A stretch of 52,108 nucleotides of DNA, taken from IMG/VR virus record IMGVR_UViG_3300045988_060999. One strand, 5' to 3'. The position numbers and the translations under genes were made by a program. The notes beneath the pieces are model-generated. The model saw nothing but the letters and a program-made list of their open reading frames with translations, was not told where the DNA came from and did no database searches. Below, piece by piece: positions 1 to 52,108 of this stretch; within the stretch, counting starts at the first letter, position 1, and each line of letters opens with the position of its first letter. Source of the DNA: a virus.

Positions 1-55
1 AAGGCTATTGTAAAGCAGTCGAAGACATATGCAATAGTTTGAAAGCACTTGATAG
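1..55. repeat. 55-nt exact copy of the window end (52054..52108); circular-assembly overlap
   Basis: The string aaggctattgtaaagcagtcgaagacatatgcaatagtttgaaagcacttgatag is present at both ends of the window. Confidence 0.9.
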
Positions 56-80
56 CTTGATAGTTAGAAAGCAGTGCTAA
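1..80 (+). CDS. 3' part of a small hypothetical ORF that wraps around the window ends (starts at 51960)
   Basis: The frame entering from 51960..52108 continues through the duplicated 55 nt to TAA at 78-80. Confidence 0.45.
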   Translation, partial: GYCKAVEDICNSLKALDSLIVRKQC

Positions 81-99
81 AGAAAAATAAATAAAAGCA

Positions 100-128
100 T
101 TGACAAACAAAATATAATATAGTATAAT
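100..128 (+). promoter_or_regulatory. sigma-A type promoter upstream of terL
   Basis: TTGACA at 100-105, 17-nt spacer, TATAAT at 123-128. Confidence 0.7.
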
Positions 129-160
129 ATAATAAAGTGGAAAGGTAATCGTTAATACTC

Positions 161-183
161 AGGCAAAGACGGTTGCCTTTTTG
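161..183 (+). terminator. weak hairpin plus T-tract in the terL leader (terminator for the upstream unit, or an attenuator)
   Basis: AGGCAA-agacgg-TTGCCT followed by TTTT. It lies about 30 nt downstream of the promoter -10. Confidence 0.4.
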
Positions 184-215
184 CTGTATATTGAGAGAAA
201 GGAAAACAGAACACA

Positions 216-1271
216 ATGGACATGAATATAGAAGTTGCTGAGCGGTTTTCTTCTTATCTCACTGATTGGGATTATAAACATTATTTGCTGTTAGGTGGTT
301 ATGGTTCTGGAAAGAGTTATAACACGGCATTGAAGATTATACTAAAACTATTAGAGGAAAAGCGTACAGCGTTAGTTGTGCGTGAAGTACGGGAAACAAT
401 CAAAGAATCATGTTACTCATTGTTGAAGGAAGTACTAGAAAAGTTAGATATGTTATCAGATGAACAAAGCAACAGAAGAACACCAACTGACAAAGTTATT
501 GCTATAACATCACCGATGGAGATAAGATTTCCAAATGGTTCAAGAATTATCTTTCGTGGAATGGACAAGATACAAAAGATTAAGTCAATCAACGGTGTTT
601 CTATTGTTTGGATAGAAGAGTGTTCTGAGATTAAATATCAGGCATATACAGAGTTATTAGGGCGTATCAGACAGCCGGGTGTTACACTACATTTTATTCT
701 TACTTGCAATCCTGTTGGTCGTGAAAACTGGGTATACAATACATTTTTCACTCATACGGATGAAAGTGGAAAAGAAACAGTAATATGTGATGAAAAGGAA
801 CTATACAGAAGAAGGACGATAATTAAGAAGATAAACAAGAAAGAAGTTATGTATTATCATCATAGCATATGCGAAGACAATCCGTTTATTCCACAGTCTT
901 ATATAGACACATTGGATGGATTAAAAGAAACAGACCCGAGACTATGGGTTGTAGCAAGGTATGGAAGATTCGGAGCAAATGGTATTATTGTTTTACCACA
1001 GTTTACGGTTGCAACAAATGCAAAACAATTTGTCGATACTGTAAATGGTATTCCAGCACAATTCCATTTCTTCGGTTTAGACTTCGGATTCGAGGAAAGT
1101 TACAATGCACTTATTTCATGTTGTGTTGATGATGTTAAAAAGATATTATATATATATGACGAAATCTATGTGAACCATTTGACGGATAAACAATTTGCTG
1201 ATAGGTTAGATGTGCATAAAGTAGCGGCAAGGGCAAGAAGATGTAACAAACCTATCTGTGCGGATTCGGCT
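216..1271 (+). CDS. terL: terminase large subunit, exon 1 (ATPase domain and first part of the nuclease domain)
   Basis: PBSX/Terminase_3-like motifs are present: YKHYLLLGGYGSGKSY (Walker A), IVWIEECSE (Walker B), FFGLDFGF and ICADSA. After 1271 the ORF drifts into 23 unrelated codons and a stop at 1343. Confidence 0.85.
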
Positions 1272-2127
1272 AAAAAGGTTTGGTCGATAAAAACCATATT
1301 AAATACTGGAAACCCGTTAGAGCCATTTAGTACCGTAGCGTGACAATCTGAATGGATTCGGCAACCAGTAGTAGTTTGAAAAATAAACGGAGGTTTTTGA
1401 AATGAAAATAAAAGTAAAAGAAATAAATAAAATAAAAGGATTAGAACATATAAACGATGGTTATTATGTTTCGTATGATGGTAGAGTATTTTCTCTTAGA
1501 GATTTTCATGGTAATGTAGATATGAAGTACAGGCATGAATTAAAACAATATGAAAAGACAGGTGGCTATTTAAATGTAGCGTTGACAACGAAACATAACA
1601 AAGTAAATTACTTGCGTGTAAACAGATTAGTTGCGTTAGCATTTGTGAAAGGGAAAACAGCTAAAAGAAAATATGTAAACCATAAAGATGAAAATAGAAA
1701 AAACAACAACGCAAATAATTTAAACTGGGTAACACCTAAAGAGAATAATTTGTGGAGTCTTGCAAGAAAAACATATAAATACGATTTGAGTGGTAATTTT
1801 ATTTGTTCATATATATCTGTAACAGAAACAGGAAAAGATGGTTTTAACATATCACATGTTGCGAATGTATGTAGAGGGATTGAAAGACAGCACAAAGGAT
1901 ATTTATTTTCATATCAGAAACTTACAAAAAAACAAGCTATTCAACGACTATCGAACACACATTATATTAGATACCCAAAATATAATGGAAGTAAGTAGAG
2001 TACACACAAGCGTGTGGAAACATATGGAACAACGTAGTTGTTAAGATATAGTCTAATCTATAGTGACAAGCTATAGCAGTTCATAAGAGAACGCATATAG
2101 CGTAGCGAACTATATGGAATAAAAATA
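1272..2127 (+). mobile_element. group I-like intron carrying an HNH homing endonuclease gene, inserted in terL (boundaries +/- a few nt)
   Basis: It interrupts the conserved ADSA|EPK motif. The 5' exon ends in U (1271). The guide-like GGTTTGGTCGA (1277-1287) pairs with both exon ends. An HNH ORF lies inside. Confidence 0.7.
1402..1998 (+). CDS. HNH homing endonuclease (intron-encoded, I-HmuI-like class)
   Basis: It has the motif NHKDENRKNNNANNLNWVTPKENN and an N-terminal NUMOD-like region. A GGAGG RBS lies at 1390-1394. Confidence 0.8.
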   Translation: MKIKVKEINKIKGLEHINDGYYVSYDGRVFSLRDFHGNVDMKYRHELKQYEKTGGYLNVALTTKHNKVNYLRVNRLVALAFVKGKTAKRKYVNHKDENRKNNNANNLNWVTPKENNLWSLARKTYKYDLSGNFICSYISVTETGKDGFNISHVANVCRGIERQHKGYLFSYQKLTKKQAIQRLSNTHYIRYPKYNGSK

Positions 2128-2433
2128 GAACCTAAAGCAATACAGTTTTACAGGCAGTCAGGTTTCAATATGTATGGATGTAAGAAGTATATTGGAAGTA
2201 GGTTGCAGAACACGAAGAAGATAAAACGTTTCAACAAAATTGTATGTTCTCCAAAATGTAAGAACGCAATTAGGGAATTGAAGTATTTAACTTATGCGAA
2301 GGATTCAAAGGGTAATGCTATATATGATGAATTCAATATCGATAGTCATTGCATGAGTAGCCTGTGGTATGCGTTAGATACATATACTGTAGCAGATGTT
2401 AAGGAAATACAAACAAATAGTAAGGCAGGATAA
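2128..2433 (+). CDS. terL: terminase large subunit, exon 2 (C-terminal part of the nuclease domain)
   Basis: The frame is open from 2128. It reads [24 protein letters not shown]...[24 protein letters not shown]...[13 protein letters not shown], typical of the TerL C-terminus. There is no own RBS. Confidence 0.8.
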
Positions 2434-2445
2434 AGAAAATATGAA

Positions 2446-2456
2446 ATAGGGGCAAA
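2446..2456 (+). promoter_or_regulatory. conserved motif ATAGGGGCAAA, copy 1 (upstream of the tail-fibre module)
   Basis: Exact 11-mer shared with 6291-6301 and 48966-48976. It is followed 10-15 nt later by an RBS. Confidence 0.4.
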
Positions 2457-2482
2457 TATGAAGCATACAGGAGGTGTGTAGA

Positions 2483-2731
2483 ATGTTACACAAATTCAGT
2501 GTAAGAAGACAAAGGCAAGAATTAGTAAGGTTACACGATATGCAAAAACAAAACATCACAGACGAATATAGTTGTGGAATCTATAACGGTTTAGAATTAG
2601 CGTTGGCTATTCTGGAAGAAAGAGAACCTGAATTTGTTTTTGTTGAAAAGAAAGAAGAACCGAAACAAATGGAAGAAACAAAACAAAAAGGAAGAACAGT
2701 AGCAAGTGGAATGAGAAAGTTAGGAGGTTAA
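2483..2731 (+). CDS. hypothetical protein
   Basis: ATG at 2483 is preceded by AGGAGG. No motif recognised. Confidence 0.55.
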   Translation: MLHKFSVRRQRQELVRLHDMQKQNITDEYSCGIYNGLELALAILEEREPEFVFVEKKEEPKQMEETKQKGRTVASGMRKLGG

Positions 2732-2734
2732 AAA

Positions 2735-3346
2735 ATGGGAACAATATCAAGTGCATATGTTAGAGACTTAGTTGAGAAAACAAGTCCAGAATCAGAAGAT
2801 TGTTTTGTTCTTGGAAATGAAACAGCAGGAAGGATTAACCTTTCAAATCTTGTAAAAGCTATTGCAAATATTATGCTTCCAGTTGGTCATATTCTTATGA
2901 CAACTAGGAATGTAAACCCGGGAACATATCTTGGTGGAACATGGGTAGCATGGGGAAGTGGAAGAGTACCAACAGGAGTAAATGCAGATGATACTGACTA
3001 TAGTGCATCAGAAAGAATAGGTGGTGCTAAAACATTAAATTTAGCACACTCTCATACAGTAAATGGTCACACACATGGTCTGTCAGGTGCGAGAGCCGCT
3101 ATCGGTCGTTCGTCTACAGATATCAATGCAATTAGTTATACGAATGGAGGAAATCCACATGGTGTAACTTTTGACAGACTTTTGAACACAGCGCCGGGAG
3201 TTTCTGGTGGTTCGTGGGGAGCGTTGGACACTGTTCCAATATATGGAAGTACAGACAGTTCTTCACCCGGAACTAATTCACAGTTAGGATATAGAGATAT
3301 CAGACAGCCTTATATTACTTGTTATATGTGGAAAAGGACGGCATAG
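2735..3346 (+). CDS. tail collar (MdpB/Collar-domain-like) tail fibre-associated protein
   Basis: It contains PVGHILMT..NPGTYLGGTWVAWGSGRVP...GGAKTLNLAHSHTVNGHTHGL, resembling phage tail collar proteins. AGGAGG RBS. Confidence 0.6.
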   Translation: MGTISSAYVRDLVEKTSPESEDCFVLGNETAGRINLSNLVKAIANIMLPVGHILMTTRNVNPGTYLGGTWVAWGSGRVPTGVNADDTDYSASERIGGAKTLNLAHSHTVNGHTHGLSGARAAIGRSSTDINAISYTNGGNPHGVTFDRLLNTAPGVSGGSWGALDTVPIYGSTDSSSPGTNSQLGYRDIRQPYITCYMWKRTA

Positions 3347-3349
3347 AGT

Positions 3350-3661
3350 ATGAGGGACATAATATTAAATTTATCAGAACAAACACTCAGTAAAATAGGT
3401 AGTTGTGATTATAGTAATATTGTAAGAGGTTCTAATAATTATCTTAGAATCGTTTTAAAGACTGATACCCAATGGAATAATATGGCAAAGGTAGTAACTG
3501 TAAGGACGCTTGGTGGAATTGAATATAACGCCATTTACGAGCCTACAGGAGTACTGTTACCAGAAGAAGTCACAAAGAACAGTTATTTTGAAGTTATGGT
3601 AACAGGTAAAAATGGAAATCAGCTAGTAAAAACAAATAGCGTTATTATTAATCAAATATAG
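3350..3661 (+). CDS. hypothetical protein (tail fibre module)
   Basis: ORF tightly packed between the collar-like and fibre genes. Confidence 0.5.
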   Translation: MRDIILNLSEQTLSKIGSCDYSNIVRGSNNYLRIVLKTDTQWNNMAKVVTVRTLGGIEYNAIYEPTGVLLPEEVTKNSYFEVMVTGKNGNQLVKTNSVIINQI

Positions 3662-3678
3662 AAAGGAGTGTAAAACAA

Positions 3679-5697
3679 ATGCCTAGTGTGGAAGAACTAT
3701 TATCTGTTGCAGAAGTTGATGCAAATACAAGAAGTGCAATGGATAGTAGGATTGAAATTGATGCAGATACAAGAATTATTCAGATGATGCCACAGGACGA
3801 ATTATTCGGTGTAGAAAGCGATGAAAAATCAGAAAGAAAATATTTCAAAGTGCCTAAAATTGTAGGTAATGGCGTAGACCTGTCAAAGTTGCAATTACGC
3901 ATTAATTATCAAAATGCAAGTAAAATACCAAGCGGAAAAGACATGTATATTGTTACGGATGCAACAGTATATAATGATGAATGGGTATATTTTTCATGGG
4001 AATTAAGCAGGAAAGTAACACAGTATAAAGGCAATATTTATTTTATTGTATGTGCTGTAAAAGCAGACAGCAAGGGAAACATAACAAATGAATGGAACAC
4101 AACATTAGCAGAAGGAAAAGTGTTAGAAGGTCTTGAGGTAGAAACAAGTCAAGAACAACAATATCAAGCAAGTGATTATTTGGAACAATTAAAACAACAG
4201 TTGTTAGAGTACAGCAAAGAAATAAAAGATACATTTCCAAGTGATTATACAGCAATGTCAGAAGATGTGAAGAACTTAAAGGAGAATAAGGTTGACAAAA
4301 CAGAATTTAGGAGTACATTGCAAACTGTTTTTGCGTATATTGCAGACATACGTGCTTATATTGGTTTGGATAATGAAAATCTCGTTGGTATTCAAGTTGA
4401 TTACAAAAACAAAACATTCAAAAGACTTGCCGGAGCAGTCAACCTTACAAAAGGTTCTGATTTTGACAAGTTCACAATGTTTGGCGGTCGTAAACGCTGT
4501 AATGTGGCTGACGATGGTTCTATAGTAGCATGGTACGGTGACGCAGATTACAAAGAAGATGGTTCAATGGGTCAGGTTATGGTATATCAGCCAAAATTCT
4601 ATTATTTGGTTTGCCCGGTTGAATATGACCCGATTGATACAGGTATCGGTTATCACTTAAGAAAAGCAAACTATTATGTGTCAGAAAAACCACGTGCAGG
4701 TTTTAGACTGCATCCGGCATTCTATGATGCATCAGGAAATGAAATTGACTATTTCCTCACATCTGCTTATGAAGGTAGTATTTGGGATGCAGACGGTGAT
4801 GCATATTTGTTACAAGATGAACAGGTTATGAATGCAGGTGGAGATAAATTTTCTTCAATTTCAGGTGCAAGACCTGCATCCGGTTCAACTCAGGGACTTA
4901 CAAGAACAGCTATTGAGCAGATGGCACAAAATAGAGGTGCAAATTGGCATGGTGATCTTATTAAACAAGTTTCTGCTGAACAAATGCTTATGATCATTGA
5001 AATGGGAATGATGAACTTACAAACAGCTATTGCACAAGGTGTTGTTACATTACCTTGGGAAACTGGAAGTGATAAGACAAGTTCATATGCCGCTGTGACT
5101 GGAAGTACATCAGGTATTGGAAACGGTACTGGAAGGGCAGAAAGAACAACTACTTATGAAGGTGGTGTTGCAAAAGAATACACCGTTGATGGTAAAACAT
5201 CAGTTTGTTGGAGAGGTAAAGAAAACTTTTGGGGAAACATTTGGAAGTTTGTTTATGGAATTAATATTTGGGGTAATGGAAAAATGGGGGGCGGTCAGCC
5301 TTACATTTGTTCTGACTTCAACTTTGCTGAAAACAAAAATAGCGGAAACTATGAGGGTGCAGGATTTACAGCAACTAATGTTGAAGGTTATATTTCAGCA
5401 ATGGGATATTCTACAATTTGCGATTGGTTATTTATAGCATCTGAATGTACTGGAAACAGTTCTTTACCCGTTGGAGATTATACTTATATTACACAAAATC
5501 TAAACGGTTACCGTATCGCTCCATTGGGCGGTCGCTGGACTGATGGCGGTGTTGCAGGTGCTTTCTCTTGGTATCTGGATTACGGTGTTGGTCGTCGTTA
5601 TCGGTTTATCGGGGGTCGCTTGGTATATATCCCAACAAAAGACAGTTCTGTTTACAATGCTGCTATTGCTTCATGGAAGGAACAAATGGCAGTTTAA
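3679..5697 (+). CDS. tail fibre / receptor-binding protein
   Basis: 672 aa. The N-terminal part resembles a BppU-like anchor and is followed by a coiled-coil segment. The C-terminus is Gly/Trp/Tyr-rich. AAGGAG RBS. Confidence 0.65.
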   Translation: MPSVEELLSVAEVDANTRSAMDSRIEIDADTRIIQMMPQDELFGVESDEKSERKYFKVPKIVGNGVDLSKLQLRINYQNASKIPSGKDMYIVTDATVYNDEWVYFSWELSRKVTQYKGNIYFIVCAVKADSKGNITNEWNTTLAEGKVLEGLEVETSQEQQYQASDYLEQLKQQLLEYSKEIKDTFPSDYTAMSEDVKNLKENKVDKTEFRSTLQTVFAYIADIRAYIGLDNENLVGIQVDYKNKTFKRLAGAVNLTKGSDFDKFTMFGGRKRCNVADDGSIVAWYGDADYKEDGSMGQVMVYQPKFYYLVCPVEYDPIDTGIGYHLRKANYYVSEKPRAGFRLHPAFYDASGNEIDYFLTSAYEGSIWDADGDAYLLQDEQVMNAGGDKFSSISGARPASGSTQGLTRTAIEQMAQNRGANWHGDLIKQVSAEQMLMIIEMGMMNLQTAIAQGVVTLPWETGSDKTSSYAAVTGSTSGIGNGTGRAERTTTYEGGVAKEYTVDGKTSVCWRGKENFWGNIWKFVYGINIWGNGKMGGGQPYICSDFNFAENKNSGNYEGAGFTATNVEGYISAMGYSTICDWLFIASECTGNSSLPVGDYTYITQNLNGYRIAPLGGRWTDGGVAGAFSWYLDYGVGRRYRFIGGRLVYIPTKDSSVYNAAIASWKEQMAV

Positions 5698-5710
5698 AAC
5701 GTGAGAGATA

Positions 5711-6058
5711 ATGAATAGGAGGTCTTATAATGTGACAACAGCAGAAATGATTGGTATAGTTGTTCTAGGGTTAAGTTCTTTGATTGGTATATTTACAGCA
5801 GTATATAGACCATTGAATGAAAATACAAAAGCGATGACTGAATTAACGCTAAAGATGGAACAGCTTGCAACGGAAATAAAAGAACAAAATAATAAACTAG
5901 AGAAACAAAACAAAGAAATAGAAGAATACAAAGAACACGTTAGAAAAGGTCAGAAAGAACAGTGGATTGCAATAGAAAGAAATGAAAAAGAAATAGGAGA
6001 AACGAAACACACATTAGAATTATGTCAATTAGAAAATGGAGGAAAAAAGCATGTTTAA
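5711..6058 (+). CDS. BhlA/UviB-like holin-type protein (N-terminal TM helix plus coiled coil)
   Basis: One TM helix (IGIVVLGLSSLIGIFTAVY) is followed by a charged coiled coil. It sits directly upstream of the holin and endolysin. Confidence 0.55.
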   Translation: MNRRSYNVTTAEMIGIVVLGLSSLIGIFTAVYRPLNENTKAMTELTLKMEQLATEIKEQNNKLEKQNKEIEEYKEHVRKGQKEQWIAIERNEKEIGETKHTLELCQLENGGKKHV

Positions 6059-6278
6059 AAATTGCGTATTCAAACCAAATGTTGATACTATCAAATGGAT
6101 TAAAGCCGCAGGAGTTAGAGCAATTAAAACAGTTGCTCAAACAGCCGTTGCTATTATTGGTACAAGTGTTACTATGGGCGCTGTGGACTGGAAGATGGTA
6201 GCAAGTGCTTCTGTATTAGCAGGAATTGTGTCTATTTTAACTTCTGTTGCAGGAATCAAAGAAGTACAGGCTGAGTAA
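6051..6278 (+). CDS. holin (phi LC3 / LL-H-like)
   Basis: It has the sequences IKAAGVRAIKTVAQTAVAIIG and ASASVLAGIVSILTSVAG. A GGAGG RBS precedes ATG 6051. Confidence 0.65.
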   Translation: MFKNCVFKPNVDTIKWIKAAGVRAIKTVAQTAVAIIGTSVTMGAVDWKMVASASVLAGIVSILTSVAGIKEVQAE

Positions 6279-6290
6279 TTAAAATGCCAT

Positions 6291-6301
6291 ATAGGGGCAA
6301 A
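6291..6301 (+). promoter_or_regulatory. conserved motif ATAGGGGCAAA, copy 2 (upstream of the endolysin)
   Basis: Exact 11-mer. The flanks AAAATG..(motif)..T.TGA.(G/C)CATA.GGAGG are similar to copy 1. Confidence 0.4.
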
Positions 6302-6328
6302 TTTGAGCCATAGGAGGGCATATATAAA

Positions 6329-7906
6329 ATGAGCATTAATGTGCATGAAAATGTTATAAAGGCTGTAAGATACTATATTTCTAAAGGATTAACTTTGGAA
6401 GGTGCTTGCGGTCTGGCGGCAAACCAGTTTAGGGAATCGTTTTACAAAGGAATTGGCTTTGTTTCGACAAGACTTGAGAGGTTATGTGTTCAGAGATATA
6501 GGGAGAACAAAGGAATTACTTATACCGATAAAACATATACAGAACAAGTGGATAATGGGAAGATTTCAAGAAGTGAATTTTTAAGTCCGCTGGGAAAACA
6601 TTATGGTTATGGTCTTTCACAATGGACTACAAGTGCAAGAAAAGCAGGATTGTATGATTTATGCAAAAAAACAAAAGTTTCTATTGGAGATATGGACACA
6701 CAGATTATTTACACGATTGAAGAATTAAAAGAAAAATTCCCGACAATCTATAAATATCTTTGTACTGTAAAAGATGTAACACAGGCTTCAAATTATGTTT
6801 TACAACATTATGAACAGCCGAATAACTGGCAGACAATGAAAGAAGCAAGGGCAGATACAGCAAAACAAATCTATAACAAAATGAATGAGGTAGGAACAAG
6901 TATGGGAAGTATTAATAATATTATTGCTAGGGAAAGAAGCTATGCAAAAATCCCTTACAAGGAAACAAGTGTAAATAATCAGAAGTTTTCAACAATGGTA
7001 AACAATGCAGGTTTAAGAGGATGTCAAGGACAGCCGTGGTGTGCCACATATCAATTTGCATTGGAATTGGAAGAATTCGGAAAAGCTGTCGCCTTGTCGC
7101 ATTGGAATATGACAACAGGTAATTATTGCGGTTATAGTGTTTTTGAAACAGAAGCAAAATTTGCCAAAGCAGGAAAAACAGGAAAAACCCCAAAAGTTGG
7201 TGCACTGGTAATTTTCAAACAGTCACATATGGGACGAGTGCTTTCAGTGAATGAAAAAAACAAAACATTCGAGTGTGGCGAAGGAAACACAAGCAATAGA
7301 GAGTTCAATCGTAATGGTGATTGTTGTGCGGTAAAAACTTATTCATGGACAGATGCAAAAATTAAATCATTCTGCTATATTAATTATGGACAGAGTAGCA
7401 CAAGCACAGCAACAAAAACAGAAACGACTACTTCTACATGGTCTGGAAAAGGTACTGCACACTGTAGTGCGAATGGCATTAATATCAGAAATACACCAGA
7501 TAGCAGTATTAAAACAAATGTTATTGGTCAGTTGAAAGCAGGAAACCAGTTCGAGTATAATGGCGAAACACAAAGCAACTTTGTTAAAATTCGTGTTATG
7601 TTTGGAGGAAAACAACAGATTTGTTGGATTCACAAAAATTATGTTGTGTATGAAACTGGAACAAAAGCAACAACAAATAGCACAACAAAGAAGAAAACAT
7701 ACACAGTAACAACAGATGCACATGCAAGAAAATATGCAGGAAAAGAGTATGCTACATTGGTTTCATATCCAACACTTAAAAAGGGAACAGTTGTTACTTA
7801 TCTTGCAACGGTAAAAGCTAAAGACGGTGTGGACTGGTACAGAGTAGAAATTGACGGAAAGAAAGGTAAGAAGATTGGCTATGTTTCGTCAAAATGTTTA
7901 AAATAA
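6329..7906 (+). CDS. multidomain endolysin (lysozyme-like N-terminus, CHAP/NlpC-like domain, two SH3-like repeats)
   Basis: GACGLAANQFRES...SQWT resembles a phage tail lysozyme. GQPWCATYQF...HMGRVLSV...GEGNTS resembles a Cys-His amidase. Two C-terminal SH3-like segments are linked by Thr-rich stretches. Confidence 0.8.
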   Translation: MSINVHENVIKAVRYYISKGLTLEGACGLAANQFRESFYKGIGFVSTRLERLCVQRYRENKGITYTDKTYTEQVDNGKISRSEFLSPLGKHYGYGLSQWTTSARKAGLYDLCKKTKVSIGDMDTQIIYTIEELKEKFPTIYKYLCTVKDVTQASNYVLQHYEQPNNWQTMKEARADTAKQIYNKMNEVGTSMGSINNIIARERSYAKIPYKETSVNNQKFSTMVNNAGLRGCQGQPWCATYQFALELEEFGKAVALSHWNMTTGNYCGYSVFETEAKFAKAGKTGKTPKVGALVIFKQSHMGRVLSVNEKNKTFECGEGNTSNREFNRNGDCCAVKTYSWTDAKIKSFCYINYGQSSTSTATKTETTTSTWSGKGTAHCSANGINIRNTPDSSIKTNVIGQLKAGNQFEYNGETQSNFVKIRVMFGGKQQICWIHKNYVVYETGTKATTNSTTKKKTYTVTTDAHARKYAGKEYATLVSYPTLKKGTVVTYLATVKAKDGVDWYRVEIDGKKGKKIGYVSSKCLK

Positions 7907-7910
7907 CAAT

Positions 7911-7939
7911 TTGACAATAAAATATTGTTATGATATAAT
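7911..7939 (+). promoter_or_regulatory. sigma-A promoter with extended -10, upstream of the portal gene
   Basis: TTGACA at 7911-7916, 17-nt spacer, TGaTATAAT at 7931-7939. Confidence 0.7.
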
Positions 7940-7941
7940 AT

Positions 7942-7966
7942 GGGTAGTAGAAATACTACCCTTTTA
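7942..7966 (+). terminator. intrinsic terminator of the fibre/lysis unit
   Basis: GGGTAGTA-gaaa-TACTACCC followed by TTTTA. The expected start site of the 7911 promoter falls inside the 5' arm. Confidence 0.7.
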
Positions 7967-8015
7967 TATTATATAATAATATATTATATTAATAATATAT
8001 AGAAAGGAAAATAAA

Positions 8016-9584
8016 ATGGAAGTAGATAAAGTACAGAATACAGATACAAAATTGAATGAGGACATAACATATTTGTTAGATTATCCTTATTTTGTGTTAT
8101 CAAATAAAACAAATGGCACTGTTTTTAGAAGAGAAGTTTTAGAGATTGAAAAATATTATAAAACATATAAGAATGGTGCTAGGTTCTTTACGGAAGGAAG
8201 TGCCGGTGATTATGTTCCATCACAAGTAAGATTTAAGAACATTAAAACATTGATTAATAAAGAAGCAAGGTTCATGTTTTCACAAACGCCAGATATTAAT
8301 ATCCAAGGAACAACAGTTGAAGACGAAGAGAAAGAACAAGTGGAACAATTACAAACATTAGTTGATAATGTTCTTGAAAGAAATCATTTTCAGAAGTTAT
8401 TATTGCAAAGTGCGAAGGATTGCTTTATCGGAAAAAGAATTGCTTGCCTTGTGGATTTTTCAGAAGAAAGCGGTGTGTTGTTACATTTTTATAACAGCAA
8501 ACAATTCTATTATGAAAAAGAATACGGTTCTGAAAAGATTATTCGTTTTGTAGGTTTTGAAAATATTGAAGAAGGAGAAAACAATAACAGAAAATATCTG
8601 ATTAATGATTATCGGTTAGAAAAAGGTGTTGTATATATGAGCCTGATTCTGTATGACAAAAGCGGAAATGTGATACAGGAAGTTATTTCAGATACAGCAA
8701 CAGAGTTAGATAGAATCCCGGTAAGCATTATTTTTAACACTGGTACATTGGACGACAAAAGAGGTGTTTCGGAAGTATCTGATTTAAGTGACGAAGAAGC
8801 ACTATACAGTAAAATGTCAAATGGTGATGTTGATAGCGTTAGAAAGGGAATGAACCCTATACGTTATGTTGTTGATATGAATAGCCAGACAACGAAAAAT
8901 CTAAGTTCTGGTGCAGGTGCTTTTTGGGACTTAAAATCTGAACAGAATCAGAATGAAGTACATGCGGCAGTTGGAACATTAGCACCTGCATTAAATCACA
9001 CAGAGCCAACAAAAGCTATTCTGGAACGTATTAAATCAGATATGTATGGACAGTTGGAAATTCCAAACATATCAGAGGAAACAATGGTAGGAACAATTAC
9101 AAGTGGAAAGGCATTAAAAGCATTATATTATCCGTTACAGGTTCGATGTGATGAAAAAATGATAACTTGGAAACCTTGTCTGATTGATATTGTAAGAAAT
9201 ATTATCGATATTGCATTGTTGAATGTTGATATTGTAAAAGGTATTTATCCAATTGTAGATTTGCAGGAGATTCAATATAACGTTGTAATACAAGAGCATT
9301 ATGCACTGGCAGAAGATGAACAGGAAGAAAAGGCAACAGACCTGTCTGAGATTGCATCAAATACACGAAGCAGAAAGTCATACATGAAAAAATGGCGTCC
9401 AGAGTTGACAGATGAACAAATCAACGAAGAGTTGTTACAGATTGCTATGGAATTGAATATGTTTGATACGATGGCAGTCAATACACAAGTACAAACGGAA
9501 TTGGATAATGTTTCAACGAAATATGAAGTTGACAAAAATATAGAGGATGTTGAAACAGAACAAAAAGCGGAAAACAAACAGTAA
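8016..9584 (+). CDS. portal protein (SPP1 gp6-like)
   Basis: 522 aa with an acidic C-terminus, positioned before the gp7-like, scaffold and capsid genes. The call rests on size and context plus general similarity. Confidence 0.75.
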   Translation: MEVDKVQNTDTKLNEDITYLLDYPYFVLSNKTNGTVFRREVLEIEKYYKTYKNGARFFTEGSAGDYVPSQVRFKNIKTLINKEARFMFSQTPDINIQGTTVEDEEKEQVEQLQTLVDNVLERNHFQKLLLQSAKDCFIGKRIACLVDFSEESGVLLHFYNSKQFYYEKEYGSEKIIRFVGFENIEEGENNNRKYLINDYRLEKGVVYMSLILYDKSGNVIQEVISDTATELDRIPVSIIFNTGTLDDKRGVSEVSDLSDEEALYSKMSNGDVDSVRKGMNPIRYVVDMNSQTTKNLSSGAGAFWDLKSEQNQNEVHAAVGTLAPALNHTEPTKAILERIKSDMYGQLEIPNISEETMVGTITSGKALKALYYPLQVRCDEKMITWKPCLIDIVRNIIDIALLNVDIVKGIYPIVDLQEIQYNVVIQEHYALAEDEQEEKATDLSEIASNTRSRKSYMKKWRPELTDEQINEELLQIAMELNMFDTMAVNTQVQTELDNVSTKYEVDKNIEDVETEQKAENKQ

Positions 9585-9644
9585 CAACAGAACTGATAGT
9601 AAAAATGACGTAGAAGAAATTTAAAAATATTTTTTAAAAAAGTG

Positions 9645-9676
9645 TTGACTTTTATTTATGTTTGGTGTATTATAAT
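9645..9676 (+). promoter_or_regulatory. sigma-A promoter of an inserted single-gene cassette
   Basis: TTGACT at 9645-9650, 17-nt spacer, TATTATAAT. An A/C-rich leader and a GAAGGAGAAAACAAAATG initiation region follow. Confidence 0.6.
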
Positions 9677-9730
9677 ACTTGTAAGGAACAAGAAAACAAA
9701 ACATCAAACAAGAATGAAGGAGAAAACAAA

Positions 9731-9871
9731 ATGAGAAGAACTTATGAAAGAACAATGTTTATCGAGGATTTAACAAAAGCAGAAATCATATTATATGTTT
9801 TTAATGAAAGCAAATACACAGCAGATATAAATGATGAAATTGAAGTTAAGTACACAGGAGTTAAAGCATAG
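9731..9871 (+). CDS. small hypothetical protein (46 aa) ending at an in-frame TAG; the frame stays open to 10024
   Basis: Strong RBS. A further 50 sense codons follow the TAG in the same frame, with no internal ATG, GTG or TTG start near their beginning. Confidence 0.6.
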   Translation: MRRTYERTMFIEDLTKAEIILYVFNESKYTADINDEIEVKYTGVKA

Positions 9872-10028
9872 AGTATTATAGAGGGTGGAAAGGAAGCAGA
9901 AGCAATTGAGAGCATTGTTGATGCAGATGGAATTGATGAAAACCATGAATATTTAGTGCTTCATTGTGCAGATGGAACAACATCAACATTTAGAAATTCT
10001 CATGTAGAAATGTTTTTACGATAGGCAG

Positions 10029-11036
10029 GTGAGAACAATAGCAAAAACAAACAGGTGGAGATTTCAGAACGCAGAGGAAGTGCGACAGCAAATCTCCACT
10101 ACTCAATTAAAACAAATAAGACAAATGTATGAGCAACTTGCACAGGAAGTGACAAAGCAGGTTGCAAAAAACAAGTTAGATGCACAGCGTTTGACATTGT
10201 TACAAAGGGATATCAATAACAGAATAAAACAGTTGAATTCTGACATACAGAATCAAGTTGTTAGAGATATCAGAACTGTAAGCAATGCAGTAGTTGAAGA
10301 TGTAAGGGACTACTTGAAACAAGCAGGATTTAAAGACAGCGACATACAAGAAGCATTTTTTTATGTACCAGAAATGATAGTACAAAATATTATAACTGGT
10401 GCAATATATCAAAAGGGCTGGACATTATCAAGTGCAATATGGGGATATAATAGGAAAGTACAAAATACTATTTCTCAAATTGTTTCCAATGGTACGATGG
10501 CTCAAAAGTCAGCGTATGAAATTGCAAAAGATGTTGAAAGTTATGTATTGCCAACAGCAAACAAAAAGGCAAGAACAATAACAAGCTGGAGGAAAGCAAG
10601 GCAAACTGATGTAGATGCCAAACGTGCAAAGTATGTTGGCGAAGTTATACAAGATAAATATTATCCCGGTGGTAATATTGACTACAATGCCTTAAGGCTT
10701 GCGAGAACAATGGTTAGTCATGCATACCAACAAACATTTGCGAACACAAACAAAAATAATCCTTTTGTTGTTGGTTACAGGTGGTTAAATTCAAATTTTC
10801 ATGGTAGGGTATGTGAAGTATGTAAGGAATATGCAACAACAGACCATCATGGACTAGGGGTTGGAATATTTCCAAAAGATGATTTTCCGTTAGACCATCC
10901 CAACGGTATGTGTACTTTTGAAGCTGTTATGTCAGATGATATGGACACAATAGCTGACAAGATTGGATTGTGGTATCAATCGCCATTTGGAACATTTCCA
11001 GACATTGATAGATATGCACAAGATTTTGTAGATTAG
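10029..11036 (+). CDS. minor head protein (SPP1 gp7 / Mu F-like)
   Basis: It contains NSNFHGRVCEVCKEY...DHPNGMCTF, typical of gp7-family C-terminal regions. It sits after the portal gene. GTG start. Confidence 0.7.
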   Translation: MRTIAKTNRWRFQNAEEVRQQISTTQLKQIRQMYEQLAQEVTKQVAKNKLDAQRLTLLQRDINNRIKQLNSDIQNQVVRDIRTVSNAVVEDVRDYLKQAGFKDSDIQEAFFYVPEMIVQNIITGAIYQKGWTLSSAIWGYNRKVQNTISQIVSNGTMAQKSAYEIAKDVESYVLPTANKKARTITSWRKARQTDVDAKRAKYVGEVIQDKYYPGGNIDYNALRLARTMVSHAYQQTFANTNKNNPFVVGYRWLNSNFHGRVCEVCKEYATTDHHGLGVGIFPKDDFPLDHPNGMCTFEAVMSDDMDTIADKIGLWYQSPFGTFPDIDRYAQDFVD

Positions 11037-11058
11037 AATACAAGGAGAAGCAGAGAAC

Positions 11059-11481
11059 ATGGAAGAAATTAAAGTGGAACGAATTTGTTTGAAATGTGGT
11101 GAGGTAAACGAAGTGTCAGCAGAAAACATGAGGAAAGTTGACACTTGGACAGAAGATGGTGAGTATTTAAGAATTTGTTATATTTCGTGTAGTAGATGCA
11201 AAGAAAAGATTTTCTTGCAGGTTGATAACATGGAAACAATTAATGAGTTCAAAGAATTAAGGGACTTGACCATCAAATCCGCAAGAATGAGATTAAAAGG
11301 ACAGACAGTAGGGAAGAAAATGTTTAGAAAAAAAGATAGACTTTCAAAAGACTTGCGAGTGAAGCGGATGCAATTGGAAGAAGTCAACAACGGAAAAATT
11401 TTATATGATAAAAATAAAAAAGTTTTTACAAATTGCTTGACATTTCCGAAAGTTGGTGATATAATTGAAGATAAGATGTGA
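11059..11481 (+). CDS. zinc-ribbon protein, hypothetical
   Basis: CLKCG...CSRC, followed by a basic coiled-coil tail. Confidence 0.5.
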   Translation: MEEIKVERICLKCGEVNEVSAENMRKVDTWTEDGEYLRICYISCSRCKEKIFLQVDNMETINEFKELRDLTIKSARMRLKGQTVGKKMFRKKDRLSKDLRVKRMQLEEVNNGKILYDKNKKVFTNCLTFPKVGDIIEDKM

Positions 11482-11797
11482 CAGGTGTGGTTATAACATA
11501 CCGATTGCATCAGCATTGAAACAGGAAACAAAAGTTACAAGTCATGGAGAAAGTATAACAAAAACTTTCATTCGTTGTAACTTTTGTTCGTCTGTATATA
11601 CAGTGTGTTATGACAACACAAAAACAAAAATTCTAAAACAAACAATAAAAACAAGAGTTGAAGAATTGAATAAAATTATAATCCCAGAACAGCGAGTGAA
11701 GAAAATGAAACAAGTTGAGAAATTACAGCAGATGTTAGAAAAAGAAAACAACAGATTGTGTATTATGTACGAAGAATCTGAACTAAAAAAGGAGTAA
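11465..11797 (+). CDS. zinc-ribbon protein, hypothetical (possible paralogue of the preceding gene)
   Basis: CDRCG...CNFC followed by a coiled coil. TTG start with a GGTGA RBS. Confidence 0.45.
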   Translation: MKIRCDRCGYNIPIASALKQETKVTSHGESITKTFIRCNFCSSVYTVCYDNTKTKILKQTIKTRVEELNKIIIPEQRVKKMKQVEKLQQMLEKENNRLCIMYEESELKKE

Positions 11798-11803
11798 TTA
11801 AGA

Positions 11804-12400
11804 ATGGCAGAAGAAACAAAAGTAACAGAACAGCAGGAAACAGAAACAAAAGTAGAACAGAAAGACGAACAGCAGAAAGAAACACCAGCGGAAACAACAA
11901 AAGAAGAAGCCGTTGATGTTGAAAAAGTAAAATCAGATGCGGTTGCTGAGTATTTACAGAGTCTTGGCTATGGTGAAGACGAACTGAAAGGAATCCTTGA
12001 AAAAGATAAAGCCGCCAAAGAAGCTAACAAGACAGAACTGGAAAAGAAAGACGATGTGTTGAGAGAGACAACAGCACAGTTGGTAGCTGAGAGAGAAGCG
12101 AGAATGTTAGCAGATGCAAAACTGACAGCAATTAAATTAGGTGCAAAGCCGGATATGGTTGAAGACCTTGTTGCGGTTGCAAAATCAAAAGTCACGAAAG
12201 ACAAAGACATTGCAAAAGTTATTGCAGAAATCAAAGACGGAAAAACCGGTAAGGCTTATTTTGCAAGTGAGGAAGAACAGAAACAGCAAAAAACGCATAA
12301 AAATGTTACTCGTAAAAATGTTGACATTGCAGATGATGAAAACAAAAACGAGGGAACAATGGCGGCTCGATTATGGGCTAAAAAAAGAAAAACAAAATAA
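11804..12400 (+). CDS. scaffolding protein
   Basis: Acidic, Ala/Lys/Glu-rich helical protein immediately upstream of the decoration and capsid genes. Confidence 0.7.
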   Translation: MAEETKVTEQQETETKVEQKDEQQKETPAETTKEEAVDVEKVKSDAVAEYLQSLGYGEDELKGILEKDKAAKEANKTELEKKDDVLRETTAQLVAEREARMLADAKLTAIKLGAKPDMVEDLVAVAKSKVTKDKDIAKVIAEIKDGKTGKAYFASEEEQKQQKTHKNVTRKNVDIADDENKNEGTMAARLWAKKRKTK

Positions 12401-12418
12401 TTAGTAGGAGGAAACAAG

Positions 12419-12817
12419 ATGTTAAATCAAACAGGAGTTAAAAAGAGTTCTTATGTATCAACAAATCAGATTCTTTTTAATACAGACCCATTCGTTGCAG
12501 TATCTATTATTGTGGATGATGCACTTGGAGTTGCAGACCCGGCAACAGGAAGAAAACTTGTAAAGGCTGGTACTCCGTTAGCAGGTGACCTTACAAAAAG
12601 AGAAACAGCATTTGTGGCAGTAAATGAAGCTAGTGCTTCTGTAGCTTCTGATGCAAAAGGTATTCTGTTACACGATGTTGATGTAACCACAGGGGATGCA
12701 AATGGAACATTACTTATTTTCGGTTTTGTAAATGTTGATAGAATTGATGCAACAGTAATGGCAAAAAATGATGAATATGTGAAGGAAGCACTTAAAGGAA
12801 TTTACTTCCTCAAATAA
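12419..12817 (+). CDS. head decoration-like protein
   Basis: 132 aa, sitting between the scaffold and a lambda-E-type capsid gene (the gpD-like position). Confidence 0.45.
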   Translation: MLNQTGVKKSSYVSTNQILFNTDPFVAVSIIVDDALGVADPATGRKLVKAGTPLAGDLTKRETAFVAVNEASASVASDAKGILLHDVDVTTGDANGTLLIFGFVNVDRIDATVMAKNDEYVKEALKGIYFLK

Positions 12818-12843
12818 AACAAAGAAAAGGAGAAAACAAAACA

Positions 12844-13884
12844 ATGAGTATTTTTGACTTAATCACAGCAAATGAAATTGTTGCGTATTGGGAATTATTC
12901 TTACAAGACAGGAAACCACATTTCGGAGAAACGCTGTTTCCGAATGAAAAACAGCTTGGTTTAAAATTGGAATGGTTGAAGGGCGCAAGTGGACTCCCAG
13001 TTGTTTTAAGACCCTCCGCTTATGATGTAAAATCAATCCCTCGTCCGAGAATTGGATTTACGAAACTGGAAGCGCAGATGCCGTTTTTCAAAGAATCTAA
13101 AATGGTGGATGAAGAACTGAGACAGCAGTTAAACATGGTACTGTCAACTGGTAACCAGAGTTACATTGACATTATTGTAGATAAGATTTTTAATGATGAA
13201 ATGTCACTGTTAGAAGGTGCGGCGGCTCAGAGAGAACGTATGAGAATGTCGATGCTTACAACTGGTGCTATTTCTATCGAAGGAAATGGTCAGGCATATG
13301 ACTATGATTATGGTATGCCAGCAGACCACAAGAAAACCGTAACAAAATCATGGTCAGACCCAACCGCTACAATTATGGCAGATATTAGAGCGGCTATTGA
13401 AAAGATTCAAGAGGACACTGGTGTTACCGTAACAAATGCGGTATGTAGTTCTAAAGTAATGGGTTATTTCCGTATTAACAATGAAATCAAAGGAACGCTG
13501 TTAGCACTTAGCAACGGTGTTGGTTATCTTTCAGATGCAAAAATCAAATCTTATCTGAAAGACGAATTGGACATTACAATTAATGTGGAAGATAGACGAT
13601 TTAAGGATGAAAAAGAGAAGGTACAGCGGTTTATCGCTGATGATGTTTTTTGCATGTATCCAGATGGTAAACTGGGTAACACATGGTTCGGAACAACACC
13701 AGAAGAGAGTGATTTAATGGCGAGTGCAGTTGCTAATGTAAGAATCACCGACACAGGTGTTGCAGTTACCACAACAAAGAAAACTGACCCGGTACAGGTT
13801 GACACAAAAGTATCCATGATTTGTTTGCCAGACTTCCCAACAGCAGACCAAGTTTTCGTATATGATGTAATCAAAGAAAGCTGA
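12844..13884 (+). CDS. major capsid protein (lambda gpE family)
   Basis: The N-terminus reads LFPNEKQLGLKLEWLKGASGLPVVLRPSAYDVKS...FKESKMVDEELRQQL, resembling Phage_cap_E. Confidence 0.8.
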   Translation: MSIFDLITANEIVAYWELFLQDRKPHFGETLFPNEKQLGLKLEWLKGASGLPVVLRPSAYDVKSIPRPRIGFTKLEAQMPFFKESKMVDEELRQQLNMVLSTGNQSYIDIIVDKIFNDEMSLLEGAAAQRERMRMSMLTTGAISIEGNGQAYDYDYGMPADHKKTVTKSWSDPTATIMADIRAAIEKIQEDTGVTVTNAVCSSKVMGYFRINNEIKGTLLALSNGVGYLSDAKIKSYLKDELDITINVEDRRFKDEKEKVQRFIADDVFCMYPDGKLGNTWFGTTPEESDLMASAVANVRITDTGVAVTTTKKTDPVQVDTKVSMICLPDFPTADQVFVYDVIKES

Positions 13885-13901
13885 ATGGGAGGTAATGTGT
13901 T

Positions 13902-14213
13902 ATGGTGACAGCGAGAAAAGGAGACAATATCATTAAAGTTTCAAAACATTCTTTCGAAACGATGTTCAAAGATAAAGGCTATGTAGTTGTTTTAGACGAA
14001 GCAACAGAAAAAGTAGAAAATGTTATCGAAGAGCCAATTGTTGAAGAAGAAGTGGTTAAAACTGAAACAGAAGAAACTCCAATTTCAGAAATGAATAAAG
14101 AACAGTTGATGGAATATGCAAAAGAGCATGGCATTGATACATCCAAGGCGAGAAATGTAAGAGAAGCAAGACAGATTATTCAAAAAGTTATTAGAGAAAA
14201 AAACATGGAATAA
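13902..14213 (+). CDS. acidic protein with a C-terminal HeH (Rho_N/SAP-like) motif
   Basis: MNKEQLMEYAKEHGIDTSKARNVREARQIIQKV. Confidence 0.5.
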   Translation: MVTARKGDNIIKVSKHSFETMFKDKGYVVVLDEATEKVENVIEEPIVEEEVVKTETEETPISEMNKEQLMEYAKEHGIDTSKARNVREARQIIQKVIREKNME

Positions 14214-14230
14214 CAGAAGGAGGTGCTAGT

Positions 14231-14479
14231 ATGGATGATTTGGAAGTTTTGAGATATAACTTAAAAGAAAAACAAACACCGTATTTCTCAGATGAAGAAC
14301 TGTTGTTACTTTTGAAAATGAATAACGGTGATGTAAGAAAAGCAAGTTATGAAGGACTTATCACAAAAGCAGAAGTAACAGGATTAAGTGTTAGTGGATT
14401 AACCACAAAAGACAGTTCTAGTTATTTCAAAATGTTAGCATCAAAATTCTGTGATACGAACAGTGGGGTGCTAACGTAA
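14231..14479 (+). CDS. head-tail connector protein (putative)
   Basis: Called from position and size in the connector block. Confidence 0.45.
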   Translation: MDDLEVLRYNLKEKQTPYFSDEELLLLLKMNNGDVRKASYEGLITKAEVTGLSVSGLTTKDSSSYFKMLASKFCDTNSGVLT

Positions 14480-14850
14480 TGTGGTTATTAAAAGAGCAAA
14501 AAGCAGTTGAAAGAGAAATAGTAAGAAACGGAAGTACATACACTGTTAAGAGAAACAAAGTCGATAAATATGGAGAACCTACGCAGGAAGTTGAAGAAGT
14601 AACAACCTTGCGTGGGTTGTTTCATATTTCAAAAGGTTTTATAACAAAAAATACTTCCGATGGAAGTCAAACAAAAACAAAAGGACAACCGATGTTTCTT
14701 GCATTGTGGGAAGAATGTAAAACAATTCAGAATGGTGATTTTGTTGTTATTAATGGAAATACTTATAAAATCACTGATAAAAACAATATTGAGGAATATA
14801 ACATCATTGCAGATATTTCTTTGGAGGTGGTATTGAGTGACAGGAATTAG
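14479..14850 (+). CDS. head-tail adaptor / head closure protein (putative)
   Basis: The start overlaps the previous stop (TAATG). Called from position. Confidence 0.45.
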   Translation: MWLLKEQKAVEREIVRNGSTYTVKRNKVDKYGEPTQEVEEVTTLRGLFHISKGFITKNTSDGSQTKTKGQPMFLALWEECKTIQNGDFVVINGNTYKITDKNNIEEYNIIADISLEVVLSDRN

Positions 14851-15190
14851 AACTGATATATCACAGCTTGAAAGATGGCTTAGCAAGGCAGAAAACAAAT
14901 CAAAAGTTGCCGTTAAAATGTATGCTCAACAGGGCGCAAATAAGTTTCAAAACTATGCAAAACAAAATGCTATGTGGACTGATAGAACAGGGCACGCAAG
15001 GCAAAGGTTGACAGGTTATATAGAATACTTTTCGAATAAGGTAAGAATCAATATAGCGCATGGTGTTGACTATGGTATATTCTTGGAATTGTGCAATGAA
15101 CAGAGATATGCAATTTTAAACAGAACAGTGCAAGCGAACAGCAAGGAAGTATTGGATGGTTATAAGAATTTGCTGAGGTATCTCGTATGA
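14837..15190 (+). CDS. HK97 gp10-like tail-completion/neck protein
   Basis: GTG start with a GGAGGTGG RBS. It contains the segment WTDRTGHARQRL. Confidence 0.5.
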   Translation: MTGIRTDISQLERWLSKAENKSKVAVKMYAQQGANKFQNYAKQNAMWTDRTGHARQRLTGYIEYFSNKVRINIAHGVDYGIFLELCNEQRYAILNRTVQANSKEVLDGYKNLLRYLV

Positions 15191-15546
15191 GTATGAGCCT
15201 ATTAAAAGATGCATGGGACTTGCTAAAAGATGCAGGATTTAACCCATTTATGCCGGGACAGCATAAGGGGGAATGTATTGAGCCATATGTTGTTGTTAAA
15301 CTTAGTGGTGTGTTACCTCTTGAAGTTAGTTCAGAGAGACCTATTTATACGTTTTTGGTGTATGTTCCGGAAAATGAATATACGAAACTTGAAACAAATG
15401 TTTTTGCAATTAAGCAGGAACTTAAAAAACTTTATCCTCGCATTATGTATGCAGGGAATGAAACAGAAAGTTTTTATGACGAACAAATAAAAGCACACAT
15501 GATAAGTTTTCAATATTATGGTATTAGAAAACTCGAAAACAGGTAA
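15187..15546 (+). CDS. tail terminator / tail completion protein (putative)
   Basis: ATGA overlap with the previous gene. It sits directly before the major tail gene. Confidence 0.45.
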   Translation: MSMSLLKDAWDLLKDAGFNPFMPGQHKGECIEPYVVVKLSGVLPLEVSSERPIYTFLVYVPENEYTKLETNVFAIKQELKKLYPRIMYAGNETESFYDEQIKAHMISFQYYGIRKLENR

Positions 15547-15564
15547 ATAAAGGAGGAAGGAAAA

Positions 15565-16194
15565 ATGTCTGTTATAAAAAAGAAACTGGAATCAATTCCA
15601 ACTATTGATGTTTCACTCGTAGTAATTAGAGTTGGAAGCGAAACAGATGGAACAGAGTATGCAGTAGATACTGCGAGTCAGATTGCCGTTGAAGTGCAGA
15701 CAGAAACAACGGATGCAATCAAACTTGTGAAATCTGGAAAGTTGTTAGCGCAGAAACCGCAGACAACAACAATTACAGGTAATCAGATTACGCTTACGGA
15801 CAATGTGTTTAGTCCGACATTGGCAAAAATTTTACAGGGTGGAACAATTACTGGCGAAGGTGATACACTTGCTTATACACCGCCAGCCGCAGGAAGTAGT
15901 GAAAAAGGTAGTGTGTTTGTTCTTGATGCATATTCCGCACAATACGATGCATCTGGACAGATTGTAAGGTACGAAAAGATTAGTTATCCTAACTGTCAGG
16001 GAACACCATTCGGAGTTGGAGCGCAGGACGATACTTTCCGAGTACCAGAGTACACAATCAACTCAGCACCGAAAACAGGAGAACCGCCATATAAGATTTC
16101 GTATGTAAAAACATTACCAGATTTTTCCGTAGCAGAAGCGCAACAAATCTCAGTAGCAGATTATGAAGAAGAAACAGGTATGGTAGTAGGCTAA
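15565..16194 (+). CDS. major tail protein
   Basis: 209 aa, with a strong RBS, preceding the chaperone pair and the tape measure. Confidence 0.65.
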   Translation: MSVIKKKLESIPTIDVSLVVIRVGSETDGTEYAVDTASQIAVEVQTETTDAIKLVKSGKLLAQKPQTTTITGNQITLTDNVFSPTLAKILQGGTITGEGDTLAYTPPAAGSSEKGSVFVLDAYSAQYDASGQIVRYEKISYPNCQGTPFGVGAQDDTFRVPEYTINSAPKTGEPPYKISYVKTLPDFSVAEAQQISVADYEEETGMVVG

Positions 16195-16231
16195 AACAAA
16201 ACAAATAGAACAAAAGGAGAATAAAAAATAG

Positions 16232-16642
16232 ATGGCAACAAAAAGAACAACAGTAGAACATAAAGTAACAAGTATACAGGATTTTATCAAACAGTCTCAA
16301 GGTGAGGTTGTAGAGTTACCCGGATTTACTTCTGAGACTGTTTTTGTGAAACTGAAAAGACCATCACTGTTAGGTCTTGTAAAACAAGGAAAAATTCCAA
16401 ACGCATTATTGACAAGAACAAATGAACTGTTTTCAGGTGATGCAGGAATTGACCCAACAGACGATAACATGATGGCAGAACTTTCCGAAGTTCTTGAATT
16501 GATTGCAGGTGAATCTTTTGTTGAACCGACATATCAGGAAATTAAGGATGCAGGTGTGGAATTAACAGATGAACAATTAATGGCTGTTTTCAACTATTCT
16601 CAAAAAGGTGTAAAAGGCTTGGAATCCTTTCGTACAGAGTAA
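16232..16642 (+). CDS. tail assembly chaperone (gpG-like)
   Basis: Called from position and size. The C-terminus is acidic. Confidence 0.6.
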   Translation: MATKRTTVEHKVTSIQDFIKQSQGEVVELPGFTSETVFVKLKRPSLLGLVKQGKIPNALLTRTNELFSGDAGIDPTDDNMMAELSEVLELIAGESFVEPTYQEIKDAGVELTDEQLMAVFNYSQKGVKGLESFRTE

Positions 16643-16664
16643 GAGAATAGAATCTGTAATAGCA

Positions 16665-16877
16665 ATGTCAAAGCTGTATAAGTGTTTGCCAAGTGAGATA
16701 CTTGGAATCGAAGATACTTATACAGCTTTTTGTTTCGATGAAGCCTGTTGTAATTTAATGTTGAGAATTGAAAACGAAGAAAAACCGAGATATATAGAAC
16801 AGAACAAAAATGGAGAACAAAAGCTAGAATACAGCAGTTTTACAGATTTTTACAAACAATATGGACAAACTGAATAA
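16665..16877 (+). CDS. tail assembly chaperone, second ORF (gpT-like position)
   Basis: The frame is open from 16614 and overlaps the end of 16232..16642 in the +1 frame. There is no clear RBS before ATG 16665. Confidence 0.45.
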   Translation: MSKLYKCLPSEILGIEDTYTAFCFDEACCNLMLRIENEEKPRYIEQNKNGEQKLEYSSFTDFYKQYGQTE

Positions 16878-16894
16878 ATGGAGGTATAATATAA

Positions 16895-19800
16895 ATGGCA
16901 GTAAATATAGGTTCAGCCGTTGCATACCTCGAATTGGACACTAGCAAGTTCTCCAAAGGTTTCAAAACTGCCTATAACGACTTGAAAGTGTTTTCGGATA
17001 AATCGGCAACGGCAGGAAACAAGCTGAGAGGATTAAGTAGTACTTTTGATTCTGTCGGTAAATCATTAACAAAAACAGTAACAGTACCGCTTGTAGGAAT
17101 TGGAACAGCGGCGGTAAAAACAGCGGCACAATTTGACAGCCATATGTCAGAAGTAAAAGCTATCTCAGGAGCAACAGGAGAACAGTTTACACAGCTTCGC
17201 AATAAAGCAATTGAAATGGGAGCGAAAACAAAATACTCAGCTTCTGAGAGTGCACAAGCGTTCAAATATATGGCAATGGCAGGATGGGACACAAAAGATA
17301 TGTTGAATGGCATTTCTGGTGTTATGAATCTTGCCGCCGCTTCTGGCGAAGACCTTGCAAGCGTTTCAGATATAGTCACTGATGCAATGACAGCTTTTGG
17401 TCTATCAGCAGATGGGACAACAAAAGTCATTAAAAATGGACTTACAGTAGAAGTTTCGAACGCAACACATTTTGCAGATGTGTTATCACAGGCTTCGAGA
17501 AAGTCCAACACTAATGTTGCTATGATGGGAGAAACATTCAAATATGTTGCACCAGTCGCAGGAGCGTTAGGATACAGTGTAGAAGATACAGCTGTAGCAA
17601 TTGGATTAATGGCGAATAGTGGTATCAAAGCATCACAAGCTGGAACAACACTTAGAACGTTATTAACCAACATGGCGAAACCAACTGATACAATGCAATC
17701 AGCTATGGATTATCTTGGTATTTCACTTGAAACAACAGACGGAAAAATGAAAAGTTTTTCTGAGGTTATGCAGGATTTGAGGAAGTCTTTCGGGCAGTGT
17801 AAAATGCCGATGGACACATTCAAGAAGAAGTTAGCAGAAATTGAAAAACAACATGAAAGCGGTGAGATAACAGAAAAGAAATATAATGCCGCTGTTGAAG
17901 ACCTTACAAAGAAAGCATATGGAGCAGAAGGAGCATTAAAAGCTAACTTGGCGGCTTCATTGGCAGGAGCGCAAGGAATGTCTGGTCTGTTAGCAATCGT
18001 AAATTCAACAGATGAGGATTTTCAAAATCTAACAGATTCTATTAATAATTGCGATGGTGTATCTCAGGATATGGCAGATACAATGAACGATAATTTGAAT
18101 GGCGCTGTTACGTTGTTAAAAAGTGCGATCGAATCAGCACTAATTTCAATTGGTGATAGATTTACGCCAGTAATTAGAAAGTTAGCAGAAAACATAACAG
18201 GACTTATAGAAAAGTTTAACGGTTTGTCAGATGAACAAAAAGACCAGATTGTAAAATGGGGATTAATTGTCGCCGCAATCGGTCCGAGTTTGATAGTATT
18301 TTCAAGTGTAACAAAACTTTTAGCTAATGTTGCAGATGGTTTCAAATTGACAAAAGATGCAATATTTGGTTTTGAGAAAGTTTTAAAACGAGGAACTTTT
18401 GAACTTGGAAAAGTTACAACATACACGAAACAAATCCCCGGATTACTTGATAACATGATGTTGGCAGTAAATACAAATGTAGAAGGATATGGATTGTTAG
18501 GCGGTTCTATAAGAAGTGTGGGACAAGCATTTTCATTCCTTATTTCAAAAATTAATCCAGTTGCAGTTGTGATAACATTATTAGTTGCATCGTTCGCAAC
18601 ATTATGGAAAACAAATGAAAAGTTCCGTAACAAAGTCATTGGAATATGGGAACAGGTAAAAGGAAAGTTTCAAGAATTTTCAGATGCAATTACAGAAAAG
18701 ATAAATGCACTAGGATTTAATTTTAAAGACATAACAGATGTAATCAAAGGAGCATGGGAAGGATTTGCAAATGCTATAGCTTCGCCAATTATAACAAATG
18801 CATTACAGCTTATCGCAGATACTTTTGGAAATGTTTTGGATTTCATTTTAGGTGCAGTTGACACGTTACTTGGTTTGTTTACAGGAAACCATGAACAATT
18901 TGTTAGTGGTATCAAAGAAATGTTGTCAGCTATTTCAAGTGCTATTCTTGATGGAATCAAAAACATTGGCTCGCTTGTCGGAGAGTTACTAGCGAATGTA
19001 CTTGAACTGTTCGGATTTGACAAAGCCGCTGATGCGGTTAGAACATTCTTTACAGAAACATTTCCACAAGCAATCGAAGGAGCAAAGGAAAAAATTAAAT
19101 CTGTGATTTCAAACGTACTTGACAGTATTATGAGTTTTTCGGATGGGGTTTCTGAGAATTTCCATAAAGCTGTTGATGGCGTGAAAGATTTTGCAAGTAA
19201 TGTCAAAGAGTTCTGGACGGAAAAAGTACCAGATGCTTTTAGAAGTGGCAAGGACAAAGTTGTAGAAGTTGTTACAGGAATTAAGGATAAAATCAAAGAA
19301 GGTTTTACAGGTGCGCTTGATGCAATAAAACAATTTGGAACGAATGTTAAAACATTTTTCACACAAACAATACCAGAAGCGTTTATAAGTTTTGTGACTG
19401 AAACAGTACCGAATTTTGTGCAGTCTGTTGTAACATTTTTTGAAACATTGCCAGAGAAAGTTGGATTTGCAATAGGTCAATTTATTGGAAAGTTATATGT
19501 GTTCGGCTCTGATATGATATCATGGGCGGCAGAAGCTATACCTAGTTTGATTGATTCAATTGTAACATTCTTTGCAGAGTTACCGGGTAAAATTTGGACT
19601 TGGTTACAGAATACAATCGAGAAAATTAAAACATGGGGAGCGGCAATGAAAGATGCCGCAGTAATGTTTGCACAAAACACGATTGATTCCGTAGTTAATT
19701 GGTTTATGCAATTGCCGGGTAAAATTTGGACTTGGTTACAAAATGTTATCACAAAAATCAAGGCTTGGGGTTCAAATATGCTGAGTAGCGCAAAGACTTC

Positions 19801-20449
19801 AACGCAAAACATGGTAAATACAGCGGTGACAATAATTTCACAGTTACCGGGTAAATTTTGGTCTTGGTTACAAAATACAATTTCAAAAATTGCATCATGG
19901 GGCGGTAATATGGTTTCATCTGGTAGAACAGCAATAACTAATTTTATCAGTTCTGTGATTGATACACTTGTATCTTTGCCGGGTAAAGTTTGGAATATTT
20001 TACAACAAATTCCTAGCAAAGTTTCCAGTCTTGGTAGTACATTATACAATGCAGGTCGGTCAGCATTTTCAAGATTGTGGGATGGAATAAAGTCAATTGG
20101 TAGTGGTATTCTTGGATGGGTACAAGGTTTTGCAAGTAAAATTGGAAGTTTTGTAAGTAGTATCGTTTCTGGTTTTCAGAGCATTGTTGGAAAATCTAAC
20201 GAAGCAAGGTCAGCCGCATCTTCCGTGAATGGACACCACGCAAATGGACTTGACTATGTTCCATTTAATGGTTATACAGCTTATTTGCATAAGGGTGAAA
20301 GAGTTCTAACAAAGCAGGAAAACGAAGCATATACAAGAGGTAGAACATCACAAGGCGATACGTTTAATTTTTACAATACAAAACCGAACGCATATGAATA
20401 TGCTCGACAAATGAAAAAAGCAAAAAAGGAATTGTTAGAAGGATTTTAA
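16895..20449 (+). CDS. tape measure protein
   Basis: 1184 aa with an N-terminal TMP core (AMAGW..., hydrophobic segments) and internal tandem repeats. Confidence 0.9.
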   Translation: MAVNIGSAVAYLELDTSKFSKGFKTAYNDLKVFSDKSATAGNKLRGLSSTFDSVGKSLTKTVTVPLVGIGTAAVKTAAQFDSHMSEVKAISGATGEQFTQLRNKAIEMGAKTKYSASESAQAFKYMAMAGWDTKDMLNGISGVMNLAAASGEDLASVSDIVTDAMTAFGLSADGTTKVIKNGLTVEVSNATHFADVLSQASRKSNTNVAMMGETFKYVAPVAGALGYSVEDTAVAIGLMANSGIKASQAGTTLRTLLTNMAKPTDTMQSAMDYLGISLETTDGKMKSFSEVMQDLRKSFGQCKMPMDTFKKKLAEIEKQHESGEITEKKYNAAVEDLTKKAYGAEGALKANLAASLAGAQGMSGLLAIVNSTDEDFQNLTDSINNCDGVSQDMADTMNDNLNGAVTLLKSAIESALISIGDRFTPVIRKLAENITGLIEKFNGLSDEQKDQIVKWGLIVAAIGPSLIVFSSVTKLLANVADGFKLTKDAIFGFEKVLKRGTFELGKVTTYTKQIPGLLDNMMLAVNTNVEGYGLLGGSIRSVGQAFSFLISKINPVAVVITLLVASFATLWKTNEKFRNKVIGIWEQVKGKFQEFSDAITEKINALGFNFKDITDVIKGAWEGFANAIASPIITNALQLIADTFGNVLDFILGAVDTLLGLFTGNHEQFVSGIKEMLSAISSAILDGIKNIGSLVGELLANVLELFGFDKAADAVRTFFTETFPQAIEGAKEKIKSVISNVLDSIMSFSDGVSENFHKAVDGVKDFASNVKEFWTEKVPDAFRSGKDKVVEVVTGIKDKIKEGFTGALDAIKQFGTNVKTFFTQTIPEAFISFVTETVPNFVQSVVTFFETLPEKVGFAIGQFIGKLYVFGSDMISWAAEAIPSLIDSIVTFFAELPGKIWTWLQNTIEKIKTWGAAMKDAAVMFAQNTIDSVVNWFMQLPGKIWTWLQNVITKIKAWGSNMLSSAKTSTQNMVNTAVTIISQLPGKFWSWLQNTISKIASWGGNMVSSGRTAITNFISSVIDTLVSLPGKVWNILQQIPSKVSSLGSTLYNAGRSAFSRLWDGIKSIGSGILGWVQGFASKIGSFVSSIVSGFQSIVGKSNEARSAASSVNGHHANGLDYVPFNGYTAYLHKGERVLTKQENEAYTRGRTSQGDTFNFYNTKPNAYEYARQMKKAKKELLEGF
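19550..20077 (+). repeat. four tandem 132-nt (44-aa) repeats inside the tape measure gene
   Basis: TT(A/G)CCGGGTAAA recurs at 19580, 19712, 19844 and 19976. The peptide core is LPGK(I/F/V)W.(W/I)LQ. Confidence 0.85.
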
Positions 20450-20464
20450 AGGAGGTGCAGAACA

Positions 20465-21421
20465 TTGATAGATTTTATAACATTAAGAAATTTTACAAGA
20501 CAAGAAAGTGTTGGAATCAAAAAAGACGGAAGAAATTTTGTGTTAGATTCAATCGACTGGGATGCACCTTCCGTTGAAACAAATGTCTATAGAGTGCCGT
20601 ATCAGATTGGAAGTACGTTGAGTAATGTTATCGTAGGAACAAGAAAAATAACTATTATAGGCTATATCATAGCGAATACTATGGATATAGACACCCGTGG
20701 TATTACATGGGATGAATATTTCCAAAAACAAAAGGAAGAAATTGAAACAAATAAAGAATTTTTGAATGACATGATTTCTATTTATGAGGAAATTCTTATC
20801 GCAGTAGACGGATATTATTTGAAAGGTTATCCAACACAGCCTGTAAAATATTCTAATACGGAAGAAGAAAACAACGAAGTGTTATGTAAGTTTTCGATTG
20901 AAATAGAATGTTTTGACCCAACGTTTTATAAAGACAGTACAGTGGTTCATCTTGCGTATGTTTCGCCTACGTTTCACTTTCCACTTATTTTGACAGAAGA
21001 CAAAAGCGACGAGTATGTTGTTTTCGGTGAAATACATAAACGGCAAAGTATATTAATTGAAAACAAAGGTAGCATTGATGTTGGTTGTAAAATTATCATA
21101 AAAGCTGTTGGTGGTAGTGTTATCAATCCGAAAGTCTATAATGTCAATACTGGTGAATATGTTGAATTTACAGGGATTACGTTATCAGATGGAGAAACGC
21201 TTACAATAACAACAGAAACAGGAAATGAAAATGCAATCAGACATTCGTTGACAAGGGATGTGGACGAATCTGTGATAGGATTTATGAAGCCGGGAAGTGA
21301 CTTCTTTAAGGTATTACGAGGCTCTTACTATTATGCGTATTCTGCTAATGAAGAATCAATGAATAATATTGATGTAACAATAGAATTTACTGAAAGATTT
21401 TTCAATATAAGAGGTATGTAG
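20465..21421 (+). CDS. distal tail protein (Dit)
   Basis: It sits directly after the tape measure. TTG start after AGGAGG. 318 aa. Confidence 0.6.
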   Translation: MIDFITLRNFTRQESVGIKKDGRNFVLDSIDWDAPSVETNVYRVPYQIGSTLSNVIVGTRKITIIGYIIANTMDIDTRGITWDEYFQKQKEEIETNKEFLNDMISIYEEILIAVDGYYLKGYPTQPVKYSNTEEENNEVLCKFSIEIECFDPTFYKDSTVVHLAYVSPTFHFPLILTEDKSDEYVVFGEIHKRQSILIENKGSIDVGCKIIIKAVGGSVINPKVYNVNTGEYVEFTGITLSDGETLTITTETGNENAIRHSLTRDVDESVIGFMKPGSDFFKVLRGSYYYAYSANEESMNNIDVTIEFTERFFNIRGM

Positions 21422-21422
21422 A

Positions 21423-22646
21423 ATGAGTACAATAGAAATTTTAGACAGAAATTTTAAAAGATTGGATATTCTCAGACATTACACCTTTTCTCAGTATAAC
21501 ATGAAATTTCGAGGAATAGGAACATTCACGGTTAATGCACCACTTGAATTGAATACAATCTTTCTAAACAGGGAAGAACAATATTACTTGTTGTTTAATG
21601 GCAACGTACATCCAGTTGTCGGGAAAGTTGAAGATGTGAAAAAGGAATCTGAGGATGAAGAAAATAAATTAATTATAACAGGAAGACTTGCATTATTCAT
21701 CTTGACAAAACGGATTGTTTCTGATACTATTAATACAAGCGGAACAACGCTTGAACATATGGAAAAATTAGTAACAGAGAATATACTGAAAGTAAAAAAC
21801 AGCCGTTATCTTCCTATTACAATTGATGATAGTGCAGTGAACAAAAACAAGCTGTCTAAAGTTGATAGGCAAGTTACAGGCGGTTACATTTGGGATGAAT
21901 TTGAAGAACTTTTGGAACAGGATAAAATAGGAGTAGAATTATATCCGAAGATAGTTCCGACCTACAGCATAAATGATATTTTTTCCAATGTTACGGATTG
22001 GACGTTGAAATTCTCGTCTGGAATTGACAGAACAAAAGGGAATGTAGATGGAAATGTTCCGGTAATTTTTTCGCAACAACTTAGTAACATAAACAGAGTT
22101 GATTATGAAAGAAATGTAGAGAATCATTGCAATATTGCTTATGTTGCCGGTGAAGGTGAAGGAAGTAACAGAAAGTGGTTTGAAATCCCTATTAATCAGG
22201 AAGAGTCACAAGAAACAAAAGGTTGGGAACGAAGTGAATTATGGATAGATGCAAGAGATATTCAGTCGGAAGATGATGATGGAAACCAACTAACAGATGA
22301 GCAATATAATGCACTGATAAAACAAAGAGCAGAAGAGAAAGCCGTTGAAAATGATATACAAGAAAGTTATGAAGCGACAGTCATAACAAAAAACAAAAGG
22401 TATGTTTATGGAAAAGATTATTTTCTTGGCGATTTTGTGACGGTTGTAGATACTCAGCTAGGACTTGAATTTGATGTGCAGATAGTTGGCATAACGTTCT
22501 CAACACAAGACACAGAAGAAATTACAGACATTGAATTACAATATGGAAATAAGCGTATAAGTCCACAATCAATTCTACAACAGAACAAAAGAAAAACAGA
22601 ACAAAACTCAAACGATATTCGTTATATGTTGACGAAGATTAAATAA
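21423..22646 (+). CDS. tail-tip protein (siphovirus Gp37-like / Tal position)
   Basis: Called from position after Dit. 407 aa. Confidence 0.5.
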   Translation: MSTIEILDRNFKRLDILRHYTFSQYNMKFRGIGTFTVNAPLELNTIFLNREEQYYLLFNGNVHPVVGKVEDVKKESEDEENKLIITGRLALFILTKRIVSDTINTSGTTLEHMEKLVTENILKVKNSRYLPITIDDSAVNKNKLSKVDRQVTGGYIWDEFEELLEQDKIGVELYPKIVPTYSINDIFSNVTDWTLKFSSGIDRTKGNVDGNVPVIFSQQLSNINRVDYERNVENHCNIAYVAGEGEGSNRKWFEIPINQEESQETKGWERSELWIDARDIQSEDDDGNQLTDEQYNALIKQRAEEKAVENDIQESYEATVITKNKRYVYGKDYFLGDFVTVVDTQLGLEFDVQIVGITFSTQDTEEITDIELQYGNKRISPQSILQQNKRKTEQNSNDIRYMLTKIK

Positions 22647-22666
22647 AAGACAGGGGGTGCAAAGAA

Positions 22667-23347
22667 ATGTCAATAAATGCAAAAAGTGGTTTTTTTAATG
22701 CAACAAAAAAATCCGATGGCAGTTACGACAGAACGTATGATGCATCTGATTTTGCAAGTTATTTTTCAAATTTTGTTAGTAATGGTGTTTTTATTTCACC
22801 AGCAGACCAACTAAGGGTAAGTGCAAAAACAGGGCTGACAGTAACAGTCAAAAAAGGAAAGGCTTTTATCGAAGGTTATTGGTTCGAATTGGTAGAAGAT
22901 TGTGATATAACGTTGCCTGTAAATTCTGGAACACAGGAAAGGACAGATGTAATATGCGTTAGACTGAACAAACAAAATAGGGCAGTTGAACTAGTAACAA
23001 AATCTGGCGTAACAAGTACACTCCCCACTGTCTCAGGAACAGCACACGAATTGGTGTTAGCGGAGATTGCCGTAGGTGTAAGTGTTACAACGTTGACAGC
23101 AGGAAACATTACCGATAGAAGACCAGACAAAAATTATTGTGGATATGTTGGTGCGCTTGTAACTGATATTGATACGACACATCTTTATAATCAATTTACG
23201 AATCAGTTCAACACATGGTTCGCAGAATTAAAAAAACAATTTGGAAGTGATGCGGTAGGAGCGTTGCAACAGTCTATTAGTAATCTAACTGATAGAATGA
23301 ATACAGCGGAAACAGAAATTTCAAAACGACTTAAAATTAAGCCGTAG
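22667..23347 (+). CDS. tail/baseplate protein (fibre-anchor-like N-terminus)
   Basis: It contains YDRTYDASDFASYFSNFVSNGVF...GKAFIEGYWF, a pattern common at the N-termini of Firmicutes phage tail proteins. Confidence 0.5.
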   Translation: MSINAKSGFFNATKKSDGSYDRTYDASDFASYFSNFVSNGVFISPADQLRVSAKTGLTVTVKKGKAFIEGYWFELVEDCDITLPVNSGTQERTDVICVRLNKQNRAVELVTKSGVTSTLPTVSGTAHELVLAEIAVGVSVTTLTAGNITDRRPDKNYCGYVGALVTDIDTTHLYNQFTNQFNTWFAELKKQFGSDAVGALQQSISNLTDRMNTAETEISKRLKIKP

Positions 23348-23363
23348 GAGAACAAAAAGGAAA

Positions 23364-23654
23364 ATGGAAAATGATAGATTGTTAAATGTAATGCGTGATA
23401 CAATTAAGCAATATGTAGAAGCAAACAAAACAAAAAACAAAATTATTTTTTTATTAATTGTTTTATTGTTTTTACAATCGTTTGTAAGTTTTGGCTGTTT
23501 TTGTTACCATGAAACACATTGTAAACATTATATTGTCGAAAGTGCTATTGACAGTCAAAGCAAAATGGAAGATATACAAGCGAATGTTTATTTGTGCCAC
23601 GCATGGTGGGAAAATGTATGGATGAAGAAACACAGAAAACCAGAAAAAGGTTAA
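23364..23654 (+). CDS. small membrane protein with a Cys/His-rich segment
   Basis: One TM helix (IIFLLIVLLFLQSFVSFG) is followed by CFCYHETHCKHY...CHAWW. Confidence 0.5.
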   Translation: MENDRLLNVMRDTIKQYVEANKTKNKIIFLLIVLLFLQSFVSFGCFCYHETHCKHYIVESAIDSQSKMEDIQANVYLCHAWWENVWMKKHRKPEKG

Positions 23655-23851
23655 AAGGAATATGGTCGGTAGAAGAATTTAATGACCTGTTAGAAAGAAC
23701 AATGTTATCAACAGAAGAAAAACAAATACTAATATTGTATTACAAAGAACAAAAGACATTGACATACATTGCAGACTTTCTTGGAATGTCAGAAATAACT
23801 GTCAAAAGAAAACATAAAAAGTTATTGATGAAAATAGGAAAAATGTTATGA
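23618..23851 (+). CDS. sigma-70 region-4-like / YlxM-like HTH transcriptional regulator
   Basis: LSTEEKQILILYYKEQKTLTYIADFLGMSEITVKRKHKKLLMKI. The start is uncertain (23594, 23603 or 23618). Confidence 0.65.
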   Translation: MDEETQKTRKRLKGIWSVEEFNDLLERTMLSTEEKQILILYYKEQKTLTYIADFLGMSEITVKRKHKKLLMKIGKML

Positions 23852-23854
23852 ATT

Positions 23855-23880
23855 AAGGACGCATTTGGCGTCCTTTTTTA
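23855..23880 (+). terminator. intrinsic terminator
   Basis: GGACGC-atttg-GCGTCC followed by TTTTTT. Confidence 0.8.
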
Positions 23881-23960
23881 TTTGCTATTTTTATGATACT
23901 TTTTAGATATTTCATATTATATGGTTATGTTAAAATAAAATTAGAAAGGAGGTAATTGAA

Positions 23961-24413
23961 ATGTACGCTTATCCATATGGAATGAATAATAATATGCAAC
24001 AGCAATTGGCACAGAATAGAATGGAACAATTGCAACAGCAGTATAATAATATGTTTCCGATGATGCAACAACAACAGCAGATACAGCAACCACAGCAGTT
24101 TTTGAAAGGTAGACCAGTTTCGAGTTTGGAAGAAGCAAGGGCTAGTATGATAGACTTAGATGGTAGCTTGTTTGTTTTTACAGATATCGCAAATAACAAA
24201 ATATATACGAAACAAATAATGTTAGATGGTACAGCAGAACTTAAAACATATGAACTTGTAGAACAAAACAAAGCACAAGTAGAACATAAAAATAGCAATG
24301 AATGTGTATCAAAAAAAGAATTTGACGAAGTGATTGGAAAATTAAAGAAACAAATCGAAGTCTTAAAGGAGGGCATATTATATGATGCAGAACATGATAC
24401 AGCAAATGATTAA
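23961..24413 (+). CDS. Gln/Met-rich N-terminus protein, hypothetical
   Basis: The N-terminus reads QQQLAQNRMEQLQQQYNNMFPMMQQQQQIQQPQQ and is followed by KGRPVSSLEEARASMIDLDGS. AAGGAGG RBS. Confidence 0.6.
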   Translation: MYAYPYGMNNNMQQQLAQNRMEQLQQQYNNMFPMMQQQQQIQQPQQFLKGRPVSSLEEARASMIDLDGSLFVFTDIANNKIYTKQIMLDGTAELKTYELVEQNKAQVEHKNSNECVSKKEFDEVIGKLKKQIEVLKEGILYDAEHDTAND

Positions 24414-24570
24414 ATGCAACCCGTTGTATAAAAGGGCAGAGCAAATGGCACGAGGAAAAAGTGAGAATGAATTGAAACAAGTAGCTGTAAATTTATGCAA
24501 ACAGAGAGGGATAAATATTAATGAAGCGTATAAACAGTTTCAAAGTTTTATGGGCGGTATGAACCGATAA
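24382..24570 (+). CDS. small hypothetical protein
   Basis: An AAGGAGGG RBS sits 9 nt upstream. It overlaps the end of the previous gene. Confidence 0.5.
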   Translation: MMQNMIQQMIKCNPLYKRAEQMARGKSENELKQVAVNLCKQRGININEAYKQFQSFMGGMNR

Positions 24571-24608
24571 ACGGTTTATATAAATATTTTTTAAAGGAGG
24601 TACATACT

Positions 24609-25301
24609 ATGAGTATGGATGGTAATGGTTTAAGTGTAGCTGATGCATTGGCATTAGGACGAGACGGCAATGGAATGTTTGGAGATGGCAATGGAAGTTG
24701 GATTTTCTTTTTGTTTTTCCTACTTGCATGGGGCGGCAACTTTGGAAACTGGGGTGGTAACGGTATGAATAGCACAGCAAGCGCATATACAGACAGCGCA
24801 ATTCAGAGAGGTTTCGACAATCAGGCAGTCATGAACAAACTGAATGGTCTTGAAAGTGGATTATGTGATGGATTCTATTCAGTCAACACTTCACTTCTGA
24901 ATGGTTTCAATGGAACACAGCAAGCAATTAACAATGTAGCAGTTGCAGGTATGCAAAACACAAATGCACTTGCATCACAGCTTTCTGATTGTTGTTGCAC
25001 AACACAACGGAGCATTGATGCAGTAAGATATGAGAACGCAAGAAATACTTGTGATATCGTAAACGCAATTAAAGCTGATGGTGATGCAACGAGAGCATTA
25101 ATGACACAGAATGAGATTCAGAGTCTGAGAGACCAGTTGCAGACAGCAAACTTCCAGCTGAGTCAACAGGCACAGAACGCTACTTTGATTTCAACATTAA
25201 GACCGACACCAATTCCGGCTTATCAGACTTGTTCACCATATGAAAGCGCACAGTTGTTTTCACATTATGGAACAGCCTGTAACAATGGATGTGGATGCTA
25301 A
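24609..25301 (+). CDS. Gly/Asn-rich single-TM protein with a Cys-rich C-terminus, hypothetical
   Basis: GNG repeats flank SWIFFLFFLLAW. The middle is Asn/Gln/Ala-rich and helical. It has a CCC triplet and ends in CNNGCGC. Confidence 0.6.
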   Translation: MSMDGNGLSVADALALGRDGNGMFGDGNGSWIFFLFFLLAWGGNFGNWGGNGMNSTASAYTDSAIQRGFDNQAVMNKLNGLESGLCDGFYSVNTSLLNGFNGTQQAINNVAVAGMQNTNALASQLSDCCCTTQRSIDAVRYENARNTCDIVNAIKADGDATRALMTQNEIQSLRDQLQTANFQLSQQAQNATLISTLRPTPIPAYQTCSPYESAQLFSHYGTACNNGCGC

Positions 25302-25355
25302 AGTGTTTATTTGATGGTTAAAAAGGACTTTCCGCTTATGCGTGATGAATTTGTA

Positions 25356-25380
25356 GGGGCGGTGAATAACCGCCCTTATT
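25356..25380 (+). terminator. GC-rich hairpin (partial terminator or RNA stabiliser)
   Basis: GGGCGG-tgaataa-CCGCCC followed by TTATT. Confidence 0.55.
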
Positions 25381-25414
25381 CGTTTAATTAGAACGTTAGA
25401 AAGGGTGATAGAAA

Positions 25415-25789
25415 ATGTCATGTAGTTTATATAATAATAATGGTTACGGTTGTGGTGGATGTATTCACTTTGTAAAAACAAATAGTGTGACATTACTGGG
25501 TAATGTTTTGACATTAAATATTCCACAAGCAAGCTATAGCAACAAAGAAAGGGTGTGTATTTGTATAGCACAAACAATACCAAGTGTTACAAGTGCAGAC
25601 ACAGTTGTTATAACAATAGGAGCAGGCGCAACACAATATCCATTAAGAACAAGATGTGGTAATAATGTCCACGCAGACCAATTAAGAAGCAGAAAAGTAT
25701 ATCATACAAATGTTGCTACAGATGTTGGCGTATTCACAGTTTCAGAATGTGAATTATGCAAGACAGGTTATAATTTTCCAGTAATTTAA
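25415..25789 (+). CDS. Cys-rich small protein, hypothetical
   Basis: 124 aa with the segments GCGGC, CICI, RTRCG and CELC. Confidence 0.55.
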   Translation: MSCSLYNNNGYGCGGCIHFVKTNSVTLLGNVLTLNIPQASYSNKERVCICIAQTIPSVTSADTVVITIGAGATQYPLRTRCGNNVHADQLRSRKVYHTNVATDVGVFTVSECELCKTGYNFPVI

Positions 25790-25807
25790 TTTAAGGAGGG
25801 TAAAACT

Positions 25808-26533
25808 ATGTATGAAGTGAATGGCGTAAAGTATGACGAAAATAATCAAAAAATAAACACGGAACAAAACTGGAATATGCAAGAACAGCCACAAATGGGA
25901 GTACCACGAAACAAACGTATGCAAGAAAACATTGCAGAAGAAGTGTATATGAAACTGGATGAACATATGCAGAAAGCATTAAGTTTCCATGAACAGCTTG
26001 CGGATTATTTCTGTTTTCTTGGTTTACAAGGCTTTAAGAGAAAATTAGAATGTCAGTATATGGATGAATGTGCAAACAAAAGAAAGTTGCATCATAAGTA
26101 TATCAACATTCACCAGAAGTTGATTCCATTAAGACAGGCACAGTTTCCACAGATGATTCCGAGGGATTGGAGCAAGTACACAACAAATGACGTAAACGAC
26201 AGTGTTCTTCCAAAGTTTGTTAAGAGTGCTATGGAACAGTACAAACAATGGGAACATGAAACAAAAGAACTGTATGAAGAACAGTGGCAGAAATGTATGA
26301 ACAATGGCATGGGAGCAGATGCAGAGTACATTTCAAAACTGATACAAGATGTAACAAAAGAACTGAAAGAAATCAACAGAATGTGTGAACATCTCAATGG
26401 AACTGGATATGATGTAATAGCAATTCATAGTATGCAGGACAAATATCATGAAAAATACAAAAACAAATACAATGACACTTATACAGACAAGTGGAAGAAG
26501 AAAGAAGTAAAAAACAAAACACAAAACAAATAA
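25808..26533 (+). CDS. ferritin-like four-helix-bundle protein (degenerate metal site) with a Lys-rich tail
   Basis: LADYFCFLGLQGFKRKLECQYMDECANKRKLHHKYINIHQKLIPL follows the ferritin A-B helix pattern. The ExxH ligand pattern is not conserved. Confidence 0.45.
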   Translation: MYEVNGVKYDENNQKINTEQNWNMQEQPQMGVPRNKRMQENIAEEVYMKLDEHMQKALSFHEQLADYFCFLGLQGFKRKLECQYMDECANKRKLHHKYINIHQKLIPLRQAQFPQMIPRDWSKYTTNDVNDSVLPKFVKSAMEQYKQWEHETKELYEEQWQKCMNNGMGADAEYISKLIQDVTKELKEINRMCEHLNGTGYDVIAIHSMQDKYHEKYKNKYNDTYTDKWKKKEVKNKTQNK

Positions 26534-26540
26534 ATAAAAC

Positions 26541-26621
26541 AAAAGCCTATATATTATATATAATATTATTAATATAGCTTATAAAAGCTATTTATGTTAT
26601 ATGTAAATATATAGGCTTTTT
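26541..26621 (+). terminator. long composite hairpin terminator
   Basis: AAAAGCCTATATAT (26541-26554) pairs with ATATATAGGCTTTT (26607-26620). There is an inner hairpin TAGCTT..AAGCTA, and a T run follows. Confidence 0.7.
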
Positions 26622-26648
26622 GTTCTTTAAAAAAATATAAAATAGTTG

Positions 26649-26680
26649 TTGACATACTATGTGTTATGTGTTATTATAAT
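26649..26680 (+). promoter_or_regulatory. sigma-A promoter, extended -10
   Basis: TTGACA, 17-nt spacer ending in TGt, then TATTATAAT. The leader starts ATCAGAAACAAG. Confidence 0.7.
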
Positions 26681-26725
26681 ATCAGAAACAAGGAAACAAC
26701 ATAAAATGTGAAGGAGAAAACAAAA

Positions 26726-27049
26726 ATGAGATATAACAAACCAGTATATAGCAAAGAACAGTATAAAAGATGGGCAGAATCAGAAAAAAGACATCATGAT
26801 TTTATGAGAAAACATACACAGGAAACAAGAAAGGTTTATGAAATTAATGGTTATTTTGTAGAATGTATTCAGAGAAAATATGATGCATGTTTAGAAAAAG
26901 AAAATGAATACGGTATTCAAGTTTGGTTAAGAAGACCAGAAGAAGTTACGGCTGATAAAGTTTTTGAAAATTGTTTATCAAATGATTGGTATAACAATGC
27001 AGAAGAAGCAAATAAAAGATTTAAAGAAGTAAAAGAAATGTGTTACTAA
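26726..27049 (+). CDS. hypothetical protein (single-gene cassette 1)
   Basis: GAAGGAGAAAACAAAAATG initiation region. Confidence 0.6.
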   Translation: MRYNKPVYSKEQYKRWAESEKRHHDFMRKHTQETRKVYEINGYFVECIQRKYDACLEKENEYGIQVWLRRPEEVTADKVFENCLSNDWYNNAEEANKRFKEVKEMCY

Positions 27050-27058
27050 AAAATAAAA

Positions 27059-27090
27059 GGGGTTGACAAAACAACCCCTTGTGTTAATAT
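27059..27090 (+). promoter_or_regulatory. overlapping terminator hairpin and sigma-A promoter
   Basis: The hairpin GGGGTTG-acaaaa-CAACCCC contains the -35 TTGACA (27063-27068). TGtTAATAT forms the -10 (27082-27090). Confidence 0.6.
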
Positions 27091-27134
27091 AGAATCAACA
27101 AAAGGAAAGCAAGTTCAAGAAGGAGGAACAAACA

Positions 27135-27335
27135 ATGATGAATGAAAAAATGATGGAAACAGTAGAAAGTATGTATGCAGGTGTAAGAAGAGGTTTATTA
27201 GAAGTACATGAAGCAACAGATAGAATGTGTGGTTATTTACGTTGCCTGTGTGATATGGGAATGATTACAGAAAACACTCGTTCCAAAATGTATACAGACT
27301 TTGTAGAAAAAGTTTTAGAACTTGAAACAAAATAA
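27135..27335 (+). CDS. hypothetical protein (single-gene cassette 2)
   Basis: GAAGGAGG RBS. 66 aa. Confidence 0.6.
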   Translation: MMNEKMMETVESMYAGVRRGLLEVHEATDRMCGYLRCLCDMGMITENTRSKMYTDFVEKVLELETK

Positions 27336-27345
27336 AAATAAAATA

Positions 27346-27378
27346 CCACTTGACATTAAAAGTGTTGAGTGGTATAAT
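27346..27378 (+). promoter_or_regulatory. sigma-A promoter embedded in a 10-bp hairpin
   Basis: TTGACA at 27350-27355, 17-nt spacer, TATAAT at 27373-27378. CCACTTGACA pairs with TGTTGAGTGG. Confidence 0.6.
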
Positions 27379-27400
27379 AAAAACAGGTTAGGAGGAAAAC

Positions 27401-27535
27401 ATGAAAAAGTTAAAAATGCTCTGGAAAGAATGGGGCATCACAAAAGAAGAACTTGAAATAGGTTTTGCAACGCTTTGTGTGTTGTCAATCCCATTTCTTA
27501 TTAGATTCATTGTTTTATTTATCATGGGAATCTAG
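27401..27535 (+). CDS. 44-aa hydrophobic peptide (single-gene cassette 3; below the ORF-track size cut-off)
   Basis: AGGAGG sits 6 nt upstream of the ATG. The peptide is MKKLKMLWKEWGITKEELEIGFATLCVLSIPFLIRFIVLFIMGI. Confidence 0.55.
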   Translation: MKKLKMLWKEWGITKEELEIGFATLCVLSIPFLIRFIVLFIMGI

Positions 27536-27538
27536 GTA

Positions 27539-27572
27539 TTGACAAACAGAATCTAGTATGATAAGATATAAT
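27539..27572 (+). promoter_or_regulatory. sigma-A promoter of the replication operon
   Basis: TTGACA, 17-nt spacer, TGaTAAGAT, with an overlapping TATAAT. The leader reads CAGAAACAAG. Confidence 0.7.
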
Positions 27573-27621
27573 CAGAAACAAGAAAAACAAAAGTAAACAA
27601 AGAAAAAGGAGAAAACAAAAC

Positions 27622-28311
27622 ATGAAAAGAACAGACTTAGAAGCAATGAAAGTAGCAGAGTTAAAAAAGCTGACAAAAGAGCATGGTCTTACATTAGAAA
27701 GTAAAGGTCATAAGTTCAACAAAGCAGAACTCATTGACAGACTTGTAACATTAAAAGATATAACAGAGGAAACAAAAACAGAAGACCCAGTAAAAGATTT
27801 TGAGAATCTTGCAAATAAAGTTTCTGTTGTATCAGATGAAGAAGAAGCGTGGGATGAACCACTCACACAGGAAAATAAAGAAGCCGCAAAACAGGAGGGT
27901 ATTGAAACAAAAGAAGAAGAAAACAAAAGACCTGTACCGGGTGATTCAGATTACATTAAATTTGCAACGACATTGCAGGAAATTGAAACAAAATACGGAC
28001 ATGAAAAACAGACATATGTTTATGATAATATGTTAAAGGTTGGCTCATTTGTAGTGTTTATTCATTATGTAGAAGCAAAAGATGGTAATGTTTACAAGAA
28101 ACTGAGAACAGCGAAAGTAATTGGTGTAAACAGAAACAAGAAACTTGTAAGAGTGGAAACGCCGATGAAAGCTATCATGGAACTGACTTTCGAAGAATTA
28201 CTGTATATCAGAGAAGATACACCGGAATCAAGTTATCCAAATGATATCAGAAAATACATGAAACAGCAGAGAGAAAGAAGGGCAAGCCATGAAATCAGTA
28301 GAACAAATTAA
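27622..28311 (+). CDS. HeH/SAP-motif protein with an acidic linker, hypothetical
   Basis: MKVAELKKLTKEHGLTLESKGHKFNKAELIDRLV. Confidence 0.55.
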   Translation: MKRTDLEAMKVAELKKLTKEHGLTLESKGHKFNKAELIDRLVTLKDITEETKTEDPVKDFENLANKVSVVSDEEEAWDEPLTQENKEAAKQEGIETKEEENKRPVPGDSDYIKFATTLQEIETKYGHEKQTYVYDNMLKVGSFVVFIHYVEAKDGNVYKKLRTAKVIGVNRNKKLVRVETPMKAIMELTFEELLYIREDTPESSYPNDIRKYMKQQRERRASHEISRTN

Positions 28312-28822
28312 AGAAAGTGTGCAGAAGTTATACAAAGCACAGCAGGACAAAAAGAAGTTCGACAAGTACTACGATGATGTGAGAAAGAAAGAACAGTTGT
28401 GTATTAGTAACTGGATGTTTTCAAATTTGAAAAATGGAGAAAACAGTTTTACGGTAAAGTTGGACAATGGCATGGATTTCTATAGCAGTCCGGTCACAGT
28501 TACTGTAACAAAAGTAAGAAGAAAAAAAATCACATGGGACTTGGAAGCACTCAAAAAGAAGTTGTCTAAAGAAAAGTTCAAATTAGTTGTAAACAAACAA
28601 TACAGTATAAATGATATGTCAGGGTTAATAAGATATTTGAAACAATGCGGAGTTGACCCGAAGAAGTTTAAGAAGTTCATTGATGTTTCTGAAACATTAG
28701 ACGAAACAAAACTTGATACAATGTACGACACTGGGAAGTTGAAACAAGAAGAAATCAGAGGATGTTATGCAGTAGGAATGTCTGAGCCTTATTTCCGTAT
28801 CACGGAAGAAAAAACAATATGA
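28289..28822 (+). CDS. hypothetical protein
   Basis: ORF overlapping both neighbours. No motif recognised. Confidence 0.5.
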   Translation: MKSVEQIKESVQKLYKAQQDKKKFDKYYDDVRKKEQLCISNWMFSNLKNGENSFTVKLDNGMDFYSSPVTVTVTKVRRKKITWDLEALKKKLSKEKFKLVVNKQYSINDMSGLIRYLKQCGVDPKKFKKFIDVSETLDETKLDTMYDTGKLKQEEIRGCYAVGMSEPYFRITEEKTI

Positions 28823-29769
28823 TAAGGAAATACACTGGAAAAGACCTTGCAAAAGTATTAGTTTATTATGGAATTGTGGAACAGATAGAAACATCAGTAT
28901 TTAATATTATTTGTCCGTTTCACGATGATATAAACCCTAGTATGAGAATAAACTTAGAAGATGGTTCTTTTTTATGTTTCGGATGCGGACAAAATGGGGA
29001 TGCGTTAAAGTTTGTTATGCTTGCAAATCCAAAGCTAAACGAATTACAATGTTGTATTTTGCTCGAACAAATTATAAACAGCAAAGAGATAAAACAAATT
29101 GATGTAAAATACAGAAAAAAGCGCAGAGTGAATAACAGACAGTCATTGATAGAAGCAAAAGACTATTTCTATGGTTTACGTTCTGTTGACTGGAATATGG
29201 TAAAAGGCAAGGATGAAAAGGAAATTCTTGACTATATGAATAAAAGAGGATTTACAGCAAAGTCATTAAATGTTGTGGATTGCAGAAAAAATTACAATAT
29301 AGCATATCCTTTTGTTTTTCCAATTCTTGACAATGGAGTATTCAAAGGATGGGTTGGCAGGACAACAAATAAGCATACCGAAAAGAAGCGCAAATACCTC
29401 TATAATGACGGTTTTAGAAAGCGTGATACATTATGTGGTACATACTCAGAAAAAAGCGTTGTATGGCTATGTGAGGGCTTTTTCGACTATCTGAGTTTAA
29501 AGACAAGAGGACATATAAAAAATTGTTGTGCATTGCTAGGATGGCATATATCGGATGAACAGGTAAAGAAATTAAAACAAAAAAACATAACGACAGTTGT
29601 ATCTGCATTAGATAATGATAAATGCGGAGAAAAAGGAACAGAACTGTTGAAAAAATATTTTGATGTTATTCGTTTTCAATATCCAGAAGGTGTGAAGGAT
29701 GCAGGGGAAATGGATGAAAGAACATTGAAAAAACAAATATTAAAAACAAAAAGGAGTAGGAAACTATGA
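28819..29769 (+). CDS. DNA primase (CHC2 zinc finger plus Toprim)
   Basis: CPFHDDINPSMRINLEDGSFLCFGCGQNGDALKF; EGFFDYLS; DNDKCGEKG. Confidence 0.8.
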   Translation: MIRKYTGKDLAKVLVYYGIVEQIETSVFNIICPFHDDINPSMRINLEDGSFLCFGCGQNGDALKFVMLANPKLNELQCCILLEQIINSKEIKQIDVKYRKKRRVNNRQSLIEAKDYFYGLRSVDWNMVKGKDEKEILDYMNKRGFTAKSLNVVDCRKNYNIAYPFVFPILDNGVFKGWVGRTTNKHTEKKRKYLYNDGFRKRDTLCGTYSEKSVVWLCEGFFDYLSLKTRGHIKNCCALLGWHISDEQVKKLKQKNITTVVSALDNDKCGEKGTELLKKYFDVIRFQYPEGVKDAGEMDERTLKKQILKTKRSRKL

Positions 29770-30152
29770 AATTAAGTATTTCCGTTATTGTAGCGGCAAC
29801 ATTCGTTCATAAATCAGGAGAAAGTTTTAATGTTGACAAGGTTGTTCGAGAGGAGTATAATAAAGGTAGCGAAGAGTATGAAGCATTAGTGGAAGGATTT
29901 GAGGAAGCGACTGGCGTAAAGCAGAGCGAAACAACAGAAGAAGCATTTAATAAGCAGTTAGGATTGTTTGTGGCTGATGAAATCAGAAAAACATTGAAAG
30001 AAAGAATTGATAAAATTACACAGTGTACCAAAACATTATACATGGGAGATGCTACACATTGCATGGTAGAGTTTGGTGGTTGGATGTTTAACATGAAAGA
30101 TTTTAGCGCAGTAGCTTTTGAAGATACAAAAGTAAATGTTTCGTACAAATAG
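29766..30152 (+). CDS. hypothetical protein
   Basis: AAGGAG RBS. No motif recognised. Confidence 0.5.
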   Translation: MKLSISVIVAATFVHKSGESFNVDKVVREEYNKGSEEYEALVEGFEEATGVKQSETTEEAFNKQLGLFVADEIRKTLKERIDKITQCTKTLYMGDATHCMVEFGGWMFNMKDFSAVAFEDTKVNVSYK

Positions 30153-30179
30153 CAAACAAAACAAAAGGAGAATATAGAA

Positions 30180-31022
30180 ATGGGAAGAATTAAATTATCG
30201 AACATCAAAAGTGAGATTGCAAAGTCTGGAAGCAGTAAAGGAAAGTTTCTGTATTTTAAGGAGAACACAAAAGTGCGTGTGCGTTTTCTCACAGACTTAG
30301 AAGATGGTATGGAAATGCCTTTTCACGATAGTTTTGCGCTTGGTGTAAATGTTCCGTGTCAGGAATTATTCGGTAGGGAATGTCAGTATTGTGAGGATGA
30401 AAATTTACGCACAAGAAATATGTATGCATGGTCTGTATATGATTATGATTCGAAAGAAGTAAAAATCCTTATGTTTGCAGTAAATCAATGTTCGCCAGTT
30501 CCTTCATTGGCTTCTATGTATGAAAGTTATGGAACATTATGTGACAGAGACTATGAAATCAAGCAAGTAGGTTCTGGACAGGGTAAAACGTTCAGCGTTA
30601 TTCCGTTAGATAAATCAAAATTCAGAAATACAAAAGTAAAACCGCTGTCTGATGCATCCATTCTGAAATATGTTGACAAAGCATACCCGGCAGATAACTC
30701 AGAAGATTTTGAGGACGAAGACGAGGAAGAAACAAAACAGAGCAAAACAAAAGGTAGAACAAAACCTGCAACAAAAAAGAAAACGAAGCCAGAGCCGGAA
30801 GAAGAAAATGACTGGGAAGAAGACGAAGAAGAACAGGAAAACGATTATGACAGCATGAAGCCACAGGAATTATATAAGCTGTGTAAAGAAAGGGATATTG
30901 ATTGTAAGCCGAAAAAGTCAAAAGAATATTATATCGACCTGTTAGAAGAAGCAGACGAAGAAGACAGCAATGATGATCGGTCTGAGGATGAAGATTCTGA
31001 TGAGGACAATTGGGAAGAATAA
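30180..31022 (+). CDS. ssDNA-binding protein (T4 gp32-like Zn site) with an HeH motif and an acidic tail
   Basis: The His-x11-Cys-x7-CxxC pattern (FHDSFALGVNVPCQELFGRECQYC) resembles the gp32 zinc site. The long Asp/Glu tail ends in NWEE. Confidence 0.55.
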   Translation: MGRIKLSNIKSEIAKSGSSKGKFLYFKENTKVRVRFLTDLEDGMEMPFHDSFALGVNVPCQELFGRECQYCEDENLRTRNMYAWSVYDYDSKEVKILMFAVNQCSPVPSLASMYESYGTLCDRDYEIKQVGSGQGKTFSVIPLDKSKFRNTKVKPLSDASILKYVDKAYPADNSEDFEDEDEEETKQSKTKGRTKPATKKKTKPEPEEENDWEEDEEEQENDYDSMKPQELYKLCKERDIDCKPKKSKEYYIDLLEEADEEDSNDDRSEDEDSDEDNWEE

Positions 31023-31041
31023 AACATACAGAACAAAAATT

Positions 31042-31076
31042 AAGGGGTTGACAAATGTCAGCCCTTTTGTTATAAT
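31042..31076 (+). promoter_or_regulatory. overlapping terminator hairpin and sigma-A promoter
   Basis: AAGGGGTTGAC pairs with GTCAGCCCTTT, and a T-tract follows. The -35 TTGACA is at 31048-31053, and TGtTATAAT ends at 31076. Confidence 0.65.
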
Positions 31077-31136
31077 AAAGGTACAAACAAAGGAGAAAAC
31101 AAAAAAGTTAGTAAAACAAAAATGGAGGTAAGGAAA

Positions 31137-31529
31137 ATGTTGAGAGCAGGAAATGAAAGTATTGAAACGATTTTTGCAGTATATGAAAGAGAGTCAACAT
31201 TGTGGAAAAATGCAAATGCTTTTTATAAATCAACAGATTGGACAAAAATGGAATGTGGATTTATTGACTGGTCTAACATGAGAAGTTACCTGAGTGAAAC
31301 ATGGACAAGGTTTATCAATACAGTAACAAAAGAAGATATTACAGATAAGGTCATTGAAGAATCGTATTCAGACATGTATTTTATCAGATTGACAAATAAG
31401 AGTGGAAGAAACACAAAAACATTCACATTTAAAACAAAGAAGGAAGCAAATGAGAAATTCAAGAGTATTGTGAAAGAATATATAGAAAATAAATATACAA
31501 ACAAAAGTTTGTGGGTGAGAAGTTGTTAA
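31137..31529 (+). CDS. hypothetical protein
   Basis: GGAGGTAAGG RBS before ATG 31137. Confidence 0.5.
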   Translation: MLRAGNESIETIFAVYERESTLWKNANAFYKSTDWTKMECGFIDWSNMRSYLSETWTRFINTVTKEDITDKVIEESYSDMYFIRLTNKSGRNTKTFTFKTKKEANEKFKSIVKEYIENKYTNKSLWVRSC

Positions 31530-31592
31530 AAAGGTAGGCGGTTGAAACACGCCGCCTGTAGTTTAATAAAATAGAAAAGGAGTACAATATAG

Positions 31593-33866
31593 TTGGGTAA
31601 TTATTTTGATATGCATCGACACGATGAATACTCATTATTTGATGGATTCGGAAAGCCGGAGCAACTTGCAGTGGTAGCAAAAGAACTTGGCTATAAGGCA
31701 TTAGGAATTAGTAACCACGGTTCTATTAGCGGTTTAGTAAAACATTATCAAGCGTGTAATGAAGTAGGCATAAAGCCTGTAATGGGTTGCGAAGTATATT
31801 TTCAACCTGTGTACAAAAAGGAACAGCCAGACAAACATAGATACCATTTAAACCTATTTGCAAAGAATTTAAAAGGTTATCATAATCTTTGTCATATAAT
31901 GACAATTGCAAATACAGAACAGTTTTATTATAAGCCGATTGTGGATTTTAAGTTATTAGAAAAATACAGTGAAGGACTTATTTGTACAACAGCCTGTATA
32001 GCATCAGCAACTTCACAAGCTATTAAAAATGGTAACAGAAAAACAGCCAGTAAACTGTTAGACAAATTCAAATCAATCTTTGGAAAAGATTTATATATTG
32101 AAATCCAGCCATATAAAATTGATAACGAAGGAACGCAACAAAAAGTTGATTATGTTTTAATGGCAATGGCGAGAGAAAAACATATAAAATGTATTCTTAC
32201 ATCTGACAGCCATTATGGAAGAAAAGAAGATTTTGACACATATTGTAAAATGCATGAAATTGGAAAGACAACGTTAGACGTTAAAAATACATACAAAGAA
32301 AGATATATGCCAAGTGAATATGAAATCACAGATAGATTTGCAAAAATGTATAAAACAAAGTTTAAAAACGCTATGCAGATTGCAGAAATGTTTGTGGACA
32401 ATATGAAAGAAATATATAACAAGATTGAAGATAACATTCTTGAAGGATTGGAATTAGAGCTACCGGACTTAGGACTTGAAAATAGTAGAAAAGAACTACA
32501 ACGATTGATTGTAAAAGGACTAAAACAAAAAGGGAAATACAACAAAATGTATCTGAACAGATGCAAGAAAGAATTAGAAGTTATCAGCTATCATGGTTTT
32601 GAAGATTACTTTTTGATTGTGCGTGATTATGTTATGTGGGCGAAAAATAATGGCATTGCTGTTGGCGGTGGTCGTGGTTCTGTATGTAATTGCTTGATAG
32701 CTTATGCGATTGGAATTACTAATGTTGATAGCATCAAGTATAAATTGGATTTTAACAGGTTCATGCGTAAGGAAAAGAAAACACTGCCAGATATTGATTG
32801 TGATTTTGAAACAAGTAGGAGGCAGGAAGTTATTGATTACGTTATCAAAAAATACAAAGGTAAGGCTATACAGATATGTTCATATGGAATGTATGATATT
32901 GATAATCTTGTGAATGACCTTGCAAGCGTGTGTGGACTTAAAACAACAAAAGAAGTAGATGAATATGAAGCAAGCGAGAATAAAAGAACAATAGCGGAAA
33001 TCAAAGCATATATTAGAAGTTATGTTTTTGATGATGAACTAAACATGAAAGCATTATTACAGGATATGAGAACGCAAGAATTAAATGATAAATATGATAA
33101 CATTATAAAACATTTTTCGAAGATGTATGGAAAAATCAAATACCTTGGAAAACATGCCGCAGGAGTTGCAGTTGTTGGAACTGATATATCTGATTATACT
33201 TGTATTATAATGCGAGATAGAAAAACAGGTGCATTAAGTAGTTGTTATGATAAAGACGATCTGGAACATATTAATTGTGTAAAGTTCGACATGCTAGGAC
33301 TTAAAACAGAATCAGAAATGCGTGAGTTGGAACATCTGACAAATCATATTGTAACAGATGAAGAAATAGAAGACACGCTTGTTTTGGAAGCGTTTAGAAA
33401 TGGCCATACAGATGGCATTTTTCAGATGGAAAAATCAACACCAAAGAAAATCCTGTCTATGATACATTGTGATTGTGTGGAAGATGTAATTGCCGTAAAT
33501 GCATTAAACAGACCTGCGCCGTTACAGTTGAAAATGCATGAAACATATGCGTATAACAAACTGTCAGGAAAAGTTGACACAACAACGCCATATTACAAAT
33601 ACACAAAAGAAACTTATGGTACTATGTTGTATCAGGAACAGACCACAGAAGTTGCACAAAAAGTTGGACACCTTACAGAACAGCAGAGTTTTGATATGTT
33701 AAAGATTATGAAGAAGCAAGAAAACCTTACAAAGCCGGAATATGTTCCAATAATCGAACAAATGAAAAAAGACTTTTATAAGGGTTGTAAATCTGAAGGA
33801 CTAACAAAAGAACAAACAGACAGTATTTGGGCGAGTATGCTTATCTATGGATTTAATAAAGGTCAT
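31593..33866 (+). CDS. dnaE: DNA polymerase III alpha (DnaE-like), exon 1
   Basis: PHP motif MHRHDEYSLFDG...ISNHGS. Polymerase core GGGRGS and PDIDCDF. It ends at ...YGFNKGH, then drifts into 10 unrelated codons and a stop. TTG start. Confidence 0.85.
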
Positions 33867-35011
33867 CAATTTAAAAGATTGGGTGCAGTATACATGTAAA
33901 GTGTGTGCTGAAAACTTCCGAAATTGCTAGGACTCCCTAAAGACGAATGAGCTACAACATATATTGAAAGATAAAGTGTGAATGCGGAAGAAATTCAGAA
34001 AAAATCATTCGTATGCCATAAGCTGAAATAAAAGCGATTGACTAATCGTGCTACGTGGTATATAGTATATATAAATCCATATACTATAGAAATGGGTAAT
34101 TAGCAGTCAAGTTTACGGAGGTGTTATATATGTGTAAAAGAAAACTAACTATAGAGCAAGAAATACAATTAAAAGAGAAATATGAAAGCGGATATCAAGT
34201 AAAAGAATTAATGAACATATATGGATTCAAAACAAAGAAAAGCATCTATGATATTGTCACAAGGCGTGGTGGAAAAATGAGAACATTTCAAGAAGCATTG
34301 GAAGTTAAGAACCCACGCAGAAAAGCAAGTTTTAAAATAATAGATGAACCATTTAAAGCGTATTTTATAGGATTGATGCTAACGGATGGTTGGGTTCACA
34401 AGAATCAAATTTGCTTATCAATGACTGACAAAGATGTAATAGAATTCGTATGTAATTATTTTGGAAAAGAACCGACAATTATAAATAAAAGTGGAAACAG
34501 AAAACAGCAGTATAGATTCGTTATTGATTCAGAAAGAATCGTGAATGAGTTAAAAAGGTTTGGAGTAGTTGAACGAAAAAGTCTAACGCTACAGCCGCCA
34601 AAATTGAAAAAGTCAGAAGTGCAATATATAAGTTATTTATTAAGAGGAATCATAGATGGTGACGGATGGATAAGAAACGATGCAGGAGAATTTTTTATTT
34701 GTTCAATGTCTAAAGACTTTCTTGAATGGTGCAAGCGTGTTTTTGAAAATCATTATAATTTCATTCCATTGAATCTGGTGCAAAGTGAAAATGGTATATG
34801 GAGTTTAAGAAGCTCAGACGAAAGAAATATAATGTTGTTGTATGTTCATGTTTACTATAGTAGTTTTGGAATGCAAAGAAAATATAACAAATTCGTGAAA
34901 AGATTCAGAGAACATAATGGAAGGGACTAAGTGTTATAAAACATATGTCTTTGGTATGTTCCAAACCTTAACACGTTGCAAGCGTGGCACACGAAAGTGT
35001 GTGAGGTAAAG
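33867..35011 (+). mobile_element. group I-like intron carrying a LAGLIDADG homing endonuclease gene, inserted in dnaE
   Basis: It splits the conserved FNK(S/G)H|S.(A/G)YAL motif. The 5' exon ends in U (33866) and the intron ends in G (35011). The flanks are non-coding with locally higher GC. Confidence 0.7.
34130..34930 (+). CDS. LAGLIDADG homing endonuclease (double-motif)
   Basis: LMLTDGWV and LLRGIIDGDGWI. A GGAGGTG RBS lies upstream. Confidence 0.8.
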   Translation: MCKRKLTIEQEIQLKEKYESGYQVKELMNIYGFKTKKSIYDIVTRRGGKMRTFQEALEVKNPRRKASFKIIDEPFKAYFIGLMLTDGWVHKNQICLSMTDKDVIEFVCNYFGKEPTIINKSGNRKQQYRFVIDSERIVNELKRFGVVERKSLTLQPPKLKKSEVQYISYLLRGIIDGDGWIRNDAGEFFICSMSKDFLEWCKRVFENHYNFIPLNLVQSENGIWSLRSSDERNIMLLYVHVYYSSFGMQRKYNKFVKRFREHNGRD

Positions 35012-35461
35012 TCAACTGGCTATGCTCTTATAAGTTTACAGCAGATGTTCTATAAAATTTATTACCCAACAGAATTCTGGTATGTAAAAATAAAATATGC
35101 AGGAAGTGATTCAGATATCTATAAATATTCTGAGTGTGCTGTTAAGGATGGTGCAGTGGTAATGCTACCTCATGTCAATTACACAGCTAAAACAAGTATT
35201 CGTAAAATGGACGGAGAGAACGTTATACAGCAAGGTTTGAGTATTATTAAGGGTATCGGAGAAAAAGCCGCAGAAGCTATAGAAAAAGAGCGTAAAAATG
35301 GTGTATTCAAAGATTATGATGATTTCTACGATAGATGTAAAGGAAGGGCAGTAACAAGCAGGGTCATTGATATTTTAAAAGAACAAGGTGCATTGGAGTT
35401 CAAGAAGCAAAAGTATTTGAGTAGAGTAGTCAAATATAATAGCACTTTGATGGCGAGGTGA
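35012..35461 (+). CDS. dnaE: DNA polymerase III alpha (DnaE-like), exon 2
   Basis: STGYALISLQQMFYKIYYPTEFW continues the DnaE finger motif. An HhH-like GIGEKAAEAI follows. Confidence 0.8.
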   Translation, partial: STGYALISLQQMFYKIYYPTEFWYVKIKYAGSDSDIYKYSECAVKDGAVVMLPHVNYTAKTSIRKMDGENVIQQGLSIIKGIGEKAAEAIEKERKNGVFKDYDDFYDRCKGRAVTSRVIDILKEQGALEFKKQKYLSRVVKYNSTLMAR

Positions 35462-35465
35462 GAAT

Positions 35466-35591
35466 GTGGCAAAGTCATATGAACAAGCGAAAGACAAAAT
35501 AGAACAGGAATATAGCATATACATTGCAATCAAAGAAAATACACGAAACAAACGAAAGGGGAACGCAAAACAATGGAAGAAATTAAAGTAA
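35466..35591 (+). CDS. possible 41-aa basic peptide (below the track cut-off)
   Basis: GTG start 5 nt after GAGGTGA. It overlaps the start of the next gene. Confidence 0.3.
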   Translation: MAKSYEQAKDKIEQEYSIYIAIKENTRNKRKGNAKQWKKLK

Positions 35592-35917
35592 ATGATAACG
35601 TAAATCATCCGAGCCACTATGAAGGACACACAAGTATTGAATGTATTGATGCAATGATTTTAACATTCGGAGTAAAAAGGACAGCAGAATATTGTGTGCA
35701 AAATGCGTATAAATATATATGGAGACATGAAAATAAAAATGGTATAGAAGATTTGAAAAAAGCAGAGTGGTATCTTAATAAATTTGATGAACTCGTAACA
35801 TGGTGTGAAACAAAGTTTTCTGCGGAGGGAACAATCGAAACGAATTATCTGGAAATAGGACAGGTGTTGCGTGGAATGATTAAAACGGAAAGAAAGAAAT
35901 ATGAGGTAAACAAATGA
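35573..35917 (+). CDS. DUF3310-family protein
   Basis: HPSHYEG..IECIDAM......NAYKYIWR...K.G.EDL.KA.WYL. Confidence 0.7.
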   Translation: MEEIKVNDNVNHPSHYEGHTSIECIDAMILTFGVKRTAEYCVQNAYKYIWRHENKNGIEDLKKAEWYLNKFDELVTWCETKFSAEGTIETNYLEIGQVLRGMIKTERKKYEVNK

Positions 35918-36831
35918 AACAATTAAACAAAGAAGGAATTCTGAGATTATGTAATGAAATAGATAAAAAGGAAAAAGGTTCTGTATATAGTCTTGGAAGC
36001 AAATCGGATGCGTTAAAAATTCCGAGATGGTCAACAGGACTTACAGACCTTGATAACATTATCGGTGGTGGTGTTCCATGTGGAAGAACAATAGAAATTT
36101 TTGGTGCTGAGAGTGCAGGAAAAACAACGCTTGCTTATCAGATGTGCGCTCAACATGAAATGTGTTTAGATATTCCAATAGAAGGAACATTTGATTCAGA
36201 ACGTGCAAAGCTGTTCGGAAACCGTCCGAAACAAATGCTGGTGTATAGAGCAAGATATGGAGAAAAGGCTTTTAACCGTGCAATTCGATTTGCAGAGGAA
36301 GGAATACCATTAATCGTTATTGACAGTGTACCATCCTTACAGCCAAAGGATGATATCGACAAGATAAGAAAGGCAGTCAATACAGACAGTGAACAGGAGA
36401 TGCGTATCGGTGGTGTTGCTAGACTTATGGACAAGTATTTACCAACACTTGAGGATGTGATAGAACAAACAGGGACAACAGTTATTTTTATTAATCAGAT
36501 TCGTGATAAAATGAACGCATTGCCTTTTGGTGATAATATTCAAACACCGGGCGGTCATAAGTTAAAACATAGTGCAAGTCTTAGAATACAGGTAGCAAGA
36601 AAGGGATGGATTGAAATACCGAATCATAATCCATTTAACACAGAAGCGAAGGAAAGAATTGGTATCGTTATGAAAGTAAAAGTTGTAAAATCAAAAGTGT
36701 GTAATCCGATGCAATCTTGTGAAATCCCTATGTTCTTCGAAAGGGGTTTTGTAGATTTTGCAGACTTAGATTCTACCAGAAAAGAAATTATGGAAGAACA
36801 CAAAAAGAAATATAAGGAAATGTTAGAGTAA
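35914..36831 (+). CDS. RecA-like recombinase ATPase
   Basis: STGLTDLDNIIGGGVPCGRTIEIFGAESAGKTTLAYQMCAQ and LIVIDSV. Confidence 0.75.
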   Translation: MKQLNKEGILRLCNEIDKKEKGSVYSLGSKSDALKIPRWSTGLTDLDNIIGGGVPCGRTIEIFGAESAGKTTLAYQMCAQHEMCLDIPIEGTFDSERAKLFGNRPKQMLVYRARYGEKAFNRAIRFAEEGIPLIVIDSVPSLQPKDDIDKIRKAVNTDSEQEMRIGGVARLMDKYLPTLEDVIEQTGTTVIFINQIRDKMNALPFGDNIQTPGGHKLKHSASLRIQVARKGWIEIPNHNPFNTEAKERIGIVMKVKVVKSKVCNPMQSCEIPMFFERGFVDFADLDSTRKEIMEEHKKKYKEMLE

Positions 36832-36994
36832 TGCATTTGTATATTATAACATTTCTGAGAACATACGAAAATAATAAAGTTGTAGAACGAGATTTTTATT
36901 GTTATGCCGAGACAAGACAAAAGGCAATCAATAGATTTTGTTCTACAACGGACATAAACAAATCTTTCATAAAAACAATTCGAGAGGTAGAATA

Positions 36995-37840
36995 ATGGGG
37001 TTGATTGACGATATTAAAAAAGAAGCAGATAGGAATGGAACAAAGCTACAGAGTACGGAAGAACAAAAGATAGAACAATTATTGAACAGTTTGTTTTATT
37101 TGGATAAGAACATATCAGAAGAATTAAAGTTTTTGAAATCAGTTATGACAAGAGGTTCAGATACAACAGAGAGAAAAGGATTACACGCATCTTCTGTAAT
37201 TGTATCTGATGATAAATTTTGTTATAGACAGCAAGTATTATCATTATTTTACAAACAGTTACAAGGGGAACAAACAAAAGTAGGATTAAAAAGAATCTTC
37301 GCAGAGGGTGATGCTATTCACGAAAAGTGGCAGAGGTTGTTCATACGAGGTGGCTTGTGTGCGCCGTTAGACTGTGATTACAGCCGTTTTGACGAAGACT
37401 TTGACTTATCCTATACCCCGGATATAATATGCAAATTACCGGCAAATATGAGCCTTACAGAGCCATGTGACAAATGGGAAGAATATATTGTCGAGATTAA
37501 AAGTGTAAATACATACACATACAAAAAACAAAAGTATCATGCATCTGGAAGAAAGCAATGTCAGTTGTATATGTATCTTACCGGAATACATAAAGGAATT
37601 GTTTTGTGTGATGATAAAAACACACAGGAATTTAAGGTGTACCGATATGATTATAACCCGGCAGAGATTGCACCATATATTCGCAGACTTGAAAAAATAC
37701 AGGAATATAAAGAGCAACTTGTTTTGAATAAAAAGTTAGTGCCAAGGATGCCGCAATGTTCTTGTTATGGAAGTAAAAAAGCACAAGAATGTCCTATGCG
37801 TGATGTGTGTTTTAGAAAGTCGAAGGAGCGTTTAAAATGA
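36995..37840 (+). CDS. PD-(D/E)XK exonuclease, Cas4/RecB-like with a Cys cluster
   Basis: One N-terminal Cys (DKFCYRQQ), the core D...EIKS, and a C-terminal Cys trio CSCYGSKKAQECPMRDVC. Confidence 0.65.
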   Translation: MGLIDDIKKEADRNGTKLQSTEEQKIEQLLNSLFYLDKNISEELKFLKSVMTRGSDTTERKGLHASSVIVSDDKFCYRQQVLSLFYKQLQGEQTKVGLKRIFAEGDAIHEKWQRLFIRGGLCAPLDCDYSRFDEDFDLSYTPDIICKLPANMSLTEPCDKWEEYIVEIKSVNTYTYKKQKYHASGRKQCQLYMYLTGIHKGIVLCDDKNTQEFKVYRYDYNPAEIAPYIRRLEKIQEYKEQLVLNKKLVPRMPQCSCYGSKKAQECPMRDVCFRKSKERLK

Positions 37841-38004
37841 TAATGTTAGAGAAGATTAATTTTTTATTATGGAATTTAATTGTAATTTGTGCAAAAGTTG
37901 TTGGTGTTTTGTTTTTGGTAGCGTTTATTGTTTCGTTGGCATTGTTGATTTATGTTATTGTTATGGCAGTTGTTGATGAAGAAAAGAAAAGATTTAAAAA
38001 ATAA
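37837..38004 (+). CDS. 55-aa two-TM membrane peptide (below the track cut-off)
   Basis: ATGA overlap with the nuclease stop. AAGGAG sits 9 nt upstream. The peptide is MIMLEKINFLLWNLIVICAKVVGVLFLVAFIVSLALLIYVIVMAVVDEEKKRFKK. Confidence 0.55.
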   Translation: MIMLEKINFLLWNLIVICAKVVGVLFLVAFIVSLALLIYVIVMAVVDEEKKRFKK

Positions 38005-38107
38005 GAGTAGAATAATGAGTAAATATTGTAAAGCATACGCGCTCCGTGTAACATATTTAGATTGTTTGGAGTGCGAAACAAAAGAATGTAAGCAGAAAGG
38101 AGATAAC

Positions 38108-38422
38108 ATGGTAAAACGTTATCTTATGTTAGAACCGGGACAAGAAGTTTTTCTTGTGTTTGCAAGTAAGCGAGAAAAATATGATTATAATGTTATTTGC
38201 AAATGCATTGTAAAGTATGCGACCGTATACGAAGAAACAACGGTATACACATTAAGATTAAAAAGTATTGTAGCAGGAAAAAGAAAAGAACATGAAGTTA
38301 GATTTTGGGTGAATACATTCATGTGTGAAAACAGCAACATTGATACAGGAACACGCAATAAACCAAACAGATACCCTGTATTCACAACGAAGGAGAAATG
38401 TTTACAATGGCTAAAAGGTTGA
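38108..38422 (+). CDS. hypothetical protein (alternative start at 38015 would add a Cys-rich N-terminus)
   Basis: An AAGGAG RBS sits 6 nt before ATG 38108. Confidence 0.5.
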   Translation: MVKRYLMLEPGQEVFLVFASKREKYDYNVICKCIVKYATVYEETTVYTLRLKSIVAGKRKEHEVRFWVNTFMCENSNIDTGTRNKPNRYPVFTTKEKCLQWLKG

Positions 38423-38889
38423 ATTGTGCAACGTGTATTTATTTGAATATGCATAAGAAAGAATTTTCAGAGAATGGACATAATTATAGATACGGTTGTG
38501 GTATTGCAGAAAGCGGCTATTTACCGTTTTGGTTATGTGAAAACAGAAATGATATAGAATTGACAACAGGCGGTTGTAGTAATCACAAATCATCGCTAGG
38601 TCTTGGCACAATGTTTAGATTTTTTACAGAAATGAGCAAACAAGGCAATCAAGTATGCCAATATTGTGGAAGAGTTGATGGAAAGAGATTGATATGGAAT
38701 CAGACATATCATATATATAAGCTGGTAAAATCTGAATGGTTTTTGAGACATAGAAAACAAATACAGATTTTACCTGAGAAAACAATAATACACGGTTGTA
38801 TGGTAACAACAAAAGAAGAAAAACAAAGGTTTCATAGAAACATGGCAAGAGCGAGAAAGGAGAACTATTTAAAACAATGTCAAAAATAG
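38398..38889 (+). CDS. Cys-rich hypothetical protein
   Basis: ORF with several Cys pairs. The start is ambiguous (38398 or 38407). Confidence 0.5.
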   Translation: MFTMAKRLNCATCIYLNMHKKEFSENGHNYRYGCGIAESGYLPFWLCENRNDIELTTGGCSNHKSSLGLGTMFRFFTEMSKQGNQVCQYCGRVDGKRLIWNQTYHIYKLVKSEWFLRHRKQIQILPEKTIIHGCMVTTKEEKQRFHRNMARARKENYLKQCQK

Positions 38890-39485
38890 TAATAGGCATT
38901 GACCAGAGTTACGCACGGACTGGCATAACAATACTTGAGGACAAGAAAATATTAGAAATGCACTCAGTAAATTTTGATGGATGCAAAACAAATACAGAAA
39001 AGCGTGAATATTTAAAACAATATTTGGAAAGCCTGTTCGATAATTATAATCTCGATAATGTTACAGTAATCACTGAGCGCATTAGATTACGTTCACAAGG
39101 ATTTCTTTCAGAATCTTATATTAAGTCGACAGGTGCGTTGATTGCGACAATTATAGATGTATTTGCAACGTATGACATTACGGTATATAGTGTAGACACC
39201 AGAAGCTGGAAGAGCCAGATAGTAGGTAATAGTAAGCCATTAGACAATCCATATGGAATCAACAAAGAGAAATACCGTACAATCTTGTATTTGCGTGATA
39301 AAGGGCTTTTGAAATACATAGCAGAACCTTATAAGGGTAGAGGTGAAAAAGGCGTAATAAAGGTCAAAATAGACGGTCAGAGAGTACCTTGTAAAATCAA
39401 TGATGATTTGGCAGATTCCTATTGTATTGCAATGTATGGATTCTTGCCAAAGACAAAACAAAAATTAAAAGAAGAAAAGTTTTAA
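38877..39485 (+). CDS. RuvC-like Holliday junction resolvase
   Basis: The N-terminus reads IVIGIDQSYARTGITILED and the C-terminus reads DDLADSYCIAMYG. Confidence 0.7.
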   Translation: MSKIVIGIDQSYARTGITILEDKKILEMHSVNFDGCKTNTEKREYLKQYLESLFDNYNLDNVTVITERIRLRSQGFLSESYIKSTGALIATIIDVFATYDITVYSVDTRSWKSQIVGNSKPLDNPYGINKEKYRTILYLRDKGLLKYIAEPYKGRGEKGVIKVKIDGQRVPCKINDDLADSYCIAMYGFLPKTKQKLKEEKF

Positions 39486-39489
39486 AATG

Positions 39490-39514
39490 GGAACACGTTT
39501 GTGTTCCTTTTTTT
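39490..39514 (+). terminator. intrinsic terminator
   Basis: GGAACAC-gttt-GTGTTCC followed by seven T. Confidence 0.85.
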
Positions 39515-39515
39515 G

Positions 39516-39544
39516 TTGACAAAACAAAACAAATGGTATATTAT
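39516..39544 (+). promoter_or_regulatory. sigma-A promoter
   Basis: TTGACA, 17-nt spacer, TATTAT (overlapping TATAAT). Confidence 0.65.
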
Positions 39545-39589
39545 AATAACTGTAAATAAGGTATAACAAACAAAGAGGTAGTGAAGAAG

Positions 39590-40387
39590 ATGAAGAGAAC
39601 AAAAACAAATAATGATGTAAATATTAGTTTTAATTCAATAACAGAAGTAGTAAATTATATTGATACAGTAGAAAGAACACCGTTCTATAAAAGTAACCAT
39701 AAATCAGATGATTATAATTATGGTTTTAGGGGTACACATTCAATGGAAGAAGCGAGAGAGCTTTTGTTACATGGCTGGGACGATGGGGCAAAACAGTTAA
39801 AAGATAAATTGGATGCAAAAGTCAATGTAAATAATATTGGATATAGGAACAAGACATTTTATGATGTTACAGGATTTCAGTGTAGTGTTCCAAGATATTT
39901 ACAAGGTATTCCAACAAATATGATAAATAATAAAAGAGTAGCGAAAAAACAAAAGGTTGTAAATATAACCAAAGATTTTGGTTATAGCTGTATAACATCA
40001 AAGGAAACAATGATGTATGAAAGTATAAAGTTTTTACAGGCTGTAGAAAAACTCGAACAACAGGGAGTGCGTTGTAATGTTTTTGTTAGTTTCGTTTCAA
40101 GAAATCCTAGCACTAATGGATATATTGATATCAGAATGAAAGTAAAAGAAAGTTCACAGCGTATGAACTTAAAGCAACTTGCATTTCCATTAGCACATCC
40201 AAGTATGTTTAGAAGAATAACATTTGCTTTAATTGAAAGAATAGAAGATTGTCAAAATTTTGGAGCTGGTTATGGATTTTGTACGAATTGGGAAGATGTA
40301 AAATATTTATACAAGGGTGAATATTATGTGCCAAGAAATGTTAAGGAAGAAGAGATAACAGATATAGAAAAATACAAGGTGCGTTAA
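39590..40387 (+). CDS. VWA-like (CobT-like) protein, degenerate MIDAS
   Basis: KQKVVNITKDFGYSCITSKETMMYESIKFLQAVEKLEQQGVRCNVFVSF follows a VWA beta1-alpha1-beta2 pattern. It is paired with an AAA+ gene. Confidence 0.4.
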   Translation: MKRTKTNNDVNISFNSITEVVNYIDTVERTPFYKSNHKSDDYNYGFRGTHSMEEARELLLHGWDDGAKQLKDKLDAKVNVNNIGYRNKTFYDVTGFQCSVPRYLQGIPTNMINNKRVAKKQKVVNITKDFGYSCITSKETMMYESIKFLQAVEKLEQQGVRCNVFVSFVSRNPSTNGYIDIRMKVKESSQRMNLKQLAFPLAHPSMFRRITFALIERIEDCQNFGAGYGFCTNWEDVKYLYKGEYYVPRNVKEEEITDIEKYKVR

Positions 40388-40400
40388 TTCGCACCTTTTT
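40378..40400 (+). terminator. intrinsic terminator (stop codon in the loop)
   Basis: GGTGCG-ttaatt-CGCACC followed by TTTTT. Confidence 0.8.
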
Positions 40401-40411
40401 AAAATTTGTTG

Positions 40412-40443
40412 TTGACATTTGTTTTGGTCTATGTTATTATAAT
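40412..40443 (+). promoter_or_regulatory. sigma-A promoter, extended -10
   Basis: TTGACA, 17-nt spacer ending in TGt, then TATTATAAT. The leader reads ATCAGAAACAAG. Confidence 0.7.
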
Positions 40444-40492
40444 ATCAGAAACAAGATAACAAAACAAAAACAAATGTGAAGGAGAAAATAAA

Positions 40493-41629
40493 ATGATGAA
40501 AACGAGAGAATTTGAAAGTGTAAAATTCAACAAGGAAACAAACAAAATTGAATGTGCAACAATTACTGATTTTGGCACAGTAGTAATTAAAAGAACACCA
40601 AGAAGACATACAGCAGAAATCAGAGAAGAAATGCTCAAAGGCATTTACAGTTTTGAAATTCAAGGCATCATGTATTGTTACAAAGTTGTAGATTGCAATG
40701 GGAACATGGAACAGTATAGAGAACCAGAAGATTTCAGAAGTGAAGACAGAACAACAAACATGGTAAGAAAGTCTGGAAGACATGAAGTAAACAAAGATAA
40801 AACAGTTCTTACTATTCCAGAAGTTAAACCTGTAAAAGTAAAACCTGTTGAAGAAAAGAAAGAAGAAAAGGAAGAAATACAGGAAGTAAAACATAGTCAG
40901 TATGAAACAATTAAGGCTTGTATTGAAAACGATATTCCAGTATATTTAGCTGGTCCGGCAGGAAGTGGTAAGAACTATACGTTGGAACAAATCAGTTGGG
41001 ATTTAGGACTTGAGTTTTACTTTACGAACTCAGTACAGCAGGAATACAAACTGACAGGCTTTATTGATGCAGGTGGACAGTACCATGAAACAGAATTCTA
41101 TAAAGCATTTAAGAACGGTGGTATCTTTTTCTTAGATGAAATGGATGCATCAATTCCAGAAGTATTGGTTTTACTCAATGCGGCAATTGCAAATAGATAC
41201 TTCGAGTTCCCGAATGGAAAAATCACAGCCCATAAAAACTTCCGTGTTGTAGCCGCAGGTAACACTGTTGGTAGTGGTGCTGATGATATGTACACTGGAA
41301 GACTTGTGTTAGACCAAGCTACACTTGATAGATTTGCAATCATTGATTTTGACTACGATAGAAACATTGAAATGCATATAGCAAAAGGAAATGCAGACCT
41401 TGTGGACTTCATTGAAAATCTGAGAACACAAGCCAATACAAATGGCATTAGAGCAACATTCTCTTACAGATGCATTGGGATGGTAACAAAGTTAGAAAAG
41501 ACAGGTTTACCACTTGAACAGATTCTGAGAATTGCAGTATTCAAAGGAATGACAAAAGACACAATTAACTGTTTCGTGTGTTGTGGAAATAAATACAGTG
41601 ATGCATTAAGAAAAATTAAGGTAGCCTAA
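40493..41629 (+). CDS. AAA+ ATPase (MoxR/CobS-like, AAA_5 type) with an extra N-terminal domain
   Basis: PVYLAGPAGSGKNY (Walker A), IFFLDEMDA (Walker B), VVAAGNT and LDRF. Confidence 0.75.
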   Translation: MMKTREFESVKFNKETNKIECATITDFGTVVIKRTPRRHTAEIREEMLKGIYSFEIQGIMYCYKVVDCNGNMEQYREPEDFRSEDRTTNMVRKSGRHEVNKDKTVLTIPEVKPVKVKPVEEKKEEKEEIQEVKHSQYETIKACIENDIPVYLAGPAGSGKNYTLEQISWDLGLEFYFTNSVQQEYKLTGFIDAGGQYHETEFYKAFKNGGIFFLDEMDASIPEVLVLLNAAIANRYFEFPNGKITAHKNFRVVAAGNTVGSGADDMYTGRLVLDQATLDRFAIIDFDYDRNIEMHIAKGNADLVDFIENLRTQANTNGIRATFSYRCIGMVTKLEKTGLPLEQILRIAVFKGMTKDTINCFVCCGNKYSDALRKIKVA

Positions 41630-41645
41630 AAAGCTACCTTTTCTT
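41618..41645 (+). terminator. intrinsic terminator
   Basis: AAGGTAGC-ctaaaaa-GCTACCTT followed by TTC. Confidence 0.75.
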
Positions 41646-41757
41646 ATAGCTTCTATAGCTTGTATTTTAAGTTTCTAGCGTGTTTATATAGTTCAGTGAT
41701 AAAAGTATAGGATAAATGTATAAAGTGTCTTAAATCGTTAAAATAGGAGGTTAGAGC

Positions 41758-42042
41758 ATGGAATGTAATATAATTGGATGTGGCAGAAAGGTTGTAAAGA
41801 AACCATGTTATAAAACAAAGTATAAAAATATTGTTATTGTAAAATTGGAAAATAGATGCTATTCTATTACACATTATCAGACGGGGATTGCGATTGAATA
41901 TGAAAGATACACTTCAAAACAAAAAGCATTGATAAATCTTGATGATGCTGTTTTTAAAGTTAGAGAAGCATTAGAAAAAAACAATATAAAATCTTTAAAA
42001 CAATATTGTAAACAAAAAGGAATAAAACAAATAAATTTTTAA
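41758..42042 (+). CDS. hypothetical protein
   Basis: AGGAGG RBS. Confidence 0.5.
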   Translation: MECNIIGCGRKVVKKPCYKTKYKNIVIVKLENRCYSITHYQTGIAIEYERYTSKQKALINLDDAVFKVREALEKNNIKSLKQYCKQKGIKQINF

Positions 42043-42057
42043 AGTGAGGAATAAAAC

Positions 42058-42654
42058 ATGAAATTTACAGGAAAAACATTAGAAGAATATAAAGAGTATG
42101 CAAAGAAAAGAAGAAGTAAAAGTGTTATCTGTAAAGTATATGATAAAGAATTTATCGAATACAAACAAAAACATGGTGATGTTCCAATGATAAATGGTGG
42201 CATAATGAGTAATCAATCAAATGACCCATATATGTATTTTTGTACTGTTGGAGATGGTTTTGTGGAAGATGGAAAAACATATATGACTTCAAACTATTAT
42301 ACGATTGAATTTTATAGCGGCATCAAGGGATGTACGATATACAAGTCCATGAATAATAGTATACATTACAAATGTTTTACTTGTGGCGGTAGTGTTGATA
42401 TATTTGGAAAAAATCATTGGAGTGCAGGTTGCAGAGTATATGAGGACTTAGAAGTTGAAGAGATTGTTGAAAAGCTAGTCAACAAAGATTGGAAAACATT
42501 TTACAATATAAAACATAACAAAAACAAACCAAACTATATATTCTTAAAACAAATGAAACAAAGGCTGATAAAAACATTAGAATACAATAAAATAATATAT
42601 AAAAGGGAAAATGGAAAATATGAAGATTACAAATATTATGGTTTGTTAAAATAA
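42058..42654 (+). CDS. hypothetical protein
   Basis: GTGAGG RBS. The protein is Lys/Asn/Tyr-rich. Confidence 0.5.
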   Translation: MKFTGKTLEEYKEYAKKRRSKSVICKVYDKEFIEYKQKHGDVPMINGGIMSNQSNDPYMYFCTVGDGFVEDGKTYMTSNYYTIEFYSGIKGCTIYKSMNNSIHYKCFTCGGSVDIFGKNHWSAGCRVYEDLEVEEIVEKLVNKDWKTFYNIKHNKNKPNYIFLKQMKQRLIKTLEYNKIIYKRENGKYEDYKYYGLLK

Positions 42655-42665
42655 ACTTTCTTTTT

Positions 42666-42715
42666 ATATATATTTATATATATTTTTATTTATAAAAGTT
42701 ATATTTATAAAAGTT
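42666..42715. repeat. AT-only tandem direct repeats
   Basis: ATATATATTT occurs twice (42666-42685). ATTTATAAAAGTT occurs twice (42688-42700 and 42703-42715). Confidence 0.8.
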
Positions 42716-42725
42716 AAAATAGTTA

Positions 42726-42755
42726 TTGACAAATAAAATGTTGTTATGTTAAAAT
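42726..42755 (+). promoter_or_regulatory. sigma-A promoter, extended -10
   Basis: TTGACA, 18-nt spacer, TGtTAAAAT. Confidence 0.6.
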
Positions 42756-42837
42756 GTAATTGAGTAAAAGATAACAAGTTAAACAAAAGATTAAAACAGA
42801 ACAGAAGAAAATATAATAAACAAAGGAGTACAAGAAA

Positions 42838-43071
42838 ATGAATTGGAATATATATTCATCATGTTACGAAGCCGCAAAGCGGATGGAACAAGAAAGAATA
42901 AAACAAGGGCTGAAAGAACATAAAACAGTAAAAGAAGGATGTGACGATTTTCATTGTTATTTTGTAGGAACAGAATTATGTATGTCAGAATCTTGTTACG
43001 AATGTAAATTGAAAAATTGTAGGGGATGTGAACACTTAGAAGAATGTTTTGATGAAATGATGGAGGTATAA
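42838..43071 (+). CDS. Cys-rich small protein, hypothetical
   Basis: AAGGAG RBS. It has multiple CxxC-type pairs. Confidence 0.5.
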   Translation: MNWNIYSSCYEAAKRMEQERIKQGLKEHKTVKEGCDDFHCYFVGTELCMSESCYECKLKNCRGCEHLEECFDEMMEV

Positions 43072-43125
43072 AAATGAGAAGAAAGAAAATAGCATACAAG
43101 ATAGCAATGTTACCAGAAAGGAGCA

Positions 43126-43443
43126 TTGAAGATTATGTATAATTTGCCTGTATATTGGTCTGACAAATTAAAATGTAGTTTTTTACAACGTGTTATATTA
43201 ATTCATTCTTATCTATACTATGAAGCAAATAACAGTGTTATAACTGACAGAGAATATGATGCAATAGCAAAACAGCTTGTAACAATACAACAAAAACATA
43301 CAGTACAATGGATTAAGAACTGTACTCAATATGGTTATGCTTTTTACGATTATGATGGTACAACAGGTTTTGATTTGTGGTATAGACTTGTAACAGAAGA
43401 CAGACGAAAAATATTATCAATCATACAACAGAAAGGAGAATAG
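43126..43443 (+). CDS. protein resembling NAD-dependent DNA ligase domain Ia
   Basis: LIHSYLYYEANNSVITDREYDAIAKQL matches the LigA N-terminal pattern H.YLY......I.D.EYD.L...L. The start is 43126 (TTG) or 43135 (ATG). Confidence 0.4.
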   Translation: MKIMYNLPVYWSDKLKCSFLQRVILIHSYLYYEANNSVITDREYDAIAKQLVTIQQKHTVQWIKNCTQYGYAFYDYDGTTGFDLWYRLVTEDRRKILSIIQQKGE

Positions 43444-43444
43444 A

Positions 43445-43621
43445 ATGGATAGAATGGATATAGTATCTTATACAAGAGAAATAGTAGAAGCTGAGACACG
43501 TTATAAAGATTTGTTTGGTACTGAGGAATTTAAAGAAATGCGTTCCCGTGCCTGTGGTTCTTGTAAGCCTTATTTGGAGTTTATCGAAGATGATATAAGG
43601 CGTAAATTAACTGAGGAATAA
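43445..43621 (+). CDS. 58-aa hypothetical protein (below the track cut-off)
   Basis: The ATG sits directly after the previous stop. The frame is open to TAA 43619-43621. Confidence 0.4.
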   Translation: MDRMDIVSYTREIVEAETRYKDLFGTEEFKEMRSRACGSCKPYLEFIEDDIRRKLTEE

Positions 43622-43632
43622 AAATGGGAAAT

Positions 43633-43680
43633 AGGGCATAAATAGAGGCTTACAAAGCATATCTATATTGCCCTTTTCTT
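43633..43680 (+). terminator. interrupted hairpin terminator
   Basis: AGGGCA..ATAGA pairs with TCTAT..TGCCCT. TTTTCTT follows. Confidence 0.5.
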
Positions 43681-43705
43681 ATGCAAAAATATAGGAGATA
43701 GCAAA

Positions 43706-44407
43706 ATGACAAAACGCTCAACAAAGTTTTATCGTAAAAATGAAGCAGAAGTAATGAAAAGGATAGGTTTTAAACCTACTCGAAACTCAGGTGCTACTTG
43801 GATAGAAAAGTGTGACGGTCAATCAGACCATTGTATATGTGAGTTAAAATCAACAGACAATAGTTCTTTTACGGTAAAACAAGAATATTTACATACGTTA
43901 GAATCTCATGCAATAGAAGCCCATAAATTACCTGTATTTGCTTTTCAATTCCTTAATACAGACGAAGTATGGCTTTCGATAAAAGAATCCGATATAGAAG
44001 CATTTAAAGACCTCATAAAGCAATCTGTGTTAGAAGAAATAAAAGAAGAACGAGAAAAAGAAGAAAACAAGCTGTCACCATTGTTAGAAAAAAAATATAA
44101 AAAAAATGTTGACAAAGCACTTGACAATGTGTATGATAAGGGGGAGAAAAGAAAAGGGGGTTTGAAGTCTTCGACTTCATGCCACATATTACAGAACTCT
44201 TCGAGTTCAAGTAATAAAGATGTTATAACAAACAATACAAACAATGTTTTACTTGAAGTAAATAAACACAAAGCAAAACAGAGTATTGAAGCGAGAAAAC
44301 TTTTCTTGAAAGAAAAACAAAAAGAACAAGAATATTATGAAACAATGCAGAAGGAAAGAAACAAGAACAGAAGAAGAACTATAACACAGAACAGAAAGGA
44401 ATATTGA
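43706..44407 (+). CDS. PD-(D/E)XK (Hjc-like) nuclease with a basic Lys/Glu-rich tail
   Basis: EAEVMKRIGFKPTRNSGATWIEKCDGQSDHCICELKST follows the E...SG..(D)...E.K pattern. Confidence 0.5.
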   Translation: MTKRSTKFYRKNEAEVMKRIGFKPTRNSGATWIEKCDGQSDHCICELKSTDNSSFTVKQEYLHTLESHAIEAHKLPVFAFQFLNTDEVWLSIKESDIEAFKDLIKQSVLEEIKEEREKEENKLSPLLEKKYKKNVDKALDNVYDKGEKRKGGLKSSTSCHILQNSSSSSNKDVITNNTNNVLLEVNKHKAKQSIEARKLFLKEKQKEQEYYETMQKERNKNRRRTITQNRKEY

Positions 44408-44408
44408 T

Positions 44409-44807
44409 TTGGAAAAGAAATTCAAACAAAAAGGTATTGCAACATTTGAAGGTATGAACATTGGAAAAAATAAAACAGTGCAAGTTACTTTCAAGTTGCG
44501 TTATGATGAAATTCTTACAAGTGTCGAATTGTTACAAGGTTTAAATAGTGATATTACAGTACAGGCAAAATGTGGAACTGGTAAAGCTATGAACCTTGGA
44601 ATTTTTACAATTGGTGCTGTAAACTTCGACAAAGACGGAAATGCAAAGATTCCATTCAAGTCTATGGTTGATAATGTGAATCTTGATAACATTTGCAGCC
44701 TTGTAGACGAGGATTATATACAGTTACGTTTTGTGGCTGTAATCGAATTACCAGATAATGGTGAGGAAGAACAGGAAGGAAGTGAAACAAGCGAATGGGA
44801 AGATTAA
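44409..44807 (+). CDS. hypothetical beta-rich protein with an acidic tail ending in EWED
   Basis: TTG start (alternatively an ATG at 44454). The C-terminus reads NGEEEQEGSETSEWED. Confidence 0.5.
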   Translation: MEKKFKQKGIATFEGMNIGKNKTVQVTFKLRYDEILTSVELLQGLNSDITVQAKCGTGKAMNLGIFTIGAVNFDKDGNAKIPFKSMVDNVNLDNICSLVDEDYIQLRFVAVIELPDNGEEEQEGSETSEWED

Positions 44808-45046
44808 ATTACACAGAACTTGCAAAAGCAAGAATTAAAGAAAAAAGAAATGTGGTAATTTCAGAAGCACAAAATCTGGAAGGAGAAACACTTGGTTATT
44901 CTGTTGCAGAACAGTTGGTAACAGAAGAAGAAGGAAAAGAAAGAAAAGTTTTCCTCCGAGGTGGTCTTGGGATTATGTCCGAGGATGGTTTAAAAAGTCT
45001 GAAATTTGCAGTCGATGAAGCACTGAAAAAAGTTTCAGAAAAATAA
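44795..45046 (+). CDS. hypothetical protein
   Basis: ORF overlapping the previous gene end. Confidence 0.5.
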   Translation: MGRLNYTELAKARIKEKRNVVISEAQNLEGETLGYSVAEQLVTEEEGKERKVFLRGGLGIMSEDGLKSLKFAVDEALKKVSEK

Positions 45047-45055
45047 AAATAGTTG

Positions 45056-45084
45056 TTGACAAAATGTTAGACCTGTGTTAGAAT
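45056..45084 (+). promoter_or_regulatory. sigma-A promoter, extended -10
   Basis: TTGACA, 17-nt spacer, TGtTAGAAT. Confidence 0.65.
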
Positions 45085-45153
45085 AAAATCAACAACAGAA
45101 GTTGAAGCAAAAAAAATAAAAGAACAAAGCAAAACAGAAAAGGAGAAACAAAA

Positions 45154-45912
45154 ATGGCAAAAAATTGGAGCGCATATGAAGCGGCAAAAGAACTGTATGG
45201 AACAAACAAGGAGAACATTGAAGAAATCGGTAGCAGATACCCATTATTCGCAAGAACAGTAGCAATGGATAACAGTCCATTCCTGTTAGACCTGCTGTCA
45301 GCAATTCCGAAAGTAACAGCTAGAGTTGTTGAAACTGGACTGAAAACAAATCAGGATGATATTGTGGATGCAGAAGCAGAAGATGTTACAGAAGCACAGG
45401 AAGAAAAATCTGAAACAAAGAAAGCAAGTGCAAAGAAAGCAAAAGAAGAGCCGGATGAATCCAGCGAAGATTATGAAAGCATGAGCGCTAAAGACCTGTA
45501 TGCACTGTGTTGTAAACGTGGTATTTCTTCTATGTGTAAATCCAGAAAGAAAGATGCACTGATTGAGTTACTGGAAAAACTGGACAATGGAGAAATCGAA
45601 CCTGCAAAGAAGAAAGCAACAGCAAAGGCAGAGCCAAAGAAAGACACCAAATCTGCAAAGAAAGAAGAACCAGAAGAAGCCGAGGATGAAGATTGGGACG
45701 ATGAAGACGAAGAAGAATCTGACCCATATGCAGGAAAGCCTGCAAAAGAACTGTATAAGATGTGTGTAGATAGAGGTATCAAAACACAGCCGAAACAGAA
45801 ACCGGAGAAATACGCAGAACTTCTGAAAAAAGCAGATGCAGAAGCAAAAGAAGCAGATGGTGAAGATTGGGAAGACGAAGAAGCAGAAGACGATGATGAA
45901 TGGGAAATCTAA
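45154..45912 (+). CDS. highly acidic protein with two HeH/SAP-like motifs; tail ends in EWEI
   Basis: The two motifs are MSAKDLYALCCKRGISSMCKSRKKDALIELLEKL and KPAKELYKMCVDRGIKTQPKQKPEKYAELLKKA. Asp/Glu-rich runs surround them. Confidence 0.6.
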   Translation: MAKNWSAYEAAKELYGTNKENIEEIGSRYPLFARTVAMDNSPFLLDLLSAIPKVTARVVETGLKTNQDDIVDAEAEDVTEAQEEKSETKKASAKKAKEEPDESSEDYESMSAKDLYALCCKRGISSMCKSRKKDALIELLEKLDNGEIEPAKKKATAKAEPKKDTKSAKKEEPEEAEDEDWDDEDEEESDPYAGKPAKELYKMCVDRGIKTQPKQKPEKYAELLKKADAEAKEADGEDWEDEEAEDDDEWEI

Positions 45913-45998
45913 TTTCTACAAAATGTAACTTGTAAACGAAACAAATAAAATATATTCGAAATAGACTCTTTACTTGGTATCAAAAACAAAATCACTAT

Positions 45999-46048
45999 AA
46001 AAGGATGGATGGTAGGCAAAATAAAATTGCTATTGTCCATCCTTTTTT
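45999..46048 (+). terminator. long-loop hairpin terminator
   Basis: AAGGATGGA pairs with TCCATCCTT, followed by TTTT. Confidence 0.6.
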
Positions 46049-46064
46049 AATACGGGTGGATGCG

Positions 46065-46478
46065 ATGAAAACGGAAACAAAACCTAAAACAAAAATAACA
46101 ACAGAACACTTAGTATCATTGGATTGTACGAAGGAAGAAAACAAGATAAAATTAAATAAATTCTTGTGGAAGGTTAAACCAGTAGCAAAGTTAGCAGAAC
46201 GTGAAGGAATCAAAACAAATGGGAAGTTACCTATAGAATTATTAGAAAATGCTCTGATGGGAATATGCGAGCATTATGGATATAATTTACAAGGTATTGA
46301 AGCATATAGAGAAACAAACAGAAAAAACAAAAAAGTGTTTCAATTCTGGCATATGGGATTATTAAACAGTGAGCGTAAATGGATTGGAACAGTAAATGGT
46401 ATAACATTGTGGGAAGTAGTTGCAAAGTCAATAATTAAAATCTATGCTGATATTGTGAAAGGCAGGAACGAAAAATGA
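46065..46478 (+). CDS. hypothetical protein
   Basis: The ATG lies after a GGGTGGA RBS, downstream of the terminator. Confidence 0.5.
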   Translation: MKTETKPKTKITTEHLVSLDCTKEENKIKLNKFLWKVKPVAKLAEREGIKTNGKLPIELLENALMGICEHYGYNLQGIEAYRETNRKNKKVFQFWHMGLLNSERKWIGTVNGITLWEVVAKSIIKIYADIVKGRNEK

Positions 46479-46954
46479 AACAGGCGGCATATTATACAGA
46501 TGGAAGTTGTGGAGGAAATCCCGGTGTAGGTGGCTGGGCTTATGTAGAAGCTATTCCTTGTGACAGAGGAATTAAAACAAACATTGTTACTGGAAGCAAA
46601 CAATTGACAACAAATAATGAAATGGAATTAACAGCAGTGTATATGGCGTTAGTAAAATCCTTAAAAACAAACAGGTATGAGGTGACTATTTATAGTGATT
46701 CGTCCTATGTAGTGAACGCTATAACAAAAGGCTGGCTTTCGAGGTGGCGTGTCAATGGCTGGAAAACAAAAGACGGCAAGGAAGTTAAAAACAAACATAT
46801 TTGGGAAAAGATGTATAAACTTGTATATGAAAAGAATTTACAAATTACTTTCATTCAAGTAAAAGGTCACAGAGGTGACTTGCTAAACGAATTAGCTGAT
46901 AAATCAGCTGTAGAAGCAAGAGTGAAGTTAGAAGATGAATTGAAAGCAAAATAA
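46475..46954 (+). CDS. rnhA: ribonuclease HI
   Basis: YTDGSCGGNPGVGGWAYV, NNEMELTAVYMAL, IYSDSSYVVNAI and VKGHRGDLLNELADK. Confidence 0.85.
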   Translation: MKQAAYYTDGSCGGNPGVGGWAYVEAIPCDRGIKTNIVTGSKQLTTNNEMELTAVYMALVKSLKTNRYEVTIYSDSSYVVNAITKGWLSRWRVNGWKTKDGKEVKNKHIWEKMYKLVYEKNLQITFIQVKGHRGDLLNELADKSAVEARVKLEDELKAK

Positions 46955-46973
46955 TAACAAAGGGGAATGAGCC

Positions 46974-47357
46974 ATGTTGATAGCAGTAGAAGTATACCAA
47001 AAAGAATTCACGGACAGAACGATGAAAAATGCTTATTTACAGGCTTGTAAATGGGTGAGTGGAGAATTTATAGCCGTAAACAATAGCAAGGATTTAACGT
47101 ATAAATTCGAGAAGCAGAGCGGTAAAGGATTGCCAACAATATTATTAAAAGTATACGCAATGTTGGACGAAGAAGAAATACACAACAGGCATTGTAATAT
47201 ATGTAAACAGGCAACAGAACTTGCTTATCTGAAACAAAACAAATACCAGTGTGAAGTATGCAAAGTAAATCCGTATAGGGAAAGAGTTAAGAATGAAGTA
47301 AAGAACAAAATAAATGGAATGGAGGATATATATAAATGGGGATTAAAGAAAAAGTAA
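46974..47357 (+). CDS. hypothetical protein (CxxC...CxxC)
   Basis: GGGGAATGAG RBS. Confidence 0.5.
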   Translation: MLIAVEVYQKEFTDRTMKNAYLQACKWVSGEFIAVNNSKDLTYKFEKQSGKGLPTILLKVYAMLDEEEIHNRHCNICKQATELAYLKQNKYQCEVCKVNPYRERVKNEVKNKINGMEDIYKWGLKKK

Positions 47358-47731
47358 TACAATTGTTGCGTATGTTATTATTGCCTGCATGGCAGGTAGT
47401 AGCGTATTGTTTAAGATTGTTGATGAAAAATCTTAGTAATGTTGCGATGGTCATTCAGATTATTTTTCCTGTATGGCTTGTATGTCAGAATATAGAACCA
47501 TTGAAAGCGTTTATATATAGTGTTGCTATTGTATTCATTCTGGCATATATAAGACAGCTGTATACGAACGTACAGAAGCATGGAGGAAAGACAATACCGA
47601 TACCAAAACAGAGATTTACTGTATTGGACGAGGATGGTTATATAGTTATGAAAAATGATAATTCAGGGGAAGCAATACAGTACCTGTATGAGTTGGAAGA
47701 ATATTTAAGTAACCGTGGGAAATTAAAATGA
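47336..47731 (+). CDS. membrane protein, hypothetical
   Basis: It has two or three hydrophobic helices. GGAGG RBS. Confidence 0.5.
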   Translation: MGIKEKVIQLLRMLLLPAWQVVAYCLRLLMKNLSNVAMVIQIIFPVWLVCQNIEPLKAFIYSVAIVFILAYIRQLYTNVQKHGGKTIPIPKQRFTVLDEDGYIVMKNDNSGEAIQYLYELEEYLSNRGKLK

Positions 47732-47907
47732 ATGAGAATATAAAAGCGCCGTGCTATTGGTGCGAAGAAAGAACAATATATTGCCACACGAATTGTGAAA
47801 AATATATAGAGTTTCAAAAAATCAATCAGATGTTAAGGGACAGCAGGAATAGAGAAACGCAAAAGAATTTTGACAAATTTTATTATTTATATAGAAAAAA
47901 GCGTTGA
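47728..47907 (+). CDS. 59-aa Cys4 zinc-finger-like peptide (below the track cut-off)
   Basis: ATGA overlap with the previous gene. It contains CYWCEERTIYCHTNC. Its stop codon lies inside the -35 of the next promoter. Confidence 0.45.
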   Translation: MNENIKAPCYWCEERTIYCHTNCEKYIEFQKINQMLRDSRNRETQKNFDKFYYLYRKKR

Positions 47908-47932
47908 CAAATAAATCTGTTTGTGGTAATAT
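47904..47932 (+). promoter_or_regulatory. sigma-A promoter, extended -10
   Basis: TTGACA, 17-nt spacer, TGgTAATAT. Confidence 0.65.
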
Positions 47933-47939
47933 AATATAT

Positions 47940-48262
47940 ATAAATAACGGAGTGGCAAGTAGGATAAAGCCAAGAGTGATAGCCAGAAAAATATCTGCCT
48001 TAATATAGAAACATCAATATTGGTTATGAGAAAGGAGAATACACATTTACTTAAAGTCCTTCAAAGTATTTTGAGTAAATAAAATTTGTAACTATTAATA
48101 ATTCTGAAAGCAGAAGTCGTGAGTATAACAGCCATATTTACACTTTCTTTCGTATTTATGTTTGAACTATGTATATGTGTTTTTTCTTTGTGTTTATTTC
48201 CAACATATTGTAAAAACATAACTGATATTGATAATATGCCGGGACTATGTTCCCGGCTATTT
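47940..48262 (+). ncRNA. candidate non-coding transcript or long leader upstream of terS
   Basis: About 320 nt between a consensus promoter and a GC-rich hairpin contain no RBS-preceded ORF. Confidence 0.3.
48238..48262 (+). terminator. GC-rich hairpin (terminator or packaging-related structure)
   Basis: GCCGGGA-ctatgt-TCCCGGC followed by TATTT. Confidence 0.5.
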
Positions 48263-48331
48263 AAACATATAGGAATATTTATTGAAGTGAAAATATAAAA
48301 AACAAAATTAAAAGGAGTTGAACAAAACAAA

Positions 48332-48922
48332 GTGGCAGAAACAAAGAAAACAAAAAACAAAGAAGAACTGACAGGAAAAGAAAGAAGAATGGCAAATCTA
48401 ATTCCGTTATCACAGCGTAGTCCAGAGGAACGTAGAGCAATTGCCAGAAAAGGAATAGAAGCAAGAAAGGCTAACGTAGAAAAAAGGAAACAGGAAAAGC
48501 GTGAAAGGATGCAGATTCAAAAAGTTATGTCTGTAATTCTTGGTTCTGAGGTAAGCAACGAAAAACAAAAGAAGCTGTTAAACAGTCTTGGTTTTGAAGG
48601 AGAACATCTAACGAATGAAATGTTATTAATGGTAGCATTATTCAAGAAAGGGCTTTCCGGTGATGTGAATGCTATTCGTGATGTAACAGAAATGATGGAA
48701 AAGCTTGACATGTATCAGAACAGCGGTGGAGAACAGCAACAGCAAATTGTTATTAATCTTATGCCAAAAGGAACAGGCTACAAACCAACAGAAGAAATTG
48801 AGGAACAAATCCAGAGAGCAGAAAATGGTTTACCATTAGAAAGTAGTATGGAAGATGATAGCGAATGGATTACAGAAGAAGATGATGAGGACTGGGGAAA
48901 TGAGGTATACGACCCTGATTAA
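48332..48922 (+). CDS. terS: terminase small subunit (putative)
   Basis: NLIPLSQRSPEERRAIARKGIEARKANVEKRK resembles the N-terminal basic motif common in TerS proteins. The tail is acidic. The start is uncertain (GTG 48332 or ATG 48389). Confidence 0.55.
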   Translation: MAETKKTKNKEELTGKERRMANLIPLSQRSPEERRAIARKGIEARKANVEKRKQEKRERMQIQKVMSVILGSEVSNEKQKKLLNSLGFEGEHLTNEMLLMVALFKKGLSGDVNAIRDVTEMMEKLDMYQNSGGEQQQQIVINLMPKGTGYKPTEEIEEQIQRAENGLPLESSMEDDSEWITEEDDEDWGNEVYDPD

Positions 48923-48965
48923 GTAGTAACCCTATAAAATATACCTATAAAATATAAAATGGCAA

Positions 48966-48976
48966 ATAGGGGCAAA
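48966..48976 (+). promoter_or_regulatory. conserved motif ATAGGGGCAAA, copy 3
   Basis: Exact 11-mer, preceded by a tandem CCTATAAAATATA x2 (48930-48956). Confidence 0.4.
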
Positions 48977-49003
48977 ATAGAAGCACACAGAGGATGTTAT
49001 AAT

Positions 49004-49243
49004 ATGGCATATGTAAAGAAGAACAACTATATCACAATGCACAGGGAAACAGTACAAAGGCGTAGAAAGAAATACAAGTTATGTCAGACTTGTAAATACA
49101 GAACAACAAGGGCAAATGAACTCGATAATGGTATGTTATGTAATTATATAGGAATTACAGGAAAGATGCGAGGATGTAAAGCCGAGTATTGTATTAGATA
49201 CGAAAAAGGAAAACACGAAAAACAAAAAGTACCATTGTATTAA
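49004..49243 (+). CDS. Cys-rich basic protein, hypothetical
   Basis: CQTCKY...CNY...GCKAEYC. The track start at 48959 lacks an RBS and would include the motif. Confidence 0.5.
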   Translation: MAYVKKNNYITMHRETVQRRRKKYKLCQTCKYRTTRANELDNGMLCNYIGITGKMRGCKAEYCIRYEKGKHEKQKVPLY

Positions 49244-49364
49244 TTATGAAAACAAATTAACAAAGAAACAAAACAAAGAAGTATAAATATAATATATAAA
49301 TAAAAGGGTAAATATAACAAAGTAATGAAAGAACAAAACAAAGAACATAAAGAAAGGAGAACAT

Positions 49365-50105
49365 ATGCAGGAATTAAATATAGTTTATAAAAACATAAAA
49401 GAATTAAAACCATATAAAAAGAACGCAAAGAAGCATAGTAAAGAACAGGTAGAACAAATTGCAAACAGTATAAAAGAATTTGGTTTTACACAGCCTGTTA
49501 TTATTGATAAAAACAATTGTGTTGTAGCAGGACACGGTAGAATCTTAGGAGCAAAGAAAGCAGGGTTAAAACAAGTACCTACTGTAACATTAGAAGAACT
49601 TACAGAAGAACAAATAAAAGCATATAGGCTGGTAGATAACAAACTGAATGAAAGTGAATGGGATTCTGTTTTATTAGCACAAGAACTGGAAGAAATAAAA
49701 GATTTAAACATGGATTTATTTGGTTTTGATTTGGCAGAAGAAATAGAACAAGAAGAAAAAAAGTATACGATGAAAACAAATATCCCACAGTATGAGATAA
49801 AAGGTGAAGAACCAGATATAACAGAATTATGTGATACAAGCAAAACAGCTGAATTGTTACGAAGAATAAAAGAAAGTAATGTAACAGAAGAACAGAAGAA
49901 ATTTTTAAGATTTGGAGCATATAGACATTTATGTTTTAATTACAGCAAAATAGCAGAATACTATGCACACGCTGATAAAGAAATGCAAGAACTTATGGAA
50001 GACAGTGCGCTAGTTATTATTGATTTTGAGGATGCTATTGCAAAAGGATATGTGCAAATGTCAGAACAGGTTGCATTGTTACGAGGTAAGGAAGATGAAA
50101 CATAA
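49365..50105 (+). CDS. ParB N-terminal domain (ParB-like nuclease) protein
   Basis: IKELKPYKKNAKKHSKEQVEQIANSIKEFGFTQPVIIDKNNCVVAGHGRILGAKKAG. Confidence 0.75.
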   Translation: MQELNIVYKNIKELKPYKKNAKKHSKEQVEQIANSIKEFGFTQPVIIDKNNCVVAGHGRILGAKKAGLKQVPTVTLEELTEEQIKAYRLVDNKLNESEWDSVLLAQELEEIKDLNMDLFGFDLAEEIEQEEKKYTMKTNIPQYEIKGEEPDITELCDTSKTAELLRRIKESNVTEEQKKFLRFGAYRHLCFNYSKIAEYYAHADKEMQELMEDSALVIIDFEDAIAKGYVQMSEQVALLRGKEDET

Positions 50106-50952
50106 AAGTTTTGTTGTTTTTATTTTGACACATGGAAGGGCAAGCAATGTTAAAACATTAAAGACACTGAGAAAAGCAGGTTATACAGGAAAGGTAGTTC
50201 TTGTTATTGATAACGAAGACGAATTAGAAAAAGATTATTACAGAATCTATGGGAAAGAAAATGTGTATATGTTCGATAAGCAGGATATAGCAGATAGATA
50301 TGATCAGATGGACAATTTTGAAGAACGTAGAACAATATTTTATGCGAGAAATGCTTGTTTTGAAATCGCTAGAAAACTAGGGTATAAATATTTTCTCGAA
50401 CTAGATGATGATTATACATCTTTTGACTATAGAATGATTCAAAACAAAAGACTGGTAGTCCTACCAGTTAAAACATTTGACGAGATTTGTGATATTATGT
50501 TAGATTTTCTCGACATAACACAAGCCCACACAGTAGCATTTGCACAAGGTGGTGATTTGATTGGCGGTAAGGATAATAAAAGATTCAAGGACAAAATCAT
50601 CAGAAAGGCAATGAATAGTTTCTTTTGTAGAACTGATAGGCAATTCGAATTTAAAGGAAGAGTGAACGAGGATGTAAACACATATTGTCTGTTAGGAACA
50701 CAAGGAAAATTAATGTTTACATACACAGATATATCATTGACACAAGTACAAACACAAAAGCAAAAAGGTGGTATGTCTGAGCAATATTTGGATAGTGGAA
50801 CATTTCTTAAATCTTTTTACAGTGTAATGTGTTGTCCTAGTTGTGTAACAGTAAATATGATGGGTGGTAGTAAAAACAATATGAGGTTACATCACAATGT
50901 ATCTTGGAATAATTGCACACCTAAAATAATATCAGATAAGTATAAGAAATAG
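50095..50952 (+). CDS. GT-A-like glycosyltransferase (possibly TET-associated glycosyltransferase-like)
   Basis: FVVFILTHGR, VVLVIDNED and FLELDDDY (DxD) follow the pattern of a GT-A Rossmann core. Real start is ATG 50095, overlapping the ParB-like gene end. Confidence 0.45.
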   Translation: MKHKSFVVFILTHGRASNVKTLKTLRKAGYTGKVVLVIDNEDELEKDYYRIYGKENVYMFDKQDIADRYDQMDNFEERRTIFYARNACFEIARKLGYKYFLELDDDYTSFDYRMIQNKRLVVLPVKTFDEICDIMLDFLDITQAHTVAFAQGGDLIGGKDNKRFKDKIIRKAMNSFFCRTDRQFEFKGRVNEDVNTYCLLGTQGKLMFTYTDISLTQVQTQKQKGGMSEQYLDSGTFLKSFYSVMCCPSCVTVNMMGGSKNNMRLHHNVSWNNCTPKIISDKYKK

Positions 50953-50977
50953 CACTCAGCAATGGGTGCTTATTTTA
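50951..50977 (+). terminator. intrinsic terminator
   Basis: AGCACTC-agcaat-GGGTGCT followed by TATTTTA. Confidence 0.6.
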
Positions 50978-51010
50978 TTATATAAATATAAAATATTTTA
51001 CAAAAACATA

Positions 51011-51039
51011 TTGACAAATAACAAGACATATGTTATTAT
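51011..51039 (+). promoter_or_regulatory. sigma-A promoter, extended -10
   Basis: TTGACA, 17-nt spacer ending in TGt, then TATTAT(ATAAT). Confidence 0.7.
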
Positions 51040-51098
51040 ATAATCAGTTCAAGGGAAACAACAAAATAAAGAAAAACAAATCAGAAGGAGGAAAGATT

Positions 51099-51242
51099 AT
51101 GGTACAGGTTGCATCATTGTTAAGAAGAGGACAGTATAAGAGAGCAGAAAGAGAAGCGTTTAGACGTGGAATAAATTATTTTGATTTTACAGAGTTGGTA
51201 AAAAGATTCTATAAAGGCACTATTGATGATATAGAACCATAA
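51099..51242 (+). CDS. 47-aa hypothetical protein
   Basis: A GAAGGAGG RBS sits 8 nt upstream. Confidence 0.5.
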   Translation: MVQVASLLRRGQYKRAEREAFRRGINYFDFTELVKRFYKGTIDDIEP

Positions 51243-51458
51243 ACAAATAGGAGGATGTGAAAACATGGTAAACATGGTAATGTTACTGTTGTTGATTCAA
51301 GTGATAGCACTGAGCATAAGGTGGAAGAAATGACAGTTAAGGAACTGAAAAGTTATGATATAAACAAAATAGATGAAATAACAGCGTATGAAGATAAAAT
51401 ATACATTTATTTTTAAAACAAAATGACAGGTGGTTAAAGTCATTAAAACACAAAATAT

Positions 51459-51530
51459 TGCCCTATAGCCAAGTGGTAAGGCAGAGGAATTTGACTCCTA
51501 TATACGCAGGTTCGAATCCTGCTAGGGTAG
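51459..51530 (+). tRNA. tRNA-Gln (anticodon UUG)
   Basis: Manual cloverleaf fold. The acceptor stem is TGCCCTA/TAGGGTA, with U1-A72 as in bacterial tRNA-Gln. The D-arm is GCCAAGTGGTAAGGC. The anticodon loop is ATTTGAC. The T-arm is GCAGG-TTCGAAT-CCTGC. The discriminator base is G, and no CCA is encoded. Confidence 0.85.
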
Positions 51531-51574
51531 TTTGTAACAAGTGGTTACACATTACATTAAGGAGGATGAATAAC

Positions 51575-51850
51575 ATGGATGATAACAAGAAAGAAATCAC
51601 AGTAGTAGAAGTATTTAATAAATTAGAAGAGGTGGAGAAACAGAACAAAGAGATTCTTGAGAAACTGGAAAATATGCAGGAAAGCAACGCATTATTCCAT
51701 AATGGTTTTGCAACAATATTTGAAACTTTACGGATTTTAGACGAAGTGAAACAAGATGAAGACTTAGGAGATATGTTAAAAACTGGCTCACTTGCTAATG
51801 TTCTTTGTGCAGAATCGTGGGGAAAGAAACATATGAAAAAAAACAAGTAA
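51575..51850 (+). CDS. hypothetical protein
   Basis: The track ORF 51458.. overlaps the tRNA. ATG 51575 lies 9 nt after GGAGG. Confidence 0.5.
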   Translation: MDDNKKEITVVEVFNKLEEVEKQNKEILEKLENMQESNALFHNGFATIFETLRILDEVKQDEDLGDMLKTGSLANVLCAESWGKKHMKKNK

Positions 51851-51959
51851 GAGCAAAGTAGAAAAAGAAGGAACAGTTGTGGTGAAACGAGTGAGAGAAG
51901 AAAAAGCAAAAGATGTTATTGAACTTCTCAAAATGTTGGAAAATATTTAAGGAGATAAT

Positions 51960-52108
51960 ATGGACGAAGAAACAAGAAAAGAGATGGATGCACTGATGAA
52001 AATTGAAAGTGTACGGCATAATATGGAATTAGCAAAAGAAGAACAGTACCACAAAGGCTATTGTAAAGCAGTCGAAGACATATGCAATAGTTTGAAAGCA
52101 CTTGATAG
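51960..52108 (+). CDS. 5' part of the wrap-around small hypothetical ORF (continues at 56..80)
   Basis: AAGGAG sits 5 nt upstream of the ATG. The frame is open to the window end. Confidence 0.45.
   Translation, partial: MDEETRKEMDALMKIESVRHNMELAKEEQYHKGYCKAVEDICNSLKALD

Follow-up and report, generated by a model that had tools for sequence, protein, structure and literature searches.

Several described systems come close to parts of the locus examined here. BclA-type fibres of the Bacillus exosporium and endospore appendages (BclA, F-BclA; Pfam BclA_C, PF18573; PDB 1WCK and 9H38; PMC12357932) combine an anchored stalk, a trimeric knob and cysteine-rich partners. RinA/Ltr-type late transcriptional activators of Gram-positive phages (PMC3753634) and sigma-70 region 4 proteins carry a sigma region-4-type HTH, and the former act on the packaging, morphogenesis and lysis operon. 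Ferritin and Dps belong to the ferritin-like superfamily, and Dps proteins carry DNA-binding tails; spanins (Rz/Rz1 and the unimolecular spanin) and viral class I fusion proteins have an N-terminal hydrophobic element followed by helical, probably coiled-coil, sequence. Phage tail fibres end in tip or receptor-binding knob domains.

An earlier note, made from sequence alone, described five plus-strand genes between two terminator-like structures in a viral DNA of 52,108 nucleotides (IMG/VR record IMGVR_UViG_3300045988_060999; this whole stretch is called the window below). To examine this locus further, the genes (P1 to P5) and their surroundings were analysed by profile, structure and comparative searches. 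The five genes are one copy of a conserved cassette found in tailed viruses of many gut anaerobes, both bacteria and methanogenic archaea; the cassette is built around a cysteine-rich protein, P3, with a short hydrophobic, anchor-like segment and an exchangeable partner inferred to be knob-like, and no known function fits it.

Organization of the cassette

The features of the locus, all on the + strand, are as follows.

23364 to 23654: TM96, a 96-aa single-pass membrane protein (context gene)
23594 to 23851: sig4, a small sigma-70 region-4 HTH protein, the presumed dedicated activator of the cassette; public gene calls start it at about 23618, giving 77 aa
23855 to 23875: intrinsic terminator closing the upstream (late structural plus regulator) transcription unit
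23893 to 23920: weak, probably activator-dependent promoter
23961 to 24413: P1, 150 aa, with a Gln/Met/Asn/Tyr-rich N-terminal region, a conserved domain of roughly 50 aa (LKGRPVSSxEEAxAxMIDLDGSxFVFxDxxNxKIYTKQ) and a C-terminal helix
24382 to 24570: P2, 62 aa, overlapping the end of P1 by 32 nt in another frame, with a Met/Gln-rich N-terminus and a conserved helical domain (NNPLFxRAxQMAxGKSxxELxQxAxNLCxQRGI)
24609 to 25301: P3, the 230-aa core protein, with Gly/Asn-rich flanks around a short Trp-bracketed hydrophobic segment (residues 31-41), the motif CCC-T-T-Q-R-S-I-D (128-137), C148, a helical Gln-rich segment, RPTPIPAY, CSPY and a terminal GCGC
25353 to 25379: G+C-rich hairpin between P3 and P4, which may be a partial terminator or attenuator separating P1-P3 from P4-P5
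25415 to 25789: P4, a 124-aa predicted beta-sandwich protein with 8 Cys (invariant C13-x-x-C16 and C48), filling the variable slot 4
25808 to 26533: P5, a 241-aa ferritin-like helical protein with a Gln/Asn-rich N-terminal extension and a Lys-rich tail, filling slot 6
26538 to 26624: long composite hairpin followed by a U run, the terminator of the cassette

The arrangement described in the earlier note was confirmed, with one detail corrected. Each of the five ORFs has a GGAGG-type RBS, although that of P4 is weaker (AAGGGTG). The terminator upstream of P1 has an 8-bp stem with 5 G-C pairs, a 5-nt loop and a T run, and a terminator-like hairpin occupies the same position in most related loci. 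The terminal hairpin folds at -32.6 kcal/mol (z = -6.85, 0 of 200 shuffles as stable), and no Rfam family matches the region. The hairpin between P3 and P4, which the earlier note had not mentioned, has an 11-bp stem with 6 G-C pairs and an interrupted T run, and is the dominant element in the fold of 25300-25414. The first consensus early promoter after the cassette (TTGACA-17-TATTAT with a TG extension) lies at 26649-26677.

The composition of the proteins also agreed with the earlier description, with one exception. The first 47 residues of P1 contain 17 Q, 7 M and 6 N; P3 has DGNG/GGNG repeats flanking WIFFLFFLLAW, the cysteine triplet C128-C130 and a C-terminal CNNGCGC; and the last 30 residues of P5 contain 11 K. 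P4 carries the GCGGC, CICI and CELC motifs; however, it has 8 Cys and not at least nine, as had been claimed. Furthermore, all five genes are under purifying selection relative to sister phages, so they are real genes rather than chance ORFs.

Homology searches with the cassette proteins

To assess whether any member could be assigned a function, the proteins were searched against Pfam, NCBIfam, PHROGs, PADLOC and PDB sequences; no member has an assignable function in these searches, the PHROGs matches of the five being to unknown-function families only, and no member matches a known defence protein. P1 matches phrog_21718 (unknown function) at 2.3e-12 and has 1,938 homologues, none of them named, with no PDB or Pfam relative found. 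P2 gave no family hit. TM96, whose 19-residue Kyte-Doolittle maximum is 2.58, likewise has no functional assignment; its family was aligned and is present upstream of the regulator in 54 of the first 87 loci.

P3 matches phrog_16490 at 2.4e-29 and has more than 7,700 homologue clusters with no names and no Pfam or PDB relative. In an alignment of 44 diverse members, the CCC, T, R, I and D of the CCCxTxRxID motif are invariant or nearly so, and the hydrophobic segment and its Gly flanks are kept in all 44. P3 is under very strong purifying selection, with dN of 0.025-0.056 at dS of 0.7-1.4. An AF2 monomer model of P3 failed (pLDDT 41).

The AF2 model of P4 (pLDDT 77.9, pTM 0.73) has 8 strands. 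Foldseek searches of BFVD with this model found small uncharacterised phage proteins at 1e-10 to 1e-6, and parts (roughly 100 residues) of long proteins named collagen-like, tail fibre, hyaluronidase tail fibre or RBP at 1e-5 to 1e-2; however, the latter resemblance rests on predicted structures with unverified names and unknown aligned positions, and no significant match was found in the PDB. The P4 family has 329 representatives, nearly all small stand-alone proteins of 110-170 aa apart from rare fusions, and one protein (P0512) is a natural P4-DUF7841 fusion.

A family profile of P5 hits the archaeal and bacterial ferritins 5ls9, 3kx9, 5v5k and 1s3q at E = 1.6e-4 to 3.9e-4 over helices A-B, and P5 matches phrog_17879 at 2.5e-5. 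H61, E87, E149 and E185 are conserved, but the ferroxidase site is degenerate; the window protein has E87-C-A-N where ferritin has ExxH. The ferritin likeness without the ExxH ligands, as the earlier note had proposed, is supported.

Distribution and conserved gene order

The order small HTH regulator, terminator, P1, P2, P3, P4 or a BclA_C/C1q-like protein, small protein, and P5 or DUF7841 recurs in over 100 phage and prophage loci, binned to Clostridia, Negativicutes, Bacteroidales, Treponema and others. Among 121 loci with enough flanking sequence, P1 is present in 106, P2 in 85, a slot-4 protein in 111, a slot-6 protein in 83 and the regulator (sig4 or its relative F25, which belongs to the same family) in 69; P1 and P2 lie adjacent to P3 in these loci, and all four slot-4 by slot-6 combinations occur. 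Some lineages, such as the Dialister prophage, have P1-P3 without a detectable slot-4 or slot-6 protein. A failure of the genes to co-occur outside this genome had been named beforehand as grounds for rejecting the cassette, but they co-occur widely.

In about half of the related loci, the P4 position is occupied by a BclA C-terminal-domain/C1q-like protein (PF18573, E = 1.2e-9) whose best solved relative is the F-BclA tip domain of Bacillus endospore appendages (profile against 9H38, E = 3.4e-6). P4 itself shows no profile similarity to these proteins, and the window has no BclA_C-like gene.

The module, or its P3 core, occurs in phages and prophages of the non-sporulating hosts Dialister, Phascolarctobacterium, Bacteroides and Treponema, in crAss-like phages, a Butyrivibrio phage and a Bacteroides phage, and in viruses of Methanomassiliicoccales. 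Its genomic position also varies: the cassette sits after an RBP gene in Dulem virus 36, after an integrase in Dulem virus 39, among early or recombination genes in C. perfringens phages and Bacteroides phage C3_41T2LP, and between the tail-fibre and TerL genes in the Dialister prophage, and it often sits directly after endolysin or holin-like genes.

Putative control of the cassette

sig4 matches Sigma70_r4 (PF04545, E = 2.5e-9), phrog_36 'transcriptional regulator' (5.6e-12) and, below the family cutoff, TIGR01636 RinA (5.6e-5; 23.3 bits against a cutoff of 31.9). The best promoter-like site upstream of P1 scores only 9/12 (ATGATA-16-TATTAT), whereas about 16 sites elsewhere in the window score 11-12/12, confirming that P1 lacks a consensus promoter. 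Two direct repeats, GATACTTTTTA and GATATTTCATA, lie 11 nt apart (23895-23913) and overlap the poor -35, and a TATTAT -10 follows; this 19-nt repeat block is unique in the window. The motif [GTA]ATAC[TC]T occurs at 4.75/kb in regulator-P1 spacers against 0.5/kb in whole loci, a 9.5-fold enrichment, and repeats with a period of roughly 11 nt differ in sequence between regulator lineages (for example TATACTT, TAGGGAC, TGTCYRAA and GGCAGTT). However, it should be noted that the repeat signal over shuffled controls is moderate (mean best match 6.6 against 5.8 of 8). The regulator gene, a terminator and a repeat-bearing spacer travel with the cassette in many lineages; these data suggest a dedicated activator, and they support the earlier proposal that the cassette is a separately controlled unit tied to the sigma region-4 gene.

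Interpretation

The functional interpretation in the earlier note was only partly supported. The lack of an assignable function and the apparent separate control are supported, and virion decoration, a superinfection barrier and envelope remodelling, all of which the note had left open, remain possible. The note's comparison with spore coat or exosporium components, offered only as an analogy, has a basis in real homology, but in sister loci and not in this window; a spore-coat or host-sporulation role is contradicted by the host range.

The analysis itself establishes that the five genes are one instance of a conserved, horizontally mobile accessory cassette of tailed viruses of anaerobic, mostly gut, microbes, comprising the HTH regulator gene and its following terminator, a weak promoter with a poor -35 and direct repeats spaced one helical turn apart, the overlapping P1 and P2, the invariant core protein P3, and exchangeable proteins in slots 4 (a predicted beta-sandwich here) and 6 (helical). 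What the cassette does is, by contrast, inferred from sequence and comparative evidence alone, including regulator binding, expression timing, membrane attachment and every contact between the proteins. Our tentative preferred reading, given a probability of about one in three, is a late-made, membrane-associated stalk-plus-knob complex that is exposed at lysis. In this view, the HTH protein would bind the repeats and switch the cassette on as a separate unit, probably late in the lytic cycle, although the late timing is inferred from gene position only. P3 would attach to the host cytoplasmic membrane through its Trp-bracketed, Gly-flanked segment, since a lipid bilayer is the only partner common to hosts as different as clostridia, Bacteroides and methanogens; because none of the partner proteins has a signal peptide, the complex would assemble on the cytoplasmic face.

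The helical, Cys-rich C-terminal part of P3 would act as a stalk, with the slot-4 protein as its distal knob and the slot-6 protein bound to the knob, a link for which the natural P4-DUF7841 fusion speaks; P1 and P2, with their Gln/Met-rich tails, would act as assembly helpers. The knob-like role of slot 4 is favoured by its BclA_C/C1q-like alternative occupant and by the P4 model. However, the hydrophobic core of P3 is only about 11-15 residues, its 19-residue hydropathy maximum of 1.23 is below the usual value for a membrane-spanning helix, and there is no flanking positive charge, so it could instead be a monotopic anchor, a fusion-peptide-like element or a buried protein-protein plug; likewise, with the failed P3 model the stalk is not shown. 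Exposure to the outside would come only at lysis, where the many conserved cysteines could cross-link the complex and the knob could bind an external ligand; candidate outcomes of this final step are debris or receptor masking, adhesion, and virion tethering.

Alternative explanations were also considered. An accessory virion fibre or decoration is possible but less likely; here P3 would be a trimeric coiled-coil fibre whose hydrophobic N-terminus plugs into a capsid or tail protein, as the N-terminal anchor of reovirus sigma-1 does, with the slot-4 protein as the distal ligand-binding knob, P1, P2 and P5 as assembly chaperones, and cysteines locking the fibre after release. The lack of signal peptides is expected for virion proteins, the cassette often follows tail-fibre or RBP genes (the window, Dulem virus 36 and the Dialister prophage) and in a crAss-like phage lies between the small terminase and major capsid genes, the P4 model resembles parts of proteins named tail fibre, collagen-like or RBP, the slot-4 alternative is the knob domain of BclA-type fibres, and depositors named crAss and Bacteroides-phage homologues of P3 'spike protein' or 'outer capsid protein/viral fiber'. 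However, these names are unverified transfers, and no profile search here found a fibre or spike protein; the same N-terminal segment is conserved across siphovirus-like, T7-like, crAss-like and archaeal tailed viruses, whose virion attachment sites are unlikely to be the same; and the cassette lies among early and recombination genes in some phages and has its own regulator and terminators instead of being part of the structural operon. A lysis or egress accessory, with P3 as a membrane-active (fusogenic or spanin-like) protein or modulator of holin timing acting at the last step of infection and the other proteins as regulators, is unlikely. In several independent lineages the cassette directly follows endolysin or holin-like genes (Peptidase_C39_2+LysM, Amidase_2, phrog_5867 endolysin, and a glucosaminidase in phage Ceridwen), its position in the Dialister prophage is where T7-type phages keep holin and spanin genes, and the Gly-rich hydrophobic N-terminus followed by helices and a Pro-rich, Cys-bearing C-terminus recalls fusion peptides and Rz/Rz1 features; on the other hand, the cassette is present in phages of monoderm hosts such as C. 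perfringens and in archaeal viruses, where spanins have no role, there is no lipoprotein partner, the endolysin of the window is 16 kb away (6329-7906), five or six soluble partners and a dedicated activator are not features of known lysis systems, and the position after the lysis cassette is also the classic site for unrelated cargo genes.

A metal or redox complex, in which the cysteines of P3, P4 and P2 would bind iron-sulfur or zinc centres in the reducing cytoplasm of anaerobes, P5 would serve iron handling, and the module would alter host redox or metal physiology during infection, is doubtful. It is favoured by the restriction to viruses of anaerobes, the CCCxTxRxID motif and further conserved Cys of P3, the conserved CxxC and C48 of P4, and the one conserved His or Glu on each presumed helix of P5; however, the canonical ferroxidase ligands are not kept in P5, P5 is replaced by the unrelated DUF7841 in many loci, slot 4 can be a C1q-like knob, which is not a redox fold, and there is no match to any known metalloprotein family. 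Superinfection exclusion, or another anti-competitor barrier at the membrane of the infected or lysogenic cell, appears somewhat less likely still: the anchor-like segment of P3, the cargo-type unit with its own control, its place next to integrase or lysogeny genes in Dulem virus 39 and archaeal virus vir215, and a variable slot-4 protein that could give specificity would fit, but the cassette depends on a phage-encoded activator (itself inferred) and has no constitutive promoter, it occurs in apparently virulent phages (crAss-like phages and this phage, which has its own replicase), P3 is extremely conserved whereas exclusion proteins usually diversify, and PADLOC gave no hits. Least likely is spore-coat or exosporium-type remodelling of a sporulating host; the Cys-rich and Gln-rich composition, the ferritin-like member and the BclA homology of the alternative slot-4 protein speak for it, but it is already largely refuted by the host range, and the region upstream of P1 has repeats matching a phage regulator, not a recognisable sporulation-sigma promoter.

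Comparison with described systems

Like RinA/Ltr-type activators and sigma-70 region 4 proteins, sig4 is a small phage-encoded protein placed immediately upstream of the operon it would activate, and the target promoter lacks a good -35; however, sig4 is only about 77 aa, its presumed target is a five-gene accessory cassette, and the structural genes of the window have consensus sigma-A-type promoters. The P5 family profile aligns to ferritin helices A-B, including the GL-GF-x-x-x-x-x-Q-x-x-E segment, and the Lys-rich tail of P5 recalls those of Dps proteins; in contrast, the helix-A Glu ligand falls in a gap, ExxH is ExxN in the window and ExxE in most relatives, and only half of the protein aligns significantly. 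P3 shares with spanins and class I fusion proteins the N-terminal hydrophobic element, helical sequence and conserved cysteines, and the cassette is frequently near lysis genes, but there is no outer-membrane lipoprotein partner or lipobox, no sequence or profile similarity was detected, and the hydrophobic segment is shorter than a membrane-spanning helix. P4 resembles fibre-tip or receptor-binding knob domains at the level of predicted structures, although the gene lies outside the tail module and its relatives are almost always free-standing.

Compared with BclA-type fibres, the cassette has no collagen-like stalk, the proposed stalk and knob are separate polypeptides, and the hosts include non-spore-formers and archaea. 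In about half of the related loci, however, the gene after P3 encodes a BclA_C/C1q-like domain, and the overall idea of an anchored stalk, a trimeric knob and cysteine-rich partners matches the proposed arrangement of P3 and the slot-4 protein.

Genomic setting and validation of the cassette

The cassette lies within a tailed-phage genome of roughly 52 kb in which all genes are on the + strand and the G+C content is about 0.34. The principal features of the genome, and those flanking the cassette, are as follows.

216-1343, + strand: large terminase gene
1402-1998, + strand: HNH endonuclease gene, directly following the large terminase gene
2735-3346, + strand: tail-like gene
3679-5697, + strand: tail-like gene matching phrog_5302
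6329-7906, + strand: gene for a 525-aa endolysin
8016-9584, + strand: portal gene
16895-20449, + strand: tape-measure gene, with distal tail genes running up to 23347
23364-23654, + strand: TM96, a membrane-protein gene
23594-23851, + strand: regulator gene (sig4); public gene calls start it at about 23618, giving 77 aa
25353-25379: G+C-rich hairpin separating P1-P3 from P4-P5
26538-26624: composite hairpin followed by a U run
from about 26.7 kb, + strand: replication module with a DnaG-type primase and a PHP/DNA polymerase III alpha gene

The cassette is located at the junction between the end of the structural genes and the first consensus early promoters, and contigs carrying exactly the same P3 protein (the core protein of the cassette), with the same neighbouring genes, recur in many public metagenome assemblies. 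The related Dulem virus 36 is annotated with a terminase in two pieces around an endonuclease, and this suggests a split or intron-interrupted terminase at 216-1998. The gene order is unusual, as the two tail-like genes and the endolysin gene lie upstream of the portal gene and far from the rest of the tail module. TM96 overlaps the start of the regulator ORF; relatives of TM96 carry a conserved FxWYESQ motif after the membrane helix and a Thr/Asn-rich tail, whereas the copy in the window has a divergent Cys/His-rich tail. TM96 was considered as a zinc-binding anti-sigma partner of the regulator; however, its Cys/His residues are not conserved in the family, and this idea was dropped.

An earlier note had described five genes with good ribosome-binding sites between an upstream terminator and a downstream composite hairpin, and this observation is confirmed, as the five ORFs, their RBSs and both bracketing structures are all present. 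The hairpin at 26538-26624 is far more stable than shuffled sequence (-32.6 kcal/mol, z = -6.85). Two corrections were required: P4, the fourth protein of the cassette, has 8 cysteines, not nine or more, and the hairpin at 25353-25379 had not been noted. Comparison with sister phages shows purifying selection on all five genes, indicating that they are real genes. An Rfam search found nothing in the region.

Proteins encoded by the cassette

None of the five proteins (P1-P5) matched a Pfam or NCBIfam family, and PHROGs placed P1, P3 and P5 in families of unknown function. A scan against the PADLOC-DB models of anti-phage defence systems gave no hit below E = 1e-3 for P1-P5, with only one weak hit of P1 to a SWIM model at 0.0029. 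Single-sequence and profile searches of PDB sequences returned nothing for P1, P3 (three alignments of increasing breadth, the last a 44-member profile) or P4. Source names of cluster members were all 'hypothetical' or absent.

P3 is the centre of the system, with more than 7,700 homologue clusters at 90% identity, none of them named and none with a Pfam domain. The hallmarks of P3 are a Gly/Asn-rich region around a short, Trp-bracketed hydrophobic segment, an invariant CCC followed by x-T-x-R-x-I-D, a further Cys about 18 residues on, a Gln-rich helical segment, an RPxPxPAY motif and a C-terminal GCGC. These hallmarks are kept in relatives only 18-30% identical to it, from crAss-like phages, Butyrivibrio phage Ceridwen, a Bacteroides uniformis phage and viruses assigned to Methanomassiliicoccales. 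The Trp-bracketed hydrophobic core of 11-15 residues (about 11 in the window) is conserved in all 44 members of the diverse alignment; however, it is short, its 19-residue Kyte-Doolittle maximum is 1.23, and it has no K/R flank. An AlphaFold2 monomer model of P3 built from 38 close homologues failed, with a pLDDT of 41. Within the clade of the window, P3 stays 92-98% identical while its neighbours drop to 55-70%, and dN is 0.025-0.056 at dS 0.7-1.4, so this is selection and not merely recent transfer.

P4 yielded a usable AlphaFold2 model (pLDDT 77.9, pTM 0.73), which predicts an eight-stranded beta-sandwich. A Foldseek search against solved structures gave no significant match to this model, the best hit being the Pa193 baseplate/tail fibre at E = 0.21, and neither BclA nor C1q was among the PDB hits. 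In the viral predicted-structure library (BFVD), the model matched small uncharacterised phage proteins, including crAss-like ones, and more weakly, although still significantly, matched roughly 100-residue parts of long predicted proteins named collagen-like, tail fibre, hyaluronidase tail fibre or receptor-binding protein. An exhaustive HMMER search found 329 representatives of the P4 family, almost all of them free-standing proteins of 110-170 aa.

P5, the last protein of the cassette, resembles ferritins in a profile of 26 relatives, which hit four ferritin sequences at E = 1.6e-4 to 3.9e-4, but only over helices A-B, as the C-D region scored insignificantly. The canonical di-iron ferroxidase ligands (Glu on helix A, ExxH on helix B, Glu on helix C, and ExxH or QxxE on helix D) are not kept: the helix-A Glu falls in an alignment gap, and ExxH is replaced by E87-C-A-N90 in the window and by E-S-A-E in most relatives. 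The conserved residues H61, E87, E149 and E185 may form a different site. The earlier description of P5 as following the ferritin helix A-B spacing without the ExxH ligands is therefore right.

P1 and P2, the first two proteins of the cassette, each combine a Gln/Met/Asn/Tyr-rich N-terminal region with a small conserved domain, and neither has a detectable relative of known function; a Pfam scan of 35 relatives of P1 gave only scattered single hits. In this clade, P1 (23961-24100), P2 (24382-24420) and P5 (25808-25940) all carry Gln/Asn/Met-rich low-complexity N-terminal extensions, whereas relatives of P5 in other clades lack theirs.

Conservation and mobility of the cassette

To assess whether the cassette recurs elsewhere, 80 viral contigs and 80 genome or MAG contigs were collected with a P3 profile, together with annotated phage records, and their ORFs were scanned with profiles of each family. 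The recurring order is a small HTH regulator, a terminator, P1, P2, P3, a variable position termed slot 4, a protein of about 70 aa (F9) and a second variable position termed slot 6. The 121 loci with enough flanking sequence were chosen through P3 and include close relatives, so the fractions are descriptive only.

Occurrence of cassette elements among the 121 loci with enough flanking sequence
P1: 106
P2: 85
Slot-4 protein: 111
Slot-6 protein: 83
Regulator: 69

Slot 4 holds either a P4-family protein or a 140-155-aa protein of the BclA C-terminal-domain/C1q type. The latter matches PF18573 at E = 1.2e-9, and the best solved match of its profile is 9H38, identified as the tip-fibrillum domain F-BclA-CTD of Bacillus thuringiensis endospore appendages (PMC12357932). 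P4 itself has no hit to PF18573 or PF00386, and profile-profile alignment (hhalign) of P4 against the BclA_C-like family gave a probability of 0.5%. Slot 6 holds either P5 or a DUF7841 protein, and profile-profile comparison of these also showed no relation; the alternative occupants of slots 4 and 6 are therefore analogues, not detectable homologues. All four combinations of slot-4 and slot-6 proteins occur. A natural fusion protein from the representative library, P0512, which is not in the window, joins a P4-like domain (residues 14-110) to a DUF7841 domain (residues 136-243), with E = 8e-17 and 9e-31 against the separate proteins, and this argues that the slot-4 and slot-6 proteins work together.

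The module moves between genomic contexts. It was found after a receptor-binding protein gene in Dulem virus 36, after an integrase in Dulem virus 39, between the antirepressor and Gam/Erf genes in C. perfringens phages, among recombination genes in Bacteroides phage C3_41T2LP, and between the tail-fibre and large-terminase genes of a Dialister prophage in a 2.5-Mb contig; furthermore, in several lineages it lies directly after endolysin or holin-like genes. In the archaeal virus Caudoviricetes sp. vir215 (locus L168, 4152-6759; host Methanomassiliicoccales), the P3 homologue, annotated phrog_16490, lies just downstream of a reverse-transcriptase gene of the diversity-generating-retroelement type and a few kb from an integrase. 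The module is also mosaic. In loci L011-L027, P3 is 92-98% identical to the copy in the window while P1, P2, P5 and the regulator are 50-70% identical, whereas in loci L042-L047 P4 stays at 77% but P3 drops to about 56-61%. These data indicate recombination between cassette genes.

The hosts implied by isolates, by large chromosomal contigs and, less reliably, by MAG bins include Clostridia, Negativicutes, Bacteroidales, Treponema, Gastranaerophilales, Fibrobacter and methanogenic archaea. The module was found in contigs of Dialister, Phascolarctobacterium, Bacteroidales and Treponema, in crAss-like phages and in viruses of Methanomassiliicoccales, and is thus not restricted to endospore-forming hosts; this host range largely excludes a function specific to endospores.

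Regulation of the cassette

The gene upstream of the cassette encodes a sigma-70 region-4 protein, scoring 36.9 bits against PF04545, above the cutoff of 24.1 (E = 2.5e-9). Against the RinA family (TIGR01636) it scored 23.3 bits, below the cutoff of 31.9. The regulator family, which comprises sig4 and its relative F25, almost always lies just upstream, separated from P1 by a terminator and a spacer of about 100-150 nt. The window has about 16 sites that match TTGACA-17-TATAAT at 11-12 of 12 positions, many with a TG extension, and these are spread through both the structural and the replication regions (for example at 100, 7911, 11437, 27350, 29833 and 31048); most of the genome therefore seems to rely on the primary sigma factor of the host. 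In contrast, the best site upstream of P1 scores 9 of 12.

In the window, the spacer carries GATACTTTTTA and GATATTTCATA, 11 nt apart, followed by TATTAT at 23915-23920, and the 19-nt block is unique in the window. Across loci, the motif [GTA]ATAC[TC]T is 9.5-fold enriched in these spacers, and other regulator lineages have different repeats at the same one-turn spacing. The spacers of L120 (about 4950-5350), L100 and L157 hold striking arrays of three or four direct repeats at an 11-nt period (TAGGGAC x4, TGTCYRAA x3 and GGCAGTT x3), each specific to a regulator lineage. The excess of such repeats over shuffled spacers is moderate. The region upstream of P1 was also inspected by eye for a sporulation promoter of the sigma-K or sigma-E type. 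CATATTATA matches the CATAnnnTA -10 pattern of such promoters; however, the spacing to an upstream AC is wrong, and the conserved feature across loci is the direct repeat, not this element. Taken together, the comparative data are read as a dedicated activator whose putative operator co-evolves with it, comparable in logic to the RinA/Ltr late activators of Gram-positive phages (PMC3753634), with binding and activation inferred from sequence comparison alone.

Discussion

The analysis establishes a conserved, mobile, self-contained cassette under strong selection, with a fixed core (P1-P2-P3), two exchangeable slots and a linked regulator, whereas its mode of action, its expression and the contacts between its proteins are inferences. 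The N-terminal hydrophobic and Gly-rich element of P3 is conserved across viruses whose virions and host envelopes differ in nearly everything except the cytoplasmic membrane, and it may therefore target a lipid bilayer. As none of the partners has a signal peptide, assembly would take place on the cytoplasmic face. Slot 4 holds either a C1q-type knob or a predicted fibre-like beta-sandwich, and every partner has conserved cysteines, which suggests a stalk-and-knob assembly that would act outside the cell once lysis exposes it, where oxidation could cross-link it. The CCC triplet recalls the cystine knots that lock trimeric fibres such as collagen III, although this is only an analogy. It should be noted that the hydrophobic core of P3 is only 11-15 residues long and has no flanking positive charges, and that the P3 model failed; this reading is put at about one in three. 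In its widest form, which remains doubtful, the cassette would be a previously undescribed class of viral late apparatus shared by tailed viruses of bacteria from at least six phyla and of methanogenic archaea, that is, a self-regulated, membrane-targeted, cysteine-locked stalk-and-knob assembly, pre-built inside the cell and deployed at lysis.

There are rival explanations. An accessory virion fibre is supported by the position of the module next to tail or capsid genes in some phages and by the fold matches of the P4 model, but is weakened by the universal N-terminal element of P3, by the module's own regulation and by its early-region position in other phages. Depositors have named P3 homologues 'spike protein/glycoprotein' and 'outer capsid protein/viral fiber'; however, these names are unverified transfers that the present searches could not reproduce, and 'spike protein' in a crAss-phage paper refers to an unrelated tail spike. 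Frequent adjacency to lysis genes favours a lysis or egress accessory, yet the module is present in phages of monoderm hosts and in archaeal viruses, and a spanin in particular is not supported, as there is no lipobox-bearing partner among the cassette ORFs, the hydrophobic core of P3 is only about 11 residues with a hydropathy maximum of 1.23, and homologues occur in C. perfringens phages and in archaeal viruses. A metal or redox complex and superinfection exclusion are further rivals. The interpretation offered in the earlier note is partly supported: the proposals of separate control and of no assignable function hold up, and the exosporium analogy has a real but indirect basis, through the BclA_C/C1q-like protein that replaces P4 in other loci, whereas a spore-linked role does not hold up.

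The cassette is not a curiosity of one phage, as the gene order is kept across phages of very different morphotypes and hosts, including crAss-like phages and archaeal viruses of the gut. A module this widespread and this strongly constrained, with a dN/dS of about 0.02-0.05 for P3 and a regulator of its own, must do something important for life in anaerobic gut communities, yet none of its core proteins has a name, a Pfam family or a solved relative. Its definition gives a concrete target for experiment, as isolated phages of C. perfringens (such as XP41-N3 and CPD1), Bacteroides phage C3_41T2LP and Butyrivibrio phage Ceridwen all carry it, and supplies a set of putative regulator-operator pairs that co-vary. 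If the knob proteins bind external ligands, the module could bear on how gut phages, or the debris of their hosts, stick to cells or mucus; if it is a lysis or egress device, it would be one that works across cell-envelope types.

Searches of the accessible literature on the PHROG families, DUF7841 and phage BclA/C1q-like modules found no description of this cassette, and no curated family exists for P1-P4. The module as a whole, and its core protein, match no known kind of system that was tested; its components, however, touch known folds, namely a region-4 HTH, a ferritin-like protein and, in sister loci, a C1q-like knob.
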